IMG/VR virus record: IMGVR_UViG_2541047831_000006
DNA: 10,229 nucleotides
Source: a virus
Lineage: Duplodnaviria; Heunggongvirae; Uroviricota; Caudoviricetes
Strand: one strand, 5' to 3'
Part shown: piece by piece, positions 1 through 10,229 of the stretch
Position numbering within the stretch: the first letter of the stretch is position 1
Layout of the letters: each line of letters starts with the position of its first letter
The notes under the pieces: model-generated
What the model saw: the letters and a program-made list of their open reading frames with translations, nothing else
Told to the model about the DNA's origin: nothing
Database searches by the model: none
Position numbers and translations under genes: made by a program

Positions 1-94
1 CTTGAGTCTTGAGTCTTGAGTCTTGAGTCTTGAGTCTTGAGTCTTGAGTCTTGAGTCTTGAGTCTTGAGTCTTGAGTCTTGAGTCTTGAGTCTT
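1..94 (-). repeat. Tandem heptanucleotide repeat, CTTGAGT on plus strand (AAGACTC on the minus coding strand); 13 complete units plus a partial unit; array truncated by the window edge
   Basis: Direct reading: positions 1-91 are 13 perfect CTTGAGT units followed by CTT. On the minus strand this follows ATGTT and encodes repeating RLKTQDS. Matches the known neuO poly-heptad phase-variation tract. Confidence 0.9.
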
Positions 95-99
95 AACAT
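1..99 (-). CDS. neuO: neuO 5' end (partial): phase-variable polysialic acid O-acetyltransferase; start codon at 99..97, gene continues beyond the window start
   Basis: Minus-strand ATG at 97-99 preceded by AGGA about 8 nt upstream, followed immediately by the AAGACTC heptads. Position directly downstream of an endosialidase tailspike gene, as in CUS-3-type K1 prophages. The rest of the gene is outside the window. Confidence 0.7.
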   Translation of the reverse strand, partial: MLRLKTQDSRLKTQDSRLKTQDSRLKTQDSRLK

Positions 100-252
100 A
101 TTAGTATCCTACGTTATTTTACCACTAGTTACTTTTCTTGTCATTAAAAAGCATTTAAATTTTTATATTTAATTTCGTTGACGTCAATGTTTTTTGCCAA
201 TGTACTTACTTCTTTATGTGATCAGTTCATATTTTTGACGCCAACGAAACAT
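100..252 (-). promoter_or_regulatory. AT-rich intergenic region between tailspike stop and neuO start; candidate neuO promoter (minus-strand -35 TTGACG at 182..187, -10 AAAAAT at 159..164) and 10-bp palindrome TTGACGTCAA (177..186)
   Basis: Sequence inspection only; promoter hexamers are approximate matches to sigma70 consensus. Confidence 0.3.
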
Positions 253-2714
253 TTAGTGCTTCCCTTCTATTAAGTCTAACCTAGCTTTTATTCTTTCTAT
301 TTCTCTGCGCTGCCATGCTGCCTCGATATAGAATAAGAGATCAGGTCTGACCCCCCATCTAGATCCTGCTGGCGTTATTTCAACGCGCTCAATGATGTCT
401 TCCATTACCATCACTGGATTATCATCCTCATCAACAATGATGCTCCCGTCATTATCAGTCAGCGGCATTTCCCTTTGGCCAGTAATGACGTCATCATATA
501 CTGCGGGATAATCGTCATAGCAAAGAAAGGCATAGCGGCATGTTGTGCTTTCTTCTTCCATGAGTCCGTGAGAAATAAGAACATCACGAAGTTGCTGCGC
601 GATTACACCATGATGTATCCTCGCCCCTTCTTCCCCCTTTATAGCGACAGCGTTCAGCCATTTATAAGCGATATACCTGACGTCACCCCAGGCATCCAGC
701 AATGTTTCGTCAGGAGAGACCGGCTCTGTCTTTAATGTTCCGTCACTGGTAACCACAGGATTGGAGCCAAGATAAACTATCGAGAACCTGTTTCCCGGAC
801 CACCAAGAGCATTTACATTATCAAGATAAGGTTTAACATCTCCGTTCTCAAAAAGATGTTCGAGTGCGTTATATACCGCGCGACGTGGAGTACTGCTTCT
901 GGAACCATGCAACGTTATCATTGCACCATCTGCTGAAGACGTTGTTTCACCGCCGCTAACGATTAATCTCTGAGCGGTAACATCATCAGACGGTACTTTC
1001 TTCGCAATAATGGCGTAATTACCCTCAAGTTTGACTTCCGCGCGAACTTGTCCTGATGTACCTGCATGGACAGTCAGTGACTGGACGGCAACATCATCTG
1101 TGAAATCAACGGGTACAGGAACCGTCCTCACGCCTGACGTCGACATAAAAGTAGGAAGCGTTCTGTTAGGAGTGGCTCCGTAGACAAAATCCCTTGAAAC
1201 AAATTCTTCCTGTTTAATTTTCACCCTGAAACAATACAAATCAGCCGGGTGACCATCGTGAACATAAGGATATTTTCTGTTGTTATCCCCTATGCTCCAT
1301 GGGTTTAGAAAGTCTTCCCCACCGAAAATGTAGTACAGCCAGTTGTCTTTGATACAAACTGAACCAACACCAACCGCAGAGTTAACTATTCCGCCCTGAT
1401 AAATCTGATCAGTAACATTAACCCACTCTACATTATCCAGACTCCACTCATTGACGTTAACTCTGGTCATAAATGTTCTTGGATAGTTTCCTGCATAACG
1501 GTTATCAGGTTCTCCTCCTTCCCACTCACCAAATGCGCGCTCACTGCCAAAAATAATCAGCTCATCGCCAACTTTGGCAAAAGGAAGGTTTGAGTGATGA
1601 ACATTATTTGGGAAGCGAAGAGAATTCCATGATGTACCTAAATCAGAGCTTCTGTGCAATGAACTACCGGGTTGAGTACTTAATGTCCCCCTGGTCGTCA
1701 GATACAGAATGCCATCATAATATTTTACACATGGCTCAGATGCATTCGCCTCATATTCTGCAGGTATGCGTCTGCGAACAAAGCTACCAGGAGAACCGAA
1801 AGCATCAGAGAAATAGAGTATCCCAAGCTCGCGTGGACCAATATCACCATTATGGTAGCCAACAGCAAAACTGTTATCGCTAATCGTCGCAAAACTGTGA
1901 ATCTCAGTAACAGGAGTGCTTCCGTCAACAAAAGAAGGAATAGTTCCAAGACTGGTTTTTCTCCATGGTGACGAGTGAAATGATGTACCAAAACTCCAGT
2001 ATCTACCCTCGTTATTCTGATCCACATCCTGGGTATTTTGCGTCGTAACTGTAAAAGTATTTTTATCAATAACAGTAGTCACCGTCATATTCCCGGTAAC
2101 ACCTGTAACACCAGAGTTTGAGAAGTTGACAAAATCACCAGCAAATAATCCGTGATCAGTAATGCGAATATAAGCGACTTGCTGATTTGCTGCTTTCGTT
2201 ATACCACCATAAACGCGAAGGCTGCGACTCATTGGGCGATCCCACAACTCTGCAACCTGCAGTTTATTTCCGCTCACGGTCCGCGTCTCAATTACAGCAA
2301 AAAGGCGATTTCTGACAACCCCCATACTCATGCAGTGATAGTTAACTGTGGGATAGTTTTCATGTAAATCTGTAAGCCATTCCGGCGTTGTCCAGGTCTT
2401 CCCGTCATCTCCTGAGCGAACCCATGCAACATGGAGGTTATTTACACCATGGCGGTCTCCAGCCATAAAAGGCGCATAGATGACATTGTCATATACAAAC
2501 GTTTTATCCTGCGTCCAGGCGTTGTACCACGGTGTATCTGTAATTTTAAATAACTCTCCCTGGATAAAATCTTCAGAAACATAAAAAAGAGGCTGACCCG
2601 GTATTCTCTCAAATAAAAAACGAGCATTTTTAAATCGACTGACATCTGGAAGAGTTGATACTTTAAAAGTAAGCCCTCGCCCATCTATCTTTTCACCACC
2701 TGTTGCAACAGAAA
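253..2714 (-). pseudogene. Endosialidase (endo-N-acetylneuraminidase) tailspike, 3' portion: catalytic region plus C-terminal intramolecular chaperone domain; separated from its 5' portion by IS911
   Basis: The 737-aa ORF (253..2466) aligns by eye to phage K1F endosialidase (DRHGV..HVSWV.SGDDG.TW.TPEWLTDLH..YPTVNYHCMSMGV, through LGSNPVVTSDG and the IHHGVIAQQLRDV chaperone region). The same frame stays open upstream of the first ATG through 2467..2714 (SVATGGEKIDGRGLTFKVSTLPDVSRFKNARFLFERIPGQPL...), so the ATG at 2466 is internal. The reading frame runs into the IS911 end at 2715. Confidence 0.85.
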
Positions 2715-2744
2715 TGAAGTGGTCAACAAAAACTGGCCACCGAG

Positions 2745-3892
<1,148 letters not shown>

Positions 3893-3964
3893 TATGGCAC
3901 CTGTGTTGTTCTGAGGTGAGCATATCACCTCTGTTCAGGTGGCCAAATTCAGTAAACCACTTCA

Positions 3965-4451
3965 AAAGTAATTCTGATAGAGCTGATGTATCATCATGAA
4001 CACCATCACCAATAGCCCCCCAACCTCTTACATCATAACTGTCTCTCCATCTTGCTATCTGAAGTTTTGGGTATTTATTCGCTCCATCTGGGTCTTCTAA
4101 TTGCTGCCGTAGTTGATCAGGATCATACTTCAGCACATTCTGGAAATAGAACTGCTGTACGCCATACGCATCGTACACAGCCATAGAATGGCCTTGCACA
4201 GTTACGAACTTGGCAATCCGTCCGTTATATACAGGGTAACCAGCAGCGTTAATGATGATTGGTTGCGAAACAGGAACGTGAGAGCCGTCTTCGTTCTCTA
4301 CATAAACCTGAATCCGGTTTTCAGGATTTACCGGGTCAGTGTCAATTTTACCGATATAAATTTTGCCATTGGCTACGGCTTTAAAAGAACGCGCCATAGT
4401 GAAGAGTTGCGAAGGCATCGATACAATCACATTGGCTGTAATGTCTGTCAT
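3965..4451 (-). pseudogene. Tailspike 5' portion: P22 gp9-like N-terminal head-binding domain followed by the start of the endosialidase region; reading frame runs into IS911
   Basis: N-terminus [11 protein letters not shown]...[21 protein letters not shown]...[10 protein letters not shown]...[13 protein letters not shown]...NVLKYDPDQ closely resembles the P22 tailspike head-binding domain. It then switches to endosialidase-like sequence ([20 protein letters not shown]) before the IS junction at 3964/3965. Start ATG at 4449..4451 with GGAG about 10 nt upstream. Confidence 0.85.
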
Positions 4452-4507
4452 TTAATTTGCTCCAGATGCAAAGAATCGCCGCAGCATGGCCACGGTGAAT
4501 TTTGGGC

Positions 4508-4532
4508 ATAAAAAAACCCAGCCGAAGCTGGG
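4508..4532 (-). terminator. Rho-independent terminator downstream of ant (minus strand): stem CCCAGC/GCTGGG with CGAA loop followed by a U-run
   Basis: Plus-strand sequence AAAAAAACCCAGCCGAAGCTGGG; on the minus strand the hairpin is followed by 7-8 T residues. Lies between the ant stop (4552) and the tailspike start (4451). Confidence 0.6.
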
Positions 4533-4551
4533 TCGTTGCGTTGGTTATCTG

Positions 4552-5454
4552 TCAGTAATTATGTACTGAAGGAGGTAATTCTTTATTCTTAAGTCTCATC
4601 CATGCGGAAAGATTCGTTGGTCCGTCTGGCTCATTGATATCAACATCTCGTGTGTGATTGATTAAAACGTCTCTCGCCATATCGATAATACGGGAGAACT
4701 CATAACCGCAGTCATGACATCTGCCGGAATAGTTCGATTGAATTTGTTTTAGCGCCGGATACAGTTCGCGGAATAATGCCTGTGAGCGGTTGGCATAATC
4801 CCATAGCCATACAAGGCTGTTTGCTTCTTTTGCAGAAAGCTCGTTGGTTTTCTTCTCTTGTTTGCCGATGAACTCACCTTCAAGCACTACCCTGTGGATG
4901 TACTCTACTGCTTGTGGTATCTGAGATGCATCAAGCTCTTCAATACTTTCCACATTGAAACGCTGATGAATCATTGCATAAGCTTCTGGGTACATTAGAT
5001 GCTTTTTGCTGACTAGCATATTTACAGCATCACGAAGCGGAGTCCTGTCATCAACAGATGTTTTCTTCCGTGCATTTGCTGCCTCTCCCTTTGTCCAGTA
5101 GTCATGCAGCACAGTAAAGCATTCTTCCTGGTACTGAATCAGTTTATCGCGGATGTCAGCACGAACTTTCTCAGGGTTGATGCTGAACAGCCATCCATTT
5201 AACTTCTTCAAAGGAAGGCAGAGTAGCTTACGAAGCTTACCATCAGCGGCAACCATGTTCATATGAACACAGTTGAATTTGCTAATCTGCTTCATGAGTT
5301 TTGTTTGCTGCGTTGACCAGCTCATTCCGAGGTTTTCAACGATTGGCTTCATCGCAACATATGCAACTCCGGCAGCCATGGCGGTGATAATTTGCTGACC
5401 GTTGAATGGCACGTAAGAGGTGTTCACTGCTTCTAAAATTGCTATACTATTCAT
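4552..5454 (-). CDS. ant: Antirepressor Ant (P22 immI-type), about 300 aa; likely start at internal Met ([12 protein letters not shown]...) rather than the ORF-track start at 5520
   Basis: The ATG at 5452..5454 has GGAGA 8 nt upstream, while the ORF-track ATG at 5520 has no Shine-Dalgarno sequence. Gene order arc-ant-tailspike matches the P22 immI region. Identification as Ant rests on this context and on my recollection of the P22 Ant N-terminus. Confidence 0.7.
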
Positions 5455-5455
5455 G

Positions 5456-5522
5456 TTGGTTTTTCTCCACGGATTTACCGACAACCGAAGCCCTGACTGT
5501 TCCAGCAGTTGGGGCTTCACTG
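5456..5522 (+). ncRNA. Candidate sar-like antisense RNA (about 65-70 nt) complementary to the ant ribosome-binding region
   Basis: Plus-strand extended -10 element TGcTATACT (5441..5448) just inside the ant start. Downstream plus-strand hairpin GAAGCCC (5487..5493) / GGGCTTC (5512..5518) followed by a U-rich tract (TGTTTTGATTTCTTTG). The transcript would cover the ant Shine-Dalgarno (plus-strand TCTCC 5464..5468). Analogous to P22 sar. Confidence 0.3.
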
Positions 5523-5686
5523 TTTTGATTTCTTTGCCGCATCAAGCATCACTTCTGAAAACGTGCGCTTGCCACTGAATACTCTTTCTCTTCTCAATTT
5601 TTCGTTCGTGCCAAATGATTCGCCATGAACAAAATTTGGTCTTAAAATGGTAATCGCAATCTCTTTGACTACTGCATCCAAGCGAA

Positions 5687-5839
5687 TCACACCGTTACCC
5701 CCTCTCTCTTCAGGCTGTCTATCAGGCGCTTGATAACCTCTGAGTTAAACGACCTGCACTCTTCCTTTGCCCTGCTACCGATAGCATCCTTTAACGACTG
5801 CGGCATCCTTACCAAAATCTTACTTATTTCTTTCTCCAT
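5687..5839 (-). CDS. arc: Arc-like ribbon-helix-helix repressor (50 aa from the Met with the strong RBS)
   Basis: MEKEISKILVRMPQSLKDAIGSRAKEECRSFNSEVIKRLIDSLKREG resembles P22 Arc (..MPQFNLRWPREVLDLVRKVAEENGRSVNSEIYQRVMESFKKEG). GGAGG lies 6 nt upstream of the ATG at 5837..5839. The ORF-track start at 5875 lacks an RBS. Confidence 0.75.
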   Translation of the reverse strand: MEKEISKILVRMPQSLKDAIGSRAKEECRSFNSEVIKRLIDSLKREGVTV

Positions 5840-5953
5840 GTTACCCTCCACGCAAACAACTCTTTTCGAATACAAAAGATAGCAAAGTGAGTATATCTAG
5901 TCAAAATTTTTTTGCATACACTTTGCTATCAAATTGAATACCAAAGGTGTTAT
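5840..5953. promoter_or_regulatory. Divergent Pant/Pmnt-like promoter-operator region with a perfect 12-bp inverted repeat pair GATAGCAAAGTG (5878..5889) and CACTTTGCTATC (5919..5930)
   Basis: Minus-strand candidate promoter: -35 TTGACT (plus 5899..5904), 17-bp spacer, -10 TATCTT (plus 5876..5881) reading toward arc. Plus-strand candidate -35 TTGCAT (5913..5918) reading toward mnt. One copy of the 12-mer overlaps each promoter. Confidence 0.5.
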
Positions 5954-6202
5954 ATGGCAAAGGGTGTGTCAATTTCTCCAACTACGGTAAGAATCCCTGA
6001 ATCTTTACGCGAGGCTCTTGCTGTCAGAGCATCAAAAAATGGTCGCTCTGTTAACTCCGAGATCGTCATGATTTTGCAAGCCGCGATTGATGAAGATAGG
6101 TCGCCAAAGTCAGTTGAGTCATTTGCTCAGCAAGAAGCTGATAAATTCAAAGAGGCGCTACTTGAGACGCTAAAGACCATGTATGCTAAGGATGAAAAAT
6201 AA
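5954..6202 (+). CDS. mnt: Mnt-like ribbon-helix-helix repressor (82 aa from MAKG...)
   Basis: VRIPESLREALAVRASKNGRSVNSEIVMILQAAI and C-terminal EALLETLKTMYAK resemble P22 Mnt (FRMPMEVREKLKFRAEANGRSMNSELLQIVQDAL ... TLKDLYKK). Divergent from arc-ant as in P22 immI. RBS AAAGG upstream of the ATG at 5954. Confidence 0.75.
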   Translation: MAKGVSISPTTVRIPESLREALAVRASKNGRSVNSEIVMILQAAIDEDRSPKSVESFAQQEADKFKEALLETLKTMYAKDEK

Positions 6203-6738
6203 TGCTGCACACAATTCATTTCTTATGCCCTGTTAACACTGCCACTGTTGGGCAACTTCAGAACCACTGTCTCACCGCATTATCTCAAGGCGCAACTGAA
6301 TTAAATATCCATATATCAAGTCAGGGAGGGGAAACTGCTGCTGGCTTTACTGCGTATAACTTTCTTAAGTCACTCCCTGTTACCGTTAGAACTCACAACA
6401 TAAGCAATGTTGAATCCATAGCTAATATCGTTTTCCTGGCTGGCTCAGAACGTTTCGCAAACCCATTATCAAGATTCCTGTTACATCCTCTATTATGGTG
6501 CTTTGCCTCCCCAGCCGCCGACCATGCCAGATTGAGAGAGTACGGGAAATGCCTCGATAACGATCTTGATCGCTTCGTTGAGACGTTCAATATCGACATC
6601 GGAACCCATATTAGGTGGGCATCCCTGATAGCAGACTCGACCATTTTGGATGCTAACAAGGCTCTTGAGCATGGCATAATTAATTCCATAAAAACTGCAA
6701 GGCTGGCATCCAATCAGGCAAACTGGTGGGTTGTTTGA
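6202..6738 (+). CDS. ClpP-fold (peptidase S14-like) serine peptidase homolog, 178 aa, translationally coupled to mnt
   Basis: Start ATG overlaps the mnt stop (TAATG). Motifs ISSQGGETAAGF, NVESIANIVFLAGS, RFLLHP and DLDRF align by eye to ClpP INSPGGVITAG, GQAASMGAFLLTAG, RVMIHQP and TERDRF, with candidate Ser-His-Asp triad residues conserved. Lacks the ClpP N-terminal axial segment. Confidence 0.65.
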   Translation: MLHTIHFLCPVNTATVGQLQNHCLTALSQGATELNIHISSQGGETAAGFTAYNFLKSLPVTVRTHNISNVESIANIVFLAGSERFANPLSRFLLHPLLWCFASPAADHARLREYGKCLDNDLDRFVETFNIDIGTHIRWASLIADSTILDANKALEHGIINSIKTARLASNQANWWVV

Positions 6739-6761
6739 TGGGTAAATCATGATTACTCCTT

Positions 6762-6785
6762 ATAAAAAACCCACCTGACGGTGGG
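6762..6785 (-). terminator. Rho-independent terminator immediately after the YafO-like gene (minus strand); may also weakly terminate the convergent plus-strand ClpP-like transcript
   Basis: Stem CCCACC (6770..6775) / GGTGGG (6780..6785), loop TGAC. On the minus strand it is followed by TTTTTT (plus-strand A-run 6764..6769); on the plus strand only TTT follows. Confidence 0.6.
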
Positions 6786-6786
6786 T

Positions 6787-7236
6787 TTAGTCAAACATAG
6801 TGTTTCTAAAGTCTCTCGCATACCCTGCTAACACTCTCATTCTATTATGATTGTTAGCAGACATGTGAGCTACAGGATGAAAAAGAGCAATCAATGAATA
6901 CCTGTTCTCATCAAAAAGATTTTGTGCATAAACGAGAGCGGTATTGGATGTTTTATGCCACTGCAACTTTTGCGGTGTGCTGATATCTGTGCCATTTTTT
7001 ATTGGCTCAAATTTATTTTCACCAATTGCTAAATGAAGGTGCATAAGGCCTGCATCTTCAATATCAGGAGGTCGATGATAAGAGGTGTCTCTGCCAAAAT
7101 AGCTGGGCAACGTTCCCGTAGACTTGTAGATGATAAAATCATCTACAAGTGTTTGTTTTAAATCAGGAAACTCAACAAAAACCGGGGAGAAAAAATAGTC
7201 AAAACTATCCTGATTATATTCCACGGTTACTTGCAT
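6787..7236 (-). CDS. YafO-family-like toxin homolog (putative ribosome-dependent mRNA interferase), 149 aa; second gene of a two-gene operon
   Basis: By recollection of E. coli YafO: FIIYKSTGTLPSYFGRD vs FISYKRDGVLPDIFGRD; HLHLA vs HIHLA; ALVYAQNLFDE vs HLVYCQGAFDE; SLIALFHP vs LLIAILKP; NHNRMRVLAGYARDFR vs NNQMHKIGKMAEAFRM. GAGG RBS 6 nt upstream overlaps the upstream gene's TGA. Needs a database search to confirm. Confidence 0.5.
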   Translation of the reverse strand: MQVTVEYNQDSFDYFFSPVFVEFPDLKQTLVDDFIIYKSTGTLPSYFGRDTSYHRPPDIEDAGLMHLHLAIGENKFEPIKNGTDISTPQKLQWHKTSNTALVYAQNLFDENRYSLIALFHPVAHMSANNHNRMRVLAGYARDFRNTMFD

Positions 7237-7244
7237 GTTTTACC

Positions 7245-7811
7245 TCAGTGGAAGTTACCAGAGTGAAACACACGAGTCCCGTGCTCAGCAAGCGCACGCA
7301 AACCAGCCATATCTACGGAACTATCAAAAACAACCGGAACACATGAGCGTTGTTTAATAAGACTATTCAGGTTGGTTACGGCAGATCTGGCATCAGCAAC
7401 AACGATATAGATATCTCTTGCGATCTCTTTAAAATCAGCAGAAGCTTCTTTGAATACCGATTTCATTGCCCCTTCAAGTCCTCTCAATTGATGCTCTATC
7501 AATCGAGACTTTTCTGGTTCAATGATAGACAACACATTGTCTACATTCTCATCGGTAGCGTTTGCAAGAACACGATAAGCGTATTTCAGCATTCGAGACA
7601 ATTCTTTAATCGAAGACACCGCCTCATGAAGCTCATCATTAGCCCGTTCACTGCTGAATGAGGATTGATGGTAAGCGTGCTGAACGTTATCAGTAACAAC
7701 CACCTCACAACTGAACGCAGAAGCTTGCTGTAATAGCAAACCTATTGCGACTCCAGCTTTGGCAGCGTTCAAGCTAAACATTTCATCAATCCCATTAGTC
7801 TCATTGCTCAT
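7245..7811 (-). CDS. Hypothetical protein (188 aa from the Met with the AGGAGG RBS), first gene of the operon with the YafO-like gene; candidate antitoxin or sensor partner
   Basis: Strong RBS AAGGAGG 5-6 nt upstream of the ATG at 7809..7811; the ORF-track start at 7841 lacks one. Predicted largely helical; no motif I can assign. Its stop is 8 nt upstream of the YafO-like start. Confidence 0.55.
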   Translation of the reverse strand: MSNETNGIDEMFSLNAAKAGVAIGLLLQQASAFSCEVVVTDNVQHAYHQSSFSSERANDELHEAVSSIKELSRMLKYAYRVLANATDENVDNVLSIIEPEKSRLIEHQLRGLEGAMKSVFKEASADFKEIARDIYIVVADARSAVTNLNSLIKQRSCVPVVFDSSVDMAGLRALAEHGTRVFHSGNFH

Positions 7812-7986
7812 ACAAACCTCCTTCTTATCGGAGATTATCAATAGCTATGCATCCATTGAATACACGCTATGCGCAATAAGTTTACGTCACGTGATATCAT
7901 TATGCAACCACCGTTCTATCACCGACTAACTTTACTCCCACTCCTATACATCATCTGGTATCCTGCGCAAAACTAAGGAGGTTGGT
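7812..7986. promoter_or_regulatory. Divergent intergenic region between the hypothetical/YafO-like operon and the membrane-protein gene; contains overlapping palindromes TCACGTGA (7887..7894) and GATATC (7893..7898)
   Basis: Strong Shine-Dalgarno sequences on both flanks imply promoters for both divergent transcription units lie here. No confident -10/-35 assignment. Confidence 0.3.
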
Positions 7987-8337
7987 GTGAATGCTCAGTC
8001 TGTCATCATGGTTTTCCTTGGGCTGATTGTCGCAAAACTATATCCAGACTGGTGGAAAGGGGCATTAGCTACTGTCGCCATCTATTTGCTTTTATCCATC
8101 GTTAAGCGATCACTCGCTGAGACCGTAAATCAAGCAAAACGTTTCTCATTTAAGAGTTTAATAAACTATGTTACTGGGCTTATTTTTTGCCTTTCAATTC
8201 TGATCGCTTCGGCTTTTTTGCCCGTATCAATAGCTAATTTTTTTGGCGCACCATATGAGGTAGGTTATCTATTCTCTGTTTCCTGTCTTGCCATTGCTCT
8301 TCTTTACCTGTGGACGAGATCAAAGAATAAAAATTAG
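7987..8337 (+). CDS. Small integral membrane protein (116 aa, about 4 predicted transmembrane helices), GTG start
   Basis: AAGGAGG (7974..7980) 6 nt upstream of the GTG at 7987. Four hydrophobic segments (SVIMVFLGLIVAKLY; ALATVAIYLLLSIV; YVTGLIFCLSILIASAFL; YLFSVSCLAIALLYLW). Confidence 0.6.
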   Translation: MNAQSVIMVFLGLIVAKLYPDWWKGALATVAIYLLLSIVKRSLAETVNQAKRFSFKSLINYVTGLIFCLSILIASAFLPVSIANFFGAPYEVGYLFSVSCLAIALLYLWTRSKNKN

Positions 8338-8354
8338 CCATCCGTGGCTGCCAG

Positions 8355-8630
8355 TTATTGAGCTTCTTTTTGTGATGCCTGTGCGACTCTGGTGAGCGAT
8401 TGTGTGACCGTACTGATCGCTCTGTCATATGCTGTGCTACCTTTTGGCGTATTTGCCAGACGTAACAAGGCATTTCGTATAACAGGGCTTTCGTATGCCT
8501 TCGCAGCTCCTCCTACGACACCAGCAGCAGGAACAACAAACGCAGCCGTTTTTAGCATCCCCGCTAATACTGCTGCGTTTATGATGCCACCACCAACTAA
8601 CAATCCATAAAGCTGCTGACCATTTAAGTT
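8355..8630 (-). pseudogene. Possible 3' fragment of a gene truncated by IS911 copy 2 (Gly/Ala-rich hydrophobic segment, then a polar C-terminus)
   Basis: The minus-strand frame is open from the IS boundary (8630) through to the stop at 8355. The only in-frame starts are TTG (8603) and an ATG (8558) with a weak RBS. No target-site duplication at this IS copy. Confidence 0.3.
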
Positions 8631-8702
8631 TGAAGTGGTTTACTGAATTTGGCCACCTGAACAGAGGTGATATGCTCACCTCAGAACAACACAGGTGCCA
8701 TA

Positions 8703-9850
<1,148 letters not shown>

Positions 9851-9961
9851 CTCGGTGGCCAGTTTTTGTTGACCACTTCACTATGACCACTGGATGCTGT
9901 GGGCGCAGATAGCACATGCAGACGTAACTAATATTCGAATTGAAGAACTGAAAGAACACCA

Positions 9962-9985
9962 AGCCGCCTGATGGCGGTTTTTTAT
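9962..9985 (+). terminator. Candidate rho-independent terminator (plus strand): stem AGCCGCC/GGCGGTT, loop TGAT, then a T-run
   Basis: AAGCCGCCTGATGGCGGTTTTTTATT. The upstream gene it would terminate is not evident, possibly lost at the IS911 junction. Confidence 0.35.
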
Positions 9986-9993
9986 TGCCTGAT

Positions 9994-10009
9994 TTGCAGG
10001 TTCGATTCC
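9994..10009 (+). other. tRNA 3'-end-like motif (TTGCAGGTTCGATTCC, T-arm-like); possible integrase attachment-site core or remnant resembling the 3' part of a tRNA-Arg gene
   Basis: GGTTCGATTCC is a canonical T-loop sequence, but the flanks do not complete a tRNA cloverleaf. From memory the 16-mer matches the argW T-arm; this is unverified. Confidence 0.3.
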
Positions 10010-10028
10010 CTATTCGGAGATAGCACTC

Positions 10029-10229
10029 ATGCAACACGAACTACAACCTGATTCACTGGTTGATTTGAAATTCATCATGGCCGATACTGGCTTCGGTAAA
10101 ACCTTCATCTATGACCGGATTAAGTCCGGCGACCTGCCAAAAGCCAAAGTTATCCACGGGCGAGCAAGATGGTTATATCGTGACCATTGTGAATTCAAAA
10201 ATAAGCTCTTAAGCCGCGCCAATGGGTAA
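10029..10229 (+). CDS. AlpA-family (phage excisionase-like, MerR-type HTH) transcriptional regulator, 66 aa
   Basis: GGAGA 8 nt upstream of the ATG. The segment LKFIMADTGFGKTFIYDRIKSGDLPKAKVIHGRARWLYRDHCEFKNKL has the AlpA-like pattern. Such genes typically sit in integrase-bearing islands. Confidence 0.55.
   Translation: MQHELQPDSLVDLKFIMADTGFGKTFIYDRIKSGDLPKAKVIHGRARWLYRDHCEFKNKLLSRANG

Follow-up and report, generated by a model that had tools for sequence, protein, structure and literature searches.

A heptanucleotide tract at the edge of a CUS-3 prophage remnant is very probably the phase-variable 5' end of neuO

Background

Contingency loci in Haemophilus and Neisseria contain tetranucleotide and homopolymer tracts within genes for surface modification. 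The neuO gene of Escherichia coli K1 prophage CUS-3 is similar to these loci in that slippage in an intragenic repeat shifts the reading frame, which results in stochastic ON/OFF expression of a surface-modifying enzyme. It differs from them in that the repeat unit is 7 nt long, the gene is phage-borne, and the tract is itself translated as an N-terminal extension which tunes activity (PMC3046976).

Among solved structures, the nearest homologue of the NeuO catalytic domain other than NeuO itself is OatWY, the sialate O-acetyltransferase of Neisseria meningitidis W-135/Y (PDB 2WLC; E 1.1e-30). Both enzymes have a left-handed beta-helix hexapeptide fold and acetylate a sialic-acid capsule. The solved OatWY chain is 215 aa long and aligns to the catalytic domain of NeuO only (query residues 165-348); OatWY is not known to be phage-borne.

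The oac gene of the P22-like phage Sf6 encodes a serotype-converting O-antigen acetyltransferase. Like neuO, it is a lysogenic conversion gene beside the tailspike/int end and modifies the polysaccharide that is bound by the phage's own tailspike. Unlike neuO, it encodes a membrane protein of the acyltransferase-3 family and is not known to have repeat-based phase variation.

The neuO poly-psi locus of the E. coli K1 prophage CUS-3 was described by Deszo et al. 2005 (as cited in PMC3046976 and PMC13001214). The tract is defined as starting two nucleotides after the start codon, contains 2-93 units in natural isolates and has been described as unique to NeuO; slippage by a single unit is the commonest event (PMC3046976). 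Catalytic efficiency is linear with heptad number, though poly-psi is disordered in the crystal (PMC3046976). It is well established that phase variation of neuO is one of the factors that determine how antigenic the K1 capsule is, how well the cell resists K1 phages and neutrophils, and how sensitive it is to serum (PMC13001214, PMC9659370). In strain MS7163, experiments have shown that neuO functions, that it switches within the population with ON/OFF capsule O-acetylation, and that it affects how cells survive phages, neutrophils and serum (PMC13001214).

The stretch of DNA analysed here (10,229 nt; hereafter the window) begins with a tract which has the same AAGACTC unit, the same start two bases after the ATG and the same RLKTQDS heptad as CUS-3. 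While CUS-3 is 40.2 kb long, the prophage in the window is a remnant which carries ISEc52 in the tailspike gene and has lost ~31 kb. The tract is the already-described neuO contingency locus; its anatomy holds nothing new, and the known mechanism gains nothing new from the window. The added value is modest: the switch persists unchanged within an IS-degraded, immobile prophage remnant.

Identity of the repeat tract

The features at the left end of the window are as follows.

1-94, minus strand: neuO poly-psi variable-number tandem repeat (VNTR), 13 perfect AAGACTC units and 3 nt (AAG) of a 14th (repeat finder and script; CP000711.1 annotation)
95-99, minus strand: neuO start codon ATG (99-97) and TT before the first unit

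Tandem Repeats Finder reports a perfect period-7 array at 1-94 (13.4 copies, 100% matches, no indels). Counted by script on the minus strand, the ATG (99-97) is followed by TT, 13 complete AAGACTC units and AAG at the window edge. A 21-nt probe of three units has 11 matches, all of them in 4-94, compared with 0.00 expected from 200 dinucleotide-preserving shuffles. In CUS-3, the last unit is directly followed by G (GTTTTCC...); since the window instead has AAG after unit 13, a 14th unit has begun and the tract has at least 14 units. The first-pass annotation had proposed at least 13 perfect units after ATGTT, encoding RLKTQDS; this is borne out, with the count raised by one. It had also held that the ON/OFF state is not readable from the window, which is correct: the array reaches the window edge, so the copy number is a lower bound only.

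Three AAGACTC units encode one RLKTQDS heptad. In the ATG frame, the tract translates as MLRLKTQDSRLKTQDS..., with the pattern MLRLKTQDS(RLKTQDS)n. As 7 and 3 have no common factor, the same cyclic heptad is read in each of the three coding-strand frames. The repeat contains no stops in any of these frames, while TGA is found in all three antisense frames.

Direct BLAST places window 1-2714 at positions 2274-4987 of CP000711.1 (phage CUS-3, host E. coli RS218) with 100% identity and zero mismatches; the upstream intergenic region and the part of the endosialidase gene contained in 1-2714 are thus also 100% identical to CUS-3. In the CP000711.1 record, the tract carries the annotation 'neuO poly(psi) domain' with 19 copies of the heptanucleotide repeat AAGACTC, which upholds its earlier assignment to the 5' end of neuO. 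The tract lies directly 3' of the endosialidase tailspike gene in a CUS-3 prophage, the attR end of which is at 9881-10009. It is almost certainly the 5' VNTR of neuO, the switch of the polysialic-acid O-acetyltransferase gene that CUS-3, a P22-like prophage in E. coli K1, carries as cargo.

An assembly artefact, with the contig broken in the repeat or the repeat collapsed, could also produce a run of 13.4 units. The tract does touch the window edge, such repeats are a frequent cause of breaks or collapse in short-read assemblies, and the older UM146 assembly has an odd AAGGTT interruption in its tract. An artefact is nevertheless hardly credible here. Two identical 1250-nt IS copies have been assembled through, which points to a finished or long-read assembly; in such an assembly, contigs would run through a tract of a few hundred nt. 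The other window end is exactly at the stop codon of torI (10029-10229), suggesting an arbitrary or annotation-based cut. The identity of the tract as neuO poly-psi is unaffected by any assembly artefact.

The neuO body beyond the window edge

The catalytic body of neuO is outside the window, and its description here rests on PE144, the closest complete genome (100% identity over 88% of the window). In PE144, the tract is directly followed by the rest of an annotated 356-aa acyltransferase. The best structure match of this protein is the crystal of NeuO itself (PDB 3JQY, 'polysialic acid O-acetyltransferase'; E 5.5e-160), and the next-best is meningococcal OatWY; the Pfam Hexapep domain is present. 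Leaving aside the IS, window 1-8634 has 100% identity to strain MS7163.

From these relatives, an intact neuO body probably lies just past the window edge in the source genome. Leftward sequence would then show the rest of the repeats, GTTTTCCGTTGATGATAATGGG... and ~650 nt of neuO, the end of which would be ~240 nt before intS. An ON allele would read n mod 3 = 0, then FSVDDNGSGNVF...KLTQ*.

If the neuO body had instead been deleted or interrupted (e.g. by another ISEc52), the tract would be an orphan 5' fragment and the repeat would control nothing. The high IS activity in this lineage gives the idea some grounds: the prophage is heavily degraded, with one ISEc52 interrupting the tailspike gene and another at the ~31-kb deletion; the tailspike gene of SF-088 has been hit independently by ISEc52; and AREA_R504 carries an IS3-family element inside the neuO tract. 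However, a neuO body is found across the tract in every complete genome carrying the leader (window 95-138) among the 60 listed out of 194 records, and the neuO body is uninterrupted in both PE144 and SF-088, the closest relatives to share the deletion. An orphan fragment is therefore quite improbable, and a disrupted neuO just past the window edge is unlikely.

Reading frame and switching

The gene was rebuilt in silico from the CUS-3 downstream sequence and a series of unit numbers. Full-length NeuO is obtained at n = 0, 3, 12, 15, 18, 21 and 60, with a length of 216 + 7n/3 aa. At n = 3k+1, a stop is found 3 codons past the tract and the product ends ...RLVFR*; at n = 3k+2, the stop is 18 codons past the tract. 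RS218 has 19 units, which gives a 49-aa stub, and PE144 has 60 units, which gives 356 aa. The claim that full length requires a multiple of three units is thus confirmed by the in silico series, by both strains and by the published statements of the rule (PMC3046976, PMC13001214).

Slippage as the cause of variation, the enzymatic activity with its heptad dependence, and the phenotypes are all taken from the literature. Following that model, perfect 7-nt units would mispair in replication, so that units are gained or lost. Because 7 is not divisible by three, each unit step would bring the catalytic domain into frame with the ATG or take it out of frame. Alleles with n = 3k would give full-length NeuO (OAc+), and those with n = 3k+1 or 3k+2 would give short stubs (OAc-). 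In the ON state, the tract would be translated as k RLKTQDS heptads, raising catalytic efficiency with k. The tract would thus be both a switch and a gain control, since the frame is set by n and the heptads raise efficiency in proportion to k.

Variation of the tract between strains

Tract length in other strains was measured with an 800-nt query made of both tract flanks without the repeats; the span between the flanks gives the length. Both flanks are present in 156 of 5,426 complete E. coli genomes. Tract length is a multiple of 7 in 43 of the 45 genomes sampled. The 43 genomes have flanks 99-100% identical and contain 5-60 units (median 23). Their three frame classes are almost equally filled (14/14/15), which corresponds to 67% OFF. 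Both the OFF share and the unit range agree with published figures (65.6% OFF, range 3-53 units, 64 genomes; PMC13001214). Several-fold differences in tract length beside near-identical flanks fit a hypermutable slipped-strand switch.

In relatives that share the window's ISEc52 site in the injection gene, the unit numbers are 60 (PE144), 47 (SF-088), 28 (ESBLEC_HM50) and 15 (AH21I008). Because close relatives differ in unit number, the state of the window tract is not inferable from them. The repeat count of an assembly captures a mixed population at a single moment; for example, 93% of MS7163 cells were found to have 21 units, 1.9% to have 20 and 5.4% to have 22 (2026 study, PMC13001214).

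The two sampled genomes whose tract length is not divisible by 7 are UM146 and HH97. In UM146 (NC_017632.1), AAGGTT interrupts the tract after 9 units, at about 770-790 of the locus, and the tract is 139 nt long. The interruption could be real, and would then make the tract more stable, or it could be a mistake of an older assembly.

In AREA_R504 (NZ_CP123315.1), the IS3-family element is at 3400-4930 of the locus and splits the heptad tract, leaving 12 units plus AAG next to the ATG and about 17 units beyond the element. Its sibling AREA_504 has an uninterrupted tract of 29 units. The IS insertion in AREA_R504 thus turns a reversible switch OFF by an irreversible route. A minority neuO allele group (99.5% identity) starts with ATGTC instead of ATGTT.

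Public annotation of the neuO locus is inconsistent. The gene is annotated as a 'general stress protein' in phiv205-1 (MN340231.1); in the OFF-state strains UM146, SF-088 and AREA_R504, the only part of it with an annotation is a C-terminal 'acyltransferase' fragment of 111 aa. For annotators, a 'frameshifted' or short 'acyltransferase' at this locus indicates a reversible OFF state and not a dead gene.

Leader and expression signals

The gap between the tailspike stop and the neuO ATG is 153 nt long and contains the following candidate signals.

107-110, minus strand: Shine-Dalgarno-like AGGA, 7 nt upstream of the ATG (read from the sequence; putative function)
116-144, minus strand: candidate sigma-70-like promoter, ATGACA, 17-nt spacer and TG-extended TAAAAT, 10/12 matches (consensus match only)
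159-187, minus strand: second candidate sigma-70-like promoter, TTGACG, 17-nt spacer and AAAAAT, 9/12 matches (consensus match only)

Both sigma-70-like candidates are inside the gap; the one at 116-144 is very near the ribosome-binding site. It is likely that neuO has its own promoter within 100-252, as expression in lysogens implies. A search for a terminator-like (intrinsic) site between the tailspike stop and neuO found none; co-transcription of neuO with the late operon may therefore also occur. Transcription of neuO is regulated by DsdC (PMC9659370). In relatives, dsdC is found just past the right end of the region equivalent to the window.

Prophage context

Upstream of neuO, the window contains the following prophage and IS features.

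253-2714, minus strand: CUS-3 endosialidase tailspike gene (siaK1), 3' part (100% identity to CP000711.1; Pfam domains)
2715-3964, plus strand: ISEc52 (IS3 family, 1250 nt) in the tailspike gene (named from the RefSeq annotation of the identical PE144 copy)
3965-4451, minus strand: tailspike gene, 5' part, head-binding N-terminus
8631-9880, minus strand: second ISEc52, identical, inverted, without target duplication
9881-10009, plus strand: last 129 nt of CUS-3, with the attR core at 9994-10009 (100% identical to CP000711.1 40079-40207)

The tailspike ORF at 253-2466 adjoins neuO on its upstream side and is on the same strand; the whole gene reaches 4451. Its 3' part contains the Pfam domains End_beta_propel (1.6e-210), End_tail_spike, End_beta_barrel and Peptidase_S74 (the S74 chaperone domain). 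ISEc52 separates this part from the 5' part and is flanked by a clean 3-bp target duplication, AAA. A 30-mer across the junction of tailspike gene and ISEc52 has 0 matches in each of IMG/VR contigs, GTDB species genomes and JGI metagenomes; with a 400-nt junction query, 0 of 5,426 complete E. coli genomes have at least 80% coverage. In SF-088, the independent ISEc52 insertion interrupts the tailspike gene at a different site, near window position 2212.

Identity to RS218 CUS-3 falls to 94% at 3965-4884, compared with 100% at 1-2714, and mismatches begin at 4091. This places a mosaic boundary inside the N-terminal (head-binding) part of the tailspike, near boundary sequences annotated in the CUS-3 record.

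The second ISEc52 has a fragment of an injection-protein gene on its left (8355-8630) and CUS-3 position 40079 on its right, 129 nt from attR. Because it joins the injection-gene remnant to the attR end of CUS-3, ~31 kb has been deleted; the genes lost are those for injection, head, lysis, replication and immunity. The prophage in the window is a non-viable remnant. PE144 and SF-088 share the deletion junction with the window. Related genomes have 17-22 places each that match ISEc52; two copies are in the window.

An inversion between the two inverted ISEc52 copies was considered and rejected: the segment is colinear with S88, MS7163 and PE144, and the AAA duplication of the first copy is intact. 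An inverted repeat reported as '1257-nt, 100%' includes 7 nt of flanking sequence; the element itself is 1250 nt long.

A speculative reading, more doubtful than not, is that ISEc52 reduced CUS-3 to a ~12-kb remnant unable to make phage, while the neuO switch, its leader and the upstream region stayed base-perfect. The 'mobile contingency locus' would then have become fixed as a selected host gene, and loss of the endosialidase would reflect domestication and not random decay. The same tentative reading includes an unusually long tract in the window, since the sister genomes have 47 and 60 units; if so, the enzyme would be very active when ON. The substrate of the endosialidase is the same capsule that NeuO modifies.

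Window 4885-8623 has no BLAST match in the RS218 CUS-3 record, and this segment is therefore mosaic cargo. From the RefSeq annotation of the identical PE144 sequence, it contains genes for a ClpP-like protease subunit (6202-6738, plus strand) and a YafO-family toxin (6787-7236, minus strand). The injection-protein remnant contains a 16-nt tandem repeat at 8463-8496 (2.1 copies, 88% matches), which is probably insignificant.

Follow-up and report, generated by a model that had tools for sequence, protein, structure and literature searches.

A predicted P22-type sar antisense RNA gene opposite the ant leader in a CUS-3-type prophage remnant

We have identified, opposite the leader of the antirepressor gene ant in a 10,229-nt stretch of viral DNA (hereafter the window), an element that we consider, with a probability of about 93%, to be the P22-type sar antisense RNA gene of an immI region, carried by a CUS-3-type prophage remnant. 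The putative RNA of ~68-72 nt (5455..5526, + strand) was delimited by the Rfam model RF00262 (sar RNA), by our own covariance model and by homology to the P22 start. RF00262 gave the single Rfam match in the whole window, at 5455-5521 (+) with E = 6e-17; its score of 83.9 bits compares with a gathering score of 43, and model positions 1-68 of 68 are covered, without truncation. Our own covariance model scored 88.5 bits at 5455-5528.

The first-pass annotation had read this locus as mirroring the sar antisense control of ant in P22. The end-to-end Rfam match, together with 94-97.5% identity to P22 and epsilon34 across the sar regions annotated in them, bears this out, and homology of this extent places the resemblance far beyond chance. 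The element is antisense to the ant leader and occupies the interval from the ant start to the stop codon of the preceding cistron (orf57, 5517-5519). Its own promoter, recognised at the sequence level, has an extended -10 inside the first ant codons, and the second of its two stem-loops is a Rho-independent terminator according to folds, terminator scan, covariation and strand asymmetry. Given the full-length RF00262 match, the position, the promoter sequence, the two-hairpin fold and the immI context, the element is an orthologue of P22 sar, beyond merely sar-like.

The gene is thus an already known RNA gene and an ordinary feature. Sar has counted as a textbook case of antisense regulation since 1987, and the P22 literature on it includes Liao et al. 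1987, Wu et al. 1987 and Schaefer & McClure 1997. The value of the finding lies in annotation: a sar feature is absent from the S88 RefSeq region (read completely), from the phiv205-1 record and from what is annotated beneath the matched stretch in the other top hits.

Target, promoter and fold of the predicted RNA

The target of sar, ant (4552..5454, - strand), encodes an antirepressor of 300 aa with the Pfam domains P22_AR_N (E = 4e-45) and P22_AR_C (E = 2e-28); its RefSeq name is 'phage antirepressor Ant' and its DNA is ~85% identical to P22 ant. The Shine-Dalgarno sequence GGAG, read from the sequence at 5465..5468 (-), 10 nt upstream of the AUG, is invariant among the window, P22, epsilon34 and phiv205-1. 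Sar matches the ant leader in perfect complementarity from position -1 through the Shine-Dalgarno to the upstream stop codon, covering all 62 nt of the intercistronic leader as far as the orf57 stop. The first-pass annotation had the RNA complementary to both the Shine-Dalgarno and the start codon; the former is covered (GGAG, 5465-5468), whereas the complement of the AUG (5452-5454) is left out. Judging by the annotated start in P22, sar would abut the ant AUG without covering it, the AUG complement lying untranscribed between the -10 and +1. Small-RNA sequencing of P22 detected sar, with a contig that starts five bases before the annotated start (PMC13397905); its ends are coverage-based and overrun the terminator, and it leaves the start-codon point unsettled.

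The Psar promoter (5420..5448, +), homologous to the annotated sar promoter of P22 (L001 1219-1247) and to 'Psar' of epsilon34, lies on the strand opposite ant codons 3-12. It consists of a weak -35 (GTGTTC, 5420-5425), a 17-nt spacer and an extended -10 made of TG (5440-5441) and TATACT (5443-5448). This extended -10, TGCTATACT at 5440-5448 (+), is present where it had been reported in the first pass, opposite ant at the ant start, the start codon (CAT on +) being at 5452-5454. Over 5420-5448 only one base differs from the annotated P22 promoter, and TGCTATACT is identical. It is conserved in nine of 11 relatives chosen by BLAST, the other two each being off by 1-2 hexamer bases. Since the -35 is poor (about 2/6), activity, which we expect by analogy with P22, would rest on the extended -10; the poor -35 also accounts for the absence of Psar from the list of a consensus promoter scan. 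By itself the extended -10 motif is not significant in the window: TGNTATAMT occurs once against 0.56 expected, and 81 of 200 shuffles contain at least one.

Transcription would begin at G5455, 7 nt past the -10, a position that matches the annotated sar start of P22, and would end within the U-run 5523-5526, again by analogy with P22. Stem-loop I (5455..5482, +), on which MFE and centroid folds agree, pairs GUUGGU with ACCGAC and holds in its loop CUCC (5465-5468), the complement of the ant Shine-Dalgarno. Stem-loop II (5487..5518, +), the intrinsic terminator hairpin of sar according to terminator scan and folds, has 14 bp (seven G-C and three G-U pairs) and a 4-nt loop, UCCA, and is followed by ACTGTTTTGA. 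At the DNA level this is a G+C-rich inverted repeat at 5487-5518, then ACTGTTTTGATTTCTTTG on the + strand, and it was the only such site in a terminator scan of 5000-6300. The U-rich 3' tail, read from the sequence as ACUG UUUU GA UUU C UUU (5519..5535, +), places 4 nt (ACUG) between the stem and the U-run 5523-5526. The same 4-nt gap separates stem and U-run in P22, where termination has been shown. A hairpin and U-tract had been placed ~65 nt downstream in the first pass; both are present, and that distance fits the end of the hairpin, not its start: from the predicted sar start the hairpin begins 32 nt and ends 64 nt downstream, with the U-run from +69.

Folding of the antisense stretch from 5455 (74-78 nt) gave two hairpins at -32.4 kcal/mol (z = -4.8 for 78 nt and -6.3 for 74 nt), and none of 200 shuffles was as good. 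The hairpin and U-tract proved conserved in related prophages as well: the two-hairpin fold is found in 39 relatives, and a T-run of at least three lies within the first few bases past the stem in nearly all of them, a few tails being cut by the alignment end or interrupted (e.g., SEN22, L031). RF00262 scored 97.8 bits in P22, 95.6 in epsilon34, 69.4 in PhiR12_1, 64.0 in EC.P3, 61.7 in Emek and 57.5 in Cronobacter ES2, with matches below the gathering score in SEN22 and Edwardsiella GF-2; individual folding revealed a common two-hairpin fold in every one of these phages and, at the same place, in Erwinia and Klebsiella phages, out of Rfam reach. The architecture of the relatives comprises a hairpin 1 starting from base 1-2 with CUCC or CCUC in its loop, a short spacer, a hairpin 2 of 12-15 bp and a U-rich tail.

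To these relatives a scan of viral contigs with a pattern that includes the promoter added ~25 more distinct sar versions. About two-thirds of the pattern matches were due to chance, and folding energy split them cleanly (above about -22 for chance matches, -24.7 or below for true ones). Our covariance model took 31 sequences as input and found 39 instances. Since the alignment is fitted to the structure and most loci were gathered by the promoter-containing pattern, the result from these 39 loci speaks for the fold and not for the promoter, whose conservation within this set would be circular. Standard pairs fill 92.1% of cells, compared with 32-51% after shifting of the partners by 1-3 columns; changes on both sides occur in nine pairs, and none of 500 shuffles reached any of five measures. 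In the helix of stem-loop II 95% of cells are paired and both-side changes occur in seven of the 14 pairs, while stem I shows compensatory changes such as GUCAAUA/UGUUGAU, GUCGGU/ACUGGC and GUUAGU/GCUGAC. Plain MAFFT with RNAalifold recovered the terminator helix only, stem I being misaligned by one column, and the covariance-model alignment was used instead. Even there the outermost stem-I pair is off register in half of the sequences (GC in 18, 'other' in 21), which makes the stem-I statistics conservative.

The immI neighbourhood and the gene ending at the hairpin

The locus is a P22-type immI region with one extra small gene: it has an arc-ant operon and a divergent mnt, both repressors being of the ribbon-helix-helix type, and varies from the P22 type in that orf57 separates arc from ant. 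The arc-orf57-ant operon opens with the gene for an Arc-like ribbon-helix-helix repressor of 50 aa (5687..5839, -; Pfam Arc PF03869, E = 5e-12; RefSeq 'Arc family DNA-binding protein'). The next, orf57 (5517..5690, -; 57 codons in the ORF table), matches PHROG 17642 of unknown function over its full length (E = 1e-43), gave no Pfam, NCBIfam or PADLOC match and is labelled hypothetical in RefSeq as well as in phiv205-1. It starts with a GTG that shares bases with the stop of arc (GTGA) and stops with a TGA (5517-5519) among the final bases of the sar terminator stem; the 3' ends of sar and orf57 hence overlap.

The genome paper of epsilon34 (2008) remarked that ant morons of the CUS-3 type apparently have no arc and that control of ant is perhaps different there (PMC2629481). 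This remark can now be corrected, for both an Arc-family gene and sar are present, and ant control in the CUS-3-type prophage accordingly looks P22-like. A promoter scan found a candidate Pant (5876..5904, -) with TTGACT, 17 nt and TATCTT, with TG before the -10; its position matches that of P22 Pant upstream of arc, which suggests the assignment. Divergently, an mnt-like gene (5954..6202, +) encodes a ribbon-helix-helix repressor of 82 aa (Pfam Arc/RHH) assigned to PHROG 2685, whose members include P22 Mnt-type proteins, and is annotated as such in phiv205-1 and RefSeq. We also observed a perfect 12-bp inverted repeat, GATAGCAAAGTG at 5878-5889 and CACTTTGCTATC at 5919-5930 with centres 41 bp apart, one arm over the Pant-like -10 and the other toward the mnt-like gene. 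The arms are candidate operator half-sites for the Arc-like and Mnt-like repressors and differ from the operators of P22.

A cargo lies beside immI (5954-7841). The Mnt-like gene is followed, with a stop/start overlap at 6202, by a gene for a ClpP-like serine protease of 178 aa, which matches Pfam CLP_protease (E = 2e-11) but stays far under the NCBIfam cut-offs for ClpP, and the cargo also holds a YafO-family toxin gene (6787-7236, -) with, upstream of it, one for a 198-aa protein of PHROG 8416, a family without assigned function. None of the three gave a convincing PADLOC match.

Homology with P22 and epsilon34 breaks off at 5519, precisely where the terminator stem ends; past this point P22 has arc and the window has orf57. 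In most of the 39 loci an Arc-like gene ends shortly past the hairpin; several have unrelated small ORFs there. Across phages at least five unrelated small ORFs occupy the slot between arc and hairpin, e.g., orf57 here, orf73 in Emek and orf89 in EC.P3; besides the window (5517-5690, -) such ORFs are found at L011 1534-1755, at L006 779-1048 and in L090, L068/L082 and L049. They all stop at a TGA embedded in the stem (TGAAGCCCC), while the stop of the P22-type arc lies 6 nt beyond it. One further locus, L086, retains a 12-codon orf57 remnant, ~63 nt after the sar start, which looks like an in-frame deletion between two LDA-coding repeats. The sar attached to this remnant differs in its stem I, a hint that orf57 can be dispensed with and that reassortment of modules takes place at the hairpin. 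That the sar terminator hairpin doubles as a fixed joint for module exchange is a more speculative idea, which we regard as doubtful. If the slot ORFs are real genes co-expressed with ant, sar might affect them too, as it overlaps their last codons, and they could be unrecognised players in antirepressor control or superinfection functions. In one viral contig, L131, two sar-like elements (50.7 and 56.2 bits with our covariance model) lie ~1.7 kb apart on opposite strands, at 450-519 (+) and 2211-2287 (-).

The host prophage and the alternatives to a working antisense RNA

By BLAST the window belongs to a P22-like phage (Lederbergvirus), with Escherichia phage phiv205-1 as its closest record (97.7% identity over 4400-6300 and 100% over 5400-5560), and the host element is a CUS-3-type prophage remnant of E. 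coli K1 from which about 33 kb have been lost. The left end of the window (1-101) is (CTTGAGT)n in about 13 copies, then TAACAT. Its - strand reads ATG TT (AAGACTC)n, a phase-variable repeat two bases past the start codon of neuO, which extends past the left window end; neuO, with its AAGACTC repeat, is the polysialic acid O-acetyltransferase gene of prophage CUS-3 (PMC3046976). Two copies of the IS3-family element ISEc52 (RefSeq name; 1257 nt each, at 2715-3971 and 8624-9880) are inverted, 100% identical and separated by 4652 nt. The left copy splits the tailspike (endosialidase) gene into a head-binding domain (3861-4451) and a catalytic part (253-2466); the gene is intact in S88 and PE144. 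On one side of the right copy lies the 3' end of a gene for a gp16-type injection protein (8355-8623), on the other the region of torI (excisionase-like, 9881-10229). Most of the prophage must therefore be deleted, as the injection protein gene and torI lie ~32.6 kb apart in intact prophages, e.g., in MS7163. The same deletion is found in PE144, with the order intS-neuO-tailspike-ant...injection protein (partial)-IS-torI-dsdC. Read from the P22 gene order, the lost stretch should include the virion, lysis, replication and main immunity or repressor genes, and ant and sar are probably left without their cognate repressor in cis.

Could sar be present by descent, but as an inert relic, with a silent promoter or an RNA of no consequence in a decayed prophage? 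The decay itself is evident from the two ISEc52 copies, from the split tailspike gene, from the abutment of the other copy on torI and from the gene order shared with PE144; the immC repressor targeted by Ant should, by gene order, be in the lost part, and the sar-ant circuit may for this reason have no present role in the remnant. The module shows no trace of that decay: ant, arc and the mnt-like gene are intact ORFs, and at least 68 complete E. coli genomes, among them S88, APEC O1 and the type strain ATCC 11775 with their intact prophages, have the sar element and immI block at 100% identity. We hold an inert sar to be improbable; inertness of the circuit would, moreover, leave the identity of the element unchanged.

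Less probable still, and in our judgement very unlikely, is that no separate antisense RNA exists and that the hairpin works only in the sense transcript, as a processing or stability element, or in DNA, as a recombination joint. Such a role would suit its location inside the intercistronic leader of ant, the break of P22 and epsilon34 homology precisely where the stem ends and the different upstream genes that are joined to it in different phages, but the structure is strand-specific. The sar strand is more stable than its complement in 39 of 39 loci, by 9.7 kcal/mol on average. Four of the 20 pairs in the window are G-U, which turn into A-C mismatches in the complement; the leader in the ant sense shows no unusual degree of structure (z = -1.25), and the stem has no T-run behind it on the - strand. 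The two-hairpin structure thus belongs to the + strand RNA. A sense-strand terminator, considered as a further function of the hairpin, was rejected for want of that T-run. Finally, the near-identical element of P22 is a transcribed RNA in the literature (PMC13397905, PMC12197685, PMC7968456, PMC10732415), and we retain the reading of the element as a P22-type sar gene.

Proposed action and known relatives

In the mechanism that we propose, Psar, lying in the first ant codons, would fire on the opposite strand at about G5455, and the resulting untranslated RNA of about 70 nt would end at its own intrinsic terminator (hairpin 5487-5518 and U-run). Pairing with the ant leader on the arc-orf57-ant transcript, sar would hide the ribosome-binding site, and the antirepressor would stay untranslated even when some Pant transcript is made; sar would in this way act alongside the Arc and Mnt protein repressors. 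According to the literature on P22, sar prevents translation of ant by pairing with its ribosome-binding site; it operates on top of the protein repressors, and proper antirepressor control requires it (PMC12197685, PMC7968456, PMC10732415; these reviews cite Liao et al. 1987 and Schaefer & McClure 1997 for sar function). By analogy, we infer that sar blocks ant translation here in the same way.

The comparison with the P22 sar region, suggested in the first pass, showed 94.1% identity over 5402-5519, with sar annotated at the homologous bases. In the records of both P22 and epsilon34 the sar promoter is marked at the equivalent of 5420-5448 and the start of the sar RNA at that of 5455, directly past the ant start codon; the P22 record also marks the sar terminator. 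Window and P22 share the site antisense to the ant leader, the start abutting the ant ATG, the two hairpins, an identical promoter core (TTGCTATACT) and 64 of the 68 model positions, along with the Ant protein family and the immI layout with arc upstream and mnt divergent. The four substitutions are at 5470 (loop I), 5479 (stem I, G-U to G-C) and 5502 and 5504 (both in loop II). The window differs further in a tail more U-rich than the AACUUUACG of P22, in the gene ending at the terminator (orf57 instead of arc), in its arc, which is of a different, Emek-like type, and in its host, E. coli K1, where it is part of a prophage remnant. The sar region of epsilon34 is closer (97.5% identity over 5400-5519), but that phage has a P22-type arc directly upstream, whereas the window has orf57 and a divergent arc; its sar and Psar were annotated by similarity to P22 (EU570103; PMC2629481).

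The comparison may be extended to other small phage RNAs, whose sequences are unrelated to the window sar. c4 RNA is excised from the transcript of its own target, upstream of that target, and is not known to be made from the opposite strand, while OOP RNA of lambda lies over the 3' end of cII and works by RNase III cleavage rather than by blocking a ribosome-binding site. Like sar, c4 RNA (P1/P7) and CA RNA (N15) are small RNAs that silence an antirepressor gene by pairing near its ribosome-binding site (PMC12197685, PMC10732415). The likeness of OOP RNA to sar lies in the opposite-strand cis layout, OOP being a short cis-encoded phage RNA with its own promoter and intrinsic terminator (PMC12197685).

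Follow-up and report, generated by a model that had tools for sequence, protein, structure and literature searches.

The immI region of phage P22 is a textbook system for DNA recognition by beta-sheets and for control through overlapping divergent promoters, and to our knowledge it is the only version of immI that has been studied. More generally, the beta-sheets of ribbon-helix-helix (RHH) repressors read short repeated boxes, either arranged in arrays (the met-boxes of MetJ, the heptads of omega, the boxes of CopG) or set apart as spaced half-sites (NikR). In P22, Arc represses two divergent, overlapping promoters (PMC2724298). According to the GenBank annotation (X01916 and AF527608), the operator Omnt (AGGTCCACCGTGGACCT) lies over the start of Pant, the operator Oarc (ATAGTAGAGTGCTTCTATCAT) lies between the -10 and the -35 of this promoter, and Pmnt consists of a -35 TTGAGA, 17 nt and a -10 TATCAT. 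Both operators and both Pmnt hexamers are found on the arc side of the Pant -35 or overlap it.

Villafane et al. (2008; PMC2629481) distinguished ten ant moron types in sixteen genomes, and we found no paper in the searchable literature on the operators of immI types other than that of P22. Here, we describe an immI control region with a pair of matching sites. As far as the searchable literature shows, this variant is undescribed; it is a rearrangement of the known P22-type switch rather than a new kind of switch.

An immI module in a CUS-3-like prophage

The window (the whole 10,229-nt stretch of DNA analyzed here) matches a prophage of E. coli ATCC 11775 with 100% identity, and its left part is CUS-3-like. 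Two divergent RHH genes flank a 114-bp intergenic region. The arc-like gene (5687..5839, minus strand) encodes 50 aa (MEKEISKILVRMPQSL...) and matches the Pfam Arc family (PF03869, E = 5e-12); the mnt-like gene (5954..6202, plus strand) encodes 82 aa (MAKGVSISPTTVRIPESL...), an RHH domain followed by a C-terminal region, and matches the same family (E = 1e-10). The top PDB match of the Mnt-like protein is P22 Mnt (1MNT, E = 2e-6, residues 12-73). It shares 35% identity with the Mnt of epsilon34, the P22-type Mnt used in our alignment, and its C-terminal region can be aligned to the P22 Mnt tail, with T72, L73 and Y77 invariant.

On the other side, the antirepressor gene ant (4552..5454, minus strand) matches both P22_AR_N (PF10547, 4e-45) and P22_AR_C (PF10548, 2e-28) and is predicted to be the regulated output of Pant. 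An antisense sar RNA (5455..5521, plus strand; Rfam RF00262, 83.9 bits against a gathering score of 43) sits opposite the ribosome-binding region of ant, so the module keeps the antisense layer by which P22 controls ant. Since two divergent Arc-family RHH genes occur together with Ant and sar, the module of mnt-like gene, arc-like gene, sar and ant is a P22-type immI, carried by a CUS-3-like E. coli prophage. The Pfam and Rfam matches thus bear out the preliminary description of this DNA, made from its letters alone, which had read the region as the immI control region between divergent arc-ant and mnt. The same genes follow one another in the same order in P22 (mnt, divergent arc, sar, ant), and the likeness extends to a strong Pant with its -35 at the same position, a putative RHH operator in the Pant spacer and a similar C-terminal tail of Mnt.

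A 57-aa ORF without a Pfam match lies between the arc-like gene and ant (5517-5690, minus strand); P22 has no gene in this slot, and phage vB_EcoP-611R6 has an unrelated 73-aa ORF there (L002 2283-2504). Downstream of the mnt-like gene, the start of a ClpP-like gene (6202..6738, plus strand; PF00574, 2e-11) overlaps the mnt-like stop codon (TAATG). This gene is probably co-transcribed with mnt from Pmnt and expressed in the lysogen, and a ClpP-like gene is also found 3' of other mnt-like types (L044, L047). Farther on are a YafO-toxin-like ORF (6787-7236, minus strand; PF13957, 3e-22) and, before it, a 198-aa ORF without a Pfam match (7245-7841, minus strand), which may form a toxin-antitoxin pair inside the ant moron. 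A hairpin sequence with perfectly matching 13-nt arms and a 3-nt loop (ACTTGTAGATGAT / ATCATCTACAAGT, 7122-7150) lies within the YafO-like ORF.

An inverted repeat around the Pant -35

The arc-mnt intergenic region (5840-5953) contains the 12-mer GATAGCAAAGTG at 5878-5889 (left arm, plus strand) and, 29 nt farther on, its exact reverse complement, read on the plus strand as CACTTTGCTATC, at 5919-5930 (right arm, motif on the minus strand). The perfect 12-bp pair was thus described correctly at the outset. By eye, the repeat stops at 12 bp, with no extension on either side. We shuffled the intergenic region 20,000 times with dinucleotide composition preserved, and a perfect inverted repeat of at least 12 nt appeared in 0.1% of the shuffles. 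The 10-kb window has one other perfect inverted repeat of at least 12 nt with a loop of at most 60 nt, the hairpin at 7122-7150, and no further exact copy of the 12-mer was found elsewhere in the window. Near-copies of the arm with two mismatches occur as GATAGCAACATG twice (3273-3284, plus strand; 9311-9322, minus strand) and as GATAGCAAGATG once (4048-4059, minus strand). Five arm matches with up to two mismatches were observed in the window against 1.1 expected; the near-copies may be located in repeated insertion-sequence DNA.

The two arms lie on either side of the -35 of a strong promoter. The Pant -35, TTGACT (5899..5904, minus strand), stands where the Pant -35 of P22 is annotated and is separated by a 17-nt spacer from an extended -10, TG-c-TATCTT (5876..5883, minus strand), with an inferred start near 5869; a simple position weight matrix (PWM) scan scored this promoter at 14.1 bits. 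Within the left arm fall four bases of the -10 hexamer (5881-5876), namely its upstream ones, the TG of the extended -10 and the proximal spacer, in agreement with the earlier placement of this arm over the -10 of the arc-ant promoter. The right arm begins about 14-15 bp past the Pant -35, across an A/T tract. The A4T7 tract (5903..5913) is kept in types A-E of the relatives defined below and partly in types F, H and I. It forms an A-tract at about -38 to -44 on the Pant strand, which by general E. coli promoter rules suggests a proximal UP element, and a mirror-image Pmnt would have its -35 in this tract.

Conservation of the two sites

We searched for relatives with the DNA, the Mnt-like protein and the Arc-like protein and obtained about 120 loci in 14 sequence types, grouped as types A (the window and the Serratia version) to J; a scan of genome contigs added one locus, from Serratia. 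The loci were anchored on the Pant -35 alone, and window position 5899 was taken as index 0. The distance of the right site (O_R) from the -35 was preset by the regular expression used in one comparison and left free in a separate anchored comparison, and the position of the left site (O_L) was never constrained. The immI variant of the window is matched in 631 of 5,426 complete E. coli genomes, including O157:H7, and over at least 80% of the query in 416.

Among 37 close relatives on distinct contigs, the arms match at 12/12 positions in 8 loci and at 11/12 in 29. Arm position 5 varies between G and T, in either arm, and GTG of the left arm has become GCG in two loci. With an exact match in 8 of 37, the 12/12 repeat is a minority haplotype: its perfection is incidental, and it is the sites themselves that are conserved.

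Across the wider set, the Mnt-like proteins fall to 52% identity with that of the window, and flanks and proteins together diverge to 52-65%. Pant is nevertheless found at the same place in all types, with 10-14 bits in 13 of 14 and 7.5 in the type E representative (-35 TCGACT). At -16..-10, most types have a CA(C/A)-N-GTG box, with degenerate versions in I and J, and an ACAC-T-GTG or ATAT-T-GTG box occupies +19..+26 in all 14. The box centers are 36 bp apart throughout, and both sites are kept in the Serratia version despite its diverged flanks. Because their positions are conserved across 14 diverged sequence types, we regard the two sites as functional elements. The comparison across relatives that the preliminary description had proposed as a check therefore came out in two parts: both sites keep their position in the 14 types, whereas perfection of the repeat is confined to those 8 of the 37 close relatives. 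The claim of a distinct operator architecture holds on the first of these grounds. A chance match, or the functionless relic of a neutral duplication, would fit the minority status of the exact repeat; set against a shuffle frequency of about 0.001 and the persistence of position and core in the 14 diverged types and in Serratia, such an origin is extremely improbable.

In types B and C, three boxes stand on each side in steps of 11-12 bp, at -35/-24/-13 and +23/+34/+45. In the type of the window, the inner pair is well preserved and the outer boxes are degenerate. The three boxes per side and their 11-12 bp spacing in types B and C may be likened to the RHH box arrays. The window type differs from these systems in that only its inner pair is well preserved, and Pfam gave no metal- or ligand-binding domain. 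Two further sequences were considered as a third copy of the arm and rejected, since ATACCAAAGGTG (5938-5949) coincides with the Shine-Dalgarno sequence and GGCAAAGGGTG (5956-5966) with codons 1-4. The former changes to ..GGCATG in Serratia; both are possible degenerate boxes, with a loose match to +45/+46 of types B and C.

Comparison with the P22 operators

P22 has two different operators next to each other, Omnt centered at -38 and Oarc at -20..0, and an empty mnt side. In the window, a single motif recurs at -13 and +23 as mirror images, with a 14-bp A/T block between the Pant -35 and the right site and no operator over the Pant start. Because the same motif stands on each side of the Pant -35, the layout really differs from that of P22, where the annotated Omnt and Oarc are adjacent on the arc side of this hexamer; the earlier claim to this effect is upheld by the annotation. 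The promoters differ as well. The P22 Pmnt fully overlaps Pant, but the homologous hexamers in the window are degraded to TACAAA and TATCTA, and our PWM scan placed no top-scoring plus-strand promoter at the P22 Pmnt position.

The 17-bp Omnt dyad (center -38) is not present at its position in the window, which reads CTCTTTTCGAATAC and is variable in close relatives and absent in Serratia. A CTTTT-N7-AAAAG dyad at the Pant start (5862-5878) was also rejected as an operator, being polymorphic in close relatives and absent in Serratia. By eye, neither the LexA nor the IHF consensus fits the region.

The sites of the window family resemble Omnt in form. Omnt (AGGTCCAC-C-GTGGACCT) is an odd-numbered dyad of 17 bp with a CAC-N-GTG center; relatives include full versions of this center, whereas the 15-17 bp dyads of the window approach it imperfectly, and the P22 Mnt protein is homologous to the Mnt-like protein of the window. 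The differences lie in the outer positions (ATAGCAA or ATATCAC in the window family, AGGTC in Omnt), in the imperfection of the window dyads and in the DNA-facing beta-strand residues, which in our alignment are P/T/R in the Mnt-like protein and H/N/R in P22 Mnt. The DNA-contact roles of these residues are reportedly established by the work of Knight and Sauer. In relatives with the P22 architecture (L185, L186, L188), the Omnt and Oarc analogues vary with the reading heads while the CAC-N-GT core is kept, as in GAACCAC-C-GTGGTTC, CTATCAC-C-GTTATAG, GATAGCAC-C-GTACTAC and ATATTAC-C-GTTCTAC; this operator series is a natural set for working out RHH recognition rules.

Two operators or two half-operators

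Two possible arrangements may explain a mirrored pair of 12-mers. Each arm could belong to a complete operator, or each could be a half-operator that is joined to the other by DNA looping, as the preliminary description had suggested. The left arm comprises the outer half, the center and the inner GTG of O_L (core CAAAGTG, 5883-5889, center 5886), and the right arm comprises the inner CAC, the center and the outer half of O_R (core CACTTTG, 5919-5925, center 5922). O_L can be written as the imperfect dyad GATAGCAA-A-GTGAGTAT (5878..5895), with a strong outer half and an inner half GTGA-n-TAT, and O_R as the imperfect dyad ATACAC-T-TTGCTATC (5916..5930). The dyad of the window is weak because a shift of 1 nt is needed to match the inner halves to the outer ones, and the outer half of its core is CAA, not CAC.

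The cores of the window, CAA-A-GTG and CAC-T-TTG, thus sit within imperfect dyads, and relatives have the full CAC-N-GTG at the same positions. The equivalent of O_L is GTATCAT-C-GTGATAA in type C, which carries a near-perfect or perfect dyad (GTATCATCGTGATAA), and CTACAC-G-GTGTTTAT in type D. The equivalent of O_R is ATACAC-T-GTGATATC in type B and CTACAC-T-GTGTAG in types D and H, a perfect 13-bp palindrome (CTACACTGTGTAG). Since each arm sits in a 15-17 bp imperfect dyad and relatives carry clean dyads, the arms look like parts of two complete, mirror-oriented operators rather than two half-operators.

Under the looping arrangement, each arm would take one RHH dimer, and a single Mnt-like tetramer would hold both 12-mers, bridging them over the A4T7 tract, wrapping or bending the 29-bp spacer with the Pant -35 and the UP-like element, and clamping both Pant and Pmnt silent. 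Such a micro-loop of about 40 bp would be unprecedented for an RHH repressor, and we know of no repressor loop as short as 36-41 bp. Several features are compatible with it: the strongly conserved parts are single asymmetric 12-mers with weak inner halves, the centers of the 12-mers are 41 bp apart (3.9 helical turns, nearly in phase) with the A4T7 tract midway, the spacing is invariant in 14/14 types, and the Mnt-like tetramer probably has two DNA-binding dimers. Yet the core centers are 36 bp, or 3.4 turns, apart and hence out of phase, and the full palindromes carried at each site by relatives need no partner. Moreover, the two dimers of P22 Mnt take adjacent half-sites of a single 17-bp operator (Berggrun and Sauer 2001, as reported in PMC2724298). 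Contact between bound proteins could account for the invariant spacing, but a fixed position of both sites relative to invariant promoter elements would account for it equally well. With dyads at each arm, palindromes in relatives and cores 3.4 turns apart, the suggestion of looped half-operators finds no support, and we consider a bridging tetramer quite improbable.

A structure in the RNA was rejected too: no promoter model puts both arms on one transcript, which disposes of a hairpin or terminator reading, and our scan gave no terminator-like site.

Candidate positions of Pmnt

Pmnt is the less well defined of the two promoters. All plus-strand promoters are weak, the top one scoring about 5 bits in the PWM scan, and we considered four candidates. 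The first, put forward in the preliminary description, is TTGCAT, 16 nt and TTGAAT (5912..5939); its start would fall inside the Shine-Dalgarno sequence, its neighboring register (TTTGCA, 17 nt, TTGAAT) scores 5.0 bits, and its -10 is conserved only within types A and B. The second, found by eye, is TG-c-TATCAA (5924..5932), a mirror image of the Pant extended -10 without the final T. The third has its -10, TATCTA (5894..5899), where the P22 annotation puts the Pmnt -10 (TATCAT), with TACAAA (5871-5876) as the -35 partner. The fourth has a -10 TACACT (5917..5922) in the inner half of O_R; its TAnnnT pattern is invariant in 14/14 types and reads TATATT in types F and G.

The right arm had been placed beside the mnt -35. 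It does abut TTGCAT (5912-5917), but with a plus-strand promoter of about 5 bits and a -10 that is not conserved in relatives, this placement is plausible and unproven. The starts expected from the four candidates fall near 5906, 5929-5931, 5939-5941 or 5946. O_R falls between the -35 and about +25 of each candidate, so that the right arm would lie within or just downstream of the core promoter, in a repressive position, in every case. In type G (L124/L125), index 0..+18 is a palindrome, AGTCAA-CGAATAA-TTGACT, equivalent to a pair of -35 hexamers placed back to back. It is a hint that the Pmnt of this family uses TTGnnT at +13..+18, although no -10 follows at the right distance.

The mirror-image candidate raises another explanation, namely, that the symmetry is a by-product of back-to-back promoters, each arm being an extended -10 (TG-n-TATC..) with no dedicated repressor site. 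The transcribed strand of each arm indeed reads CACTTTGCTATC followed by TT or AA, which gives TG-c-TATCTT for Pant and TG-c-TATCAA for the mirror Pmnt. However, the promoter consensus covers TG-n-TATC only and leaves the conserved CA(C/A)-N-GTG over. The boxes also persist in types D, E, H, I and J, whose outer halves (TAGC or ATGC) do not resemble a -10. Furthermore, two RHH repressors need operators, and the region has no other repeated element. We therefore judge an origin from promoter symmetry very improbable.

Candidate repressors of the two sites

The two operators could be read by the Mnt-like protein, by the Arc-like protein or by both. To evaluate these possibilities, we compared the sites with the reading heads of the two proteins. 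The arm class GATATCA(C/A)-N-GTG is found in types A, B, C, F and G. Within it, the Arc-like heads are of three unrelated kinds, SKILVRMP (A, B), DCIVRMSP (C) and K(L/F)QLRLTE (F, G). In contrast, a single Mnt-like head class runs through all five types, with DNA-facing P, S/T/G and R as aligned to Arc and Mnt. Because the arm class persists with three Arc-like heads and one Mnt-like head class, the Mnt-like protein is the likelier ligand. Two strains also bear on the question: in O157:H7 EDL933 (L005 1540-1650), the arc-like gene is truncated to 36 aa but ant, the mnt-like gene and the two sites are undamaged, which we count in favor of the Mnt-like protein, and in strain RM9872 (L007), the arc-like gene is intact as well, along with mnt-like, ant and both operator sites. 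We predict, with about as much doubt as confidence, that the Mnt-like protein is the main ligand of both arms.

The correlation between heads and sites is qualitative and comprises about ten lineages. Its finer detail is weak, since type G combines an 11/12 arm with a different N-terminus of the Mnt-like protein. The search with the Arc-like protein returned no locus that has the Arc-like head and lacks the Mnt-like family, and the two candidate ligands are consequently not separated in nature among the loci found; the same search brought up the relatives with the P22 architecture.

Alternatively, the Arc-like repressor may use the arms as its operators, either by itself or together with the Mnt-like protein. 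The position of the left arm coincides exactly with that annotated for Oarc, in the spacer of Pant, and the arm agrees at 9/12 positions with the left, -10-proximal half of this 21-bp operator, each half of which takes one Arc dimer. Over -20..0, window and Oarc agree at 14/21 positions, and only 2 of 20,418 window 21-mers score as high. The left arm has TAG at -6..-4 from its center, as do Arc-type half-sites of P22 and L188, and TAG or TAT recurs at this distance in the Arc-type sites of the P22-architecture relatives. Since Pant and Pmnt no longer overlap, a second copy of the site would be needed for Arc to shut Pmnt, and P22 Arc is known to repress both promoters (PMC2724298).

Other features weigh against the Arc-like protein. 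One arm class goes with the three unrelated Arc-like heads named above. The TAGA...TCTA boxes of P22 have become CAAA...TATA in the window, a region that, partly as judged by eye, is asymmetric about the P22 center, and the second half-site expected 11 bp away has no match. O_R repeats the 12-mer only and contains no 21-bp Arc-type site. The head itself is K/L/R, compared with Q/N/R in P22 Arc, and EDL933 retains its sites in spite of the truncated arc-like gene. Taken together, an Arc-like ligand appears unlikely, though plausible.

In types D, E, H, I and J, the Arc-like head is the same as the Mnt-like head and all boxes are of one motif, which we count among the points for the Mnt-like protein. 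Given the shared head, the Arc-like protein of these types probably binds the same boxes, which also speaks for an Arc-like ligand there. The shared heads were seen in five sequence types (L043, L044-L047, L100, L117-L120, L123), for example, MKVRDIAPLGIRLP and MKGARDISPMGIRVP, with one motif in all four boxes of the control region. The pattern suggests that two repressors of different oligomeric state may compete for the same sites.

Assigning both arms to the Mnt-like protein leaves the Arc-like protein of the window without an obvious operator. A weak candidate for it is AGATA-N12-TATCT (5877-5898), which shows one compensatory change in Serratia and is lost in type B.

Proposed regulation

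With the Mnt-like protein as the ligand of both sites, the switch would work as follows; the repeat, its rarity in shuffles, the placement of Pant and the conserved positions of both sites are observations, and we infer ligand, stoichiometry and regulatory outcome. Two dimers would fill each operator, which for the Mnt-like protein would be one tetramer. Made in the lysogen, the protein would fill O_L and block RNA polymerase at the extended -10 and spacer of Pant, and arc-ant would be silent. At a higher concentration, it would also fill O_R, cover the Pmnt core and limit mnt, a form of autoregulation, together with the ClpP-like gene, which would come under O_R control through its probable co-transcription from Pmnt. 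O_R covers about -47 to -61 of Pant, adjoining the UP-like A-tract, and its occupation may lower Pant further.

If the Mnt-like protein does read both sites, mnt is directly autoregulated in this switch and the promoter-competition logic of P22 is lost. The roughly ten variants of head and operator make a ready-made data set for RHH recognition rules, and the arrangement has a bearing on how resident prophages control antirepressors that are able to induce other prophages. Some prophages have two mnt-like genes of different types in tandem (L047 1483-1991; L097 939-1437; L121 944-1443). The second gene of such a pair is without a control region of its own, and these second genes may supply extra repressors that target the immI regions of other phages in trans.

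Follow-up and report, generated by a model that had tools for sequence, protein, structure and literature searches.

The window, by which we mean the whole analysed stretch of 10,229 nucleotides, carries an immI region. The ant antirepressor gene lies on the minus strand at positions 4552..5457 and was recognized by P22_AR_N (4e-45), P22_AR_C (2e-28) and PHROG_245 Ant (5e-96). Also on the minus strand is an arc-like gene (5687..5839; Pfam Arc 5e-12), and divergent from it, on the plus strand, a gene coding for a ribbon-helix-helix (RHH) repressor of 82 aa (5954..6202; Pfam Arc 9.5e-11). The earlier note on this DNA had taken the latter for mnt, the maintenance gene in P22, and the best solved relative of its product is indeed P22 Mnt (1MNT, E 2.3e-6, residues 12-73); the RefSeq name for the product is 'Arc family DNA-binding protein'. 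Directly behind this mnt-like gene, at 6202-6738 on the plus strand, lies a 178-aa open reading frame, present just as it had been described, which is predicted to encode a truncated ClpP-like subunit. A yafO-like gene of the YafO toxin family adjoins the clpP-like gene in convergent orientation. The prophage carrying the window copy is a defective E. coli K1 prophage, a decayed remnant, so the presence of the clpP-like gene there may simply be inherited.

The start of the clpP-like gene is embedded in the end of mnt. Within aaaTAATGctg (6198-6208), the ATG at 6202-6204 begins in the mnt stop codon TAA at 6200-6202, in agreement with the claim of an ATG overlapping the stop, and a Shine-Dalgarno-like motif, AAGGA, is found within mnt ahead of the TAATG. 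As read from the sequence, this junction (6186..6204, plus strand) points to translational coupling of the clpP-like gene to mnt, as had been proposed. Among 47 loci resolved for the clade of at least 80% identity, 45 show this 1-nt overlap of the two genes. Linkage to mnt among homologues, for which the earlier note had suggested a survey, is thereby conserved in the close loci and does not extend further, since relatives below 80% identity have no RHH gene upstream.

Between the divergent arc-like and mnt-like genes lies a presumed operator/promoter zone (5840..5953), a role assigned by analogy with the P22 immI paradigm. It contains the perfect 12-bp inverted repeat GATAGCAAAGTG at 5878-5889 and 5919-5930 (two matches against 0.01 expected). 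A sigma-70 scan of this region returned one promoter-like site, on the minus strand at 5904-5876, and the number of sites did not exceed that in shuffled sequence. By the same analogy, mnt and the clpP-like gene would presumably be transcribed from the arc-mnt control region. On the other side, between the convergent clpP-like and yafO-like genes, a hairpin with a 9-bp stem (AAACCCACC / GGTGGGTTT) occupies positions 6767..6788. Its RNA fold was calculated at -17.6 kcal/mol, with z = -2.8 on the plus strand and z = -3.0 on the minus strand, and a T run follows the stem on the minus strand. A simple terminator scan missed this hairpin, which is supported by folding instead; an identical stretch of 42 bp is labelled 'terminator' in phage Emek. 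The hairpin is probably a two-way terminator.

The same hairpin forms the right edge of a sharply bounded module of about 600 bp, which includes the last 10-25 codons of mnt. Nucleotide identity between loci amounts to 96-100% only between these codons and the terminator hairpin; it jumps at approximately 6132-6190, inside mnt, and collapses past approximately 6790. In 45 of the 47 close relatives the module stands directly behind mnt, and it does so behind at least five different mnt alleles with unrelated Mnt N-terminal types. Since the module leaves no space for a promoter of its own, the clpP-like gene would depend on Pmnt. Promoter scans of three solitary relatives revealed no more sites than shuffled sequence.

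These boundaries bear on the idea that the protein serves the immI switch as its dedicated protease and stabilises lysogeny by clearing away leaky Ant or Arc (or Mnt). The coupling to mnt in nearly all close loci would fit such a task, as would the co-transfer of the gene with ant-arc-mnt into the lambda-like PhiR12 phages. However, the module edge falls inside mnt and joins the clpP-like gene to at least five Mnt specificities, P22 itself does without a clpP-like gene, and relatives of 51-75% identity occur alone outside immI, with no Mnt or Ant homologue detected within 3.5 kb. The earlier suggestion of an action on the Ant/Arc circuit is weakened by these solitary relatives at sites unrelated to immI, and we regard a dedicated immI protease as very unlikely.

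Fold and active site of the clpP-like protein

The assignment to the ClpP family made from the letters alone was borne out by profile search, in which Pfam PF00574 (CLP_protease) matched residues 24-165 with 44.4 bits against a cut-off of 20.2 (E 2.2e-11). The AF2 model (pLDDT 95 and pTM 0.90, monomer) predicts a ClpP fold including the handle helix, and its Foldseek superpositions are consistent with this fold: E. coli ClpP (1YG6/7MK5) is matched with TM 0.83-0.85 and rmsd of approximately 2 Å, and the second-best structural match is Listeria ClpP1/2 (4RYF). The glycine-rich oxyanion region had also been read correctly, as SSQGGETAAGF aligns with NSPGGVITAGM of ClpP, G43 corresponding to G68.

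The proposed Ser-His-Asp triad held for two of its three members. Ser72 in NVESIAN corresponds to Ser97 of E. coli ClpP and His95 in FLLHP to His122, whereas the aspartate of DLDRF is not the counterpart of Asp171. In the alignment, the Asp171 position is taken by Ser146, within IADSTIL, and across 54 relatives this column holds P, S, A, T or G and never D. The DLDRF aspartate, D121, is invariant in the family and is located in the handle helix; S72, H95, G42 and G43 are invariant in the 54 relatives.

The N-terminal axial segment is absent, as had been noted: residue 32 of the query corresponds to ClpP residue 57, the protein begins where ClpP has its residue 26, and nothing in it corresponds to the 25 residues with which mature ClpP starts. 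Furthermore, Y60, Y62, F82, I90 and L114 of E. coli ClpP are replaced by N35, H37, S57, H65 and N87. These five residues, known from ADEP-ClpP structures, we take to be the hydrophobic pocket in which the IGF/LGF loops of ClpX and ClpA dock. As judged from the alignments, the clpP-like protein is thus devoid of the catalytic Asp, of the N-terminal gating loops and of most hydrophobic ClpX/ClpA pocket residues. The gene is intact and, by its substitution pattern, under purifying selection, with dN/dS of approximately 0.07-0.08 against diverged clpP-like copies, for which dS is near saturation. The sequence of the clpP-like protein gives no hint of its substrate.

Comparison with PpClpP1 and other ClpP proteins

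The statement that no characterized system of this kind was known stands for phages, but the structure and assays of a homologue, PpClpP1 (PDB 9UXT), were published in 2026; it was studied there as a gene of the Pseudomonas chromosome. A phmmer comparison with 9uxt_A gave E 1.6e-35 over the whole length (residues 3-175 against 4-179), and the AF2 model superposes on the same chain with TM 0.94 and rmsd 1.6 Å. Identity is 38% to PpClpP1 in the Foldseek superposition and about 40% to its close Pseudomonas relatives.

PpClpP1 of Pseudomonas plecoglossicida has been described as an N-terminally truncated Ser-His-Pro ClpP that assembles into a homotetradecamer with an axial pore of 42.7 Å (PMC12900304, 2026). 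Its activity is abolished by the exchanges S73A and H96A, P151A/D retain about 60%, and ClpX is not bound (PMC12900304). Alone, PpClpP1 shows measurable peptidase activity, 13-fold weaker than that of ClpP2, and degrades neither casein nor GFP-ssrA; together with the canonical ClpP of its host (PpClpP2) it forms a stable heterotetradecamer of higher peptidase activity, whose ClpX-driven degradation is only slightly higher (PMC12900304).

The clpP-like protein resembles PpClpP1 in size (178 against 183 aa), in the lack of about 25 N-terminal ClpP residues and in the combination of catalytic Ser and His with a non-acidic third position. The two differ in that identity is only about 40% and that Ser146 stands at the third position, where PpClpP1 has Pro151. 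Their settings differ as well: PpClpP1 is chromosomal and adjoins KGG and DUF6555 stress genes, whereas the clpP-like gene is phage cargo that appears to be coupled to an immunity repressor, in an E. coli host with a single canonical ClpP and no established ClpP1/ClpP2 pair. A C-terminal NWWV tail is conserved in the clpP-like family, together with invariant D107, H108, E113 and D121; the tail and these residues could reflect a partner or a chemistry unlike that of PpClpP1.

The properties of the purified homologue can be read in two directions. The peptidase activity of the PpClpP1 homotetradecamer alone and its wide pore (PMC12900304), the lack of a docking pocket and of an N-terminal gate in the clpP-like protein, and the position of the Pseudomonas copies beside KGG general-stress genes would all suit a self-sufficient, ATPase-independent, wide-pore homotetradecamer that, in lysogens under stress, trims peptides or unfolded chains with no contact to host ClpP. 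The 13-fold deficit against ClpP2, the absence of casein degradation and the gain of activity in the heterocomplex (PMC12900304) argue against it, and we consider such independence unlikely. For the casein result, too, the notion of an open-gate deregulated protease, prompted by the missing N-terminus, was down-weighted.

Pairing with a host ClpP ring would instead place the clpP-like protein beside the two-isoform systems, P. aeruginosa ClpP1/ClpP2, Listeria ClpP1/2 and M. tuberculosis ClpP1P2, whose mixed-tetradecamer mechanism is, by analogy, the one suggested here. In such systems one isoform is weak or inactive alone, has no unfoldase docking and acts as one ring of a mixed tetradecamer. 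These isoforms differ from the present protein in being chromosomal paralogues, most with Asp or Asn as third residue and with longer N-termini, features that the phage gene does not share.

Genomic settings of the relatives

Of 5,426 complete E. coli genomes, 128 (2.4%) carry the clpP-like gene; APEC O1, K1 isolates from the bloodstream and the type strain ATCC 11775 are among them. A scan of 1.8 billion cluster representatives yielded 524 at E <=1e-10. Five kinds of site were found. In Klebsiella and E. coli prophages they lie antisense between the Rz/Rz1 lysis genes and the terminase, in Proteus antisense beside the N gene, and in Pantoea and Erwinia antisense between the tape measure and baseplate genes; in the lambda-like PhiR12 phages the clpP-like gene and the whole ant-arc-mnt cassette are inserted between tail genes K and L. 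The Pseudomonas copies are chromosomal and adjoin genes for KGG stress proteins. As judged from this distribution, members of the clpP-like family pass from chromosomes to phages or the reverse.

The gene runs counter to the neighbouring lytic operons in all the phage contexts that were examined. Consistent with the earlier remark that this Clp-like gene lies outside the head module, in which phage Clp-like proteases are normally found, no copy was seen in sense within a head module among approximately 100 related loci, and the window copy lies between mnt and the yafO-like gene. Because of this position outside head modules and against lytic operons, and of the apparent coupling to a maintenance gene, expression in lysogens would be expected.

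The settings bear on two further readings, a misplaced or fossil head-maturation (prohead) protease and the toxin half of an RHH-antitoxin/toxin pair. A match to PHROG_94 'head maturation protease' (7e-21), which is confined to the protease core of a profile with 622 positions, and a like annotation in phiv205-1 point to the former, and the clpP-like protein does share with the NF045542/PHROG_94 head proteases a fold superfamily, the Ser/His core, short length, the lack of the ClpP N-terminal gate and a domain match at profile level. Unlike them, it is neither fused to nor flanked by a scaffold or capsid gene and runs antisense to structural operons. The NCBIfam model for ClpP-related head maturation, NF045542, gave 49.3 bits against a cut-off of 120, and in no case did the gene lie in sense beside a portal, scaffold or capsid gene. 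Its intactness and purifying selection speak against a fossil. P22-like phages, moreover, assemble their heads without proteolysis. Family score, gene position and phage type led us to reject a head protease. As to a toxin, an RHH gene overlapping a downstream gene does resemble a type II toxin-antitoxin layout; however, the RHH gene here, with arc and ant nearby, encodes a real Mnt, and no RHH partner accompanies the distant relatives. This reading was rejected because the RHH pairing is not conserved among relatives. We regard a head protease or toxin as exceedingly improbable.

The settings resemble instead those of morons and lysogenic-conversion genes such as lambda bor, P22 sieA and HK97 gp15: a small single gene with sharp mosaic edges, antisense to lytic transcription, and inserted between conserved phage genes at several sites in different phages. 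Among the known moron sites, lambda bor lies after Rz, P22 sieA beside mnt and HK97 gp15 in the tail genes. The classic moron has by definition its own promoter, whereas the window copy appears to borrow Pmnt and the flow of ribosomes from mnt. It would differ from morons with membrane or surface products also in its cargo, by analogy a cytoplasmic self-compartmentalising protease subunit.

Such a position invites the thought of a superinfection-exclusion or anti-phage effector, in which the protease, alone or with host ClpP, destroys a protein of an incoming phage or triggers abortive infection. The variable slot beside mnt that the clpP-like gene fills holds orf59a and sieA in P22 (PMC10883804), other phage sites that harbour relatives are known for exclusion or conversion genes expressed in lysogens, and the neighbour of the gene in the window prophage is a YafO-family toxin gene. 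Against this, no PADLOC 2.0 model matched the clpP-like protein at E <=0.1 and none gave a meaningful match for four neighbours, in Pseudomonas and Massilia the copies are ordinary genes of the chromosome that lie near stress genes and outside defence islands, and no paper linking the clpP-like gene to defence was found in the literature, where a search for the phage gene itself (RefSeq WP_000903306) returned nothing. The failure of PpClpP1 alone to degrade casein or GFP-ssrA (PMC12900304) likewise weighs against an effector of this type. Taken together, a defence function appears improbable.

A candidate accessory ClpP isoform

Our analysis favours, at about even confidence, the reading that temperate enterobacterial phages carry the clpP-like gene as moron-like cargo and that its product, made in lysogens, is a PpClpP1-type accessory isoform working with host ClpP. 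The clpP-like gene would be read from the mnt transcript with its start coupled to the mnt stop, and its product would be made in lysogens together with Mnt. The protein would form heptameric rings and, having no means to recruit an unfoldase of its own, would act mainly by pairing with the host ClpP ring. ClpX or ClpA would still serve the resulting mixed 7+7 particle by way of its host ring, and its activity or cleavage output would be altered, in keeping with the measurements on PpClpP1 with PpClpP2. We infer the oligomer and the pairing with host ClpP from a homologue that is about 40% identical and belongs to another genus. Through such pairing, the Clp protease of an E. coli lysogen, otherwise built from a single ClpP, would come to have two isoforms.

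The benefit may lie in stress proteostasis, in the stability of the prophage or in interference with incoming phages. The fate of numerous phage and host regulators, among them lambda O, Mu repressor, Mu transposase, RpoS, antitoxins and SOS proteins, is decided by ClpXP and ClpAP. More tentatively, and as a possibility rather than an expectation, a portable second ClpP isoform, assembled in lysogens with the only ClpP of the host, may reprogramme ClpXP/ClpAP, a central host protease, and so be exploited to exclude superinfecting phages or to control how stable the prophage is; in P22-like phages it would be wired into the Mnt operon.

The labels in common use mislead for this family, both "ATP-dependent Clp protease proteolytic subunit" in genomes and "head maturation protease" in phage records, and the present survey sets the recently solved PpClpP1 within a wider family. 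If the proposed pairing is true, E. coli, the model organism with a single ClpP, would gain a natural and easily studied two-isoform Clp system, and a ClpP ring supplied by a prophage would be a new viral way to tune host proteolysis from within.

ClpP-like protein and its characterised relative

The intact 178-codon ORF at 6202-6738 (+) encodes a protein that matches Pfam CLP_protease above threshold (44 bits vs 20.2, E 2e-11), and its AlphaFold2 model, built on 54 relatives (mean pLDDT 95), superimposed on E. coli ClpP with a TM of 0.83-0.85, which upholds the ClpP fold proposed in an earlier note on this DNA. When the family profile was aligned with E. coli ClpP (reference sequence identical to 1TYF), G43, S72 and H95 fell at ClpP G68, Ser97 and His122, and all three were invariant across the 54 family sequences. 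The serine and histidine of the Ser-His-Asp triad claimed in that note are therefore retained, but the third residue is not the Asp of DLDRF: the equivalent of ClpP Asp171 is Ser146 (in IADSTIL), and across the family this column holds Pro (21), Ser (15), Ala (14), Thr or Gly, and Asp in none. D121 of DLDRF, placed in the long handle helix, is invariant together with E113, while D107 and H108 are nearly so. Since the N-terminus is the equivalent of mature ClpP residue 26, the first helix is missing along with the axial gating loops, as the note had observed for the N-terminal axial segment. E. coli ClpP residues Y60, Y62, F82, I90 and L114, which we take to form the ClpX/ClpA docking pocket, are replaced by N, H, S, H and N. 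By this alignment the protein has neither gate nor unfoldase-docking pocket, and it departs from canonical ClpP in two defining features, the triad Asp and the N-terminal/docking elements. Between diverged copies of the gene dN/dS was about 0.07-0.08, with dS close to saturation. Purifying selection thus acts on the gene, and its product is a peptidase subunit with the ClpP fold and the catalytic Ser and His, an identity that we consider near certain.

The best PDB match by far was 9UXT (E 1.6e-35; TM 0.94, rmsd 1.6 A), ClpP1 of Pseudomonas plecoglossicida (PpClpP1), an N-terminally truncated ClpP with Ser73-His96-Pro151 that forms a homotetradecamer with an axial pore of 42.7 A (PMC12900304). 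Its peptidase activity is 13-fold below that of the canonical ClpP2 and is lost in S73A or H96A, while P151A/D keeps about 60% (PMC12900304). PpClpP1 does not bind ClpX, and without ClpX and ClpP2 it degrades neither casein nor GFP-ssrA; with ClpP2 it forms a stable heterotetradecamer in which peptidase activity is raised and ClpX-driven degradation slightly raised (PMC12900304). All defining sequence features of the PpClpP1 type are present in the window protein, which on these features joins the truncated ClpP type without the triad Asp as a new member; the type was introduced in 2026, in a paper that does not mention phages (PMC12900304). As regards the protein, the earlier view that no characterised system has this architecture is superseded, and because of this close biochemical precedent the gene is less exotic than it had seemed. 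The Pseudomonas gene of this type is chromosomal and in several species (L112-L117 in our survey) is flanked by genes for small KGG-repeat general-stress proteins and by a DUF6555 gene, which suggests a stress-regulon setting, a topic outside the 2026 structural paper. A role of the phage protein as a stand-alone stress peptidase would fit such a setting and is possible, if rather unlikely.

Gene junction and the prophage remnant

The ATG of the ClpP-like gene lies one base into the stop of the preceding gene (junction aaaTAATGctg), with an AAGGA motif 9 nt 5' of the start. The preceding gene (5954-6202, +, 82 codons) encodes an Mnt-like ribbon-helix-helix protein (Pfam Arc 9.5e-11), which among solved structures is closest to the Mnt repressor of P22, 1MNT (E 2.3e-6, nearly whole length). 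Divergent from it are an arc-like gene (5687-5839, -) and the ant antirepressor gene (4552-5457, -; P22_AR_N 4e-45), and the order ant/arc/mnt is the P22 immI layout, so that the anatomy first described, an mnt-coupled ORF in an immI setting, is real. Both mnt and the ClpP-like gene are opposed in strand to the tailspike, ant, arc and injection-protein genes. A perfect 12-bp inverted repeat, GATAGCAAAGTG (arms 5878-5889 and 5919-5930, 29 bp apart; chance expectation 0.01 matches), lies in the divergent control region between arc and mnt and is probably the operator site of the window Mnt or Arc allele. Between arc and ant lies a 57-codon ORF (5517-5690, -) that matched no family and whose product is listed as hypothetical in APEC O1, SF-088 and phiv205-1; to our knowledge, P22 has no annotated gene at this place.

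A decayed K1 prophage of the CUS-3 type makes up the window. Positions 7900-10229 (2,330 bases searched) are 100% identical to chromosomal sequence of the bloodstream isolate E. coli SF-088, and gene order over the rest is the same. Positions 1-94 consist of perfect tandem repeats of the heptanucleotide CTTGAGT (reverse complement containing AAGACTC), which run into an acyltransferase gene in SF-088; they correspond to the phase-variable repeat known from neuO, which in phage CUS-3 encodes the K1 capsule O-acetyltransferase. Two inverted copies of ISEc52 (RefSeq name; IS3-family, related to IS911), at 2715-3971 and 8624-9880, are 1257 nt each and 100% identical. Insertion of the left copy has separated the head-binding portion of the endosialidase tailspike gene (3861-4451) from its catalytic portion (253-2466). 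At the other end, the injection-protein gene is cut short by the right copy, which directly abuts torI and the host gene dsdC, and from which it follows that most of the prophage is deleted. The immI genes, the ClpP-like gene and a yafO-like gene are still intact, and APEC O1 carries the same genes in a prophage whose virion genes in this region, including those for tailspike and injection protein, are uninterrupted.

Convergent with the ClpP-like gene is the YafO-family toxin homologue (6787-7236, -; Pfam 3e-22), for which RefSeq calls a shorter ORF in SF-088. No recognisable YafN antitoxin was found upstream; instead, a gene for a 188-aa PHROG_8416 protein of no known function (7245-7811, -) precedes it in the operon, and the two, as part of the same cargo island, may constitute a toxin-antitoxin or defence pair of an unusual kind. 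A 116-aa ORF co-oriented with mnt (7987-8337, +) encodes a hydrophobic, presumably membrane protein without a family match; with the cargo genes on one side and the injection-protein gene on the other, it occupies roughly the P22 slot of the inner-membrane exclusion protein SieA.

A module behind mnt and its distant relatives

Our survey took in 100 related loci, drawn from genomes as well as viral contigs, with further loci added by exact-protein look-up. In the close clade (at least 80% identity; E. coli and relatives), the gene follows mnt with the identical 1-nt overlap in 45 of 47 resolved loci. DNA identity between close loci reaches 96-100% only from about 6132-6190 to about 6760-6790 in pairwise comparison, that is, from the last 10-25 codons of mnt to just past the ClpP-like stop, while both flanks are unrelated between loci; these sharp limits define the gene as a discrete module of about 600 bp. 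At least five unrelated Mnt N-terminal (DNA-binding) sequences occur in the clade, the P22 type among them, and all these proteins share the C-terminal end ETLKTMYGKDEK or a close variant, which places a recombination joint inside the C-terminal region of the repressor. The mosaic, at least five N-terminal segments on one C-terminal stretch of 10-25 codons travelling with the ClpP-like gene, was seen by comparing the mnt genes of survey loci L002, L038, L039, L040, L057 and L065 with 5954-6202. The module leaves no room for a promoter of its own and is always carried by mnt, and this arrangement shows the gene, as read from the DNA, to depend on mnt for both transcription and translation in this phage lineage.

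Carriers include P22-like phages, e.g., phiv205-1, and lambda-like PhiR12 phages, in which the gene and the whole ant-arc-mnt cassette lie between tail genes K and L. The gene was present in 128 of 5,426 complete E. coli genomes, chromosomal in every case, and in only six cultured phage records. Phage E212 (L003, MZ043897), a sewage-isolated Lederbergvirus, kept the gene, which is unannotated in its record, whereas mnt is gone and so are most of ant and arc; its homology with the window starts 20 nt 5' of the ATG.

Relatives of 51-75% identity (Klebsiella, E. coli, others) separate the Rz/Rz1 lysis genes from the terminase genes and run antisense to them, solitary or with one co-oriented upstream gene of no known function. 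At this site in E. coli prophages a co-oriented 182-aa gene (PHROG_5483) was located 79 nt upstream of a 52%-identical relative (L094-L101; L108, 2219-2767), and the pair would constitute a two-gene antisense insert. The Proteus relative is antisense between an N-like antiterminator and ERF/SSB early genes, those of Pantoea and Erwinia between the tape-measure gene and baseplate-type genes, and those of Pseudomonas and Massilia are chromosomal. That the protein is an immI-specific protease, as its place behind mnt might suggest, appears very improbable beside this range of sites. All labelled phage neighbours in the survey were on the opposite strand, except Mnt and two small unknown genes, and the orientation of the gene is shown to be of the lysogenic-cargo type everywhere. 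Head maturation protease was rejected as an identity: the match was below the curated family threshold, and no copy in the surveyed loci lies in sense within a head module; we know of no need for a head protease in P22-like phages.

The Rz/terminase, Proteus N-side and mnt-adjacent sites are slots of lysogen-expressed cargo in lambda and P22, such as bor after Rz and sieB near N. In P22, sieA, orf59a and mnt are adjacent (PMC10883804). As a genetic element the ClpP-like gene behaves like a moron, although the window copy has no promoter of its own and is grafted onto an immunity repressor gene. An exclusion or defence factor would suit such a slot; however, no PADLOC 2.0 defence model matches the protein, and we give this role about the same, rather low, probability as that of a stand-alone stress peptidase.

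Proposed role in the lysogen

Following the P22 paradigm, the lysogen would produce the ClpP-like protein alongside Mnt, and its subunits, by analogy with PpClpP1, would assemble into heptameric rings. Such rings might pair chiefly with host ClpP in a mixed particle and change its activity or products; action mainly via this particle is envisaged because the protein would be unable to recruit ClpX/ClpA. We consider expression in the lysogen likely and a partnership with host ClpP plausible, and the overall reading, a lysogen-made accessory ring partnering host ClpP, has in our judgement about an even chance of being correct. The exclusion and stress readings overlap this mechanism rather than excluding it. 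Our literature search found no paper on the phage ClpP-like protein and, as far as it could establish, no accessory ClpP isoform that is carried by a phage and placed under Mnt control has been described. As a piece of prophage biology, the gene lends itself readily to experiment.

Follow-up and report, generated by a model that had tools for sequence, protein, structure and literature searches.

Two minus-strand genes in the 10,229-nucleotide window, by which we mean the whole stretch of tailed-phage DNA that was analysed (IMG/VR record IMGVR_UViG_2541047831_000006), probably form a self-contained phage moron in which a YafO-family endoribonuclease is encoded together with a dedicated partner, most likely one that restrains the nuclease. 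We put the probability of this reading at roughly 0.6. The pairing of the two genes appears to be obligate. The partner gene is found 3–39 nt upstream of the toxin gene in 116 of 116 evaluable loci retrieved, irrespective of which gene is used as the seed, at partner identities from about 20 to 100% and in at least five insertion contexts. From its sequence, the pair is a candidate phage-exclusion or addiction module.

In the mechanism that we favour, translational coupling would ensure that partner and toxin are made in a fixed proportion. The toxin would cleave mRNA and arrest translation in the manner of K-12 YafO, and the partner would bind and neutralize it. The C-terminal half of the partner is the likely interface because its invariant residues sit there. 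In a lysogen the pair would be expressed constitutively. Release of the toxin upon superinfection by another phage, leading to abortive infection or exclusion, is the role that we tentatively prefer, and release upon loss of the prophage (addiction) is a doubtful second possibility. Abortive infection has been documented for some RelE-superfamily toxin–antitoxin modules (PMC11980606); our literature searches returned nothing on the partner–toxin pair.

Operon layout and toxin family

The features of the pair are collected in Table 1. The initial annotation had described two tightly coupled genes that share one strong RBS-led start and end in a strong terminator, and all three points are borne out by the sequence. 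The junction reads CAC-TGA-GG-TAAAAC-ATG, with a spacing of 6 nt between GAGG and the toxin ATG (7236) and an intergenic gap of 8 nt. A CAC/CAT-TGA-GGT junction is also present in loci L003, L006, L007, L009 and L011–L013. Position 7841, the outer limit originally given for the pair, is an in-frame TTG. It was rejected as the partner start, as it would place the Shine–Dalgarno sequence inside the ORF and RefSeq likewise calls the 188-amino-acid form.

Table 1. Features of the gene pair in the window.
Feature	Position	Strand	Details
Partner gene	7245..7811	minus	188 aa; ATG 7811..7809, stop TGA 7247..7245
Toxin gene, YafO family	6787..7236	minus	149 aa; phrog_1651
Shine–Dalgarno AAGGAGG of partner	7817..7823	minus	5 nt to ATG; kept in Salmonella homologues
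Coupling junction TGAGG	7243..7247	minus	Partner stop overlapping toxin GAGG (7246..7243)
Candidate sigma-70 promoter of pair	7879..7907	minus	Inferred from sequence
Intrinsic terminator	6761..6788	.	9-bp GC-rich stem, GUCA loop, U-run; overlaps toxin stop
Signal-peptide-like segment, partner residues 11–32	7716..7781	minus	MFSLNAAK / AGVAIGLLL / QQASA, then F

The candidate promoter combines a -35 element TTGCAT (7907..7902), a 17 nt spacer and a -10 element TAAACT (7884..7879). It agrees with the consensus at 7/12 positions, which is under the scanner threshold, and could alternatively serve the divergent gene at 7987. TTGCA and GTAnACTTATT are common to three Salmonella versions of this intergenic region. 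Operator-like repeats in the promoter region are limited to a 10-nt direct repeat in two copies and to the divergent gene's mirrored RBS. At the other end of the pair, the terminator stem AAACCCACC/GGUGGGUUU (6788..6767) is followed by UUUAUA, with a fold energy of -16.1 kcal/mol (z = -2.96), and 42 identical nucleotides carry a 'terminator' annotation in phage Emek. A simple terminator scanner missed the hairpin because the maximal stem consumes part of the T-run. The terminator also faces the convergent ClpP-like gene.

Several other elements in or near the pair were considered and rejected. The ClpP-like neighbour is absent beside the Salmonella pairs and occurs without the pair in phiv205-1, and the divergent gene for a 116-amino-acid membrane protein is found next to the pair in P22-like prophages only, being missing where the setting is siphoviral or lambdoid. 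An RNA antitoxin of type III is disfavoured, with only terminator-like Rfam fragments and no tandem repeats being found. A 13-bp perfect palindrome inside the toxin gene (7122–7150) is weakened in Salmonella and lost in distant homologues. It largely arises because of the codons for VDDFIIY and is not retained as a regulatory element.

The downstream protein matches Pfam family PF13957 with 78.9 bits (cut-off 25; E = 3.4e-22) over profile positions 3–101 of 101 and is 38% identical to K-12 YafO across 120 amino acids in BLASTP (E = 7e-20). The resemblance to YafO, originally proposed from motif matches, is far above chance. The match to NCBIfam PRK09885 (79 bits) does not reach the equivalog cut-off of 153, and judged by sequence the toxin is a member of the YafO family but no equivalog of K-12 YafO. 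RefSeq already gives the protein this family name, and the assignment is therefore not new. K-12 YafO has endoribonuclease activity and causes growth arrest (PMC8546651). The motifs DF-Y, FGRD, H-x-H-L, LVY and P-x-x-H are kept between the two proteins. Asp33, Phe34, Tyr37, Phe47, Gly48, His66, His68, Tyr103, Pro121 and His124 are invariant from the window toxin through K-12 YafO, and Arg49 and Asp50 are nearly so in the same alignment; the conserved polar residues of the family (His, Arg, Asp and Tyr) are candidates for catalysis. The BECR/RelE fold of the toxin is taken from Pfam and the literature (PMC11980606). The toxin sequence has no match in the PDB, and its AlphaFold model from a 15-sequence alignment is poor (pLDDT 52).

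As in K-12 yafN-yafO, the toxin gene is the downstream member of a tightly coupled pair. Unlike K-12 YafO, the phage toxin carries about 12 extra N-terminal residues and an insertion, and whereas the K-12 genes belong to the SOS operon dinB-yafNOP, the two genes here make up a phage moron that has a terminator and a candidate promoter of its own.

The partner family and its N-terminus

The partner belongs to phrog_8416, to which no function is assigned, and represents a new, uncharacterized family of helical proteins that stands in place of the usual antitoxin. It consists of a hydrophobic N-terminal helix, a variable linker, a confidently predicted helical bundle (residues 54–155) and a conserved C-terminal tail ending in HGTxVFxSGxFH. 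Its invariant residues in the C-terminal half comprise the LRxLE and AKAR motifs as well as Gln, Ser and Leu positions up to about residue 174. None of 30 family members matches Pfam, the partner has no match in NCBIfam, a profile search against the PDB gives only noise and searches of fold libraries return a generic helical bundle. Ribbon–helix–helix, helix–turn–helix, AbrB and Phd DNA-binding domains were sought in Pfam and NCBIfam and none was found. In PADLOC-DB 2.0 the toxin has no match and the partner only reaches 14 bits against the coiled-coil tail of ZorA (E = 0.004), a match that we attribute to coiled-coil composition and discard.

That the upstream protein is roughly double YafN in size and shows no relationship to it had been proposed from the outset, and both parts stand: the partner has about 190 residues against the 97 of YafN, and a BLASTP comparison of the two gives E = 36. 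In contrast to YafN and other Phd/YefM proteins, the partner is all-helical and has a hydrophobic N-terminus. Gene order, coupling and the faster evolution of the partner are features of type II modules, but the size relation is the reverse of that expected of such modules, with 188 amino acids in the partner and 149 in the toxin. The usual pattern of a basic toxin and an acidic antitoxin is absent, because the toxin clade is acidic (pI 4.7–6.6) and the pI of the partner ranges from 5.3 to 9.4. An all-helical protein of about 190 residues that lacks a recognizable DNA-binding domain and has a signal-peptide-like N-terminus does not resemble a classical type II antitoxin.

This N-terminus is unexpected and, as far as the sequence goes, does not fit a classical cytoplasmic antitoxin. 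It was evaluated with a heuristic of our own (hydropathy combined with the -3/-1 rule). The test is crude, with a background of 19% (91 of 481 other ORFs), and is positive for 59 of the 66 partner-family ORFs and for none of 51 toxins. Every partner subgroup has an n-h-c organized N-terminus with a small-x-small site despite differing sequences, as in MNSLYAIKLATLCGVLAQPGAMA (followed by Glu), MANHSVINSAILAALFAFSSQA (followed by Asp) and MNLSLRSCLAVVLFGGVLSVPSFSA (followed by Gly). AlphaFold predicts an isolated helix (residues 16–35) and a variable linker of low confidence ahead of the confident domain. If the signal is functional, the partner would leave the compartment in which the toxin acts. 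Because of this N-terminus and the lack of a DNA-binding domain, 'antitoxin' may be the wrong word for the partner.

These observations would suit an envelope-coupled system, in which the partner is exported or anchored in the inner membrane and the nuclease is controlled by where the partner is located. An unexported precursor could, for example, accumulate and switch the toxin on or off when an incoming phage depolarizes the membrane or blocks Sec, or the partner alone could act in the periplasm against DNA injection. We consider an envelope-coupled system unlikely. Besides the crudeness and background of the heuristic, the h-region of the window's own subgroup is only nine residues long and the n-region counted from the Shine–Dalgarno-led ATG is net acidic (MSNETNGIDEMFSLNAAK), which are poor features for Sec targeting. 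The seven closer homologues (34–65% identity) all share a G-L-L-x-Q motif within the hydrophobic stretch; the motif is invariant among them, like QLRGLEG, and is easier to reconcile with a protein contact than with a signal peptide. A constitutively co-translated RNase would moreover be expected to do harm if no cytoplasmic neutralizer were present, but many lineages maintain the cassette stably. The more specific proposal of a new type of toxin control, with a cytoplasmic YafO RNase governed by the export status of its co-translated partner such that an incoming phage that disturbs the envelope, proton-motive force or Sec would bring about translation arrest, is quite improbable. If correct, it would place the cassette outside both the classical type II modules and the defence systems catalogued so far.

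Prophage setting and co-occurrence

Returning to the reading that we favour, of a YafO nuclease restrained by a dedicated partner, the genomic setting bears on what the module does. The host element is a decaying P22-like Escherichia coli prophage at the argW/intS site. The pair is intact while the tailspike and gp16 genes of the prophage are broken by ISEc52, and 55 complete E. coli genomes carry the cassette at 100% identity. It lies between a fragment of the gp16 ejection gene (8355..8603) and mnt/arc/ant/tailspike. The gp16–mnt interval is the location of sieA in P22-like phages (PMC10883804), so the initial annotation was right in placing the pair at the superinfection-exclusion position of P22. 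In phiv205-1, other cargo occupies the same slot. Apart from the sieA interval, the pair is found directly downstream of a cI-like repressor (L019 and L020), within the tail operon of the cultured phage HK639, where it follows the tape measure and has a terminator of its own, in the interval between a Q-like antiterminator and the holin, and adjoining an integrase. These five slots are typical of lysogen-expressed exclusion genes. With its own terminator, a candidate promoter, a position between phage genes and variable occupancy, the pair is a moron.

The same setting can be read as that of a pure addiction module, in which the prophage or its remnant is kept through post-segregational killing and the pair has no role against other phages. 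Post-segregational killing by Phd-Doc stabilizes the P1 prophage. An intact cassette within an IS-riddled remnant would be expected of such a module, both the order of the genes and their coupling match what is usual for toxin–antitoxin systems, and in IMG/VR scans the pair is often at the extreme edge of the provirus contig, with single loci beside an integrase. Segregational loss of an integrated prophage is rare, though, and the slots of exclusion genes (sieA, downstream of cI, the tail-operon moron) are used repeatedly. Lability of the partner is also without supporting evidence, and a function in addiction alone seems improbable to us.

Co-conservation of the two families, initially raised as a point on which the proposal would turn, is found in every evaluable locus from either seed and extends to partners of only about 23% identity. 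By set, the genes are adjacent in 12/12 contigs, 28/28 and 67/67 IMG/VR loci and 9/9 reference genomes, the last including Pseudomonas and Orbaceae. The 28 IMG/VR loci were obtained with the partner as seed and the toxin seed recovers the same 28 contigs, while the 67 evaluable loci are those of a distant toxin clade. Among the partner homologues looked up (54–79% and 20–28% identity), all have PF13957 directly downstream, and all toxin homologues looked up (56–71%) have a homologue of the partner of about 190 amino acids upstream. Pairwise identities of partner and toxin are correlated (r = 0.92), with the partner diverging about three times faster (for example 65% versus 89%). Both genes are under purifying selection, as their dN/dS values are low (0.03–0.16 for the toxin and 0.06–0.21 for the partner).

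That the genes are independent co-travelling cargo, with the partner an exported lysogenic-conversion protein and the toxin an orphan held, for instance, by host YafN, is highly improbable: prophage surveys do list 'YafO toxin alone' (PMC10449497) and the partner–toxin interaction is only proposed, yet adjacency persists with such short gaps across the full range of identities and contexts, the stop/RBS overlap is conserved, divergence is correlated and the hosts extend to Pseudomonas and Orbaceae.

Relation to known systems and biological meaning

The pair shares with P22 SieA the slot between gene 16 and mnt/gene 9 (PMC10883804) and, presumably, expression in the lysogen. SieA differs in that one protein, polytopic in the inner membrane and carrying the motif FxRYPxEAxxFNK, blocks DNA injection by itself. 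Neither partner nor toxin is polytopic, and the cassette encodes an RNase that is predicted to be cytoplasmic. The SieA motif does not occur in any of the window's six frames, and no sequence relationship to SieA was found.

In architecture, the pair is analogous to RexA-RexB of lambda, a two-gene cassette expressed in the lysogen with one hydrophobic or membrane-directed component and one cytoplasmic component. The rexAB genes are directly downstream of cI, and in L019 and L020 the pair is likewise downstream of a cI-like repressor. The analogy does not extend to sequence or domains, for which the pair shows no similarity to RexA-RexB. RexB is polytopic and channel-like, and RexA is not known to be an RNase.

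Defence systems of the RelE/ParE superfamily, such as the HigB-containing TAC, are also carried by mobile elements and combine a BECR-fold mRNase with a partner protein (PMC11980606). Their antitoxins, unlike the partner described here, contain a recognizable HTH, RHH or Phd domain and lack an export-like signal. No report of phage defence by a YafO-family member was found in the literature searched. Leplae et al. (2011) describe YafO-superfamily toxins whose upstream partners are either Phd or genes left unclassified (PMC3141249), and the partner family may be among their unclassified antitoxins. They report no YafO on phages and do not describe the partner (PMC3141249).

Phage-borne yafO genes, which surveys list as orphans (PMC10449497), are paired here with one dedicated partner in every evaluable locus. 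What is new is that the partner is defined as a family, is linked to the toxin in an apparently obligate manner and is phage-borne. Together the two genes form a distinct mobile two-gene system that is confined to temperate phages of Gammaproteobacteria and is present in the cultured and tractable phage HK639 as well as in common ExPEC/APEC lineages (APEC O1 and S88). If the partner is truly exported, the cytoplasmic toxin would be under an unusual form of control. If the pair serves only as an addiction module, it would help to explain how the cassette outlives the surrounding prophage. If the pair excludes other phages, prophage immunity would gain a YafO-based member and the P22 sieA slot one more occupant.

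Co-occurrence of partner and toxin

The two genes at 6787–7841, an upstream 188-residue gene (the partner) and a downstream YafO-family gene (the toxin), were followed in searches seeded separately with each. Co-occurrence of the two families had been put forward as a check on the pair, and partner and toxin proved to be adjacent in all evaluable loci with either gene as seed. Partner homologues with 54–65% identity (Salmonella houtenae, Salmonella diarizonae and further assemblies) have a PF13957 gene 8 nt downstream in the gp16–mnt slot, and remote homologues with 20–28% identity also have one directly downstream; the toxin follows in 28/28 IMG/VR loci retrieved with the partner. For toxin homologues of 56–71% identity on siphoviral and lambdoid contigs, a gene of ∼190 residues with 34–41% identity to the partner always comes first, at unchanged spacing, and the toxin seed returned from IMG/VR the same 28 contigs plus one ending at the contig end. 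A scan of the distant toxin clade in IMG/VR gave 80 loci, with the partner directly upstream in all 67 that have enough upstream sequence; the remaining 13 end at the contig end. The pair is also present in nine of nine one-genome-per-species references (Buttiauxella, Serratia, Acerihabitans, an Enterobacterales MAG, Pluralibacter, Enterobacter, two Pseudomonas and an Orbaceae) and in the cultured phages HK639 (genes 17/18, with an annotated terminator after them) and Pseudomonas vB_PaeS-D14L. No YafN-like gene was seen beside a phage YafO among the loci examined. The pairing appears to be obligate, which is the main new result.

Thirteen provirus contigs start at or a few bases from the toxin start codon (IMG/VR loci L094–L096, L098, L102, L107, L114–L116, L120, L121, L127 and L132), and ∼20 further IMG/VR contigs begin at the first codon of the partner. 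Predicted proviruses thus frequently have the pair at their outermost edge, and the programs that call provirus boundaries seem to cut through the pair or next to it.

Pairwise identities of the two proteins are correlated (r = 0.92), with the partner always the more divergent (for example 65% versus 89% for the toxin, or 24% versus 33–39%). Values of dN/dS are 0.06–0.21 for the partner and 0.03–0.16 for the toxin, the partner dN being about three times that of the toxin. Judged from these rates, both are real genes under constraint.

Cassette anatomy and the toxin

The initial annotation described two tightly coupled minus-strand genes with a strong RBS-led first start and a strong terminator at the end, all of which is confirmed. 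At the junction, which reads CAC-TGA-GG-TAAAAC-ATG, the TGA overlaps the downstream GAGG and an 8 nt gap separates the ORFs, while AAGGAGG lies 5 nt before the partner ATG. The terminator is built from a 9 bp stem (AAACCCACC/GGUGGGUUU), a GUCA loop and a following U-run, and includes the toxin stop codon (fold energy −16.1 kcal/mol, z = −2.96). Phage Emek has the identical sequence, with a terminator annotation; a simple scanner overlooked it because the maximal stem takes in three U's. A perfect 13 bp inverted repeat with a 3 nt loop (ACTTGTAGATGAT-AAA-ATCATCTACAAGT, 7122–7150) lies within the toxin gene over the LVDDFIIYK codons. It is weakened in Salmonella homologues and gone in more distant ones, and is probably not functional, being mostly a product of the VDD and IIY codons.

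The proposed likeness of the downstream protein to YafO is borne out by Pfam PF13957 (E = 3.4e-22; 78.9 bits, cut-off 25; whole profile covered) and by BLASTP to K-12 YafO (38% identity across 120 residues). The NCBIfam YafO model gives a significant 79 bits, below its equivalog threshold of 153; by these scores the toxin is a member of the YafO family and not an orthologue of K-12 YafO. In an alignment reaching from the window toxin to K-12 YafO, D33, F34, Y37, P44, F47, G48, Y53, H66, H68, F76, Q92, L101-V102-Y103, A117, P121, H124, M133 and F143 are invariant and R49 and D50 nearly so; the probable active-site residues are therefore retained. Compared with K-12 YafO, the phage clade has ∼12 additional N-terminal residues and one internal insertion, and is acidic (pI 4.7–6.6 versus ∼7.0). 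Such acidity is uncommon in an RNA-binding toxin. The YafO assignment is correct and was already known from RefSeq, where the gene is named 'type II toxin-antitoxin system YafO family toxin'; in PHROGs it is phrog_1651, with no name given. K-12 YafO is an mRNA endoribonuclease of debated ribosome dependence (PMC8546651; PMC11980606).

The partner family and its N-terminus

The partner had been considered unrelated to YafN, and direct comparison agrees. Searches of Pfam, NCBIfam and PADLOC gave no match, a Pfam search with 30 family members was negative for each of them, and the partner is a 'hypothetical protein' in every source (phrog_8416, unknown function, in PHROGs). Only 24 proteins reached E ≤ 1e-3 when 1.84 billion cluster representatives were searched exhaustively with an HMM. 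The AlphaFold model (pLDDT 70) has four parts: an N-terminal helix (16–35), a disordered variable linker (36–53), a confident helical bundle (54–155, pLDDT 84–94) and a short C-terminal helix. Fold searches returned generic helical bundles only. Seven closer homologues (34–65% identity) keep the motifs G-L-L-x-Q, QLRGLEG, A-x-A-R and L-N-x-L-x-x-Q and a C-terminal tail ending HGTxVFxSGxFH. No position is strictly invariant in the 30-member alignment; M11, R110, E113, A141, R142, Q154, S164, L171 and L174 are nearly so. The partner pI (5.3–9.4) shifts between subgroups, and the charge pattern of partner and toxin does not look like that of a textbook toxin–antitoxin pair.

From the conserved Met11, the window partner reads MFSLNAAK-AGVAIGLLL-QQASA/FSC. 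Remote subgroups have quite different sequences and share the signal-peptide-like layout of a charged or polar n-region, 9–14 hydrophobic residues and small-x-small (for example ...LCGVLAQPGAMA/E, ...LFAFSSQA/D and ...GGVLSVPSFSA/G). A crude heuristic of our own, not SignalP, scored 59 of the 66 partner ORFs as positive, none of the 51 toxins, and 91 of the 481 remaining ORFs of the same loci; for the negative partner ORFs the wrong start had mostly been chosen. The window subgroup has a short h-region and, from the SD-led ATG, an acidic n-region, and conservation of G-L-L-x-Q is unusually high for a signal peptide. With a functional signal, the partner could not be a classical cytoplasmic antitoxin; no precedent turned up in the literature that could be searched.

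Prophage setting and interpretation

The window corresponds to the late/immI end of a P22-like E. coli prophage, and the region of the pair is 100% identical in APEC O1, S88, ATCC 11775 and ∼50 other complete genomes. In APEC O1 the prophage sits at the tRNA-Arg/intS site. The two ISEc52 copies are identical and mutually inverted. Since ISEc52 disrupts the tailspike and gp16 genes and an AlpA-like gene lies beyond copy 2, the prophage is a remnant, likely through IS-mediated deletion or rearrangement; the cassette is intact despite this. A small gene similar to the 57-aa ORF is called at the equivalent place in related Salmonella loci.

Features of the cassette and the surrounding prophage remnant
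Feature	Position	Strand	Remarks
Tailspike gene, in two pieces	253–2466 and 3861–4451	minus	Interrupted by ISEc52 copy
IS3-family copy 1 (ISEc52, RefSeq annotation)	2690–3935 (approximate)		Transposase ORF 2745–3928, minus
ant	4552–5520	minus
57-aa ORF	5517–5690	minus	Between arc and ant; hypothetical protein in APEC O1 (RefSeq)
arc		minus	Beyond 57-aa ORF, before mnt
mnt	5954–6202	plus	Mnt-like RHH repressor
ClpP-like gene	6202–6738	plus	178 aa
Toxin ORF	ATG 7236 to TAA 6787	minus	149 aa; with partner, between ClpP-like and 116-aa genes
Partner ORF	ATG 7811 to TGA 7245	minus	188 aa
Candidate promoter TTGCAT-N17-TAAACT	7907..7879	minus	Kept in Salmonella versions; weak versus consensus
116-aa membrane-protein gene	7987–8337	plus
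gp16 ejection gene, 3' fragment	8355–8603	minus	Truncated by second, inverted ISEc52 copy
IS3-family copy 2 (ISEc52, RefSeq annotation)	8640–9890 (approximate)		Transposase ORF 8667–9850, plus
AlpA-like gene	10029–10229		Past second ISEc52 copy; sequence no longer prophage late region

The position of the pair had been equated with that of the P22 superinfection-exclusion gene sieA, which holds in P22-like prophages. This is one of at least five unrelated slots, the others being directly downstream of a cI-like repressor, within the tail operon behind the tape-measure gene, in the interval from a Q-like antiterminator to the holin, and adjoining the integrase. Lambda rexAB likewise lies directly downstream of the cI repressor. 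The varied contexts argue for a lysogen-expressed cargo cassette. Leavitt et al. (PMC10883804) place sieA between genes 16 and 9 and report it in only 22 of 66 P22-like phages. The SieA motif (FxRYPxEAxxFNK) is absent in every frame of the window, and in phiv205-1 the P22-type slot is filled by different cargo.

The mnt stop overlaps the start of the ClpP-like gene (5954–6738 together, plus strand), which lies downstream of mnt where P22 has orf59a and sieA. Its ClpP-fold product (PF00574, E = 2e-11; head-maturation proteases as best matches in NCBIfam and PHROG) appears by eye to keep Ser and His at the ClpP catalytic positions. Since phiv205-1 has this gene without the pair, and the Salmonella versions have the pair without this gene, it is separate cargo. 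The 116-aa protein has three or four hydrophobic segments; its gene diverges from the pair, with an RBS and start that mirror those of the partner (inverted repeat 7808–7823/7975–7990, AAGGAGGTTnGTnTG). A tblastn search of the phage collection gave no homologue of this protein, which also has no Pfam, PHROG or PADLOC match and no SieA motif; Salmonella versions have in its place a gene with the same conserved start and another length (107–297 aa). The 116-aa protein might itself serve in exclusion.

Temperate phages thus carry a single mobile, selected, translationally coupled unit made up of a YafO-family nuclease gene and its dedicated partner gene. YafNO is the closest known system, from which the cassette differs in two of the defining features, having neither a YafN antitoxin nor the dinB operon location, so it may be described by analogy as YafO-TA-like rather than as a YafNO system. 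Leplae et al. (2011) had already reported YafO toxins paired with upstream genes of no known class, in a survey that had no YafO toxin on phages (PMC3141249), and in a survey of P. aeruginosa prophages the toxin is listed as alone (PMC10449497). The nuclease would be toxic and controlled by the partner, and the cassette would serve the lysogen, with exclusion or abortive infection as the preferred role and prophage addiction as the alternative. Its importance would rise substantially if the export signal of the partner is real.

Follow-up and report, generated by a model that had tools for sequence, protein, structure and literature searches.

What a small membrane protein encoded right beside gene 16 of a P22-like prophage might do, for the prophage or for the bacterium that carries it, is the question raised by the open reading frame (ORF) at positions 7987-8337 of the DNA analyzed here, a stretch of 10,229 nucleotides that we refer to as the window. 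The window is 99.9-100% identical to the P22-like prophage found at tRNA-Arg/intS in E. coli of the S88, APEC O1 and ATCC 11775 type and corresponds to the 'ant moron' region of the APEC-1/UTI-1 prophages (Villafane et al. 2008, PMC2629481). In the window, the late operon is encoded on the - strand, gene 16 has been truncated by ISEc52, and a second IS copy followed by torI lies beyond the gene 16 remnant (Table 1). The setting described in the original prediction, which had been made from the DNA letters alone, proved accurate: the ORF shares its strand with the mnt-like gene and diverges from a toxin-like operon (i.e., the 198-aa ORF and the YafO-family toxin gene). It lies in the variable region of P22-like elements between gene 16 and the tailspike gene, opposite to the late operon. 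The sar RNA was the sole Rfam match in the window, and Rfam over positions 7842-8350 returned no RNA match.

Table 1. Features of the window around the 116-aa ORF (helices are predicted; residue numbers count from GTG 7987)
Feature	Position	Strand	Remarks
Tailspike gene	253-2466 + 3861-4451		Interrupted by IS
ant	4552-5520		
sar RNA	5455-5521		Rfam, 83.9 bits
arc	5687-5875		
mnt-like ribbon-helix-helix gene	5912-6202	+	
ClpP-family gene	6202-6738	+	
YafO-family toxin gene	6787-7236	-	Pfam 3e-22
198-aa ORF	7245-7841	-	
Alternative candidate -10, CATCAT	7948-7953	+	TATCAT in other cassettes; 5' edge of the leader block
'sieA-type' leader, ATCATCTGGTATCCTGCGCAAAACTAAGGAGGTTGGTGTG	7950-7989	+	Likely core promoter, short 5' UTR, Shine-Dalgarno and GTG
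Candidate extended -10, TGgTATCCT	7956-7964	+	Putative, read from the sequence only
Shine-Dalgarno, AAGGAGG	7975-7981	+	5-base spacer to GTG 7987
ORF under study (116 aa)	7987-8337	+	
Helix 1, residues 3-18	7993-8040	+	Invariant motif V15-A-K17-L-Y-P20 at its end
Helix 2, residues 22-49	8050-8133	+	Membrane part ~25-39; runs on into basic loop 40-57
Helix 3, residues 55-85	8149-8241	+	Most hydrophobic and best-conserved segment; Y61, G64, L65, F67 and P79 invariant
Helix 4, residues 90-115	8254-8331	+	Followed by basic tail RSKNKN
Hairpin, AGCCATCCGTGGCT	~8335-8349		Overlaps the TAG stop of the ORF
Gene 16 C-terminal remnant	8355-8623	-	Last 80-90 codons; phrog_29117 2e-40; phrog_770 (DNA transfer protein) 8e-19

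Because many spurious ORFs longer than 100 aa occur elsewhere in the window, the length of this one (116 codons plus a TAG stop, from a GTG start) is no proof of a gene, and it is selection that decides the matter. Against the Yersinia homologue, dN is 0.18 at a (saturated) dS of 1.28, corresponding to dN/dS of 0.13-0.14, and comparisons with closer copies give dN/dS values of 0.35-0.46. Hence, ORF 7987-8337 is a genuine gene under purifying selection. The gene is already annotated as hypothetical in hundreds of genomes, with the RefSeq product being 109 aa long and starting from ATG 8008, that is, from Met-8 of the longer ORF. This start is wrong and the product too short, since Met-8 is not kept in the family while the upstream start context is. 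Specifically, the GTG and its spacing from GGAGG are retained in Yersinia, Edwardsiella and the variants from E. coli. Four more distant relatives (37-40% identity), which begin with ATG, share the N-terminus MN.Q, but have Ile or Thr at the position of the RefSeq Met-8, and one E. coli allele (P0006) has Ile there as well. Therefore, GTG 7987 is the right start, and the strong ribosome-binding site that had been proposed together with it also holds.

Hydropathy revealed four hydrophobic stretches (residues ~5-19, 25-39, 58-86 and 92-110), and two AlphaFold runs agreed on helices at residues 3-18, 22-48/49, 55-85 and 90-114/115, in line with the four hydrophobic helices suggested originally; the confidence of both models was low (pLDDT 57 and 64), too uncertain for fold inference, and only their secondary structure is used here. 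An alignment of ten family members places the invariant residues mainly in two regions, the N-terminus (M1 N2 Q4 ... V15 K17 L18 Y19 P20) and helix 3. Across ten members, the loop at residues 40-57 carries a charge of +3 to +6 and the C-terminal tail one of +1 to +3, and both short turns are neutral or acidic. According to the positive-inside rule, this pattern fits an N-in/C-in topology, with the basic 40-57 loop predicted to be cytoplasmic and the turns KLYPDWW and GAPYE predicted to face the periplasm. Since helices 1 and 2 are short (~15 hydrophobic residues each), the hairpin that they form may span the membrane incompletely. The product is predicted to be an integral protein of the inner membrane.

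The position of the gene is remarkably constant. In every non-remnant context, seven in total (E. coli S88 and U14A, Yersinia, Edwardsiella, and the metagenomic contigs L027, L028 and L150), the ORF is convergent with a gene 16 homologue and faces its 3' end. The gap between the two measures 18 nt in U14A, 21 nt in L028 and 17 nt in the remaining five, and this adjacency persists down to 37-40% ORF identity. P22 has the order gene 16 (+) and sieA (-) with a 22-nt gap, and the window has gene 16 (-) and the ORF (+) with a 17-nt gap; that is, the ORF occupies exactly the sieA slot of P22, convergent with gene 16. All homologues of the ORF adjoin the same gp16 lineage (64-90% identity when full-length proteins are compared with S88 gp16; for contig L150, 63% over the available part), whereas the gp16 proteins encoded beside SieA- or HkcB-type cassettes share only 30-35% identity with this lineage. 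The ORF also diverges faster than its neighbor (38-40% identity vs. 63-65% for the adjacent gp16), which is expected of a gene involved in conflict. A strict pairing of the ORF with this gp16 lineage had to be rejected, however, as the pairing runs in one direction only: phage N7 carries the ORF-linked gp16 lineage (70% identity) with a different cassette. Consequently, the link to gp16 may reflect plain physical linkage.

Start signals are shared with sieA as well. A 34-nt block, TGGTATCCTGCnCAAAACTAAGGAGGTTGGTGTG, which runs through the start codon, is near-identical before the ORF and before P22 sieA (TGGTATCC...GTG; 34-40 nt for the leader), and HS1 sieA carries part of it upstream. In the window, GGTATCCTGCnCAAAACTAAGGAGGTTGGTGTG lies directly 5' of the ORF as an exact match at positions 7957-7989, with the ORF starting at the GTG of the leader. 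The full block also precedes three other ORFs, all unrelated, of E. coli strains UMNF18, AF46 and NCTC8623, and is present in 69 sequenced phages, including P22, HK620 (hkcB) and epsilon34 (gene 14). An exact-match scan of IMG/VR located it on at least 120 contigs, and in ~250 further genomes of E. coli the match is to the leader block only. The DNA upstream of the leader differs between prophages, and the ORF alleles of U14A, O111 and Yersinia retain of the leader only GGAGG-N5-GTG. A consensus scan of the + strand found no canonical sigma-70 -35/-10 pair, and the putative promoter within the leader is assigned from the conserved block and the candidate -10 elements (Table 1). In the case of P22 sieA, 85 bp of upstream DNA with the gene in single copy suffices for exclusion (PMC10883804), which supports a location of the signals near the gene. 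We infer that the ORF is expressed in lysogens.

The 3' side of the gene is shared too. The stop codon of the ORF lies within the hairpin TAGCCATCC(A/G)TGGC, adjoining the gene 16 stop; on the - strand the hairpin is followed by a T-run, i.e., it is terminator-like and located downstream of gene 16. The same hairpin, with a stop codon inside, forms the common 3' boundary of most cassette classes, and the Yersinia locus, like some phages, has two cassettes joined by the hairpin followed by ATCTGGAGGTT(A/G)AT(A/G)TG. Translation from the GTG of the leader in the 117 complete cases among the IMG/VR matches listed gave at least 12 unrelated classes of small ORFs, SieA and HK620 HkcB included, and a hydrophobic segment stands at the start in 11 of the 12 classes. 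Among the matches listed, these are HkcB-like proteins with one transmembrane (TM) helix and a coiled coil (28 loci), a secreted protein of 129 aa (25), two-TM ORFs of 62 aa (11) and 75 aa (9), another class that combines one TM helix with a coiled coil (9), type A SieA (8), a soluble protein of 140 aa (6), a protein of 149 aa with one TM helix (5), the 116-aa class of the ORF itself (5), and three smaller classes. With its shared leader, shared hairpin and unrelated contents, the locus beside gene 16 acts like an expression slot, in which the 5' and 3' adaptors are fixed and the content is exchangeable. SieA is the sole occupant with a known function, and because secreted proteins and one soluble protein are found there too, residence in the slot does not by itself prove a function, and several kinds of envelope function may gather there.

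The ORF family is small and restricted to P22-like elements of Enterobacterales: a word-indexed search of 5.8 billion proteins returned homologues in 24 clusters at 90% identity, and seven proteins emerged when 1.84 billion representatives (50% identity) were searched with a profile HMM. At least 80% of the ORF was found in 227 of 5426 complete E. coli genomes (~4%), including ST95 K1 pathogens, and the ORF is undamaged in two kinds of decayed prophage, namely the window and an O111 remnant adjoining ykgL. Searches of 50,697 phage genomes by tblastn and megablast found no copy in a cultured phage, and a pattern scan of contigs from species-representative genomes confirmed no locus. That is, the search for homologues recovered a conserved family in P22-like elements, although one without a match to a named family: Pfam, PHROGs, PADLOC and NCBIfam gave no significant match to the ORF product, no defense-system HMM of PADLOC-DB v2 reached E <= 0.1, the profile search against PDB sequences was empty, and Foldseek with the AlphaFold models against BFVD and PDB returned nothing at E <= 0.001. 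Phage_holin_3_6 (PF07332; E = 0.065, 13.7 bits vs. a cutoff of 28.4 bits) was considered and rejected, with no lysis genes being located nearby. It is important to note that these library negatives weigh little, since SieA is equally unmatched in the PADLOC, Pfam and NCBIfam scans.

Given the shared slot, an obvious candidate was a divergent SieA, which we rejected. BLASTP gave E = 0.29 against P22 SieA and E = 7.3 against HS1 SieA (type B), hhalign of a 10-sequence ORF-family profile against a 10-sequence SieA profile gave a probability of 0.2%, and the precomputed Pfam field is '-' for all members of the ORF family vs. PF26849 for the SieA relatives. The motif FxRYPxEAxxFNK, conserved in the C-terminal cytoplasmic part of SieA (types A, B and C, PF26849; PMC10883804), is absent from the ORF translation, which ends in ...LLYLWTRSKNKN, and from all ten aligned members. 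The claim of the original prediction that exclusion is a common role of small inner-membrane proteins at this locus was overstated: tests of exclusion have covered types A and B of SieA only (PMC10883804), and the ORF is not a SieA homologue.

By analogy with SieA, we nevertheless tentatively read the ORF product, with a likelihood that we would put slightly short of even, as a prophage-expressed inner-membrane superinfection-exclusion protein that blocks DNA entry by P22-like phages, i.e., a non-homologous analogue of SieA. This reading draws on the slot, orientation and start signals shared with sieA and the adjacency to gene 16 across contexts; on the four helices with their positive-inside pattern, the purifying selection, and the intact state of the gene in decayed prophages; and on its faster divergence relative to gp16 and the hypervariable slot, in which 11 of the 12 classes have a hydrophobic start. 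Against it stand the lack of similarity to SieA, the secreted and soluble occupants of the slot, the low-confidence models with empty fold searches, the lack of the gene in cultured phages, and the different cassette of phage N7. Under this hypothesis, a weak constitutive promoter within the leader would start transcription, translation would begin at GTG 7987 behind the strong Shine-Dalgarno, and the protein would insert as a pair of helical hairpins; its two ends and the basic 40-57 loop would lie in the cytoplasm, and the two very short turns, KLYPDWW and GAPYE, would be exposed to the periplasm. Once a P22-like phage has adsorbed and its ejection proteins have been released, the ORF protein would keep the gp20/gp16 conduit from assembling or opening properly at the inner membrane, and the phage DNA would be kept out as a result. 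To this end, it would bind the C-terminal part of gp16, which inserts into the membrane, or else occupy a host partner. It is intriguing to extend this hypothesis further, although the extended version is speculative and, in our view, unlikely: the gene 16 site would be a hotspot of cassette exchange, with a fixed adaptor and hairpin around at least 12 unrelated envelope-directed proteins, and the ORF would represent a new, non-homologous exclusion family that descended together with one gp16 lineage and recognizes the membrane-inserting C-terminus of gp16 via the conserved KLYPDWW hairpin facing the periplasm.

Alternatively, the ORF could belong to its immediate neighborhood rather than to the slot. 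An immunity factor, membrane anchor or regulator of the YafO-toxin module (6787-7841) might be suspected from the 145-175-bp divergent intergenic region between the ORF and the 198-aa/YafO operon; however, the YafO gene and the 198-aa gene are absent beside the homologues of Yersinia, Edwardsiella, E. coli U14A and O111, and contigs L027, L028 and L150, and the leader abuts different upstream DNA in other prophages. With co-occurrence failing in these seven other contexts, we rejected the ORF as part of a type II toxin-antitoxin module of the YafO family, an idea that is close to refuted and that we consider very improbable. The ORF is independent of the module and the neighborhood is incidental; that is, the toxin-like operon named in the original prediction is indeed a divergent neighbor, but the link that its title implied does not extend to the homologues. 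Still less credible is a conserved ORF without a function of its own, kept only via its overlap with late-operon signals (the gene 16 terminator). Its last codons, AAT AAA AAT TAG, do complement the T-run and stem of the terminator-like hairpin, but this overlap covers only ~12 nt, whereas dN/dS is 0.13-0.14 across the whole ORF at dS ~1.3, and the frame, start context, and hydrophobic and charge patterns are all kept at 37-40% identity.

Other functions at the envelope were considered as well. T4 Imm and HK97 gp15 exclude phages at the envelope level, each against its own targets, and RexB is a four-TM abortive-infection protein; the ORF might encode a defense or lysogenic-conversion membrane protein that is not SieA-like, acting through envelope exclusion of other phages or as a RexB-like depolarizer in abortive infection. 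The hypervariable slot of unrelated envelope proteins, the missing SieA homology, the four-TM architecture (as in RexB) and the rapid divergence relative to gp16 would all suit such a protein, but PADLOC and Pfam offer no match (Phage_holin_3_6 remaining below its cutoff), and gene 16 is the sole constant neighbor, with no partner gene kept across contexts. We regard this explanation as unlikely, albeit worth keeping in mind. The chances appear slimmer for a conversion factor unrelated to phages, which would modulate a host transporter, sensor or envelope to the benefit of a K1 extraintestinal pathogen. Small membrane regulators are frequent in enterobacteria, the ORF is intact in prophage remnants of pathogenic lineages (ST95, O111), and 227 of the 5426 complete E. 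coli genomes carry it; yet its close association with the gene 16 3' end and the sieA leader, which holds across genera, is hard to explain on this basis, and the occurrence in Yersinia, Edwardsiella and unidentified hosts ties the ORF to a type of phage and not to a niche of the host.

Judging by the literature that could be searched, a non-SieA membrane protein in the sieA slot behind the sieA leader appears to be new, as do the leader-and-hairpin frame around at least 12 unrelated cassettes and an ORF family that tracks one gp16 lineage; no functional study of the ORF or of hkcB was found there. If the exclusion hypothesis is correct, a third protein in the sieA slot, smaller (116 aa) and unrelated in sequence to both SieA types, would offer a minimal and independent handle on how the DNA of short-tailed phages passes the inner membrane, bearing on how SieA stops the gp7/gp20/gp16 conduit, and, should gp16 recognition at an exchange hotspot also hold, it would represent a second, independent way to block the P22-type DNA conduit. 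If the protein does not exclude phages, the ORF is an ordinary moron gene. The leader further gives a rule for harvesting candidates, i.e., any ORF starting at its GTG, and the 12 or more classes (including HK620 hkcB and epsilon34 gene 14) suit the established single-copy sieA assay. Finally, being present in ~4% of complete E. coli genomes, ST95 K1 included, the ORF could alter susceptibility to K1-specific or P22-like therapeutic phages.

How, then, does the ORF compare with known systems? T4 Imm, HK97 gp15 and lambda RexB are small proteins of the inner membrane, encoded by phages or prophages, and take effect at DNA entry or later. These proteins belong to other phage groups and sit at other positions, and the ORF has no Pfam, PHROGs or PADLOC match to them; in addition, RexB requires RexA, whereas the ORF is without any conserved partner. 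Of the three, HK97 gp15 is cited by the SieA study (PMC10883804). The window represents the 'ant moron' region of a K1 prophage of the APEC-1/UTI-1/S88 type and holds mnt, arc, sar, ant and further genes; the published account of that region describes its variability and leaves the 'unique' genes without a role, and the shared sieA leader and the membrane nature of the ORF do not figure in its accessible part (Villafane et al. 2008, PMC2629481). HkcB of HK620, gene 14 of epsilon34 and the other cassette classes resemble the ORF in the leader, the GTG position, the adjacency to gene 16 and, mostly, the hairpin, but are unrelated to it in sequence and architecture (e.g., HkcB has one TM helix and a coiled coil).

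The closest comparison is with SieA itself. Like P22 and HS1 sieA, the ORF sits immediately downstream of gene 16, convergent with it, between genes 16 and 9; its leader, Shine-Dalgarno and GTG are near-identical to those of P22 (in part also to the HS1 leader); and, like SieA, it encodes a small, predicted multi-pass membrane protein with no signal peptide on the strand opposite to the late operon. SieA proteins have three or four predicted TM helices, and four helices are predicted for the ORF product. Mutations that escape SieA fall in the C-terminal regions of gp16 and gp20, including G532W and P546S of gp16 in the case of P22 SieA (PMC10883804). The C-terminal region of gp16 is encoded right beside the slot, and the homologous part survives in the window. 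The two SieA types share 24% identity and yet exclude phages with very different ejection proteins, which is puzzling (Leavitt et al. 2024, PMC10883804). The ORF product is shorter than either SieA (116 aa vs. 164 and 212 aa), and its conserved core lies elsewhere, in the N-terminal hairpin (MN.Q...VAKLYP) with its predicted periplasmic turn and in helix 3, as opposed to the C-terminal cytoplasmic motif of SieA; with the conserved parts at different places, its mechanism may differ from that of SieA.

The site adjoining gene 16, which encodes an ejection protein and beside which the 116-aa membrane-protein ORF lies, looks like a cassette-exchange site, where a conserved sieA leader is followed by one of many small ORFs. 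Among the matches listed, the leader (IMG/VR loci L030-L149, plus L003, L009-L011 and L152) heads at least 12 classes of small, unrelated ORFs at 117 loci, and 11 of the 12 classes at these loci have a hydrophobic segment at their start, while the hairpin TAGCCATCC(A/G)TGGC forms the 3' end of most of them. P22 sieA and HK620 hkcB are two of the ORFs so headed, epsilon34 gene 14 has the leader as well, and in E. coli NCTC8623 the leader precedes an unannotated 62-aa ORF with two TM segments. The conserved start of the 116-aa ORF is GTG 7987, not ATG 8008 (see also L001:10259), the start that RefSeq (PGAP) gives in S88, PE144 and others (109 aa); for other alleles the annotation extends the N-terminus spuriously (129-151 aa).

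Cassettes can also stand in tandem, the first being connected to a second ORF by the linker TAGCCATCC(A/G)TGGCT(A/T)T(C/A)TGGAG(G/A)TTAA(T/C)ATG. At L047 and L078 the ORF after the linker is a 21-22-aa single-TM peptide (MVTVGWII...), and in Yersinia (L005), where the linker ends in GAT-GTG, the 116-aa ORF itself is the second ORF, following a secreted 110-aa one.

Coordinates of the features discussed
Feature	Location	Strand	Remarks
sieA leader (putative core promoter, Shine-Dalgarno sequence, GTG)	window 7950-7989		
Two-TM ORF, E. coli NCTC8623	L011:4038-4226		
Linker sites	L047 and L078 (IMG/VR); Yersinia L005:7621-7980		In L047 and L078, 3' of cassette classes 10 and 12
Class 11 ORF, phage N7	L153:5013-5333		
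~73-aa ORF	L027:4232-4453; L028:~1819-2037		
mnt-like/ClpP pair	window 5912-6738	+	CLP_protease (Pfam), 2e-11
mnt-like/ClpP pair, distant contig	L027:3246-4036		
sar antisense RNA	window 5455-5521	+	Rfam RF00262, 83.9 bits
YafO-family toxin gene and preceding 188/198-aa ORF	window 6787-7841	-	Pfam 3e-22 for YafO
IS3-family element (ISEc52-like), two identical copies	window 2715-3971 and 8624-9880		1257 nt each; mutually inverted

Escherichia phage N7 has an S88-type gp16 (70% identity) and, in the slot, a 106-aa ORF with one TM helix, preceded by a leader that differs from the sieA leader. Two metagenomic contigs (L027 and L028) carry homologues of the 116-aa ORF at about 40% identity; 5' of these, on the same strand, is a conserved ORF of about 73 aa with two TM helices (stretch ...GFDWKMAVCLTLPG.NVIAW.ALAF..WPIHKY) that had no match in Pfam. 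In Edwardsiella tarda (L008) and a metagenome-assembled contig (L150), the neighbours of the gene 16/ORF pair are not the tailspike and immunity I region but genes of the primase (DUF927/PriCT-2), SSB and AlpA types. This arrangement points to a relative of P22-like phages with a different organisation, or to an element of another kind.

The variable region of the window is flanked by both IS copies in a composite-transposon-like arrangement. One copy interrupts the tailspike gene. Gene 16 is cut short by the other, which lies directly next to torI, and most of the prophage has therefore been lost. The sar RNA is intact, and hence the arc/ant control circuit appears to be preserved in this remnant. 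In the immunity I region, a ClpP-family protease gene (178 aa) comes immediately after an mnt-like ribbon-helix-helix repressor gene, the two overlapping at ATGA, and the pair recurs in a distant P22-like contig. The 188/198-aa coiled-coil ORF, which matches phrog_8416 and, weakly, the ZorA C-terminus, holds the antitoxin position 5' of the YafO-family toxin gene; it is far bigger than the usual YafN-type antitoxin.
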